From: Escherichia coli
GTDB lineage: Bacteria; Pseudomonadota; Gammaproteobacteria; Enterobacterales; Enterobacteriaceae
Assembly (NCBI RefSeq): GCF_045037415.1
Contig: NZ_CP173438.1
Reading direction: 5' to 3' (one strand)
DNA: 64,000 nucleotides
The notes under the pieces are model-generated. The model was not told where the DNA came from, made no database searches, and worked only from the letters and a program-made list of their open reading frames with translations. Below, piece after piece: positions 1 to 64,000 of the stretch. Each line of letters starts with the position of its first letter. Within the stretch, counting starts at the first letter, position 1. Position numbers and translations under genes: made by a program.

Positions 1-3920
<3,920 letters not shown>

Positions 3921-3921
3921 G

Positions 3922-4021
<100 letters not shown>

Positions 4022-4025
4022 TTGA

Positions 4026-4370
<345 letters not shown>

Positions 4371-4411
4371 AAAGATCGGATGGCGACGTCGTATCGCCAT
4401 CCGATTTGATA

Positions 4412-5926
<1,515 letters not shown>

Positions 5927-6132
5927 CTAACATTTGCTGTTATTTTGCACGGTTTTTGTCGGGTATGGATTTGATGATTGCTGCGCAAATGCACGCTTTC
6001 AGGGCAATAATTGCCTGATTTTTGGGCAAGATAATTAACGTTTTCGTATAGTAACAGAGTGAAAGTATTTTAAATCAAGGAATTAGATTTGTGCTTTAAT
6101 CGCAAATTGCGATCTAAATCAAATTAATTGGT

Positions 6133-6160
6133 TAAAGATAACCGCAGCGGGGCCGACATA
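6133..6160 (+). promoter_or_regulatory. Candidate sigma-28 (FliA) promoter for aer
   Basis: TAAAGATA-N11-GCCGACAT matches the flagellar class 3 consensus TAAAGTTT-N11-GCCGATAA, about 50 nt upstream of the aer ATG. Confidence 0.55.
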
Positions 6161-6208
6161 AACTCTGACAAGAAGTTAACAACCATATAACCTGCACAGG
6201 ACGCGAAC

Positions 6209-7729
6209 ATGTCTTCTCATCCGTATGTCACCCAGCAAAATACCCCGCTGGCGGACGACACCACTCTGATGTCCACTACCGATCTGCAAAGCTATATCAC
6301 TCATGCTAATGACACTTTTGTGCAGGTGAGCGGCTATACCTTGCAGGAGTTACAGGGGCAACCGCACAACATGGTGCGTCACCCGGATATGCCAAAAGCG
6401 GCGTTTGCGGATATGTGGTTCACCCTGAAAAAAGGGGAACCCTGGAGCGGCATCGTGAAAAATCGCCGCAAAAATGGCGACCATTATTGGGTGCGGGCCA
6501 ATGCGGTACCGATGGTGCGCGAGGGAAAAATCAGTGGCTATATGTCGATTCGTACCCGGGCGACGGATGAAGAGATCGCGGCGGTGGAGCCGCTGTACAA
6601 AGCGCTGAATGCCGGACGTACCGGTAAGCGTATTCATAAAGGCCTGGTGGTGCGTAAAGGCTGGCTGGGTAAACTGCCTTCATTACCGCTTCGCTGGCGG
6701 GCGCGTGGAGTGATGACCCTGATGTTTATCGTGCTGGCGGCCATGCTCTGGTTTGTTGCTGCCCCGGTGGTGACGTATATCTTCTGTGCATTAGTGATGT
6801 TGTTGGGAAATGCCTGTTTTGAATGGCAAATTGTACGTCCGATAGAAAATGTCGCCAGCCAGGCACTGAAAGTGGCGACCGGAGAACGTAATAGTGTTGA
6901 GCATCTGAAGCGCAGCGATGAGCTGGGGCTGACATTACGCGCGGTAGGGCAGCTTGGCCTGATGTGCCGTTGGCTAATTAATGATGTCTCAAGCCAGGTG
7001 TCCAGTGTCAGAAACGGCAGTGAGACGCTGGCGAAAGGCACCGATGAACTGAACGAACATACCCAGCAGACAGTTGATAACGTTCAGCAAACGGTGGCGA
7101 CCATGAACCAAATGGCGGCGTCGGTGAAACAGAACTCTGCCACGGCGTCGGCTGCCGATAAACTTTCTATCACCGCCAGTAATGCGGCAGTGCAGGGCGG
7201 GGAGGCGATGACTACGGTGATCAAGACAATGGACGATATTGCCGACAGTACCCAGCGCATTGGCACCATTACTTCGCTGATTAACGATATTGCGTTTCAG
7301 ACCAATATTCTGGCCCTGAATGCGGCGGTGGAAGCGGCGCGTGCCGGCGAACAGGGCAAAGGTTTTGCAGTGGTGGCGGGGGAAGTGCGTCATTTAGCCA
7401 GCCGCAGCGCCAATGCTGCCAACGATATTCGCAAGCTGATTGATGCCAGTGCTGATAAGGTGCAATCTGGTTCGCAGCAGGTACACGCCGCCGGACGGAC
7501 GATGGAAGATATTGTGGCGCAGGTAAAAAACGTCACCCAGTTGATAGCTCAGATTAGCCATTCAACGCTGGAACAGGCCGATGGGCTTTCCAGCCTGACC
7601 CGTGCAGTGGATGAGCTTAACCTGATCACCCAGAAAAACGCCGAGTTAGTGGAAGAGAGTGCGCAGGCGTCGGCGATGGTGAAACACCGCGCCAGCCGAC
7701 TGGAAGACGCGGTGACGGTGCTGCATTAA
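6209..7729 (+). CDS. aer: Aerotaxis receptor (PAS-FAD sensor fused to MCP signalling domain)
   Basis: 506 aa ORF; N-terminal PAS region, central hydrophobic hairpin, C-terminal methyl-accepting domain ([26 protein letters not shown]). Confidence 0.92.
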
Positions 7730-7734
7730 TCGGT

Positions 7735-7832
7735 ATGCCGGATCCGGCGGTTGGAGCACAATGCCTGATGCGATGCTGGCGCATCTTATCAGGCCTACGG
7801 GGTGTGTAGGGTACGCCGCATCCGGCAATCGG
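7735..7832. repeat. REP/BIME cluster (two inverted REP units) downstream of aer
   Basis: GCCTGATGCGATGCTGGCGCATCTTATCAGGCCTAC and GTAGGGTACGCCGCATCCGGCA palindromic units typical of enterobacterial REP elements. Confidence 0.7.
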
Positions 7833-7835
7833 TGA

Positions 7836-8459
7836 TTAATCCAGTTGGGTAATATCAAAAGCGGCGCGGTCGATCACCGCAATGATCTTTTTTATTTGTG
7901 CATCAGTGATATCGCTCTGGTTGACGCATAAATCCAGCACCGCTTTAAAATTATCCAGCGCCCGCTTCATTTGCGGGTTCTGGCGCAGCGCAGCGCCAAC
8001 GCAACGCGCTTTGATGCGTTCTTCAATCATCTCTACCTGTTCGCGGTTTTCTTCCAGCCACTGCGCGCCTTGTTCGGTCAGCGCAATCTGCTTCTTACCA
8101 CCTTCCTCTTCGCGGATGGTAATCAGCGACTGCTCCTGCAGAAAATCCAGCGTCGGGTAGATGACGCCCGGGCTTGGGGTGTAATTCCCCTGGGTCAGAT
8201 TTTCAATCGCTTTAATCAACTCGTAACCGTGGCTGTCATCGCGCGAGAGAATATCCAGAATCACCAGACGCAATTCACCGTGACCAAAGAAACGTTGCCG
8301 ACGACCGCCGCCGCGACCGTGGCGACCACCGCAGCATTGACCGTGTTCATGCTGGTGACCGTGTCCGCAGTGCTCGTGTTCTGACTTCTCACCTTTGCAG
8401 CAGCCCTCATGGCGTGGCTGGCCTTCATGTTTACAACACCCTTCGTGATGATGGCTCAT
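7836..8459 (-). CDS. yqjI: PadR-family metal-responsive repressor with His/Cys-rich N-terminal tail
   Basis: 207 aa ORF beginning MSHHHEGCCKHEGQPRHEGCCKGEKSEHEHCGHGHQHEHGQCCGG followed by a PadR-like winged helix region; divergent from yqjH. Confidence 0.85.
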   Translation of the reverse strand: MSHHHEGCCKHEGQPRHEGCCKGEKSEHEHCGHGHQHEHGQCCGGRHGRGGGRRQRFFGHGELRLVILDILSRDDSHGYELIKAIENLTQGNYTPSPGVIYPTLDFLQEQSLITIREEEGGKKQIALTEQGAQWLEENREQVEMIEERIKARCVGAALRQNPQMKRALDNFKAVLDLCVNQSDITDAQIKKIIAVIDRAAFDITQLD

Positions 8460-8479
8460 ATCAGCCTCCTTTTGCTTAA

Positions 8480-8723
8480 TTAGATATATCTAATTTATAT
8501 CTGATATGAGCATTACTGCAAGTACAAAAATGATTTTTAAACGCAGGTTTACTCAACATGTAGGCCGGATAAGGCGTTCACGCCGCATCCGGCATTGAGC
8601 AATGATGCTTGATAAGAGGTTGCGCGTCTTATCAGACTACAGATATATCAGTGCTACAAATCACTTGCATTTATCATGATTAACAATCATTATCATTTGT
8701 GGAATTTATTTAGATATATCTGA
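8480..8723. promoter_or_regulatory. Divergent yqjI/yqjH control region: three AGATATATC operator-like motifs, embedded REP unit, Fur box
   Basis: Perfect palindrome TTAGATATATCTAA near 8480-8493, related copies near 8639-8650 and 8710-8723; Fur-box-like ATGATTAACAATCATTATCATT near 8676-8697; REP sequence GTAGGCCGGATAAGGCGTTCACGCCGCATCCGGCA near 8560-8594. Confidence 0.6.
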
Positions 8724-8746
8724 TTACCATCACGAAGGCGATAACA

Positions 8747-9511
8747 ATGAATAACACCCCCCGCTACCCACAGCGCGTTCGCAATGATCTGCGCTTCCGT
8801 GAACTGACTGTGCTACGCGTTGAGCGCATCAGCGCCGGTTTTCAGCGCATTGTCCTCGGCGGCGAGGCGCTGGACGGTTTTACATCGCGCGGCTTTGACG
8901 ATCACAGCAAACTCTTCTTTCCTCAACCTGACGCTCACTTTGTGCCGCCAACGGTAACGGAAGAGGGCATCGTCTGGCCGGAAGGATCACGCCCACCGTC
9001 GCGTGACTATACGCCGCTGTATGACGAACTACGCCATGAACTGGCGATTGATTTTTTTATTCACGACGGTGGGGTCGCCAGCGGCTGGGCGATGCAGGCG
9101 AAACCGGGCGATAAACTTACGGTGGCAGGTCCGCGCGGTTCGCTGGTGGTGCCGGAAGATTACGCGTATCAGCTGTATGTCTGCGATGAATCCGGAATGC
9201 CCGCACTGCGCCGCCGCCTGGAAACGTTGAGCAAACTTGCTGTTAAACCGCAAGTTAGTGCGCTGGTTAGCGTGCGGGATAACGCCTGTCAGGATTATCT
9301 CGCGCACCTTGATGGTTTTAATATCGAATGGCTGGCACATGATGAGCAGGCGGTAGATGCGCGTCTGGCGCAGATGCAAATCCCTGCCGATGATTACTTC
9401 ATCTGGATAACCGGCGAAGGCAAAGTCGTTAAGAATTTAAGCCGCCGCTTTGAAACGGAACAGTATGACCCACAGCGGGTACGTGCGGCGGCTTACTGGC
9501 ACGCAAAGTAA
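8747..9511 (+). CDS. yqjH: Siderophore-interacting protein / NADPH-dependent ferric-chelate reductase
   Basis: 254 aa ORF with FAD-binding and NAD(P)-binding ferredoxin-reductase-like halves; preceded by a Fur box. Confidence 0.85.
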   Translation: MNNTPRYPQRVRNDLRFRELTVLRVERISAGFQRIVLGGEALDGFTSRGFDDHSKLFFPQPDAHFVPPTVTEEGIVWPEGSRPPSRDYTPLYDELRHELAIDFFIHDGGVASGWAMQAKPGDKLTVAGPRGSLVVPEDYAYQLYVCDESGMPALRRRLETLSKLAVKPQVSALVSVRDNACQDYLAHLDGFNIEWLAHDEQAVDARLAQMQIPADDYFIWITGEGKVVKNLSRRFETEQYDPQRVRAAAYWHAK

Positions 9512-9529
9512 CGGATATATAAAAAGAAA

Positions 9530-9558
9530 AAGGCTGACGATTTCTCGTCAGCCTTTGC
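9530..9558. terminator. Bidirectional intrinsic terminator between yqjH and ileX
   Basis: GGCTGACGA-TTTCT-CGTCAGCC hairpin flanked by A-run and T-run. Confidence 0.6.
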
Positions 9559-9564
9559 TATGTC

Positions 9565-9640
9565 TGGTGGCCCCTGCTGGACTTGAACCAGCGACCAAGC
9601 GATTATGAGTCGCCTGCTCTAACCACTGAGCTAAGGGGCC
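9565..9640 (-). tRNA. ileX: tRNA-Ile2 (anticodon CAU, lysidine-modified) or elongator-type tRNA with CAU
   Basis: Reverse complement GGCCCCTTAGCTCAGTGGTTAGAGCAGGCGACTCATAATCGCTTGGTCGCTGGTTCAAGTCCAGCAGGGGCCACCA folds as a cloverleaf with 7-bp acceptor stem, CAT anticodon loop, TTCAAGT T-loop and encoded CCA. Confidence 0.9.
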
Positions 9641-9764
9641 ATGGTAGCGGATTATAAAGTAACTCCGTGTCGCAATCCAGCCATTACCGCGCGCCTGCTG
9701 TTTTTATAAACAATGTATTTTCAATCCGTTATACTTTTCCTGGTGATGTTAGAAAGGAGTAAAT

Positions 9765-10271
9765 ATGGTTGAGGATATTTTGGCTCCAGGGTTACGGGTC
9801 GTGTTTTGCGGTATCAACCCTGGTCTTTCATCCGCCGGGACTGGTTTTCCCTTTGCTCATCCGGCAAATCGCTTCTGGAAGGTGATATATCAGGCCGGGT
9901 TTACCGACCGTCAGTTGAAGCCGCAGGAGGCACAGCATCTGCTGGATTATCGTTGTGGCGTCACCAAACTGGTAGACCGTCCAACGGTGCAAGCCAATGA
10001 AGTTTCAAAGCAGGAGCTACACGCAGGCGGGCGTAAGCTGATTGAAAAAATTGAAGATTATCAGCCGCAGGCGTTGGCGATTCTGGGCAAACAAGCATAT
10101 GAACAGGGATTCAGCCAGCGCGGTGCACAGTGGGGGAAACAAACGCTCACCATTGGTTCGACGCAGATTTGGGTGCTGCCAAATCCCAGCGGTTTAAGTC
10201 GCGTTTCACTGGAGAAACTGGTTGAAGCGTATCGCGAGCTGGACCAGGCGCTGGTGGTGCGTGGGCGATAA
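9765..10271 (+). CDS. mug: G/U mismatch-specific uracil DNA glycosylase
   Basis: 168 aa [23 protein letters not shown]... with the UDG-family GINPG motif. Confidence 0.9.
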
Positions 10272-10347
10272 AAACGCCACCGAAAAGGTGGCGTTTGTGC
10301 GGAGGGACTAGTGCCGGGTGCGGCGTAACACCTGATCCGGCCTACCG
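10272..10347. terminator. Convergent terminator hairpin plus REP unit between mug and rpoD
   Basis: AAAACGCCACC-GAAAA-GGTGGCGTTT perfect hairpin followed by REP-like GTGCCGGGTGCGGCGTAACACCTGATCCGGCCTAC. Confidence 0.65.
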
Positions 10348-10348
10348 A

Positions 10349-12190
10349 TTAATCGTCCAGGAAGCTACGCAGCACTTCAGAACGGCTCGGGTGACGCAGT
10401 TTGCGCAGCGCCTTCGCTTCGATCTGACGGATACGTTCGCGGGTAACGTCGAACTGTTTACCCACTTCTTCCAGCGTGTGGTCGGTGTTCATATCGATAC
10501 CGAAACGCATACGCAGAACTTTCGCTTCACGCGCGGTCAGGCCAGCCAGCACGTCGTGCGTTGCCGCACGCAGGCTTTCGGTGGTCGCAGAATCCAGCGG
10601 CAGCTCGAGGGTGGTATCCTCGATGAAATCCCCCAGATGCGAATCTTCATCATCACCGATCGGCGTTTCCATGGAGATTGGCTCTTTGGCGATCTTCAGC
10701 ACTTTGCGGATCTTGTCTTCCGGCATCAGCATGCGTTCAGCCAGTTCTTCCGGCGTTGGTTCACGGCCCATCTCTTGCAGCATCTGGCGAGAAATACGGT
10801 TGAGCTTGTTGATAGTCTCAATCATATGCACCGGAATACGGATGGTGCGCGCCTGATCCGCGATAGAGCGGGTGATCGCCTGACGGATCCACCAGGTAGC
10901 GTAGGTGGAGAACTTGTAACCACGGCGGTATTCGAATTTATCAACCGCTTTCATCAGGCCGATGTTACCTTCCTGAATCAGGTCAAGGAACTGCAAGCCA
11001 CGGTTGGTGTATTTCTTGGCGATAGAAATAACCAGACGTAAGTTCGCTTCAACCATCTCTTTCTTCGCACGGCGGGCTTTCGCTTCACCGATGGACATAC
11101 GACGGTTGATATCTTTAACCTGCTCGATGGTCAGGCCGGTTTCTTCTTCAATCTGCTGCAGTTTCTGCAGGGCGCGATGCACTTCTTCAGAGACATCATG
11201 CAGTTTTTCCGACCACGGCTTGTTCATCGCAATTGCCGCGTTGAACCAGGTATCGCTGGTTTCGTTGCCGGTAAACAGGGTAATGAAGTTTTTCTTCGGC
11301 ATTTTGCACTGCTCAACGCAGAGCTTCATGATCAGACGTTCTTGCGTACGAACGCGGTCCATCATGACGCGCATGCTGTTGACCAGGTAGTCAAACTGCT
11401 TCGGCACCAGGCGGAACTGTTTGAATACTTCAGACAGTTTCAGGATCTCTTCCTGAGCGGCAGCGTGACTGCGGCCTTTCGCTTTGATGGTGTCACGCGT
11501 TACAATGTACTGAGCGCGCAGTTCCGCAAATTTTTCGCGAGCCAGTTCCGGGTCGATGCTGTTGTCATCATCGGCGGTATCGTCGTCACCATCTTCTTCG
11601 TCTTCATCTTCGTCATCGTCCAGATCTTCCTGGGAAAGCTCAGAACCGACGTGAGTGGCGGTAGGTGCCAGATCTTCTTCTGCGTTCGGGTCAACAAAGC
11701 CGGTGATCAGATCGGACAGACGCGCTTCTTCTGCTTCAACACGATCGTACTGTTCCAGCAGATAGGTGATCGCTTCCGGATATTCAGCAACGGAGCATTG
11801 AACCTGGTTGATCCCGTCTTCAATACGCTTAGCGATGTCAATTTCGCCTTCGCGGGTCAACAGTTCAACGGTGCCCATTTCACGCATGTACATGCGTACC
11901 GGGTCAGTCGTGCGCCCGATTTCAGATTCCACGCTGGAAAGCACCTGCGCGGCGGCTTCGGCAGCATCTTCGTCCGCGGTGTTTTCAGCCAGCATCAGAT
12001 CATCGGCATCCGGTGCTTCTTCCATCACCTGAATGCCCATGTCGTTGATCATTTGGATGATGTCTTCGATCTGATCTGAATCGACGATATCTTCCGGCAG
12101 ATGGTCATTGACCTCGGCATAGGTCAGATAGCCTTGCTCCTTACCACGGGTGACAAGAAGTTTCAGCTGTGACTGCGGGTTTTGCTCCAT
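10349..12190 (-). CDS. rpoD: RNA polymerase sigma-70 factor
   Basis: 613 aa ORF with acidic region 1.1 spacer ([14 protein letters not shown]), regions 2-4 and C-terminal HTH. Confidence 0.97.
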
Positions 12191-12384
12191 AAGACGGTAT
12201 CCACACTTATTTCATGAGGTTGGTGTTGGGCGATTGACCCGATGTCCTTCAGCCGTTAACGCTGAAATCCAACGGTTGTTTACCGCCAACGATAATTACG
12301 AGGGCGTACTTATATATTTGCCGCTGCCTCTCAGTGCGGCTGTCGGGGGCTTCCCGATCGCTCTTCGGCACTTAAGCCGTTAAA

Positions 12385-14130
12385 TCACTTTTTCGCCAGC
12401 TCCTGGTTTAATGTCCAGAGCTCCAGGCGTTCTTCGTTGCTTAAACCATGCGTGCGCTCACGAGCGATTAACTCTTCCTGGCGCAGTTCAAGCAGCGAAT
12501 CAAACATATGGTTGAGTGAGTCGGTGAAGGTTTGCTCAGCAATATTCTTATCTGCTATATCGTCCCACATCGACAGTTTTTCAAGGGTGGCAGCATTATT
12601 TGTACCACGATAGTGCTCTAAAAGTTGCCCGGTGGTCAGACCTGGCTGGGAGAGACAAGTGTTGACCAGTTCTCTGAATAAGCCAAGTCCAGGGAGCTTA
12701 TTTTCATCCAGATTCTCAAGCGGCGGGACCAACGTCGCTAATTCTGGATTTTGCACCAGCAACCCTATAAGTATACGCATGGTCGTGCGTTTTAGCTGCG
12801 GAACAGGGCGAGAAACGCCGCTCTCTGCCGCTTTTGGCATTAATCGTTCAAGCTGGCTGTCATCAAGTATGCCTAATTTGTTGCCTAATTCCTGACGAAG
12901 ATATATTCGCAGCGTTTCGCCCGGCACTTGCGATATCAGTGGCAGTGCCAGCGTACTCAAACGTGCGCGCCCGTCAGGGGTACTCAGATCAACTTGCGGC
13001 ATCAGACTGTTAAACAGAAATGCGGAGAGTGGCATCGCCTGCTCCATCCGCGCTTCAAACGCTTCTTTACCTTCTTTTCGTACCAGCGTGTCAGGGTCTT
13101 CGCCATCCGGCAAAAACATAAAGCGTAGCTGACGACCGTCTGTCATGTAAGGCAACGCCGTTTCCAGCGCTCGCCAGGCGGCATCGCGGCCTGCACGGTC
13201 GCCGTCATAACAGCAAATGACATTGTTGGTCGCGCGGAACAACAGTTGTATGTGATCGGCGGTGGTTGACGTACCTAACGACGCAACGGCGTAATTAATG
13301 CCGTATTGCGCCAGCGCCACCACGTCCATATAGCCTTCGACCACAAGCAGACGATTGGGTTCAGCGTTATCCTGCTGCGCTTCATAAAGACCGTAAAGCT
13401 GGCGGCCTTTATGGAAAATGTCCGTTTCCGGCGAGTTCAGGTATTTGGGGGTATCGTTGCCCAGCACGCGTCCGCCAAAACCAATCACCCGACCGCGTTT
13501 ATCACGAATGGGGAACATCACCCGCTCGCGGAAACGATCGTAACTGCGCCCCTGATCGTTAGTGACCAACATGCCCGCATCAATCAATGACTGGCGATTT
13601 TCTGGATTGCCGCCAAACCGCTTCAGGACGTTGTCCCAGCCGGGGGGCGCAAAACCAATCGCAAAGCGAGCGATAACCTCGTGGCTTAATCCGCGTTTTT
13701 CCAGATACTGGCGCGCAGACATGGCAACAGGTTGTTGTAAAGATTGTTGGTAAAACGTATTCAGACCGTCCATCAACTGATAAAGCGTTTGCCTCTGATG
13801 GCGCTCGATCTGGCTGGGGCCGCTGCCTGCTTCAAATGGCACTTCAAGATTGTGCATTGCTGCCAGCTCTTCGACCGTTTCGACGAACTCGAGCTTGTCG
13901 TAGTTCATCAGGAAGTCGATCGCGTTGCCGTGCGCGCCACATCCAAAGCAGTGGTAAAACTGTTTCTCACCGTTAACGGTGAATGACGGGGTTTTCTCGT
14001 TGTGGAATGGACAACACGCGTGGAAATTCTTGCCCTGCTTTTTCAGCTTCACACGGGCATCGATCAGATCGACGATGTCAGTGCGTGCCAGCAGATCATT
14101 AATGAATACGCGTGGGATTCGTCCAGCCAT
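12385..14130 (-). CDS. dnaG: DNA primase
   Basis: 581 aa ORF with N-terminal CHC2 zinc finger (CCPFHNEKTPSF...HCFGCGAHGN), TOPRIM core and C-terminal DnaB-interaction domain. Confidence 0.96.
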   Translation of the reverse strand: MAGRIPRVFINDLLARTDIVDLIDARVKLKKQGKNFHACCPFHNEKTPSFTVNGEKQFYHCFGCGAHGNAIDFLMNYDKLEFVETVEELAAMHNLEVPFEAGSGPSQIERHQRQTLYQLMDGLNTFYQQSLQQPVAMSARQYLEKRGLSHEVIARFAIGFAPPGWDNVLKRFGGNPENRQSLIDAGMLVTNDQGRSYDRFRERVMFPIRDKRGRVIGFGGRVLGNDTPKYLNSPETDIFHKGRQLYGLYEAQQDNAEPNRLLVVEGYMDVVALAQYGINYAVASLGTSTTADHIQLLFRATNNVICCYDGDRAGRDAAWRALETALPYMTDGRQLRFMFLPDGEDPDTLVRKEGKEAFEARMEQAMPLSAFLFNSLMPQVDLSTPDGRARLSTLALPLISQVPGETLRIYLRQELGNKLGILDDSQLERLMPKAAESGVSRPVPQLKRTTMRILIGLLVQNPELATLVPPLENLDENKLPGLGLFRELVNTCLSQPGLTTGQLLEHYRGTNNAATLEKLSMWDDIADKNIAEQTFTDSLNHMFDSLLELRQEELIARERTHGLSNEERLELWTLNQELAKK

Positions 14131-14240
14131 AGGCCCCGATTTTTAGCAATTCATAAACGAAAATAAGCCGCGCATTCCTTTCGGAAGCACGGCCTTACAA
14201 CTACAACTCGGTCTGATCGGAGAGCAACGCTCTCGGGGAA

Positions 14241-14495
<255 letters not shown>

Positions 14496-14693
14496 TCAAC
14501 GCCAGCTTATTTCAAAATGGTGCGGAATTTTACTGCAATTGCTGCTGCTTTGTAAAGCACCGCGGCCTTTTTTGAAAGGGACTTTTATAAGGGTGAGGAG
14601 TATACACGAGGCTTTCTCCAGGGGCGAACAAAGTTTTACATCAACCCGCATTGGTCCTACACTGCGCGGTAATAAAGCGAGGTAAAACAAGTC

Positions 14694-15707
14694 ATGCGTG
14701 TACTGGGTATTGAAACTTCCTGCGATGAAACCGGCATCGCCATTTACGACGATGAAAAAGGTTTGTTAGCCAACCAATTGTATAGTCAGGTGAAATTGCA
14801 CGCTGACTACGGCGGCGTCGTGCCTGAACTGGCCTCCCGCGATCACGTGCGTAAAACCGTACCGTTGATCCAGGAGGCGCTAAAGGAGTCTGGTTTAACG
14901 GCAAAAGACATTGATGCTGTGGCCTATACCGCAGGCCCAGGATTAGTCGGCGCACTGCTGGTTGGCGCGACCGTGGGGCGTTCTCTGGCGTTTGCCTGGG
15001 ACGTTCCGGCAATCCCGGTACATCATATGGAAGGACATCTGTTAGCGCCGATGCTGGAAGATAACCCACCGGAATTTCCGTTTGTCGCGCTGCTGGTTTC
15101 CGGCGGTCATACGCAGTTAATCAGCGTGACTGGCATTGGTCAGTACGAGCTGCTCGGCGAGTCTATCGATGATGCTGCTGGTGAAGCGTTTGATAAAACC
15201 GCGAAGCTGCTGGGGCTGGATTATCCTGGCGGACCGTTACTGTCTAAAATGGCGGCTCAGGGTACTGCCGGGCGCTTTGTTTTCCCGCGTCCGATGACCG
15301 ACCGTCCGGGGCTGGATTTCAGCTTTTCTGGTCTGAAAACCTTCGCGGCAAATACCATACGTGACAACGGCACTGACGATCAGACGCGTGCCGATATCGC
15401 CCGCGCCTTTGAAGATGCAGTGGTCGATACGTTGATGATTAAGTGTAAGCGAGCACTGGATCAGACGGGCTTTAAGCGACTGGTCATGGCAGGCGGCGTG
15501 AGTGCTAACCGCACGTTGCGGGCGAAACTGGCGGAAATGATGAAAAAACGCCGTGGCGAAGTGTTCTACGCGCGTCCGGAATTTTGTACGGATAACGGTG
15601 CGATGATCGCCTATGCCGGAATGGTGCGGTTTAAAGCAGGCGCGACGGCGGATCTCGGCGTGAGTGTGCGTCCGCGCTGGCCACTGGCAGAGTTACCGGC
15701 CGCGTAA
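14694..15707 (+). CDS. tsaD: tRNA N6-adenosine threonylcarbamoyltransferase
   Basis: 337 aa [23 protein letters not shown]... of the Kae1/TsaD family with metal-binding HxxGH motif. Confidence 0.95.
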
Positions 15708-15714
15708 AACTATT

Positions 15715-15745
15715 GGGTGCCGGAGAGCAATTTCCGGCACCGTCC
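15715..15745. terminator. Bidirectional terminator between convergent tsaD and ttdT
   Basis: GGTGCCGGA-GAGCAATTT-CCGGCACC hairpin. Confidence 0.6.
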
Positions 15746-15749
15746 TCAC

Positions 15750-17213
15750 TTAAAGCAACACCACGGGCATCCACAGTAAGCCGGTAATCACCAGCAATAC
15801 GAGGAATATCAGCCCAAAAATCGCCCCCAGTCGCCAGTAATCCGCCGTTGGCAGATAACCACTGCCGTAGTAAATCGGACTGGGTCCGGTGGCGTATGGT
15901 GTAAGAATGCTCCCCAGACCAATTGCCGCACCAACCATCAGGCAGAACACCGGCAGCGGGATTTCCGGCATCGCCAGCGCGGCGGCAATCATCATCGGTG
16001 CGAGAGCGGAGGTATACGCTGTGGCGCTGGCAAAAAAGTAGCGCAGCAGATAAAAGACCACAATCAACGCCACCATCACTATCGTTGGCGAATAACCGCT
16101 TAAGCTGCCTGCTAACAGTTTGCCAAACCAGCTAATAAAACCGGTGTTGTTGAGTCCGGTAGCGAGGGTGATAAGCGAGGCCAGCCAGAAGAAAACGTTC
16201 CACGCCGCTTTATTACTGACAATGTCGTCCCAACTGATAATGCGCAGAAGCAGCATCAGCGCCACCACGCTGTAACCGACCATCGCGGCATCGATATAAT
16301 CACCGCCAAAAATCCACAACACCAGTGCGCCTACCATCAGCCCCAGCATCCGTTTTTCACGCGAACAGAGCGGGCCCATTGCCTGCAGTTCCGTCTCTGC
16401 CCAGCGCGGCACCTGATCGCCAGACTTCAGTACCGGCGGGTACAGCACGTAAGCCAGCCAGGGAACCAGCAAAACCAGTAAAATGCTGAGCGGCAACATC
16501 CCGAGGAACCAGTCGCCCCAGCTTAGCATGGCGTGAGATGCGCTTTTCATCAGTCCAATTAACAGCAAATTTGGAGCCATCGCCGTCAGGAAAATGGCGC
16601 TGGTCACGCAGTCGGCAACAATCCCCATCCACATGATGTACGAGCCAATGCTGCGCGAACTGCTGTCGTTTGGTTGTGATTGATAGAGCGGTGGCAGGTT
16701 ACGGATGATGGGATAGATAATCCCCGCACCACGCGCCGAGTTGGACGGTGTTACAGGCGCGAGTATCAGCTCGGAGAACATCACTGCATAGCCGAGAAAC
16801 AGCGTGCGATGCCCCATTTTTTTCACCAGAATCAGCGCGATGCGACGTCCAAGCCCGGTTTTTTCATAGCCCGTACCAAACATAAAGGCGGCGAAAATAA
16901 GCCAGATAACTGAATTAGAAAAACCAGAAACCGCCCAGGAGAGGGATTTGGCGGTGAACTTAAAACCTGGCTGGGCGAGCTGCTCCGGGCTAAACAGCAG
17001 CCACGGCGAAAGAATGGCGATGATGGATATACCCACCATCGCCACCACGGCACCCGGCACGGGTTCGAGGATCAGTCCAACGATCACGCCAGTAAAAACG
17101 GCAAAGTAGAGCCAGGTATGACTCTCCAGCCCTGCGGGAAGCGGAAGTAGAGCAATAATGGCGATGACCGCCAGCGGCGCAAGGTATCGCCACCATTCAG
17201 TGGAAGGTTTCAT
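15750..17213 (-). CDS. ttdT: L-tartrate/succinate antiporter (DASS family)
   Basis: 487 aa polytopic membrane ORF downstream of ttdAB on the same strand. Confidence 0.88.
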   Translation of the reverse strand: MKPSTEWWRYLAPLAVIAIIALLPLPAGLESHTWLYFAVFTGVIVGLILEPVPGAVVAMVGISIIAILSPWLLFSPEQLAQPGFKFTAKSLSWAVSGFSNSVIWLIFAAFMFGTGYEKTGLGRRIALILVKKMGHRTLFLGYAVMFSELILAPVTPSNSARGAGIIYPIIRNLPPLYQSQPNDSSSRSIGSYIMWMGIVADCVTSAIFLTAMAPNLLLIGLMKSASHAMLSWGDWFLGMLPLSILLVLLVPWLAYVLYPPVLKSGDQVPRWAETELQAMGPLCSREKRMLGLMVGALVLWIFGGDYIDAAMVGYSVVALMLLLRIISWDDIVSNKAAWNVFFWLASLITLATGLNNTGFISWFGKLLAGSLSGYSPTIVMVALIVVFYLLRYFFASATAYTSALAPMMIAAALAMPEIPLPVFCLMVGAAIGLGSILTPYATGPSPIYYGSGYLPTADYWRLGAIFGLIFLVLLVITGLLWMPVVLL

Positions 17214-17260
17214 CGTGTTATGCCTGCGAAAAAGGAGAGGGGCGAGCCTCTCCGTGAGGG

Positions 17261-17866
17261 TTATTTGATGTAGTGGACGTGCTCGCAGATCTCTTCCACG
17301 ATGGGATCGCGGCGTTCGGCGAACAGCTTTTTATTTTCGGCTATCAGGTTGTTGCCGTGGGTATCTATAGAGACAATCAGCGGGCCAAACTCTTTGACCC
17401 GGCAGACCCACAGCGACTCTGGCATCCCGAGTTCTGTCCAGTGCACTTCTTCAATCTCTTCCACTTGAGTTGCCGCCAGTACCGCACAGCCAGCCGGGAA
17501 AATCACATGCAGCGCCTTGAATTTCTGGCAGCCTTCTTCGGTCAGCGGCCCCATTCCGCCTTTGCCGACCACCAGTTTCACGCCGGTCTGCTCGATAAAT
17601 TCACGTTCAAAACTTTCCATACGCATACTGGTTGTCGGGCCGACGGATACCATCTCCCATTTGTCGCCGTTTTTGCGCACGATGGGGCCAGCGTGGAAAA
17701 TCGCTTTGCCGTTGAGATCGTAAGGGATCGGACGTTTCAGTTCGATCAAGCGACGGTGACAAACGTCACGGCAGGTCACCAGCGTACCGGTCAGGTAGAT
17801 CACATCGCCGACGCGAATATCTTGCAGATCTTCAGCTTTGATCGGGGTTGTCAGGATCTTTTTCAT
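17261..17866 (-). CDS. ttdB: L(+)-tartrate dehydratase beta subunit
   Basis: 201 aa ORF of the fumarate hydratase class I C-terminal type; 4-nt overlap with ttdA. Confidence 0.9.
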
Positions 17867-18774
17867 AACGCGCTCCGGGTGTGAGACAGATTTTCAAAGG
17901 TGAGATCGGCATGAACCAGCAGTGTGCCGCGACGATGCGCCCAGCAGCCGGTAGAAACAGCAACGCCGATGGTTGACGGATGGCGAGCGGCAGATTCGAT
18001 ATGCACGCCCATCACTGAACTGTTGCCAGTCAGCCCTTGTGGACCAATCCCCAAACGGTTGAGTCCTTCTTCCAGGCGTAGCTCCAGCTCTGCCGCTTTC
18101 GGATTGGGGTGGCGGCTGCCAATCGGGCGCAAAATGGCTTTTCGCGAGAGCACTGCGGCGGTTTCCACCGAGGTAGCGATGCCAACGCCCACCAGTACCG
18201 GCGGACAGGCGTTTACGGCGAGGGTGGAGATATTTTCGAAGACGAATTTCACTACGCCTTCGTAGCCTTCTGACGGCATTAACACTTTCGATCGGCCAGG
18301 TAGCGTGCAGCCGCCGCCTGCCATGTAAACTTCGATTTCCGCATCGTCACCGTCGGGGACGATATCCCAGGTGACCCACGGTACGCCGCTGCCGGTATTT
18401 TTGCCGGTGTTTACTTCGTCAAAAATTTCTACCGCATTGTGACGCAGTGGCGCTTTGACGGTTGCCTCTTCCACGGCTTGTTTGAGTATGCTTTGCAGCT
18501 CGCCAAGCAGTGGGAAACGGGAACCGACCTTAACAAAAAACATGATTTCGCCGGTGTCCTGACAGGCAGGACGATTCAGGTCGATCGCTTTTTGCATGTT
18601 ATCGAACATCGTGTGGTAGATGATTTTTCCCATCGACGATGTTTCGGCATCCTTTAGCTGTTTTAGTTTATCCACCACGTCATCAGGCATTCGGGTAGAA
18701 ATCATGGCGGTAAAGTTAGCGACAATCTCCGTCAACTTATTCACTGCCTGTTGCTTATTACTTTCGCTCATCAT
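17863..18774 (-). CDS. ttdA: L(+)-tartrate dehydratase alpha subunit (Fe-S hydrolyase)
   Basis: 303 aa ORF of the fumarate hydratase class I N-terminal type with conserved cysteines. Confidence 0.9.
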
Positions 18775-18980
18775 GGCAACTCCAGTTTATGTATTTGTCT
18801 GGAAAAATTCACCGCCACAAACTACCACTAAAAATGTGGTTTTATATTTTTTGCCACCGTGAATATGTAATTAACAGTTCGTGAATCAACGCGAAAATAA
18901 GAACGAATATTGCGCCAGAGCAGGGAATGGTAATGTTTTGCGAAATACACTGCGTTTATCAAAACTGCGGATATTTAACA

Positions 18981-19913
18981 ATGCTAAATAGCTGGCCTTT
19001 AGCCAAAGACTTGCAGGTACTGGTGGAAATCGTCCATAGCGGGAGTTTTAGTGCTGCAGCGGCGACGCTTGGGCAAACGCCTGCATTTGTCACCAAGCGG
19101 ATCCAAATCCTTGAAAATACGCTGGCAACAACGCTGCTGAACCGCTCCGCTCGCGGCGTGGCGCTGACTGAAAGTGGCCAACGTTGTTACGAACATGCGC
19201 TGGAAATCCTCACCCAATATCAGCGACTGGTCGATGACGTCACGCAAATCAAAACGCGCCCGGAGGGGATGATCCGCATTGGTTGCAGTTTTGGTTTTGG
19301 GCGCAGCCATATTGCGCCAGCTATTACCGAACTGATGCGCAATTATCCTGAGTTACAGGTGCATTTTGAATTGTTCGATCGACAAATTGATTTAGTGCAG
19401 GATAATATTGATCTGGATATTCGTATTAATGACGCAATTCCTGATTATTATATTGCGCATCTTTTGACAAAAAATAAAAGAATATTATGCGCAGCACCTG
19501 AGTATCTGCAAAAATATCCGCAGCCACAATCCTTACAGGAATTAAGTCGTCATGACTGCCTGGTGACCAAAGAGCGCGATATGACCCACGGAATATGGGA
19601 GTTGGGGAACGGTCAGGAGAAAAAATCGGTGAAGGTAAGCGGACATCTTTCCTCCAATAGCGGCGAGATTGTGTTGCAATGGGCGCTGGAGGGCAAAGGG
19701 ATTATGCTGCGTTCCGAGTGGGATGTGTTGCCGTTTCTGGAGAGTGGCAAACTGGTGCGAGTATTGCCGGAGTATGCACAAAGCGCCAATATCTGGGCTG
19801 TTTACCGGGAGCCGCTCTATCGCAGCATGAAATTACGTGTCTGTGTGGAATTTCTGGCGGCATGGTGCCAGCAACGGCTGGGCAAGCCCGACGAAGGCTA
19901 TCAGGTCATGTAG
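18981..19913 (+). CDS. ttdR: LysR-type activator of the ttd operon
   Basis: ORF track starts at 18927; the 310 aa form beginning [33 protein letters not shown] (LysR HTH) starts at codon 19, divergent from ttdA. Confidence 0.85.
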
Positions 19914-19925
19914 ATCCACCAGAAA

Positions 19926-20543
19926 TCACTCGGGATCCTTTTCGCGCTTTCTTTTGAATTTCGTCCAGATTTTTGTCTCCTGGCGACGCCACAGACGCTG
20001 GATGTTGTCATGATGACGCAGCAGGATCAGGCAAGAGAGCATCGAAACCGGGAAGGTGAATTGTGGCTTAAACCACCAGACATAAAACGGAGCAATCAGT
20101 GCACTGACAATCGCTCCCAGCGACGAGTAACCACTCAATAGCACGGTCAGTAACCAGGTTCCCGCCATTACTCCAGTGAGATCCCAGCCAATTGGTGCGA
20201 TGGCACCAAAAGCGGTAGCAACGCCTTTTCCTCCTTTAAAACCGAAGAAAACGGGCCAGATGTGTCCAAGACAGGCGGCGATGGCAATTAAGCCTAGCCA
20301 GAAGGGGCTGACACCTAATTCATACGCGCCCCAGACGGGCAACATTCCTTTCAGAACGTCGAAAATCAGTACTGCTACGGCTGCTCCCTTGCCACCGATA
20401 CGTAACACATTGGTTGCGCCTGGATTGCCGGAGCCGCTGGTTCGCGGATCGGGTAACCCACACAAGCGGCAAACCAGAATGGCACTGGAAATGGAGCCGC
20501 AGAGGTACGCGATGAGGATCATTCCAGGCGCGATTGCACTCAT
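19926..20543 (-). CDS. plsY: Glycerol-3-phosphate acyltransferase (acyl-phosphate dependent)
   Basis: 205 aa membrane [55 protein letters not shown]... Confidence 0.92.
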
Positions 20544-20647
20544 AAGCTGTTCCGTTTTGAAAATTCGTGTTCAACGATGAATCTGTGGATAATACGCACA
20601 TTTCGCCGGAAGTGGTATCCGGTTAGCCAAAAAGCAGGCAGGACGTG

Positions 20648-21016
20648 ATGGATATTGTATTTATAGAGCAACTTTCGGTAATCACCACTATTGGTGTTTA
20701 CGACTGGGAACAGACCATCGAACAGAAGTTAGTGTTCGATATCGAAATGGCGTGGGATAACCGTAAAGCGGCGAAAAGTGATGATGTGGCGGATTGCCTC
20801 AGTTACGCTGACATTGCAGAAACGGTGGTCAGCCACGTCGAGGGGGCGCGTTTTGCGCTGGTGGAACGCGTGGCTGAAGAGGTGGCGGAACTGCTGTTAG
20901 CACGCTTCAACTCGCCGTGGGTGCGTATCAAACTCAGCAAGCCAGGCGCAGTGGCGCGGGCGGCGAATGTTGGCGTAATCATTGAGCGTGGCAATAATCT
21001 GAAAGAAAATAATTAA
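20648..21016 (+). CDS. folB: Dihydroneopterin aldolase
   Basis: 122 aa from the second ATG (MDIVFIEQLSVITTIGVYDWEQ...). Confidence 0.92.
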   Translation: MDIVFIEQLSVITTIGVYDWEQTIEQKLVFDIEMAWDNRKAAKSDDVADCLSYADIAETVVSHVEGARFALVERVAEEVAELLLARFNSPWVRIKLSKPGAVARAANVGVIIERGNNLKENN

Positions 21017-21106
21017 TTTTACAGCTGTTAAACCAAACGATTATAACCTGGTCATACTGCAGTAGTTCGGACAAGCGTTACATTTTTATAATTTAGGGGT
21101 TTATTG

Positions 21107-21928
21107 ATGAGCGATATGCACTCGCTGCTGATAGCGGCAATATTGGGTGTGGTCGAAGGATTGACAGAATTTCTGCCGGTATCCAGCACGGGCCATATGA
21201 TTATTGTCGGTCACTTGTTGGGGTTTGAGGGCGACACGGCGAAAACCTTTGAAGTCGTGATCCAGTTAGGATCAATTCTGGCGGTAGTAGTGATGTTCTG
21301 GCGGCGTCTGTTTGGCCTGATTGGCATCCACTTTGGCCGCCCGTTGCAGCACGAAGGAGAAAACAAAGGTCGTTTAACGCTGATCCACATTTTGCTGGGG
21401 ATGATTCCGGCGGTGGTACTGGGGCTGTTGTTCCACGACACGATTAAATCATTGTTTAACCCGATAAATGTCATGTATGCACTGGTCGTTGGCGGTCTGT
21501 TGCTGATTGCTGCCGAATGCCTGAAGCCGAAAGAGCCGCGTGCGCCGGGTCTTGATGATATGACCTATCGTCAGGCGTTTATGATTGGCTGTTTCCAGTG
21601 TCTGGCGCTGTGGCCGGGTTTCTCCCGTTCCGGGGCGACCATTTCAGGTGGGATGCTGATGGGGGTGAGCCGTTACGCTGCTTCCGAGTTCTCGTTCCTG
21701 CTGGCGGTGCCGATGATGATGGGCGCAACGGCGCTCGATCTCTACAAAAGCTGGGGCTTCCTGACTACCGGCGATATCCCGATGTTTGCCGTTGGGTTTA
21801 TCACCGCTTTTGTGGTGGCGCTGATAGCGATTAAAACCTTCCTGCAATTGATTAAGCGCATTTCGTTTATCCCGTTCGCCATTTATCGCTTTATTGTGGC
21901 GGCTGCGGTGTACGTCGTGTTCTTTTGA
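21107..21928 (+). CDS. uppP: Undecaprenyl-diphosphate phosphatase
   Basis: 273 aa membrane ORF from the second ATG ([30 protein letters not shown]...); bacA family. Confidence 0.92.
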
Positions 21929-22007
21929 TTGAGAGATAGTGTCGGATATGACGCTTGTGCGTCTTATCCGACCTAAGGGATTTCTGCAATATACTGAATT
22001 TAAAAAG

Positions 22008-23246
22008 TTAATCAGGCTTTGGGCAACGTTGTTCCTTCCAGCTGGCTACCGCCGCAATCCGCCGTCGGGTCAGCTCCTCACGAATCTCCACACCTTTAAA
22101 TCCTGCTTCAACGACGGCTTTTGTCGGCACTGACTGCGCCACTTCCCAGGCTTCGCGCAACCAGCGGCCTTGCGGGTAGTCCGCTGATTCAAAACCGGTT
22201 CTGCCGCGCACGTCAGCCTCGCTGGTCAGCGCCAGTTGCTCGACACGCTGCGGTTTACGCCAGGCGTCAATGGAATCAAACAATTTAACAATGGTTTTCG
22301 GGTTCAGCATTGGAAAGGTGTGGATGAGATCGTGAAACTCAGCTACCAGTCTGGCTAAATCGCGAATTTCATTTGGCACGCGCAGACGCTGGCATAGTTG
22401 TTCCACTAACTTCACACCCGCCGGGCCATGACCATGATGACGTGGCCAAAGTTCTGGCGGCGTCAGTCCTTTACCGAGATCGTGGCATAACGTTGCGAAA
22501 CGAACATCGACCTGCGGACTCAGCATCGCCGCCATTGAGAGCGTCATTAAGGTATGAATACCCGTGTCGATTTCCGGGTGCCACCTGGCAGGGGCCGGAA
22601 CGCCAAACAGGGAGTCAATTTCCGGGAATAAAACGCGCAGTGCGCCGCAATCGCGCAGTACCTGGAAGAACACCTGGGGATTGCGGGTGGTGAGGGCGCT
22701 TTCCGTCTCTTTCCATACCCGTTCAGGCGTCAGGTGTTCCAGTTCACCCGCATGGGTCATCTCGCGCATCAGCGCCAGAGTTTCATCGGCAATACGGAAA
22801 CTGAGGTGGGCATAACGCGCAGCAAAACGCGCTACGCGCAACACGCGTAACGGATCTTCGCCAAAAGCGGGGGAAACATGGCGCAACAGACGATTTTGCA
22901 GATCGCCCAGACCGTTGTACGGGTCGATAATCTCGCCGTTATCGTCCTGGGCCAGCGCATTAATGGTCAGATCGCGACGCTTAAGATCATCTTCCAGCGA
23001 GACATCCGGTGCGGCATAGCAGGTAAAACCGGTGTAACCGGAACCAGATTTCCGTTCGGTACGTGCCAGTGCATACTCTTCATGCGTTTGCGGATGCAGA
23101 AACACAGGAAAATCGCGGCCTACCTGCTGGTAGCCCGCGTCGAGCATCTCCTGTGGCGTACTGCCGACCACCACCCAATCTCTGTCTTTGACCGGTAGCC
23201 CTAACAATGCATCCCGAACAGCACCACCGACCAGATAAATCTTCAC
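22008..23246 (-). CDS. cca: CCA-adding tRNA nucleotidyltransferase with HD phosphohydrolase domain
   Basis: 412 aa [31 protein letters not shown]... (polymerase beta-like head) plus HD domain. Confidence 0.93.
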
Positions 23247-23309
23247 GCCATCATCCCTTCGTCAAATACACAATTCCTAATAATAAGACAGTGCAACGAA
23301 GAAGGCGAT

Positions 23310-23930
23310 TTAGTTCATCCAGCGATCTTTGCGTTTGCGGCTTGGGATCAGGTGCGGCAGTACCAGACCAAGCAGCAAGCCAAGCCCCAGCACGCCACCG
23401 CCATACATAAACCACTGCATGATGATGGTGCGCTGTTTGTCATCCAACTGTACGCTGGCGGCATCGACCTTTTTCTGCGCGACAATCAGCTCGTTTTTCA
23501 GTTTCTGATTTTCTTCTTTTAACCTGTTGATCACGCTGTCACTCTGCGCCACTTTTTGCTGCATTTCTGCGGTGCGCTGATTCCAGGTGTTATCGATATT
23601 GGTGAGTTTATCGGTCAGAGTTTTGACCTGATTTTCCAGATCTGGCACACGGGAGCGCAGGCTTGGTTCAGTGCTAAGTTGTTTCAACGGGATCCAGGCA
23701 GTACGGCCAGAGCTGTCTTTCACCTGGGCATAATTGGTGTTGGCGTCAGTTTGTAATAAGGTCACTTCCTCGCCGGCGTTAACCGTGCCCACGAGGCGAT
23801 AATGATCTCCCGGACCGCTACGGACCCAGGTATTCAGTTCGTCGGAAACATAGCGCGTTTCTTCAGCGTGTGAGACGGCAGTCGCGCTAAGTGCGAGTAA
23901 AGTTAATCCGATCAGGCGTAATTTTGGCAT
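23310..23930 (-). CDS. ygiM: SH3-domain protein with signal peptide and C-terminal membrane anchor
   Basis: 206 aa ORF; signal peptide MPKLRLIGLTLLALSATAVSHA, central coiled coil, C-terminal TM segment. Confidence 0.82.
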   Translation of the reverse strand: MPKLRLIGLTLLALSATAVSHAEETRYVSDELNTWVRSGPGDHYRLVGTVNAGEEVTLLQTDANTNYAQVKDSSGRTAWIPLKQLSTEPSLRSRVPDLENQVKTLTDKLTNIDNTWNQRTAEMQQKVAQSDSVINRLKEENQKLKNELIVAQKKVDAASVQLDDKQRTIIMQWFMYGGGVLGLGLLLGLVLPHLIPSRKRKDRWMN

Positions 23931-24171
23931 CAGGCTGTCGTTATTGTCATGGAAAGTGGAACGATAGTAGTGGCATCAGTGTCGCTACGCAAAGCATTCG
24001 ACATCAATCGGAATCCTCTGTGTCAGGTCTTGCCACTGCTTCAAACTTTTACGCCCGTCAAATTGCCCGTTGCATGGCAATTTGGCGCAAAATACTATCT
24101 ACTGACAAAAAAGATCGCATTAAGTTCGCCGTTCATCGTCACTTATGTGACATAACCAGTAAGTAAAGGCC

Positions 24172-25473
24172 ATGGCTCAGGAAATCGAATTAAAGTTTAT
24201 TGTTAATCACAGTGCCGTTGAGGCGCTGCGTGACCATCTCAATACGCTGGGCGGCGAGCACCATGACCCCGTGCAGTTGCTGAATATTTACTACGAAACG
24301 CCGGATAATTGGCTGCGTGGGCACGACATGGGCTTGCGTATTCGTGGCGAAAACGGTCGCTATGAGATGACCATGAAAGTTGCAGGAAGAGTGACAGGCG
24401 GCTTACACCAGCGCCCGGAATATAACGTGGCGTTGAGCGAACCGACGCTCGACCTGGCGCAGTTACCGACGGAAGTCTGGCCGAACGGCGAATTGCCTAC
24501 CGATCTCGCTTCCCGCGTGCAGCCGCTGTTTAGCACCGATTTTTATCGCGAAAAATGGCTAGTAGAGGTCGATGGCAGCCGAATTGAAATCGCTCTCGAT
24601 CAGGGTGAGGTGAAAGCGGGTGAATTTGCTGAACCTATCTGTGAGCTGGAACTGGAACTGCTTAGCGGCGACATGCGTGCGGTGCTGAAACTGGCGAACC
24701 AACTGGTATCGCAAACCGGATTACGCCAGGGCAGCCTGAGCAAAGCAGCGCGTGGCTATCATCTGGCGCAGGGCAATCCGGCGCGTGAAATCAAACCGAC
24801 CACCATTTTGCATGTTGCGGCAAAAGCTGATGTGGAACAGGGGCTGGAAGCGGCGCTCGAGCTGGCGTTAGCGCAATGGCAGTATCATGAAGAACTGTGG
24901 GTACGCGGCAACGATGCGGCGAAAGAGCAGGTGCTGGCAGCCATTGGCCTGGTTCGTCATACACTGATGCTGTTCGGTGGCATTGTGCCGCGTAAAGCGA
25001 GCACTCACTTACGTGATCTGCTGACTCAATGCGAGGCGACCATTGCTTCTGCGGTTTCTGCCGTAACGGCGGTCTACTCTACCGAAACGGCAATGGCGAA
25101 GCTGGCGTTGACCGAATGGCTGGTAAGCAAAGCCTGGCAGCCGTTTTTAGATGCCAAAGCGCAGAGTAAAATGAGCGATTCCTTCAAACGCTTTGCCGAT
25201 ATCCATCTTTCCCGCCATGCCGCTGAACTGAAAAGCGTTTTCTGCCAGCCGTTAGGCGATCGCTACCGTGACCAATTGCCACGCCTGACGCGTGATATTG
25301 ACTCAATACTGTTGCTGGCGGGTTACTACGATCCTGTCGTCGCGCAAGACTGGCTGGAGAACTGGCAGGGGCTGCGTCACGCTATTGCGACCGGGCAACG
25401 CATTGAAATTGAACATTTCCGTAATGAGGCAAACAATCAGGAACCGTTCTGGTTGCACAGCGGAAAACGTTAA
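24172..25473 (+). CDS. ygiF: Inorganic triphosphatase (CYTH domain plus CHAD domain)
   Basis: 433 aa [26 protein letters not shown]... with the CYTH EIELK-type motif. Confidence 0.88.
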
Positions 25474-25495
25474 TCAGGCAAGGATAAAATCGCTT

Positions 25496-28336
25496 ATGAA
25501 GCCGCTCTCTTCACCGTTACAGCAGTACTGGCAGACCGTTGTTGAGCGGCTGCCAGAGCCTTTAGCCGAGGAATCACTTAGCGCACAGGCGAAGTCAGTA
25601 CTTACTTTCAGTGATTTTGTGCAGGACAGCGTGATTGCGCATCCAGAGTGGCTGACGGAACTGGAAAGCCAACCGCCGCAGGCCGACGAATGGCAGCATT
25701 ACGCTGCATGGTTGCAGGAGGCGCTCAGTAATGTGAGTGACGAGGCTGGGTTAATGCGCGAGCTGCGGCTATTCCGGCGGCGCATTATGGTGCGCATCGC
25801 CTGGGCGCAAACGCTGGCACTGGTTACTGAAGAGAGCATATTGCAGCAGCTCAGCCATCTGGCGGAGACGCTGATTGTTGCGGCGCGTGACTGGCTGTAT
25901 GACGCCTGCTGCCGCGAATGGGGAACGCCGTGCAATGCGCAGGGCGAAGCGCAACCGCTGCTGATTTTAGGCATGGGTAAGCTGGGCGGCGGGGAATTGA
26001 ATTTCTCCTCAGATATCGATCTGATTTTTGCCTGGCCGGAACATGGTTGTACCCAGGGCGGACGCCGGGAACTGGATAACGCGCAGTTTTTTACCCGCAT
26101 GGGGCAGCGGCTGATTAAAGTACTGGATCAACCAACGCAGGATGGCTTCGTCTATCGCGTGGATATGCGGCTGCGTCCGTTTGGGGAAAGTGGCCCGCTG
26201 GTGCTGAGCTTTGCGGCGCTGGAAGATTATTACCAGGAGCAGGGGCGCGACTGGGAGCGTTACGCGATGGTCAAGGCGCGGATTATGGGGGATAGCGACG
26301 GCGTCTATGCTAACGAGTTGCGTGCGTTGCTGCGCCCGTTTGTTTTCCGTCGTTACATCGATTTCAGCGTGATTCAGTCGCTGCGCAACATGAAAGGAAT
26401 GATTGCCCGTGAAGTGCGTCGACGCGGTTTGACCGACAACATCAAACTTGGCGCAGGCGGCATTCGCGAAATTGAATTTATCGTCCAGGTGTTCCAGCTC
26501 ATTCGCGGCGGGCGCGAACCGTCGCTGCAATCGCGCTCTTTACTGCCAACGCTCAGCGCCATTGCCGCGCTGCATCTGCTTTCTGAAAACGATGCTGAAC
26601 AATTGCGAGTGGCGTATCTGTTCCTGCGGCGTCTGGAAAACCTGCTGCAAAGCATTAACGACGAACAAACCCAGACGCTTCCTTCTGATGAGCTTAACCG
26701 TGCGCGGCTGGCGTGGGCGATGGACTTTGCTGACTGGCCGCAATTGACCGGGGTGCTGACCGCACATATGGCCAATGTGCGCCGGGTGTTTAATGAATTG
26801 ATTGGCGACGACGAAAGTGAAACTCAGGAAGAGTCGCTGTCGGAACAGTGGCGTGAGCTGTGGCAGGATGCGTTGCAGGAAGATGACACCACGCCAGTGC
26901 TGGCGCATCTTAGCGAGGATGATCGCAAACAGGTGCTAATGCTGATTGCTGATTTCCGCAAAGAGCTGGATAAGCGCACCATCGGGCCGCGAGGACGTCA
27001 GGTGCTCGACCATCTGATGCCACATCTGCTAAGTGATGTCTGTGCGCGTGAAGACGCTGCTGTCACGCTGTCGCGCATTACCGCCTTGCTGGTGGGGATT
27101 GTTACTCGCACCACTTATCTTGAGCTGCTTAGTGAATTCCCTGCGGCGCTTAAGCATTTGATTTCTCTGTGTGCTGCATCGCCGATGATTGCCAGCCAGC
27201 TAGCGCGTTATCCATTATTGCTGGATGAATTGCTCGATCCAAATACCCTCTACCAACCAACGGCGACGGATGCCTACCGTGATGAACTGCGCCAGTATTT
27301 GCTGCGCGTGCCGGAAGATGACGAAGAACAACAGCTTGAGGCGCTGCGTCAGTTCAAACAGGCGCAGCTGTTACGCATTGCGGCAGCGGATATCGCCGGT
27401 ACGCTACCGGTAATGAAAGTGAGCGATCACTTAACCTGGCTGGCAGAAGCCATGATTGATGCCGTCGTTCAGCAGGCGTGGGTTCAAATGGTTGCCCGCT
27501 ACGGTAAGCCAAATCACCTGAACGAACGCGAAGGGCGTGGTTTTGCGGTGGTCGGCTACGGCAAGCTGGGTGGCTGGGAGTTAGGCTACAGTTCCGATCT
27601 TGACCTGATCTTCCTCCATGATTGCCCAATGGATGCGATGACTGACGGCGAGCGGGAAATCGACGGGCGACAGTTTTATCTGCGTCTGGCGCAACGCATT
27701 ATGCATCTGTTCAGTACGCGAACCTCTTCCGGCATTTTGTATGAAGTGGATGCACGACTGCGTCCGTCCGGGGCGGCGGGAATGCTGGTGACATCCGCAG
27801 AAGCATTTGCTGATTATCAGAAAAACGAGGCCTGGACGTGGGAGCATCAGGCGCTGGTGCGTGCGCGTGTAGTGTACGGCGATCCGCAGCTCACCGCGCA
27901 CTTTGACGCAGTACGCCGGGAGATTATGACGCTGCCGCGCGAAGGCAAAACCCTGCAAACAGAAGTGCGGGAAATGCGCGAGAAAATGCGTGCCCATCTC
28001 GGCAATAAACATCGCGATCGCTTTGATATCAAAGCCGATGAAGGCGGAATTACCGATATCGAATTTATTACTCAATATCTGGTGTTGCGCTACGCTCACG
28101 AAAAACCGAAGTTAACGCGCTGGTCAGACAACGTGCGCATTCTGGAACTACTGGCGCAAAACGACATTATGGAAGAGCAGGAAGCGATGGCGCTGACCCG
28201 TGCTTACACGACGCTGCGCGATGAACTTCATCATCTGGCATTACAGGAATTGCCGGGCCATGTGTCGGAGGATTGCTTCACCGCAGAGCGTGAACTGGTG
28301 CGGGCAAGCTGGCAGAAGTGGCTGGTGGAAGAATGA
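25496..28336 (+). CDS. glnE: Bifunctional glutamine synthetase adenylyltransferase / adenylyl-removing enzyme
   Basis: ORF track starts at 25292 inside ygiF; the 946 aa form beginning [21 protein letters not shown] starts at codon 69; two nucleotidyltransferase domains. Confidence 0.92.
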
Positions 28337-28383
28337 AGTATGGTATTATCGCGCGCAAATTTTGAATCTCTCAGGAGACAGGA

Positions 28384-29817
28384 ATGAAAGTAACGCTGCC
28401 AGAGTTTGAACGTGCAGGAGTGATGGTGGTTGGTGATGTGATGCTGGATCGTTACTGGTACGGTCCCACCAGCCGTATCTCGCCGGAAGCGCCGGTACCC
28501 GTGGTTAAAGTGAATACCATCGAAGAACGTCCGGGCGGCGCGGCTAACGTGGCGATGAATATCGCTTCTCTCGGTGCTAATGCACGCCTGGTCGGGTTGA
28601 CGGGCATTGACGATGCGGCGCGCGCGCTCAGTAAATCTCTGGCCGACGTCAACGTTAAATGCGACTTTGTTTCTGTACCGACGCATCCGACTATCACCAA
28701 ATTACGGGTACTTTCCCGTAACCAACAGCTGATCCGTCTGGATTTCGAAGAAGGTTTCGAAGGGGTTGATCCGCAGCCGCTGCACGAGCGGATTAATCAG
28801 GCACTGAGTTCGATTGGCGCGCTGGTGCTTTCTGACTACGCCAAAGGTGCGCTGGCAAGCGTACAGCAGATGATCCAACTGGCGCGTAAAGCGGGTGTTC
28901 CGGTGCTGATTGATCCAAAAGGTACCGATTTTGAGCGCTACCGCGGCGCTACGCTGTTAACGCCGAATCTCTCGGAATTTGAAGCTGTTGTCGGTAAATG
29001 TAAGACCGAAGAAGAGATTGTTGAGCGCGGCATGAAACTGATTGCCGATTACGAACTCTCGGCTCTGTTAGTGACCCGTTCCGAACAGGGTATGTCGCTG
29101 CTGCAACCGGGTAAAGCGCCGCTGCATATGCCAACCCAGGCGCAGGAAGTGTATGACGTTACCGGTGCGGGCGACACGGTGATTGGCGTCCTGGCGGCAA
29201 CGCTGGCAGCGGGTAATTCGCTGGAAGAAGCCTGCTTCTTTGCCAATGCGGCGGCTGGTGTGGTGGTCGGCAAACTGGGGACATCCACGGTTTCGCCGAT
29301 CGAGCTGGAAAACGCAGTACGTGGACGTGCAGATACCGGCTTTGGTGTGATGACCGAAGAGGAACTGAAGCTTGCTGTAGCGGCAGCGCGTAAACGCGGT
29401 GAAAAAGTGGTGATGACCAACGGTGTCTTTGACATCCTGCACGCCGGGCACGTCTCTTATCTGGCAAATGCCCGTAAACTGGGTGACCGTTTGATTGTCG
29501 CTGTGAACAGCGATGCCTCCACCAAACGGCTGAAAGGGGATTCCCGCCCCGTTAACCCGCTCGAACAGCGTATGATTGTGCTGGGCGCACTGGAAGCGGT
29601 CGACTGGGTGGTGTCGTTTGAAGAGGACACACCGCAGCGCTTGATCGCCGGGATCTTGCCAGATCTGCTGGTGAAAGGCGGCGACTATAAACCAGAAGAG
29701 ATTGCCGGGAGTAAAGAAGTCTGGGCCAACGGTGGCGAAGTGCTGGTGCTCAACTTTGAAGACGGTTGCTCGACGACCAACATCATCAAGAAGATCCAAC
29801 TGGATAAAAAAGGCTAA
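28384..29817 (+). CDS. hldE: Bifunctional D-beta-D-heptose 7-phosphate kinase / heptose 1-phosphate adenylyltransferase (LPS core)
   Basis: 477 aa ORF with N-terminal ribokinase-like domain and C-terminal cytidylyltransferase-like domain. Confidence 0.95.
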
Positions 29818-29897
29818 CTGGAAAGCGGTTCACAGATCTCGCTTCGTAGCAGGCAGGTCTATTGACGCTGTTGTTTTTTCAACCTAAAGTAAAGGAA

Positions 29898-30045
29898 CAA
29901 GGGTAAGGGAGGATTTCTCCCCCCTCTGATGAGTTGTTAGTAAGTCGGGAAACTTAACAGTAACAACACAACCAGTATGATGACGAACTTCATCATAACC
30001 CTTTCCTTCTATAAGGCCCCTTCCTCGGGAGGGGCTTTCCCGTTT
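29898..30045 (+). ncRNA. sib: Sib-type antisense sRNA (type I antitoxin) overlapping ibs; boundaries approximate
   Basis: Located in the hldE-yqiK spacer, fully antisense to the ibs ORF; candidate promoter TTGACG-N17-TAAAGT upstream and GC hairpin plus T-run downstream. Confidence 0.5.
29937..29996 (-). CDS. ibs: Ibs-family type I toxin, 19 aa hydrophobic peptide
   Basis: Reverse strand ATGATGAAGTTCGTCATCATACTGGTTGTGTTGTTACTGTTAAGTTTCCCGACTTACTAA encodes MMKFVIILVVLLLLSFPTY preceded by an AGGAAAGG SD; matches the Ibs toxin pattern. Confidence 0.75.
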   Translation of the reverse strand: MMKFVIILVVLLLLSFPTY

Positions 30046-30235
30046 CAGCCCCTTGCTGACTCCCCGATTGTTGATGAGCGCCGGACCCCGCGCAACGCTT
30101 TCCCAGAGGCAGTTTTGCCTTCCCCGAGCAGTCACGCAAAATGCTGCAACAGCCTGATCATTTGCACCTTTTAGCGGAACGCAGATATAAAAAATCCCCG
30201 GCTTTTTGGGCCAGGGATTATTCATAGAAGAGGGT

Positions 30236-31897
30236 TTACTCTGCTTTTTCTTCGACGGGAGTTGTTGAGCTTAAGGATGAAGTCAATGCCGCCAGTGAGC
30301 CGCCTGAAACGCCAATTTCATTGAGCAAGGAGTCAATCAGCGGTGCCTGTGTGCGGTAAGAGAGTGCGGCTGATAACGCTTGTTCTGCCAGGTTTCCGCC
30401 CCCCACATTACCCGTGTTTGCATCACCCGTAGCGCCGCCACGATTCAGACCATCGACCTGAATAATTTTGATGCCGTCGATAGACTTCATAGGCTCAACG
30501 GATTTCTCAATTACCGCAGGCAGCGCCTGCAATAATGCCAGTTTGAATTTAAGGCTGGTTTGTTCATCAGAAAGTACGTTGATAGCATCGTTCAGCGCAC
30601 GTTGTGCTTCTGCTTCCGCCAGACCCTTTTTACGTGTAGCTTCGGCTAACTCAACGATAGCCGCCGCCTGCATTTCTGCGGCTTCTTTTTCTGCTTTCGC
30701 CCGCACGGTCAGTTCAACCGCTTTGGTTTCTGCATCCTGCGCTGCGGCGATCAACGCCACTTGTTTAGCACGATCGGCTTCGGCAGTCTGGCGAGTGGTT
30801 TCTACGTTTTGTTGGGCGCTTACTGCTTCTGCGAGTGCAAGGTTAGCACGCGCTTCTGCCTGGGACTGTTGTTCCGATTTGGCGGCAATAGCGATCGATT
30901 TCGTCTGGTTAGCGATTTCGGTGACCTGCTGCTGTTCGATCTCTTTAATGCGAACTTCACGTTCGGCCTCAACCTTTCTTGAGCGGACGGCCTGTTCGCG
31001 GTCGATTTCCGTTTCCTGAATCTGTCGTTCAGCCAGAATTCGCGTCTGCTCTGCTTCACGACGACGTTCAGCTTCAAAAGCCGCAATTTTCGCATTCTGC
31101 TCAGCGGTACGGGTTTTAACCTGCTGCTCCTGCTCAAGCGTCATAAACGCTTCTTGTTGTTCAATCTCCAACTTGCGCGAAAGTGCATCACGGTTTTTCT
31201 CACGCACTGCGACTTCCACATCCTGTTCAACTTCGTTACGTTCGCGACGACGGCGCTCCGTCTCCTGAGTCAGTTTGGTTAAACCTTCGGCGTCAAAGGC
31301 ATTGTTCGGATTGAAATGTTCTTTCGAGGTCTGGTTAAAGTTGGTAAGTGAAACGCTTTCCAGTTCCAGGCCATTTTTCGACAGATCTTCAGCTACGGTA
31401 TTTTGTACTCCCTGCACGAAGTTCTCGCGGGTATCCTGTAACTCATGCATGGTCATTTGTGCCGCTGTTGCACGGAGGGCATCGACAAATTTATCTTCCA
31501 CCAGCATACGTAAGTCTTCAGGCGACAGGGTGCGTTGCCCCAGCGTCTGGGCGGCGGTGGCAATCCCTTCTACTGAAGGTTTTACCCGCACAAAGAAAGC
31601 AACCACGACATCGACGCGCATACGATCTTTCGTAATCAGGCTATCAATGGTTGAGCGGCTGACTTCCAGCTTCAGGGTATTCATATTGATGGGAATTATT
31701 TCATGAAAGATCGGCATCACGATTGCGCCACCGCTCATCACCACTTTTTGCCCACTTAAACCAGTACGAACAAATGCTTGCTCTGCCGAAGCGCGACGAT
31801 AGAGCCTGGCGAAAATAATTCCAATAATAAACAGAATGCATACGGCGATAATCGCGGTAAACATCCAGGAGGGCACAGAATTAACGATATCATCCAT
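30236..31897 (-). CDS. yqiK: SPFH/band-7 (flotillin-like) membrane protein with long Ala/Glu/Gln-rich coiled coil
   Basis: 553 aa ORF; N-terminal TM helix, SPFH domain, extended low-complexity coiled-coil region. Confidence 0.88.
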   Translation of the reverse strand: MDDIVNSVPSWMFTAIIAVCILFIIGIIFARLYRRASAEQAFVRTGLSGQKVVMSGGAIVMPIFHEIIPINMNTLKLEVSRSTIDSLITKDRMRVDVVVAFFVRVKPSVEGIATAAQTLGQRTLSPEDLRMLVEDKFVDALRATAAQMTMHELQDTRENFVQGVQNTVAEDLSKNGLELESVSLTNFNQTSKEHFNPNNAFDAEGLTKLTQETERRRRERNEVEQDVEVAVREKNRDALSRKLEIEQQEAFMTLEQEQQVKTRTAEQNAKIAAFEAERRREAEQTRILAERQIQETEIDREQAVRSRKVEAEREVRIKEIEQQQVTEIANQTKSIAIAAKSEQQSQAEARANLALAEAVSAQQNVETTRQTAEADRAKQVALIAAAQDAETKAVELTVRAKAEKEAAEMQAAAIVELAEATRKKGLAEAEAQRALNDAINVLSDEQTSLKFKLALLQALPAVIEKSVEPMKSIDGIKIIQVDGLNRGGATGDANTGNVGGGNLAEQALSAALSYRTQAPLIDSLLNEIGVSGGSLAALTSSLSSTTPVEEKAE

Positions 31898-31923
31898 TAT
31901 TAAATTTCCTTTTGATTAATAAA

Positions 31924-32553
31924 TCACAATATCTGGGGCCAGGGATTATTTTCCGCCAAATATCGCGTTGCAGAAAGTCGGCAAATAATTAACACTTTGT
32001 CTCCTTTAGTGAAAGTTTTTCCTTCTTCAGGCTCCAGTAGCAAATAATGTATTTGGCCAAATTGATCGGTGAGTTTTCCTTCGCAGGGGTTACCTGAAGT
32101 GGCTTGATGGCCGGTAATTAATGCCATGCTACCAACATATTCTTCTTCTGTAATAGCTGAACTATGGTCGCGTGGAATCCAGGGTGCAACGACTTTACCG
32201 GTATAATGCACTGCAATAATTGTAAACAGTAAACTGACAGGAACCACGAACAGGTTGGGGAGTGGTGATTGCCAGAGCGTAACGCAGGCATGTTGCAACA
32301 GGATGCCAATAAGACCAAAAAAACCAGCGAGTAAGCAGAGGACGACGAGAGCTGGCAATCTTCCAATATTGAGATAATGAAGTGCCTGGCTAATATGACC
32401 TGTGGTTATGGAATCATAATGGTCAAGATGTGCATCAAGAGCACCGGAGAGCATGTGACCGCAGATAAGTGCAAAAATTTCTAAAAGGCCGATCAAGAGT
32501 ACAAAGGAAATAGCGAAAAGATAAGGGGTGTTATAGTCGGCGAATAAAATCAT
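31924..32553 (-). CDS. yqiJ: NfeD-like inner membrane protein (partner of the SPFH protein)
   Basis: 209 aa ORF with multiple TM helices and C-terminal OB-fold-like soluble region; immediately upstream of yqiK on the same strand. Confidence 0.85.
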
Positions 32554-32822
32554 ATGTCACTCCAATGTCCATTTAGTGACGCAATATTTACTTTGGAATA
32601 GTTTCCTTGATTACTTTTATCTTTGTTAATAATAACACATGTTTGAGAAGTTCTGGAAGAGAAAGTCTTTTAATATGGTTTTTTTATTTTTCACTAAAAA
32701 GTGTGATCGGGGACAATATATTTACGCACGTTATGTTTAAAGGCACTACACTAATTGGGGAATACTGAAATCAGAAAAAGCATATGGCCTTAAAAGGTAT
32801 GCAATAACCGGAGGATGTGCTT

Positions 32823-33023
32823 ATGGATCATAGTCTTAATTCTTTAAATAATTTCGATTTTCTCGCGCGTAGTTTTGCCAGAATGCACGCAGAAGGTCGC
32901 CCGGTCGATATTCTGGCCGTTACTGGTAACATGGATGAAGAACATAGAACCTGGTTTTGCGCACGTTATGCCTGGTATTGCCAACAGATGATGCAAACCA
33001 GAGAACTTGAATTAGAACACTGA
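32823..33023 (+). CDS. glgS: Small surface-composition regulator (formerly glycogen synthesis protein)
   Basis: 66 aa from the second ATG: [66 protein letters not shown]. Confidence 0.9.
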
Positions 33024-33057
33024 TATTACGGGCCGTCTGGCCCGTTTTTGTGGTGCT

Positions 33058-33357
33058 TTATTCTGCTTTATCAACTGGCGGGATAGCCGGAGGAGATTGA
33101 AGTTCTGCTGCCGGATTATTGCGCGCTTCCAGTTCGCTGATGCGCTGCTCCAGTAACGCCAGTTTTTCACGAGTCCGTAACAGGACTTGCGTCTGAACGT
33201 CGAATTCTTCGCGGCTTACCAGATCGAGACGCGTCAGCTGCGCTTGTAGGGTTTGGCGGATTTTTTTCTCCACATCTTCCCCGAACTCCCTGATTCCTTT
33301 AGGCATTGATTCGTGAACCTGGCGAGCGATTTGCTCAATTTTTTTCGGGTCAATCAT
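33058..33357 (-). CDS. ubiK: Ubiquinone biosynthesis accessory factor (BMFP/YqiC family coiled-coil protein)
   Basis: ORF track gives 119 aa; the conserved protein begins [35 protein letters not shown] at codon 21; start choice uncertain. Confidence 0.8.
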
Positions 33358-33477
33358 TGTAGTTTCCCTGTACTGATAGGTGTTGAGTGCCATTGTAGTG
33401 CGATAAGGGTAAGTCATAAACCAGAATTATGTGAAGCTATGCGTTGCTGGCGCTAATCATTAGCGTTATAGTGAATC

Positions 33478-33730
33478 CGCTTATTCTCAGGGCGGGGCGA
33501 AATTCCCCACCGGCGGTAAATCAACTCAGTTGAAAGCCCGCGAGCGCTTTGGGTGCGAACTCAAAGGACAGCAGATCCGGTGTAATTCCGGGGCCGACGG
33601 TTAGAGTCCGGATGGGAGAGAGTAACGATTCTGTCGGGCATGGACCCGCTCACGTTATTTTGGCTATATGCCGCCACTCCTAAGACTGCCCTGATTCTGG
33701 TAACCATAATTTTAGTGAGGTTTTTTTACC
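33478..33730 (+). ncRNA. sroG: FMN riboswitch (RFN element) in the ribB leader
   Basis: Conserved aptamer segments CAGGGCGGGGCGAAATTCCCCACCGGCGGTAAA ... CCGGGGCCGACGGTTAGAGTCCGGATGGGAGAGAGTAACG directly upstream of ribB. Confidence 0.88.
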
Positions 33731-34384
33731 ATGAATCAGACGCTACTTTCCTCTTTTGGTACGCCTTTCGAACGTGTTGAAAATGCACTGGCTGCGCTGC
33801 GTGAAGGACGCGGTGTGATGGTGCTTGATGATGAAGACCGTGAAAACGAAGGCGATATGATCTTCCCGGCAGAAACCATGACCGTTGAGCAGATGGCGCT
33901 GACCATTCGCCACGGGAGTGGTATTGTTTGCCTGTGCATTACTGACGATCGCCGTAAACAACTCGATCTGCCAATGATGGTAGAAAATAACACCAGCGCC
34001 TATGGCACCGGTTTTACCGTGACCATTGAAGCAGCTGAAGGTGTGACTACCGGTGTTTCTGCCGCTGACCGTATTACGACCGTTCGCGCAGCGATTGCCG
34101 ATGGCGCAAAACCTTCAGATCTGAATCGCCCAGGCCACGTTTTCCCACTTCGCGCGCAGGCAGGTGGTGTACTGACGCGTGGCGGTCATACTGAAGCGAC
34201 TATCGATCTGATGACGCTGGCAGGCTTTAAACCAGCTGGTGTGCTGTGTGAGCTGACTAATGACGATGGCACGATGGCGCGTGCACCAGAGTGCATTGAG
34301 TTTGCGAATAAACACAATATGGCGCTCGTGACTATTGAAGACCTGGTGGCATACCGTCAGGCACATGAGCGTAAAGCCAGCTAA
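33731..34384 (+). CDS. ribB: 3,4-dihydroxy-2-butanone 4-phosphate synthase
   Basis: 217 aa [51 protein letters not shown]... Confidence 0.95.
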
Positions 34385-34437
34385 TGACGTGAAATACTAA
34401 ATATGAAAATGCCGGGGTGTTCCCGGCATTTTGCTGT

Positions 34438-35487
34438 TCAGTTATAGTTTATTTTTACGATGAGATCTTTTTTGAAAGGCCCATAAACGAGAGTCTCCCC
34501 CGGTTTTTGTGAAAGTTCAGCCTGGTAATCACGGGTAACCATCGCTCCAGTCTGACCTGGAATATATGTGGTGAAGCGTTTGTACTTATTAAACTTAATG
34601 TCTTCTTGTGTTTTTTGATCAGTAATACGCATTAACAAACCATTACCCATTTCCAGATGCGTATCATCATGTAACGTATCTGTCGTATAAAAACTGGTGA
34701 CAACATCAAATTGCTCGGTACAGTCGGCAGCAACATCTTTTATAGTAGATACGCTAAATGCAGCTTTGGGTCGATAAGTAGCAATAGAGTTTGCAGAGAT
34801 TTGCCCGAAATTAACGATCTGGCTTTCTGGAAAAATACGGACATCGACACTACAATCAAGAAATAAAATATTATTTAATCCATCAATAATATAACGTAGA
34901 TTTTTATTATCTGCTGCTAAGTTAGCACCACCTTCACCATCAAATTGCAGAACATTTACCACGCCAAAATCCCAGGTTTGATCCACTGCTGGACGTGCTT
35001 TAAATTTCACATATGCGCGAAAACGGGCATTAAACGTGACATTTTTTTGTAGGGTGCTGCCATTACAAACTGGATCATGATAAATACCACCATAATACTG
35101 TTCATACTTATCCAGACAGGCGAAAGTATCAATTCCTACATCGCTATCTTCATAGTCCACACCATTATAGGTTACACCGAATGTCAGGTATGGGTTATTC
35201 AAAATGTCTGCACTATTTATAGCCGGCATTTTAATCCAGGCATAAATATTTTCTGCGGGATCATCAGCTCTCCATCCTGTCGCGTTATCACAATATACCG
35301 TAACATTAACGTCATCGCTTTCCCAAATTTTTTGTCCCGGCTGGGCGTTTTCTGGAATTCTGAAGGAAGGTAAAGTACCACGTATTTGTGTATTACCACC
35401 TCTTTGATCCTGATAGCAATTTACAGCATAAACTGAAACGTTATAAAAAAGGCAAAGAATCGCCAGTAAACGGAAAAGCGTAATCAT
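34438..35487 (-). CDS. yqiI: Fimbrial tip adhesin-like protein (chaperone-usher pathway)
   Basis: 349 aa ORF with signal peptide, last gene of a four-gene fimbrial operon; name assigned by position and family, not sequence-verified. Confidence 0.7.
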   Translation of the reverse strand: MITLFRLLAILCLFYNVSVYAVNCYQDQRGGNTQIRGTLPSFRIPENAQPGQKIWESDDVNVTVYCDNATGWRADDPAENIYAWIKMPAINSADILNNPYLTFGVTYNGVDYEDSDVGIDTFACLDKYEQYYGGIYHDPVCNGSTLQKNVTFNARFRAYVKFKARPAVDQTWDFGVVNVLQFDGEGGANLAADNKNLRYIIDGLNNILFLDCSVDVRIFPESQIVNFGQISANSIATYRPKAAFSVSTIKDVAADCTEQFDVVTSFYTTDTLHDDTHLEMGNGLLMRITDQKTQEDIKFNKYKRFTTYIPGQTGAMVTRDYQAELSQKPGETLVYGPFKKDLIVKINYN

Positions 35488-36233
35488 ATTTTTCCCTTCT
35501 TAGCAGGAGAGCTTTGGCAGAGGGATTGGACGGAATTACATTCGACTTTAAACATCTCCAGTCCACCATAGTCAGCAACAAAGCCTAACTGGAAAGTTGA
35601 GGGCAAGTTGTTCAAGTATTGAGTTGCAGAAGCAAACGGAGTCACCATAATGCTGTCTGCACCGGGCATCAGTGTCTTGCCGTTAGTACCGATATACCCG
35701 ACGGTGATGTGATAAGGCGTTGGATTATTGAGTGTCAGCCCTGCAGCGGTCCGTGTTATTGTGACTTTTTGTAAAGGCACCATCTGCCCTTCTTTTAATT
35801 CGATTGCTTTCGGACGCCAGAATAATTTCAGTCGACTCTGCATGGCGATTTGCATCACATTCTGTTCTTTAGTGCGAGGCGGAATTTCCCGCACGTTATA
35901 GTAGAACAGCGTTTCTCTGTCCTGCGGTAAGTTGTTTAATGAGGCCAGCGCCATCAGGCGAATTTGTACCTGTTCATCCGGCTCAATACGTTCCATCGGC
36001 GGCAGTGTTGATATGTAACCACGCGTTTTTTTACCGCTGGCATCTTCAATCCACGACTGAGCCAGATAGGGATCGATTTTACTTTGGTTAGTCAGACGGA
36101 CCGTTGCGCTTTTATTCGAAGCATTAAAAATGATACGTGTCCTGTCGGGGGAGACAGTCGCCTGGGCAAAATTGCAGATCCCCAGTAAACAAATCATTCC
36201 TGTTGTGATTAATGGTGATTTCATTATATTCAT
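35484..36233 (-). CDS. yqiH: Periplasmic fimbrial chaperone (PapD-like)
   Basis: 249 aa ORF with signal peptide and PapD-type N- and C-terminal domains; 4-nt overlap with downstream adhesin gene. Confidence 0.82.
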   Translation of the reverse strand: MNIMKSPLITTGMICLLGICNFAQATVSPDRTRIIFNASNKSATVRLTNQSKIDPYLAQSWIEDASGKKTRGYISTLPPMERIEPDEQVQIRLMALASLNNLPQDRETLFYYNVREIPPRTKEQNVMQIAMQSRLKLFWRPKAIELKEGQMVPLQKVTITRTAAGLTLNNPTPYHITVGYIGTNGKTLMPGADSIMVTPFASATQYLNNLPSTFQLGFVADYGGLEMFKVECNSVQSLCQSSPAKKGKI

Positions 36234-36239
36234 CCTGAA

Positions 36240-38777
36240 TTATTTGACTGTTTTACAAGGTAAAATTATTGCGCTTTCGCTAATGTTACTTTGGTTTGGC
36301 GGCGTGACTTCACAGGTATTATCACCCCAGGTTAAATGCAGAATACTGTTTTCCTGAATACCGCTGAGATAAACGAAGCCGTCTTCCGCGACCAGGCCCA
36401 CATCTTTACCTGTCGCTTTATCCGTGACATTCACACCTAGTGGAGGGAAGCGGCCATTTTCCTGACGAATAACGCCGACGATTTGGTATCCGGTGGTGGC
36501 ATTCAGTTTTGCGTAGCCGATGGCACCCTGGGTGAGCGTAGTACGAATAACCGAGTTTTCGACATCGACACCTTCTGGCAGATCGTTATTGTTCACCCGC
36601 AACATGGAGGTGGTGTAGTTCGATAACGAAGGTACAACGGCAATGCCCAGCCCGTTGGTAACAGTTCGGTTAGAGTTGATTTCAACGCCGGAGATGCCGT
36701 CGGTATCGACCATCATGCGGGCGTTATCAGCATAGCTATAATCGTGAAGGGCGACACCATGACGTGTAGCGGTAAGTGAACCGTACCAGCCTGCGGTAAC
36801 AGAATTGTACTGATTCGGCTGTACACTGCCGTTAATGTTCAGACGTCCCCACGGTGAATAGTGCTGGTAGCTGCCGCGCAGTGTTGGTTCGCCATCACGT
36901 ATATTGTCGTCCGTTGCCGACGCTGAAATATTCCAGATATTGTTGCGATCTGATGAATCGTACCAGGAAATCATCTGCGAAGTATTACTGCTTCCCGTAC
37001 GCTGCATACTGTAGGAGATGTTGCGGTTTTGTTGTAAAGGTAGAGAGAAAGAGAAGTAATATTGATTCTCTTCGTCGTCATCCCAGCGGATTCGACTTAC
37101 TGCCAGCGATGCAGAGATACCTTTGAAATCGCCAATATCAAAGTTTTTGCTTACAGATACGGAGTAGTTGGTATTGCTGGCGCTGTCCCAATAAGTATTG
37201 CGTGTAACGTTGAGATAAGAGTTTAATTCCAGTGTTTCAAAGTACTGGTTCAAGGAAATGACATAACTCTCTTTTTCATTATCAATTGACTCATCGCCAT
37301 TACGCGAGCTTAGGTACTCACTCATCGACACGTAATCTTTATCTGAGAAGCGATAACCCGCGAAGGTAATCTGACTACCTGTCGATTCGAAATGCTTTGC
37401 ATAGTTGAAGCGATAGCTGTAACCACGCAGATTGTCGCTATTTTGTTTCTGCAAAGACGCGTCTGCTCCGGTGACATCAAAAGAAAGCGAACCGAATTGG
37501 TTAAGATTAAAGCCAATACCGGTAGTGATAGCCTGATAATCATCAGCGGTGAACATGCCGCCACCATACAGCGACACATTGTTCAACCAGCCCCAGGAGG
37601 CTTCCGCCGTCCAGAAAAAGGGATTATTGATATCGTTATGCCCGACGGATGTCGGTTTTCCCAGCGACGTTTTATAGCGCACTTGCCCTTTACGGGTTAA
37701 ATAGGGAATGGATGCGGATCCAACCTGGAAGGTGCTGGTGCGGCCATCTTCTTCTTCCACTGTGACATCCAGCTGCCCCTGAAACGATTGCCCCAAATCA
37801 GAAATAGTAAAAGGGCCTGGCGCGACAGTGGTTTGATAAAGTACACGACCATTTTGTGCCACAGTTACTTTCGCGTTGGTCTGCGCGATGCCGGTAATTT
37901 GTGGCGCATAACCCTGTAAATCTGGCGGCAGCATGCTTTCATCACTTTCCAGCGATGCGCCAGTAAAGTGGAAGGTATCGTAAAGATTGGAGCTCAGGTC
38001 GTACTGGCCCATAGTGAATTTTGACGACCAGGAGGGGATAGGGCGAAACAGATAAGTTCGCGCAAATTCGCTGTCGCGGTTTACCGAGCGTCCATCAGCA
38101 AAATTCTGATTATATTGGTAATCGCTACGTAAGCGCCATGCGCCGAGGTTAAAGCCTAACGTACCATAGGAGCTGACGTTTTGGGTGCTGTCTCCATGAT
38201 GTGGGGCATATTGGCTGGCGTACACATTGTAATCAAGGATAAACCCGGCGATACCGGTATCCCAAAACTCTGGTGGCGTCCAGTTTGTTGCCTGGTATTT
38301 TAACCACGCCTGGGGAACACTTAGCGATAATATCATCGTAGCTTTATCAAGCCGTGTCGTTAACTCCTGACGTTGGCTTAAATCGAGACATTCTCTGCCA
38401 GCTATGGTTTGCAATGATTCAATAAATTCCGTATTAAGACCGAAACTAGTCAGATCTTCTTTGGTTAAGCAGAGTAACGAACCACTTTCATTATCGGCTT
38501 TTACCCATTCCAGTATTAACGCTTGTGGCAACATATTTTTATTTATTTGCACACGAGCGAGGTATCTGCCTGGGGGGATATAGCCTTTTTTCTCAAAACG
38601 AGAGATGTCGATATTCTCACGGTCTTCAACATCAATCATATCAACGTTGAATTCCACTGCATGGGCAGGTAAAACGAAGAGTAGCGAACACACTACGCCA
38701 GACAGGGCATTTTTAATTGCGTGGGATAATGTATCCCCGGTAAACGTGTTTTTATTGTTCATAAAAATCCATTTCAA
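36240..38777 (-). CDS. yqiG: Outer membrane fimbrial usher, intact
   Basis: 845 aa uninterrupted ORF with usher plug and beta-barrel character and C-terminal cysteine pair; no IS interruption. Confidence 0.85.
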   Translation of the reverse strand: MKWIFMNNKNTFTGDTLSHAIKNALSGVVCSLLFVLPAHAVEFNVDMIDVEDRENIDISRFEKKGYIPPGRYLARVQINKNMLPQALILEWVKADNESGSLLCLTKEDLTSFGLNTEFIESLQTIAGRECLDLSQRQELTTRLDKATMILSLSVPQAWLKYQATNWTPPEFWDTGIAGFILDYNVYASQYAPHHGDSTQNVSSYGTLGFNLGAWRLRSDYQYNQNFADGRSVNRDSEFARTYLFRPIPSWSSKFTMGQYDLSSNLYDTFHFTGASLESDESMLPPDLQGYAPQITGIAQTNAKVTVAQNGRVLYQTTVAPGPFTISDLGQSFQGQLDVTVEEEDGRTSTFQVGSASIPYLTRKGQVRYKTSLGKPTSVGHNDINNPFFWTAEASWGWLNNVSLYGGGMFTADDYQAITTGIGFNLNQFGSLSFDVTGADASLQKQNSDNLRGYSYRFNYAKHFESTGSQITFAGYRFSDKDYVSMSEYLSSRNGDESIDNEKESYVISLNQYFETLELNSYLNVTRNTYWDSASNTNYSVSVSKNFDIGDFKGISASLAVSRIRWDDDEENQYYFSFSLPLQQNRNISYSMQRTGSSNTSQMISWYDSSDRNNIWNISASATDDNIRDGEPTLRGSYQHYSPWGRLNINGSVQPNQYNSVTAGWYGSLTATRHGVALHDYSYADNARMMVDTDGISGVEINSNRTVTNGLGIAVVPSLSNYTTSMLRVNNNDLPEGVDVENSVIRTTLTQGAIGYAKLNATTGYQIVGVIRQENGRFPPLGVNVTDKATGKDVGLVAEDGFVYLSGIQENSILHLTWGDNTCEVTPPNQSNISESAIILPCKTVK

Positions 38778-38846
38778 AAAAGACCCAAAGTTGCCGATGA
38801 CATATCATCGGCTTTACCGTCTGACGTTGTGCGTATTAATTGCCGC

Positions 38847-49924: not shown

Positions 49925-50347
49925 ATGAAGCGTTACACACCTGACTTTCCTGAAATGATGCGCCTGTGCGAGATGAACTTTTCACAATTGCGCCGTTTGT
50001 TACCGCGCAATGACGCACCCGGCGAAACTGTAAGCTATCAGGTGGCAAACGCACAATATCGGCTGACGATTGTGGAATCGACCCGATACACTACCCTGGT
50101 GACAATAGAACAGACTGCGCCCGCGATCAGTTACTGGAGCCTTCCGTCAATGACGGTGCGTCTGTATCATGACGCGATGGTGGCTGAAGTGTGTTCAAGC
50201 CAGCAGATTTTTCGCTTCAAAGCGCGGTATGATTATCCTAATAAAAAGTTGCATCAACGCGACGAAAAGCATCAAATTAATCAGTTTTTAGCGGACTGGT
50301 TGCGATACTGTTTAGCACATGGAGCGATGGCGATTCCGGTTTATTAG
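49925..50347 (+). CDS. yqiB: DUF1249 family protein
   Basis: 140 aa ORF immediately following nudF (ATG overlaps the nudF stop). Confidence 0.85.
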
Positions 50348-50371
50348 CGTCGTGAAACCTAAGGACACCAT

Positions 50372-51199
50372 TTGGAAAGCCTGTTAACCCTTCCTCTGGC
50401 TGGTGAGGCCAGAGTCAGGATTTTACAAATTACCGACACTCACCTGTTTGCACAAAAGCACGAAGCCCTGTTAGGGGTAAACACCTGGGAAAGCTACCAG
50501 GCGGTGCTGGAGGCGATTCGGCCACACCAGCACGAATTCGACCTGATTGTCGCGACAGGTGATTTAGCGCAGGATCAATCCTCTGCGGCCTATCAGCATT
50601 TCGCTGAAGGCATCGCAAGTTTTCGTGCGCCCTGCGTCTGGCTGCCGGGCAACCACGATTTCCAGCCCGCGATGTACAGTGCGTTACAGGATGCGGGTAT
50701 CTCCCCGGCGAAGCGGGTGTTTATTGGTGAGCAATGGCAAATCCTGTTGCTGGATAGCCAGGTGTTTGGCGTGCCGCACGGTGAGCTGAGCGAGTTTCAG
50801 CTTGAGTGGCTGGAACGTAAACTGGCCGATGCGCCAGAACGCCATACGTTGCTGCTGCTGCATCATCATCCGCTACCTGCGGGTTGTAGTTGGCTTGATC
50901 AACACAGCCTGCGTAACGCGGGCGAACTGGATACCGTGCTGGCGAAGTTTCCGCACGTCAAATACTTGCTGTGCGGTCATATTCATCAGGAGCTGGATCT
51001 CGACTGGAACGGTCGCCGCCTGCTGGCAACGCCGTCGACCTGTGTGCAGTTTAAGCCGCACTGTTCCAACTTTACGCTGGATACCATCGCGCCCGGCTGG
51101 CGTACTCTTGAGTTACATGCTGATGGCACGCTGACCACCGAGGTGCATCGCCTGGCGGACGCACGCTTCCAACCTGATACCGCTTCAGAAGGCTACTGA
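50372..51199 (+). CDS. cpdA: 3',5'-cyclic AMP phosphodiesterase (calcineurin-like metallophosphoesterase)
   Basis: 275 aa ORF with metallophosphoesterase motifs (ITDTH, GDL, GNHD). Confidence 0.92.
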
Positions 51200-51780
51200 T
51201 GTCTACGCTTCTTTATTTACACGGTTTCAACAGCTCGCCGCGCTCTGCAAAAGCGAGCTTGTTAAAAAACTGGCTGGCGGAACATCACCCTGACGTTGAG
51301 ATGATCATTCCGCAGCTGCCGCCGTATCCTTCCGACGCGGCAGAACTGCTGGAATCCATTGTCCTGGAACATGGCGGCGATTCGCTGGGTATTGTCGGTT
51401 CGTCACTGGGGGGATATTACGCCACCTGGTTGTCGCAATGTTTTATGCTGCCCGCAGTGGTGGTCAACCCGGCGGTGCGCCCGTTTGAACTGCTGACGGA
51501 CTATCTCGGTCAGAACGAGAACCCCTACACCGGGCAGCAATATGTGCTAGAGTCACGCCATATTTACGATCTCAAAGTCATGCAGATTGACCCGCTGGAA
51601 GCGCCGGATTTGATCTGGCTGCTGCAACAGACGGGAGATGAAGTGCTGGATTACCGCCAGGCGGTGGCGTACTACGCTTCCTGCCGCCAGACTGTCATAG
51701 AAGGCGGCAACCACGCATTCACGGGCTTCGAAGATTATTTCAACCCGATCGTCGATTTTCTTGGTCTGCACCATCTCTGA
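51199..51780 (+). CDS. yqiA: Alpha/beta hydrolase-fold esterase
   Basis: 193 aa ORF with GSSLGG nucleophile elbow. Confidence 0.9.
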
Positions 51781-51805
51781 CGATCAACTCGAATTGCTAA
51801 CTTAA

Positions 51806-53701
<1,896 letters not shown>

Positions 53702-53729
53702 TAATCCTCCCGCCAGAAGAATAAAACAT

Positions 53730-53763
53730 AGCCCGGTATACAAGTGTATACCGGGCTTTTTTG
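53730..53763. terminator. Bidirectional terminator between parE and the TonB-dependent receptor gene
   Basis: GCCCGGTATAC-AAGTG-TATACCGGGC hairpin followed by TTTTTT. Confidence 0.7.
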
Positions 53764-53764
53764 A

Positions 53765-55906
53765 TCAAAATTCCATTTTCACCGTGAATTGCACTTCACG
53801 CGGATCGCCAATCTGATTCCCCAGATTATTTGTGGCGATGGAAGAGGTGTAATACGTTTTATCAAACAGGTTTTTGACGTTTAATTGCAGTGTGACCGGA
53901 TACTGCAATTTCATTTTGTATGCGGCGAAGGCATCGGCAACAAAATAGCCTGGCAGATAATAGTCAGCCCCATTGGTTGCCGAACGACGGCTTACACCAT
54001 GTCCACCACCGCCAAATGTCAGCGTATTATTGCCTGGCATGTTATGAATATCATAGGTCAGGAATAGCGAACCGGTATGACGAGGAACATTCGGCAATGG
54101 TTTCCCTGCATAATCAGGATCCTCCAGAACCTTAGCATCGGTATAGCCGTAGCTGGCAATGATATTAATGTTTTCAGTTAATGCTCCCGCAAGGTCGACT
54201 TCTACCCCTCTTGAACGAACACGGCCTGCCGTTTTGGCGATGGTTTCATCACCAATACTTTCGGTATACAACACATTACGTTTATGGATATCAAACAGCG
54301 CAATATCTGCGGTGATACCATCGAATAGCTCGAATTTTGCCCCGACTTCGTAAGCATTAGATGATTCCGGTGGAAGATCGCCAATGTAGCTGGCAATTGA
54401 CGACTGCGGCATAAATGTTTGCGAATAATTGGCAAATAAGGATACCGATGGCGTCAGTTTGTAGACCAACCCCAGTTTGGGAGTCCATTGTTCATCGCGG
54501 CTGTCAGTATTGACATTAAAAGGACGGCCTTTACCCGCATACTGCGTGTAATACTGATAGCGGATCCCGGCGACGGCAATCCAGTTATCGGTCAGATAGA
54601 GTGCGTCCTGTGCATACGCTGAGTAGCTCTCCTGTTTGATCGTCTGATCACTGTCCGACGCCGAAACCGTTGTACATTTGCTGGTATTACCATAAACAGG
54701 GTTGTAAATATTGAAATCTTTAGCTTTTTTACAGCGAATCATATCTGTACGCAGAAGATCATAATATTCATATGACACCCCACCCAGAATCTCATTATAG
54801 AATCCGGCAATATCAACATTCCCTTGCAGATCCGCACGAGTAGCATGCATACGCTGGGTAGAGCCCTGAGTTGCATCAACACGCCGTGTCAGTGTTCCTG
54901 TCGTTGCATCATATGCGGTAACACGCGCCTGATTATCGCTGTATTTATCCTGGCTGTAGCTGTAATCAAAGCGTGCTGTCCACTGGCTATTGAGATGATA
55001 TTCTGCGTTGAGTTGCGCCAGATCGGACTGACCATCTGTAATATTAAACGGTTCGTCAAAACGTATTTTTCGATCAACGTTTACGGGCTGTTTCGTCGTA
55101 AGGTCGAAAATCGTTCCACGATCGAACGGAGTTTTATAGTCCCGATGGGAATAGAGCATGGTTACTGTTGCATTATCACCAAACCATGTGAGTGACGGGG
55201 CAATAAATGTACTGCGCTCTTTACCGAAGTTTCGCCAGTAATCTTCATCCTGCACTTCCCCGGTAAGGCGATACGCCAGCTGAGTGCCTTCAATGGGACC
55301 TGTGATATCAAGTTGCCCAGTGCCGCCACCAAAACTGGAGGAGGTGGCTGAAACCGAACCATGGAATGTTTTTTCCGGGCGCTTGGTCACGACGTTAATC
55401 AGTCCGCCAGGATCGAGAATGCCATACAGCGTGGAGGCCGGGCCTTTTAGCACTTCCACACGTTCTGTGGCGGCGTTGAAACTGCGAGGAAGTACGGTTC
55501 GCAGACCGTTGGTCATGATGGAGCCATCCCGGTTTGCGCCAAACCCACGGCGTACAAAGGCGTCCTGAGTTCCGCCTAATGTATTGGTCTGTACCACGTT
55601 ACTGACGTTATAAAGCGCCTCATCCAGCGTTGTCGCATTCTGGTTTTCCAGAACCTGATCGCTAACCGTATTGACCACCTGCGGGATATCCAGCATCGGC
55701 ATATCGGTTAATGTCGCCGTAGAGGTGCTCAGAGGTTGATAACCATCGGTTGCCTCAGTTGCGGTATTTGCATCTGCTGTAACAGTGATTGTTTCGCCAT
55801 CTTTGGTCGTTACAGAGTCTGTTGCATGAATCATCGGTGCCGCAAAAAGCAGTGAAAAGAGCGCCCGACCTTTGAGTCCTGAGAATGAAGGTGTGAACAT
55901 AGCCAT
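53765..55906 (-). CDS. fitA: TonB-dependent outer membrane siderophore receptor (fit-like)
   Basis: 713 aa ORF with signal peptide, TonB-box-like ETITVTA, plug and 22-strand barrel character, terminal aromatic residue; symbol is a tentative family assignment. Confidence 0.8.
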   Translation of the reverse strand: MAMFTPSFSGLKGRALFSLLFAAPMIHATDSVTTKDGETITVTADANTATEATDGYQPLSTSTATLTDMPMLDIPQVVNTVSDQVLENQNATTLDEALYNVSNVVQTNTLGGTQDAFVRRGFGANRDGSIMTNGLRTVLPRSFNAATERVEVLKGPASTLYGILDPGGLINVVTKRPEKTFHGSVSATSSSFGGGTGQLDITGPIEGTQLAYRLTGEVQDEDYWRNFGKERSTFIAPSLTWFGDNATVTMLYSHRDYKTPFDRGTIFDLTTKQPVNVDRKIRFDEPFNITDGQSDLAQLNAEYHLNSQWTARFDYSYSQDKYSDNQARVTAYDATTGTLTRRVDATQGSTQRMHATRADLQGNVDIAGFYNEILGGVSYEYYDLLRTDMIRCKKAKDFNIYNPVYGNTSKCTTVSASDSDQTIKQESYSAYAQDALYLTDNWIAVAGIRYQYYTQYAGKGRPFNVNTDSRDEQWTPKLGLVYKLTPSVSLFANYSQTFMPQSSIASYIGDLPPESSNAYEVGAKFELFDGITADIALFDIHKRNVLYTESIGDETIAKTAGRVRSRGVEVDLAGALTENINIIASYGYTDAKVLEDPDYAGKPLPNVPRHTGSLFLTYDIHNMPGNNTLTFGGGGHGVSRRSATNGADYYLPGYFVADAFAAYKMKLQYPVTLQLNVKNLFDKTYYTSSIATNNLGNQIGDPREVQFTVKMEF

Positions 55907-56279
55907 TTAGTCTGTTATCCCAAAAACTCGCGGATTGTCGCGAGTGAAAATTGTTTCTTATTGCTCACTAAGCACTATCCGTTTGTTATTTCGCCATCGG
56001 ATATGTAATTGAGAATCATTCAATCACGCAGTAATGTAGTAGTAAATGAGAAATAACAAAAAATTGCTACATGTGTTTTTATGAAAGGTTTATACAATTT
56101 GATTGCTTTTAATTTATTGATATTTAATGTTTTTATTTTTATGTATAAAAATATTTTACCTGTTATTTACCTTGTTTTTGTGTGGCTTTTAACTGCTTGA
56201 CTACTACATTTTGTGGCGTCAAACTCTCAAAGGAGAATGAGTTTTATTTTTGTTTGTCTTTGATTAAGTTGGCGTACAC
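55907..56279. promoter_or_regulatory. AT-rich divergent promoter region of the iron-uptake locus with candidate Fur box
   Basis: Between divergent receptor and ABC transporter genes; AATTGAGAATCATTCAAT resembles the Fur consensus GATAATGATAATCATTATC. Confidence 0.4.
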
Positions 56280-57089
56280 GTGGCACATAACGCAAAAGGG
56301 CAGGGGCTGATCCTCGACAATGTTTCTGCCGGGTATCACAAGAAAATCATTGTTGATGGTGTTTCTTTCTCCGTTCCCACAGAAAAAATGACCGTTCTGG
56401 TTGGGGCAAACGGCTGTGGAAAGTCGACGTTGCTCAGCACCATTGCACGTATCTTGCAACCTATGGGCGGTTCGATATTGCTTGATGGCAAAGCGATTCA
56501 CGAGCAACCAACGAAAGCGTTATCCCGTAGACTTGGGATCTTGCCGCAGTCGCCATTATTGCCGGAGGGCTTAACCGTTTATGAACTGGTGTCGCGTGGG
56601 CGTTTTCCCTGGCAAAATTTCATACGTCAATGGAGCGACGCCGATGAGCAGGCGGTGGAAGAGGCCCTGAAATTAACCGGTACGCAGGAGTTTGCACATT
56701 TACCTGTTGAAAAACTCTCTGGTGGGCAGCGCCAGCGTTGCTGGATTGCGATGGTGTTGGCGCAAAAGACGCCTTATATCCTGCTGGATGAACCCACAAC
56801 CTGGCTTGATTTACGTTATCAGGTTGAAATTCTTGAGTTATTACATGATTTAACGCGTCATCACGGGCGTACAGTCGTCGTGGTGTTGCATGATCTGAAT
56901 TTTGCCGTCAATTATGGCGATACGTTGATATTTTTACGCCAGGGGAAAGTGGTGCGTGTGTTGAATGAGGGGGAGCATTGCACGCCTGAACTGGTAAAAG
57001 CTGTCTTTGACGTTGATGTTCACGCATCAATAAATCCTCTGACGGGAAAGCCGTTCTTCATGCCGTTTCGTGGTGTAGAAAAAGTATGA
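56280..57089 (+). CDS. ABC transporter ATP-binding protein (iron-siderophore type)
   Basis: 269 aa ORF, GTG start, Walker A GANGCGKST, ABC signature LSGGQRQR, Walker B ILLDEP. Confidence 0.85.
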   Translation: MAHNAKGQGLILDNVSAGYHKKIIVDGVSFSVPTEKMTVLVGANGCGKSTLLSTIARILQPMGGSILLDGKAIHEQPTKALSRRLGILPQSPLLPEGLTVYELVSRGRFPWQNFIRQWSDADEQAVEEALKLTGTQEFAHLPVEKLSGGQRQRCWIAMVLAQKTPYILLDEPTTWLDLRYQVEILELLHDLTRHHGRTVVVVLHDLNFAVNYGDTLIFLRQGKVVRVLNEGEHCTPELVKAVFDVDVHASINPLTGKPFFMPFRGVEKV

Positions 57090-58069
57090 TGCGCACAGGG
57101 CTGGTTACTGTAATTTTCCTCGCCTTACTGCTGGTGGGATGCGTGGTATATCCAGGGATTGGTGCCCGATTTATTGCACCACAAACGGTGTTGCAGGCAT
57201 TTCTTCATTTTGATCCGCAAAACTTCGATCACAACGTAATTGTAAGACTCCGTTTGCCGCGTTTAGCGGCAGCATTGCTTACCGGTGCTTCTCTTGGTGT
57301 TGCTGGTGCTTTGTTGCAGGCTGTCATTCGTAACCCATTGGGGGAACCACATATTTTAGGCTTAAATGCCGGAGCCGCTCTTGCTGTCGTTGCCGCCAGT
57401 GCGCTTGGACTGGCCTTTCCGGTTGGACGCCCACTGCTGGCATCTACGGGGGGCGCGTTATTGTTCCTGTTGATATTGCTGCTTTCCTCCGCAGGGCGTT
57501 CAGGGTTAACGCCAATGAAAGTTACTTTATGCGGCGTGGCGCTATCGGCGTTCGTGTCCTCAATAACGGCTGCAATCCTGATTCTTGACGAACAAACACT
57601 GCTGGCGATGCGGACATGGCTAGCAGGTGATTTAGCGGGGCAGGATTGGGCGACGCTGGGTACGTCCGCCTGGTTTTCTCTGGGGGGATTTGTGTTAGCC
57701 CTTTACCTTGCACCCTCCCTTAACATGTTGGCACTGGGCGATCGCATGGCGCAGGGGCTGGGCGTCTCTGTACTCCGCACGCGAACATTCACCCTGCTTG
57801 CGATCGCGTTGCTCTGTGGCGCAGCCGTATCGATTGCTGGCCCCATTGGTTTTGTCGGCCTGCTAGTACCGCAGATTGTCCGGCGTCTGGTATCAGCGGA
57901 TCTGCGCGTTCTGCTCCCTCTTTCAGCTTGTGTCGGCGCGCTTTTGTTATTACTGGCAGATATTATTGCCCGGACGCTTTTCACGCCCCATGAGTTAGCG
58001 ACCGGTGTCATGACGGCGTTAGTTGGTGCGCCTGTTTTTGTCATTATGGCGACGAGGATGTTCAAATGA
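57086..58069 (+). CDS. ABC transporter permease (FecCD family)
   Basis: 327 aa polytopic ORF; 4-nt overlap with the ATPase gene. Confidence 0.85.
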   Translation: MMRTGLVTVIFLALLLVGCVVYPGIGARFIAPQTVLQAFLHFDPQNFDHNVIVRLRLPRLAAALLTGASLGVAGALLQAVIRNPLGEPHILGLNAGAALAVVAASALGLAFPVGRPLLASTGGALLFLLILLLSSAGRSGLTPMKVTLCGVALSAFVSSITAAILILDEQTLLAMRTWLAGDLAGQDWATLGTSAWFSLGGFVLALYLAPSLNMLALGDRMAQGLGVSVLRTRTFTLLAIALLCGAAVSIAGPIGFVGLLVPQIVRRLVSADLRVLLPLSACVGALLLLLADIIARTLFTPHELATGVMTALVGAPVFVIMATRMFK

Positions 58070-59115
58070 GTCGGATAATGAACGTCGGGCTACGCCCACT
58101 ACGTGTTGGTAAGTTTTCGACACTGGTGCGCCCTAAAAATCTGCTGTTGCTTGGTGGGCTGTTCCTGCTTGCGGTTGGAATACTGATATTCGGTCTGATG
58201 CAGGGTTCTTTCTCTGTTCCGGCATCGGAAGTAGGACGAGCGTTGTTTGCTCCAGAAAACGTAAGCACAGACGCACGTTATATTGTGCAGGATATTCGCT
58301 TGCCGAGAGTCATCATGGCATTGCTATGCGGGGCCATGTTAGGTATGGCAGGGGCCGCAATGCAATCCATTGCACGTAACGGCCTTGCCGATCCTGGTTT
58401 AATCGGCGTCAAAGAAGGATGTAGCGTGGCTGTGCTGTGGCTGATTTTCCAGTTTCCAATGCTGGGAATGTTCTGGCGTCCAGTGGCTGGTCTTGCTGGT
58501 GGCCTGTTGGTGGCTTTAATCGTGATTTTTTGTGCGCGCGATATTTCCCGCCCGCGATTTGTTCTGATTGGTATTGGTGTTTCCTGGTTTTTCGCCGCCG
58601 GTATCGGTGTATTTATGACCACTGCAGATGTTCGAGATGTACAAACTGCATTGATGTGGTTATCGGGAAGCCTGCATGCAGCTAACTGGATGTTAGTCGG
58701 TATTTCAGCCTGTTGGATGTTGCCAGCCGCTCTTTTATTGCTGTTCACCGCCAGGACTGCGGATATCGCTCTGCTTGGTCATCAGGTTGCAACCGGGTTA
58801 GGGGTGAATAGTTCTCGTCTGGCGTTGTTACGTGTCGCCGCACCCATAATCCTGACAGCCGTCTGCGTTTCGTGTGTTGGTAACATCGGTTTTGTCGGAT
58901 TGATAGCACCCCATATATCACGTTTTATTCTACGTGGCGGGCAGACGACATTACTGCTGGGGAGCGCGGTATCGGGGGCGTTGTTAGTTATTCTGGCGGA
59001 TAGCATTGGTCGTTTGGCTTTTTTGCCTTTGCAACTGCCTGCCGGAATCATTATCTCACTGATTGGTGGACCATTTTTTTTACTACTGCTCTGGCAGCGC
59101 AGGAACAGTTTTTAA
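58066..59115 (+). CDS. ABC transporter permease (FecCD family)
   Basis: 349 aa polytopic ORF; 4-nt overlap with the preceding permease gene. Confidence 0.85.
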   Translation: MSRIMNVGLRPLRVGKFSTLVRPKNLLLLGGLFLLAVGILIFGLMQGSFSVPASEVGRALFAPENVSTDARYIVQDIRLPRVIMALLCGAMLGMAGAAMQSIARNGLADPGLIGVKEGCSVAVLWLIFQFPMLGMFWRPVAGLAGGLLVALIVIFCARDISRPRFVLIGIGVSWFFAAGIGVFMTTADVRDVQTALMWLSGSLHAANWMLVGISACWMLPAALLLLFTARTADIALLGHQVATGLGVNSSRLALLRVAAPIILTAVCVSCVGNIGFVGLIAPHISRFILRGGQTTLLLGSAVSGALLVILADSIGRLAFLPLQLPAGIIISLIGGPFFLLLLWQRRNSF

Positions 59116-59125
59116 CGGGAGTTAT

Positions 59126-60073
59126 ATGCGTTTATTTTTTTCTCTGCTGATACTGTTGTCATTTTTTTCCCGTGCAACAGAACCTGTTCAGGTATTTACT
59201 GATGATTTAGGGCGCAAAGTCACTGTTCCTGCTCATCCAAAGAGAATTGTCTCTTTACACGATCTTGATATCACTATTCCTCTGATTGAGCTCGGTGTAC
59301 CTCCTGTCGCCAGCCACGGGCGAACTCGGCCTGACGGTAGCCATTTCATTCGATCTGGCGCGTTATTGACAGGTGTCGACTTTGATAATTCATCGATCGC
59401 CTTTATTGGTACCGCTGATATTGATATTGAAGCGATTGTGGCGGCAAAGCCTGACTTGATCATCACAGAACCGACCCGTAATACGCCCATTGAACAACTT
59501 GAAAAAATTGCGCCCACGGTGAGCATTGATCATCTCAAAGGGGGCGCGCCAGAAATCTATCGCAAGCTGGCAGAACTTACAGGAACGCAGTCGCAGCTGG
59601 CGATACTTGAACGCCGCTATCAGGCACAAATCAATGCGCTGAAGGCGACGCTGGACAGCCAAAAAATAACGGTATCGGTGATTCAGGCAAACCAGGGAAA
59701 AATTAATGTGATGCATAGCTATCATTCGCTGGGACGGGTATTACGCGATGCTGGTTTTCGTTTTCCGCCGCTGATTGAGAGCATTCCTGAAGGTGGGCGA
59801 ATGGATGTGAGCGCGGAGCGTTTACCTGAACTGGATGCCGATTTTGTTTTTGCAACCTGGCGCGGTGACACCGGTGGTAAACCTCAGGATGAGCTGGCAG
59901 CAATGGAAAAAGTCATGCCGGGATGGTGTCAGTTTCTGACTGCCTGTCGTTCCGGGCGTTATGTGCTGATTTCTCGTGAAGAGGCAATTTCTAACTCCTT
60001 TGCATCTCTGGGGCTGATGGCTGCGCAGATACAATCACAAATTGCAGGGCGACCTCTACCGGAGGCTAAATGA
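59126..60073 (+). CDS. Periplasmic siderophore-binding protein (class III substrate-binding protein)
   Basis: Track ORF starts at 59063; signal peptide MRLFFSLLILLSFFSRA begins at codon 22, preceded by an SD. Confidence 0.8.
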   Translation: MRLFFSLLILLSFFSRATEPVQVFTDDLGRKVTVPAHPKRIVSLHDLDITIPLIELGVPPVASHGRTRPDGSHFIRSGALLTGVDFDNSSIAFIGTADIDIEAIVAAKPDLIITEPTRNTPIEQLEKIAPTVSIDHLKGGAPEIYRKLAELTGTQSQLAILERRYQAQINALKATLDSQKITVSVIQANQGKINVMHSYHSLGRVLRDAGFRFPPLIESIPEGGRMDVSAERLPELDADFVFATWRGDTGGKPQDELAAMEKVMPGWCQFLTACRSGRYVLISREEAISNSFASLGLMAAQIQSQIAGRPLPEAK

Positions 60074-60957
60074 TCCAGAAAGATAAAGTGCGGGTTGATA
60101 TTTTTGGTGAGCGTTTTCGCACTCGCGCGAGTCAGTTAACGCCTGGGTTAAGAGTTGTCGCCAGCTACATTAATGAGCATCGTGAAGTGGTACTCGAGCA
60201 AACGGCGATGGAAATTGCGGCCACGTTGAACACTTCCGATGCCACAGTTATCAGGGCTATACAGGCCCTGGGGTTTGCCGGGCTGCGTGATCTGAAACGC
60301 ACTCTGGAACAGTGGCTTGGTCCAGCCCTTAGTTCCAGCGAAAAGATGTCTACGACGGTGAGTAACTTGACGAGCGATGTTAACACCGCAATCGACTTTG
60401 TTCTTGAAGGGCATTTGTATACCTGTAATGTCCTGTCAGAGCCTGAAAACCGCCACGCGCTTGCGCAAGCTGTAGCGTTGTTGGTGCAGGCACGGCAAGT
60501 CGCAATTTTTGGCATTGGCGCTTCGGGTATTCTGGCGGACTATACCGCACGACTATTCAACCGCATAGGTTTGCCTGCCACGGCACTAAACCGTACGGGT
60601 ATTGGCCTTGCCGAGCAACTGATCGCGCTTCAACGTGGCGATGTTCTGATCATGATGGCGCAAAAATCTGCGCACCGGGAAGGGCTGACAACGCTTCGTG
60701 AGGCGAGGCGGCTGGGGATCCCTGTTATTTTGCTGACAAACGCGCTGGATTCACGTTTTAGCAAAGACGCCAGTATCGTGATTCATGTTCCGCGCGGGGA
60801 TGAAAAAGGGAAAACGCCGCTACATGGTACGGTATTGTTGTGTCTGGAAATGATTGTCTGGTCGGTAGCTTCCGCAGTGCCGCAGCGTGCGGTTAAAACC
60901 ATTAAGCGAATTAACGATTTCCATCGAGGACTGAAAACGGGAAGAAAGAATGGCTAA
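60070..60957 (+). CDS. fitR: RpiR-family transcriptional regulator (N-terminal HTH plus SIS sugar-phosphate-binding domain)
   Basis: 295 aa ORF; HTH_6-like N-terminus and SIS-type GIGASG fold; start overlaps the binding-protein gene stop; symbol is a tentative family assignment. Confidence 0.8.
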   Translation: MIQKDKVRVDIFGERFRTRASQLTPGLRVVASYINEHREVVLEQTAMEIAATLNTSDATVIRAIQALGFAGLRDLKRTLEQWLGPALSSSEKMSTTVSNLTSDVNTAIDFVLEGHLYTCNVLSEPENRHALAQAVALLVQARQVAIFGIGASGILADYTARLFNRIGLPATALNRTGIGLAEQLIALQRGDVLIMMAQKSAHREGLTTLREARRLGIPVILLTNALDSRFSKDASIVIHVPRGDEKGKTPLHGTVLLCLEMIVWSVASAVPQRAVKTIKRINDFHRGLKTGRKNG

Positions 60958-60967
60958 TCTGGGCTGA

Positions 60968-60995
60968 GACCGGTAGCAGCACCGGCCTCTTTTTA
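60968..60995. terminator. Terminator between the regulator gene and ygiN
   Basis: GACCGGT-AGCAGC-ACCGGCC hairpin followed by TCTTTTT. Confidence 0.55.
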
Positions 60996-61001
60996 GAAAT
61001 G

Positions 61002-61316
61002 TCAAAGCCCCGGCTGCAGGATACGAATATTCATCTCCAGCACGTCACCTTTTACGGCTTCGCTATATGCTTTCATGTGCGGGGTTTGCAGATGCGCTTC
61101 AAGATGCGCGATGCTTTCCCACTGCTCAATCATCACGATAGAATCCGGTGCCATAGACTGGAAACTCACGCCAGCAGCGCAATCCACCATTGGCGCATAG
61201 CCGTGGCAACCTTCTTCTTTCAGTACGGTTGGAACGATTTTAGCAAACTGATCCAACACTGCCTGACGGTGATGTTGACCAGGACGAGTACGAATTTCTG
61301 CGATTACTGTAATCAT
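61002..61316 (-). CDS. ygiN: Quinol monooxygenase (ActVA-Orf6/ABM family)
   Basis: 104 aa ORF MITVIAEIRTRPGQHHRQAVLDQFAKIVPTVLKEEGCHGYAPMVD... Confidence 0.9.
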   Translation of the reverse strand: MITVIAEIRTRPGQHHRQAVLDQFAKIVPTVLKEEGCHGYAPMVDCAAGVSFQSMAPDSIVMIEQWESIAHLEAHLQTPHMKAYSEAVKGDVLEMNIRILQPGL

Positions 61317-61346
61317 GGTTAACTCCTTCTAAAGCCAGAGCTCTAG

Positions 61347-61928
61347 TTAACCAAAAATTTCCACAAGATGCTTGCGATATTCTTCAGTATAGCGGGGAAC
61401 ATCAGGCATTTTTATCACGTCATTAGCGATAAATGTCGGCAGCGGTTCCATGCCAAGGAATTGGTTTGCTTTATGGAACGGCAGGTACACACCGTCAACA
61501 CCAACGCCGTGGAAGAACTGATCTTTTTCGGTGAAGGCTTCCATTGGTGCGTTCCAGGTCAGAGAAAGCATATATTTTTTGCCCTGTACCAGGCCGCCGG
61601 AACCGTATTTTTTTGATGGATCTTTGCGGGTACGACCATCGCTGGCATACAGAGTCCCGTGACCTTCGGTGAATACATCATCAATATATTTTTTCACTGT
61701 CCACGGCGCGCCCATCCACCAGCCAGGCATCTGCCAGATCACCACATCAGCCCAGAGAAAGTTTTGTACTTCCGCTTTGACATCGTAGTCGCTGTCGGCG
61801 CGAACAATGCGGACATCATGCCCGAGGTCGCGCAGTGTGCCATCCGCGACTTCGGTCAGGGTGTCGTTCAGTTGACCATTGGAGTGGGCGAATTTTTTCG
61901 CGCCGTTGATAATCAGGATGTTGCTCAT
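61347..61928 (-). CDS. mdaB: NADPH:quinone oxidoreductase (flavodoxin-like)
   Basis: 193 aa form starting MSNILIINGAKKFAHSNGQLN (codon 53 of the track ORF). Confidence 0.9.
   Translation of the reverse strand: MSNILIINGAKKFAHSNGQLNDTLTEVADGTLRDLGHDVRIVRADSDYDVKAEVQNFLWADVVIWQMPGWWMGAPWTVKKYIDDVFTEGHGTLYASDGRTRKDPSKKYGSGGLVQGKKYMLSLTWNAPMEAFTEKDQFFHGVGVDGVYLPFHKANQFLGMEPLPTFIANDVIKMPDVPRYTEEYRKHLVEIFG

Positions 61929-64000: not shown

Follow-up and report, generated by a model that had tools for sequence, protein, structure and literature searches.

The gene at 60070-60957 is fitR, whose product represses the fit iron-uptake locus of E. coli. The finding of an RpiR-type regulator on an E. 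coli iron-uptake operon is real, but the novelty implied by a preliminary description of this DNA does not hold, because the gene is the experimentally characterised fitR. The fit system (fitA, fitBCDE, fitR) was described by Ouyang and Isaacson (Infect Immun 2006; Open Microbiol J 2008, PMC2593036), with the regulator already known in 2006 and characterised in 2008. Relative to that published work, the present analysis adds the positions of the operator and Fur boxes, as predictions, of which the comparative-footprint prediction of FitR operators is the new, though modest, contribution. A search of the searchable literature returned no subsequent studies of FitR or of its effector or operator.

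We consider it very probable that the locus works as follows: fitR ends a fitBCDE-R operon, FitR and Fur act at predicted promoter sites, coupled expression provides feedback, and an effector relieves repression. FitR would recognise TGTAGT/ACTACA half-sites that immediately follow each promoter's predicted -35 hexamer, a position from which bound FitR would block RNA polymerase, and Fur would bind one conserved box per promoter, at the predicted -10 or slightly beyond it. Translational coupling of fitR to fitE would make the amount of repressor track expression of the operon and so create negative feedback. An effector bound by the SIS domain probably lifts repression, so that the locus would be fully on only with low iron and the cognate signal. 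Mutagenesis and ligand screening could start from three concrete targets: the predicted operators, the predicted Fur boxes, and the atypical loop of the SIS domain.

The fitR gene and the fit locus

All 18 published fit primers map to the window (the whole 64,000-nucleotide stretch of DNA analysed), with order and orientation as expected; 17 match perfectly and one has a single mismatch. For fitR itself, the fitR2 cloning pair matches without mismatch at 60070-60092 and 60940-60954, with the qPCR primers at 60173-60260; this mapping settles the identity of fitR. Gene set and gene order also agree with the published fit description, in which a receptor gene is divergent from genes for an ATPase, two permeases, a binding protein, and a regulator. 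The published strain i484 is O25; over the locus, the window matches an O25b:H4-ST131 chromosome at 100% identity.

The preliminary reading of the gene as encoding an RpiR-type HTH plus a SIS domain is confirmed by the ORF, by Pfam, and by matches to solved structures. In FitR, Pfam places HTH_6 (PF01418) at residues 15-81 (E 1.9e-9) and SIS (PF01380) at residues 138-247 (E 1.3e-13). Among solved RpiR regulators, full-length matches were obtained to RccR (8K3B, E 3e-15) and NanR (4IVN, E 1.6e-14); the N-terminus also resembles the YbbH HTH structure 2O3F (E 2e-7), and the SIS domain alone matches 3SHO, 8K3B, 4IVN, and 7EN6. RefSeq gives identical gene boundaries and the product label "MurR/RpiR family transcriptional regulator". 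The NCBIfam equivalogs for MurR, HexR, AlsR, and the glucokinase-fused regulator all score FitR far under cutoff, at 20-79 bits against 296-920 (best, 79.4/920; MurR-type, 72.3/378; AlsR, 65.7/400; HexR, 51.6/296 bits).

The proposed translational coupling to the iron-uptake operon also stands. The fitR ATG (60070-60072) overlaps the fitE TGA (60071-60073) as ATGA in GCTAAATGATCC. Among 46 full-type orthologous loci, the same overlap is found in 21 and a gap of 2-15 nt in 17 more, so that 38/46 have an overlap or a gap of at most 15 nt between fitE and fitR. As described, fitR is the last gene of the transporter operon, following fitBCDE and divergent from the gene for the TonB receptor, fitA. 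The hairpin after fitR probably marks the end of the fitBCDER operon, although the evidence is weak, as such matches are regionally not above chance (Table 1).

Table 1. Features of the fit locus, in window coordinates
Feature	Position	Strand	Description and evidence
fitA	53765..55906	-	TonB-dependent siderophore receptor, 713 aa; ORF; fitA qPCR primers at 55086-55162
Predicted Fur box I (GTAATTGAGAATCATTCAA)	56005..56023	.	Overlaps predicted fitA -10 and extended -10 TG
Predicted FitR operator element 1 (TGTAGTAGTAAA)	56035..56046	+	Comparative footprinting
Degenerate partner half-site GCTACA	56066..56071	+	25 nt from TGTAGT; ACTACA in most Pantoea/Serratia-type loci
Predicted fitB -35 TTGACT (56197-56202), then predicted FitR half-site ACTACA (56203-56208)	56197..56208	+	
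Predicted Fur box II (GAGAATGAGTTTTATTTTT)	56233..56251	.	Downstream of predicted fitB -10 CAAACT (56220-56225)
fitB	56280..57089	+	ABC transporter ATPase, GTG start, FecE/FepC-like; RefSeq boundaries; qPCR primers 56437-56523
fitC	57086..58069	+	FecCD-family permease; ORF, RefSeq; primers at 57705-57800
fitD	58078..59115	+	FecCD-family permease; RefSeq start, ORF open from 58066; primers 58770-58829
fitE	59126..60073	+	Periplasmic iron-siderophore binding protein; RefSeq start; primers at 59673-59744
fitR	60070..60957	+	RpiR-family (HTH_6 + SIS) autorepressor of the fit locus; 295 aa ORF
Terminator-like hairpin and T-run after fitR	60970..60995	+	Consensus scan

Flanked by parE and ygiN, the locus forms an insertion of 7.3 kb. 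K-12 does not carry it, and the ygiN-parE distance there is 47 nt. At an identity of at least 95%, roughly one complete E. coli genome in three (1870/5426) has the locus. It is frequent among extraintestinal pathogenic and adherent-invasive E. coli as well as Klebsiella; it is iron-induced, and its use as a strain marker has been suggested (PMC9409007, PMC5907654); Klebsiella fitA is induced under iron limitation (PMC5907654). In Pfam searches, FitA contains only Plug and TonB_dep_Rec domains (plug and barrel) and no STN signalling domain, and neither the ORF list nor the RefSeq annotation contains a sigma or anti-sigma ORF between parE and ygiN. FitA scores 374 bits against TIGR01783, over its cutoff, and reaches no NCBIfam equivalog cutoff. 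Assignment of the Fit substrate from FitA homology was rejected, as the FoxA, FetA, and FhuA structures score about equally (~155-170 bits).

FitR orthologues are spread through Enterobacterales, and at least one Xanthobacter has one too. Their neighbours conserved across 75 genomes (75 species) encode receptors, siderophore-binding proteins, and ABC components; genes for a sugar kinase, an isomerase, a PTS, or a glycosidase are not among the conserved neighbours. A PepSY_TM protein is encoded beside FitR orthologues in two loci. The single sugar-related neighbour, an MFS oligosaccharide transporter by one Serratia locus, does not recur.

Published regulation and the SIS pocket

Locus-specific control besides Fur, which the preliminary description had supposed, is established by published fitR knockout, overexpression, EMSA, and fur/fitR mutant data (PMC2593036). 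The experiments that it proposed, promoter activity in a regulator deletion and DNA binding, were thus already in print, and both show an effect of FitR. Knockout of fitR de-represses both divergent fit promoters and overexpression represses both, as measured by lacZ and qRT-PCR, and purified FitR shifts a promoter fragment in EMSA (PMC2593036); by primer mapping, the published 359-bp EMSA probe corresponds to window positions 55928-56286. FitR is an autorepressor that lowers both promoters 2- to 5-fold. Induction of fitA was 23-fold in a fur mutant, 2.2-fold in a mutant of fitR, and 52-fold once both genes were mutated; FitR action is independent of iron and Fur, and Fur is the stronger repressor (PMC2593036). 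Because FitR affects both promoters, the locus is not controlled solely by Fur.

In RccR, the effector phosphate is bound by four Ser/Thr residues, S139, S183, S185, and S188 (PMC11014249). These positions align to S152, A197, K199, and H202 of FitR, so that one of the four is kept, and the loss of the other three is consistent across 72 orthologues (A/G197, K199, H202). Across these 72 proteins, which span 53-99% identity, the loop GDVLIMM[A/G]QKS[A/P]H[R/K]E hardly varies; its A/G-Q-K-S-A/P-H portion is aligned with SQSGRS of RccR and SSSGST of NanR. S152, located in GIGAS, and the basic residues R161 and R165, which align to RccR sugar contacts, are invariant; together with Q198, S200, H202, and E204 they form a set that is invariant or nearly so down to 53% identity. 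Pfam family membership does not require the four-Ser/Thr cradle, which is a trait of those characterised members that sense phosphosugars. Because the binding loop is conserved yet does not carry the canonical phosphate-binding serines, the FitR effector is more likely to be something other than an ordinary phosphosugar, and one candidate would be the imported siderophore or a product thereof. We tentatively entertain a more specific possibility, doubtful as it stands, that FitR and its orthologues constitute a distinct and always receptor-linked RpiR subfamily, in which A/G-Q-K-S-A/P-H replaces S-x-S-G-x-S/T and the SIS pocket has been rebuilt for a non-phosphosugar effector, perhaps a (ferri)siderophore or its breakdown product. 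If true, FitR would be the first SIS-domain siderophore sensor and would add substrate induction on top of Fur, and its ligand would also reveal the Fit substrate.

Alternatively, FitR may have no small-molecule effector, with the SIS domain serving for oligomerisation only and the protein acting as a constitutive, coupled autorepressor that damps or stabilises expression after Fur relief. The published repression is modest and was measured with no candidate ligand added (PMC2593036), so FitR could act without one. The loss of the canonical effector cradle is compatible with such a role, and the tight coupling to fitE would suit dosage feedback. However, remodelling of the loop and conservation of the pocket down to 53% identity exceed structural need and suggest a conserved binding function. 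We therefore regard an effector-free FitR as unlikely and favour relief of repression by an effector.

Predicted operators and Fur boxes in the fitA-fitB spacer

Read on the minus strand, element 1 consists of TTTACT, a -35-like hexamer, followed by ACTACA, and is assigned to the fitA promoter. It forms an inverted pair with 56197-56210, and the operator 9-mer has just two occurrences in the 64-kb window, each of them within the fitA-fitB spacer. The element 1 12-mer is at least 90% conserved over 61 distinct spacers, and the 39 distinct full-type spacers examined show conservation of cTTGACTACTACA. TGTAGT/ACTACA is found in 63/63 divergent spacers adjoining FitR orthologues, with 174 sites compared with 16.5 +/- 4 in shuffles, counts that overstate the number of independent observations because the loci are related by descent. 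It is the hexamer that appears most frequently in both orientations (61/62 spacers) and is embedded in otherwise unconserved spacer sequence; the only hexamers found in all spacers are TGTAGT/ACTACA and the Fur core. The TGTAGT-N25-ACTACA spacing recurs across loci (30-31 nt start to start). Where FitR is encoded directly divergent from the receptor, ACTACA appears again 40-90 nt upstream of fitR, along with TGTAGT-N25-ACTACA pairs. From this footprint, we predict that the TGTAGT/ACTACA half-sites abutting the predicted -35 of each promoter are the FitR operators. The fitA and fitB promoter assignments themselves are weak, since a simple sigma-70 consensus scan of the spacer finds no consensus promoter; both deviate from consensus and rest on conservation.

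Two Fur boxes are predicted in the same spacer. Box I, which lies by the predicted fitA -10 (TTGAAT, 56023-56018, minus strand), has 12/19 matches to the Fur consensus; its block ATTGAgAATCATTCAA shows conservation of at least 90% over 61 distinct spacers drawn from many genera, and GAATGA/TCATTC occurs in 62/62 spacers. Box II has 13/19 matches, and in the individual sequences AGAGAATGAGATTTATTT recurs in most full-type loci, with only scattered columns of it reaching the 70% consensus threshold. Consensus matches of 12-13/19 are not above background, as the window contains 20 sites with at least 13; the prediction of both boxes comes solely from the cross-genus footprint, not from the 19-bp consensus. 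A possible leader peptide, MSFIFVCL (56237-56263, behind AAGGAG), was rejected: its SD-ATG spacing is 1 nt, the ORF length is unconserved in other genera, and the sequence is that of Fur box II.

It could be argued that TGTAGTAGTAAA and TTGACTACTACA are promoter elements or the site of another factor, and that FitR binds elsewhere in the 359-bp EMSA fragment. Both elements overlap predicted -35 hexamers (TTTACT and TTGACT), so part of their conservation could indeed reflect promoter function or another factor, and the 2008 paper leaves the FitR site within the fragment undefined (PMC2593036). However, conservation continues into ACTACA, within the promoter spacer, a region whose sequence is normally free to change, and RccR, a homologous regulator, has these hexamers as its half-sites. 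The co-occurrence with FitR orthologues noted above, together with the recurrence of ACTACA and N25 pairs upstream of divergent fitR genes, also speaks for FitR sites. We consider the promoter-element reading quite unlikely and retain the half-sites as predicted FitR operators.

Comparison with known regulators

RccR and HexR are Pseudomonas RpiR-family regulators that sense KDPG (PDB 8K3B, 8JU9; PMC11014249). RccR, the best solved full-length match, has the same two-domain architecture as FitR, a DNA-contact Arg that is kept (R53 in RccR, R62 in FitR), and operator hexamers TGTAGT/ACTACA identical to the predicted FitR half-sites. The two differ in spacing, as RccR half-sites are 3 or 14 nt apart whereas the predicted FitR ones are separated by 25 nt and ~160 nt, and in target, RccR governing central carbon metabolism and FitR a siderophore transporter. 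They also differ in the pocket, where FitR keeps only the first of the four serines that hold KDPG. The enterobacterial and vibrio regulators MurR, NanR, and AlsR/RpiR are likewise HTH_6 plus SIS repressors that are encoded with the operon they control and relieved by an effector (PMC11014249), but their operons are for sugar catabolism, in contrast to iron uptake and an unconserved phosphate cradle in FitR. 3SHO resembles FitR in that it too has no four-Ser/Thr phosphate cradle.

From the SIS fold, the preliminary description proposed that fit responds to a sugar phosphate or sugar-like signal, or that the Fit transporter imports a glycosylated or sugar-containing siderophore, the sugar moiety of which would then be sensed; the family name is the sole basis of this idea. 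The characterised members MurR, NanR, RccR, and HexR do all sense phosphorylated sugars or sugar acids (PMC11014249), S152, R161, and R165 are invariant, and K199 and H202 could still hold a phosphate or anion, but a conventional phosphosugar sensor is very unlikely given the consistent replacement of three of the four phosphate-binding residues, the siderophore-uptake genes that always partner FitR in place of any conserved sugar-metabolism gene, and scores far under every equivalog cutoff for known phosphosugar regulators.

Other siderophore systems also place a locus-specific regulator on top of Fur and so tune uptake separately from the global iron signal, as FitR does. PchR, YbtA, and AlcR are AraC-type, siderophore-responsive cytoplasmic activators of receptor genes, with a fold other than RpiR. 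FecIR-type surface signalling uses a sigma/anti-sigma pair and needs an STN domain on the receptor, and it differs from the fit system in that FitA has no such domain and FitR is an RpiR-fold repressor.

Identity and distribution of the fit locus

Mapping the 18 primers of Table 2 in PMC2593036 onto the window identifies the locus as the published fit locus. Each of the 18 falls in the gene and orientation expected of it, 17 as perfect matches and one with one mismatch, which fixes the names fitA (receptor), fitB (ATPase), fitC and fitD (permeases), fitE (binding protein), and fitR (regulator). The fitR2 cloning primer pair spans fitR from its ATG (60070) to its last sense codon (60954).

Features of the fit locus and its flanks (window coordinates)
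Feature	Position	Strand	Remark
parE	51809-53701		flank of fit locus
fitA, TonB-dependent siderophore receptor	53765-55906		divergent from fitB
-35-like hexamers, predicted			TTTACT or TTGACT, transcribed strands
-10-like hexamers, predicted			TGnTTGAAT or CAAACT, transcribed strands
Fur-like boxes, predicted	56005-56023 and 56233-56251		
fitB, ABC ATPase	56280-57089	+	upstream of fitR, same strand
fitC, FecCD permease	57086-58069	+	upstream of fitR
fitD, FecCD permease	58078-59115	+	upstream of fitR
fitE, iron-siderophore binding protein	59126-60073	+	directly upstream of fitR
fitR, RpiR-type regulator	60070-60957	+	ORF, 295 aa
Terminator-like hairpin	60970-60985		3' of fitR
ygiN	61002-61316		flank of fit locus
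mdaB	61347-61928		flank of fit locus, beyond ygiN

The preliminary description of an RpiR-type HTH and SIS gene translationally coupled to the iron-uptake operon holds as written, on the evidence of the ORF, its Pfam domains, the genes upstream, and the overlap of the fitR ATG with the upstream TGA (60071-60073; junction sequence ...GAGGCTAAATGATCCAG...). Pfam places HTH_6 (RpiR-type HTH) at FitR residues 15-81 (E 1.9e-9) and the SIS domain at residues 138-247 (E 1.3e-13), and the solved RpiR regulators RccR (8K3B, E 3e-15) and NanR (4IVN, E 1.6e-14) align over the whole protein. Among 46 loci with the full fitA/fitBCDE-R arrangement (type 1), fitE and fitR overlap by ATGA in 21 and are separated by 2-15 nt in another 17.

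As only 47 nt separate ygiN from parE in E. coli K-12, the fit locus represents an insertion of 7.3 kb. Of 5426 complete E. coli genomes, 1870 have it in full at ≥95% identity, and O25b:H4-ST131 chromosomes carry a copy 100% identical to that of the window. In NZ_CP069589.1 (2604527-2612348) it matches as two pieces over ~7.8 kb, versus 7.3 kb, which suggests an internal insertion or rearrangement of ~0.5 kb. Since mdaB adjoins ygiZ in K-12, window 62179-63371, lying between these genes, is a second small insertion. It comprises a gene for an Hcp-family type VI secretion effector (62179-62658) next to a hypothetical gene (about 62661-63371), possibly an orphan Hcp-effector pair; GC content over 62179-63371 is ~34%, against ~50% around it.

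Repression by FitR and its predicted operators

That an iron transporter here has an unusual regulator specific to its locus was correctly recognized; the novelty of this does not stand, as the observation, confirmed here, has been known since 2006-2008. The authors of PMC2593036 had already remarked that FitR has an HTH at its N terminus and a sugar-isomerase domain at its C terminus, and the reporter and DNA-binding experiments proposed in the preliminary description are in essence those that they published, with FitR repressing the fit promoters and binding the promoter fragment. Overexpression of FitR repressed fitB-lacZ 3.2-fold; the reporter was de-repressed in a fitR knockout and repressed again on complementation. 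The same pattern was seen with fitA and in qRT-PCR. His-tagged FitR shifted the intergenic promoter fragment (window 55928-56286), with competition by cold probe, and expression in the fitR mutant was still induced by iron limitation (PMC2593036). Together, these data make FitR an autorepressor that is independent of the stronger repressor Fur. In the published pBAD-fitR1 construct, the forward primer starts annealing at codon 20 (window 60127), so this repressing construct lacks residues 1-19, the least conserved portion of the protein among orthologues. Our literature search returned no later work on FitR.

The precise FitR and Fur sites, and any further factor, were left open (PMC2593036). 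We predict new FitR operators at TGTAGT/ACTACA, the recognition hexamers of RccR (PMC11014249). The 373-nt spacer between fitA and fitB holds an inverted pair, AATGTAGTAGTAAA (56033-56046) and TTGACTACTACATT (56197-56210), and these are the only two sites of the 9-mer TGTAGTAGT within the 64 kb. Among orthologous loci, which share descent, every one of the 63 divergent spacers has TGTAGT/ACTACA (174 sites versus 16.5 ± 4 in shuffles); in an unbiased count, the only hexamers present in 62/62 spacers are those of TGTAGTAGTA and GAATGA/TCATTC, and ACTACA/TGTAGT is the commonest hexamer found in both orientations (61/62). Anchored alignments give a footprint, aTGtaATTGAgAATCATTCAA.CA.g.....aTGTAGTAGTAAA, amid otherwise unconserved spacer sequence. 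On the fitB side of type 1 loci the footprint is cTTGACTACTACA, and AGAGAATGAGATTTATTT recurs about 24 nt beyond.

Both promoters appear to share one layout, in which a -35-like hexamer is followed at once by ACTACA, a -10-like hexamer, and a Fur-like box. Such a layout would account for FitR and Fur each repressing both promoters independently. A scan found no consensus promoter, the predicted hexamers are weak, and the Fur-like boxes agree with the consensus at no more than 12-13 of 19 positions. An eight-codon mini-ORF (MSFIFVCL, 56237-56263), right after AAGGAG upstream of fitB, is probably not translated; other genera do not conserve its length, and its position is that of predicted Fur box II.

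Putative effector site and transport substrate

The KDPG phosphate in RccR is bound by S139, S183, S185, and S188, and four conserved S/T residues are described as holding the phosphate across NanR, MurR, and RccR (PMC11014249). In HMMER alignments, with numbering verified from the residues that PMC11014249 names, these positions correspond to FitR S152, A197, K199, and H202. The loop reads I-S-Q-S-G-R-S in RccR and V-S-S-S-G-S-T in NanR, but M-A-Q-K-S-A-H in FitR. Across 72 orthologues it follows GDVLIMM[A/G]Q[K]S[A/P]H[R/K]E, with Q198, H202, and E204 invariant and S200 nearly so; S152, R161, and R165 are likewise invariant. Given this conservation of loop and pocket, the site is under selection, yet it is not the canonical phosphate cradle, which weakens the phosphosugar inference, although the ligand may still be anionic. 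A loop that departs from the canonical one is also present in 3SHO, an RpiR SIS domain from structural genomics, so such uncharacterized variants exist. No sugar-metabolism gene is a conserved FitR neighbour among the orthologous loci examined; the sole sugar-related gene seen nearby, encoding an MFS oligosaccharide transporter, adjoins the Serratia plymuthica locus and was not found again at the other loci checked. With neither a canonical cradle nor such a neighbour, the earlier extrapolation to a sugar ligand is unsupported and somewhat weakened.

FitA consists of Plug and barrel domains and lacks an STN signalling domain, and no sigma/anti-sigma pair is present at the fit locus; FecIR-type control is therefore not expected. 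Because the distances of FitA from FoxA, FetA, and FhuA are much the same, and the generic siderophore-receptor model is the only one that FitA reaches, the substrate class is not assignable. Klebsiella fitA is induced under iron limitation, and a 2018 study gave the substrate as unknown and not enterobactin (PMC5907654); a 2022 study states that functional data on FitA do not exist (PMC9409007).

Genomic contexts of FitR orthologues

FitR orthologues (53-99% identity) occur in 75 species-representative genomes, with hosts including Escherichia, Enterobacter, Kosakonia, Citrobacter, Klebsiella, Raoultella, Kluyvera, Erwinia, Pantoea, Serratia, Rahnella, Tatumella, Rosenbergiella, and Xanthobacter, and on a record labelled as a Pseudomonas plasmid. 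Two contexts are found, type 1 and type 2. In type 2, a FitR orthologue lies directly divergent to a TonB-dependent receptor that is more distant (35-39% identity to FitA); Pantoea, Serratia, and Rahnella account for most cases, and some Erwinia, Enterobacter, and Tatumella genomes also have it. The regulator and its predicted operator seem to travel as a module with different receptors. At L039, from Pantoea agglomerans, the type 2 receptor and a ferrichrome/ferrioxamine-type binding protein are coupled, and ABC permease and ATPase genes are absent beside this pair. Type 2 is seen in L039, a second orthologous locus (L023), and about 25 others, whose FitR orthologues are 64-73% identical; type 2 spacers also carry TGTAGT-N25-ACTACA and Fur-like elements.

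Two loci, L017 (5926-8992) and L019, from Erwinia sp. JUb26 and Pantoea coffeiphila, contain three extra genes between fitE and fitR. These encode a PepSY_TM membrane protein (Pfam E 1.2e-54) and two PstS-like (PBP_like_2) periplasmic binding proteins, with stop and start codons overlapping among them.
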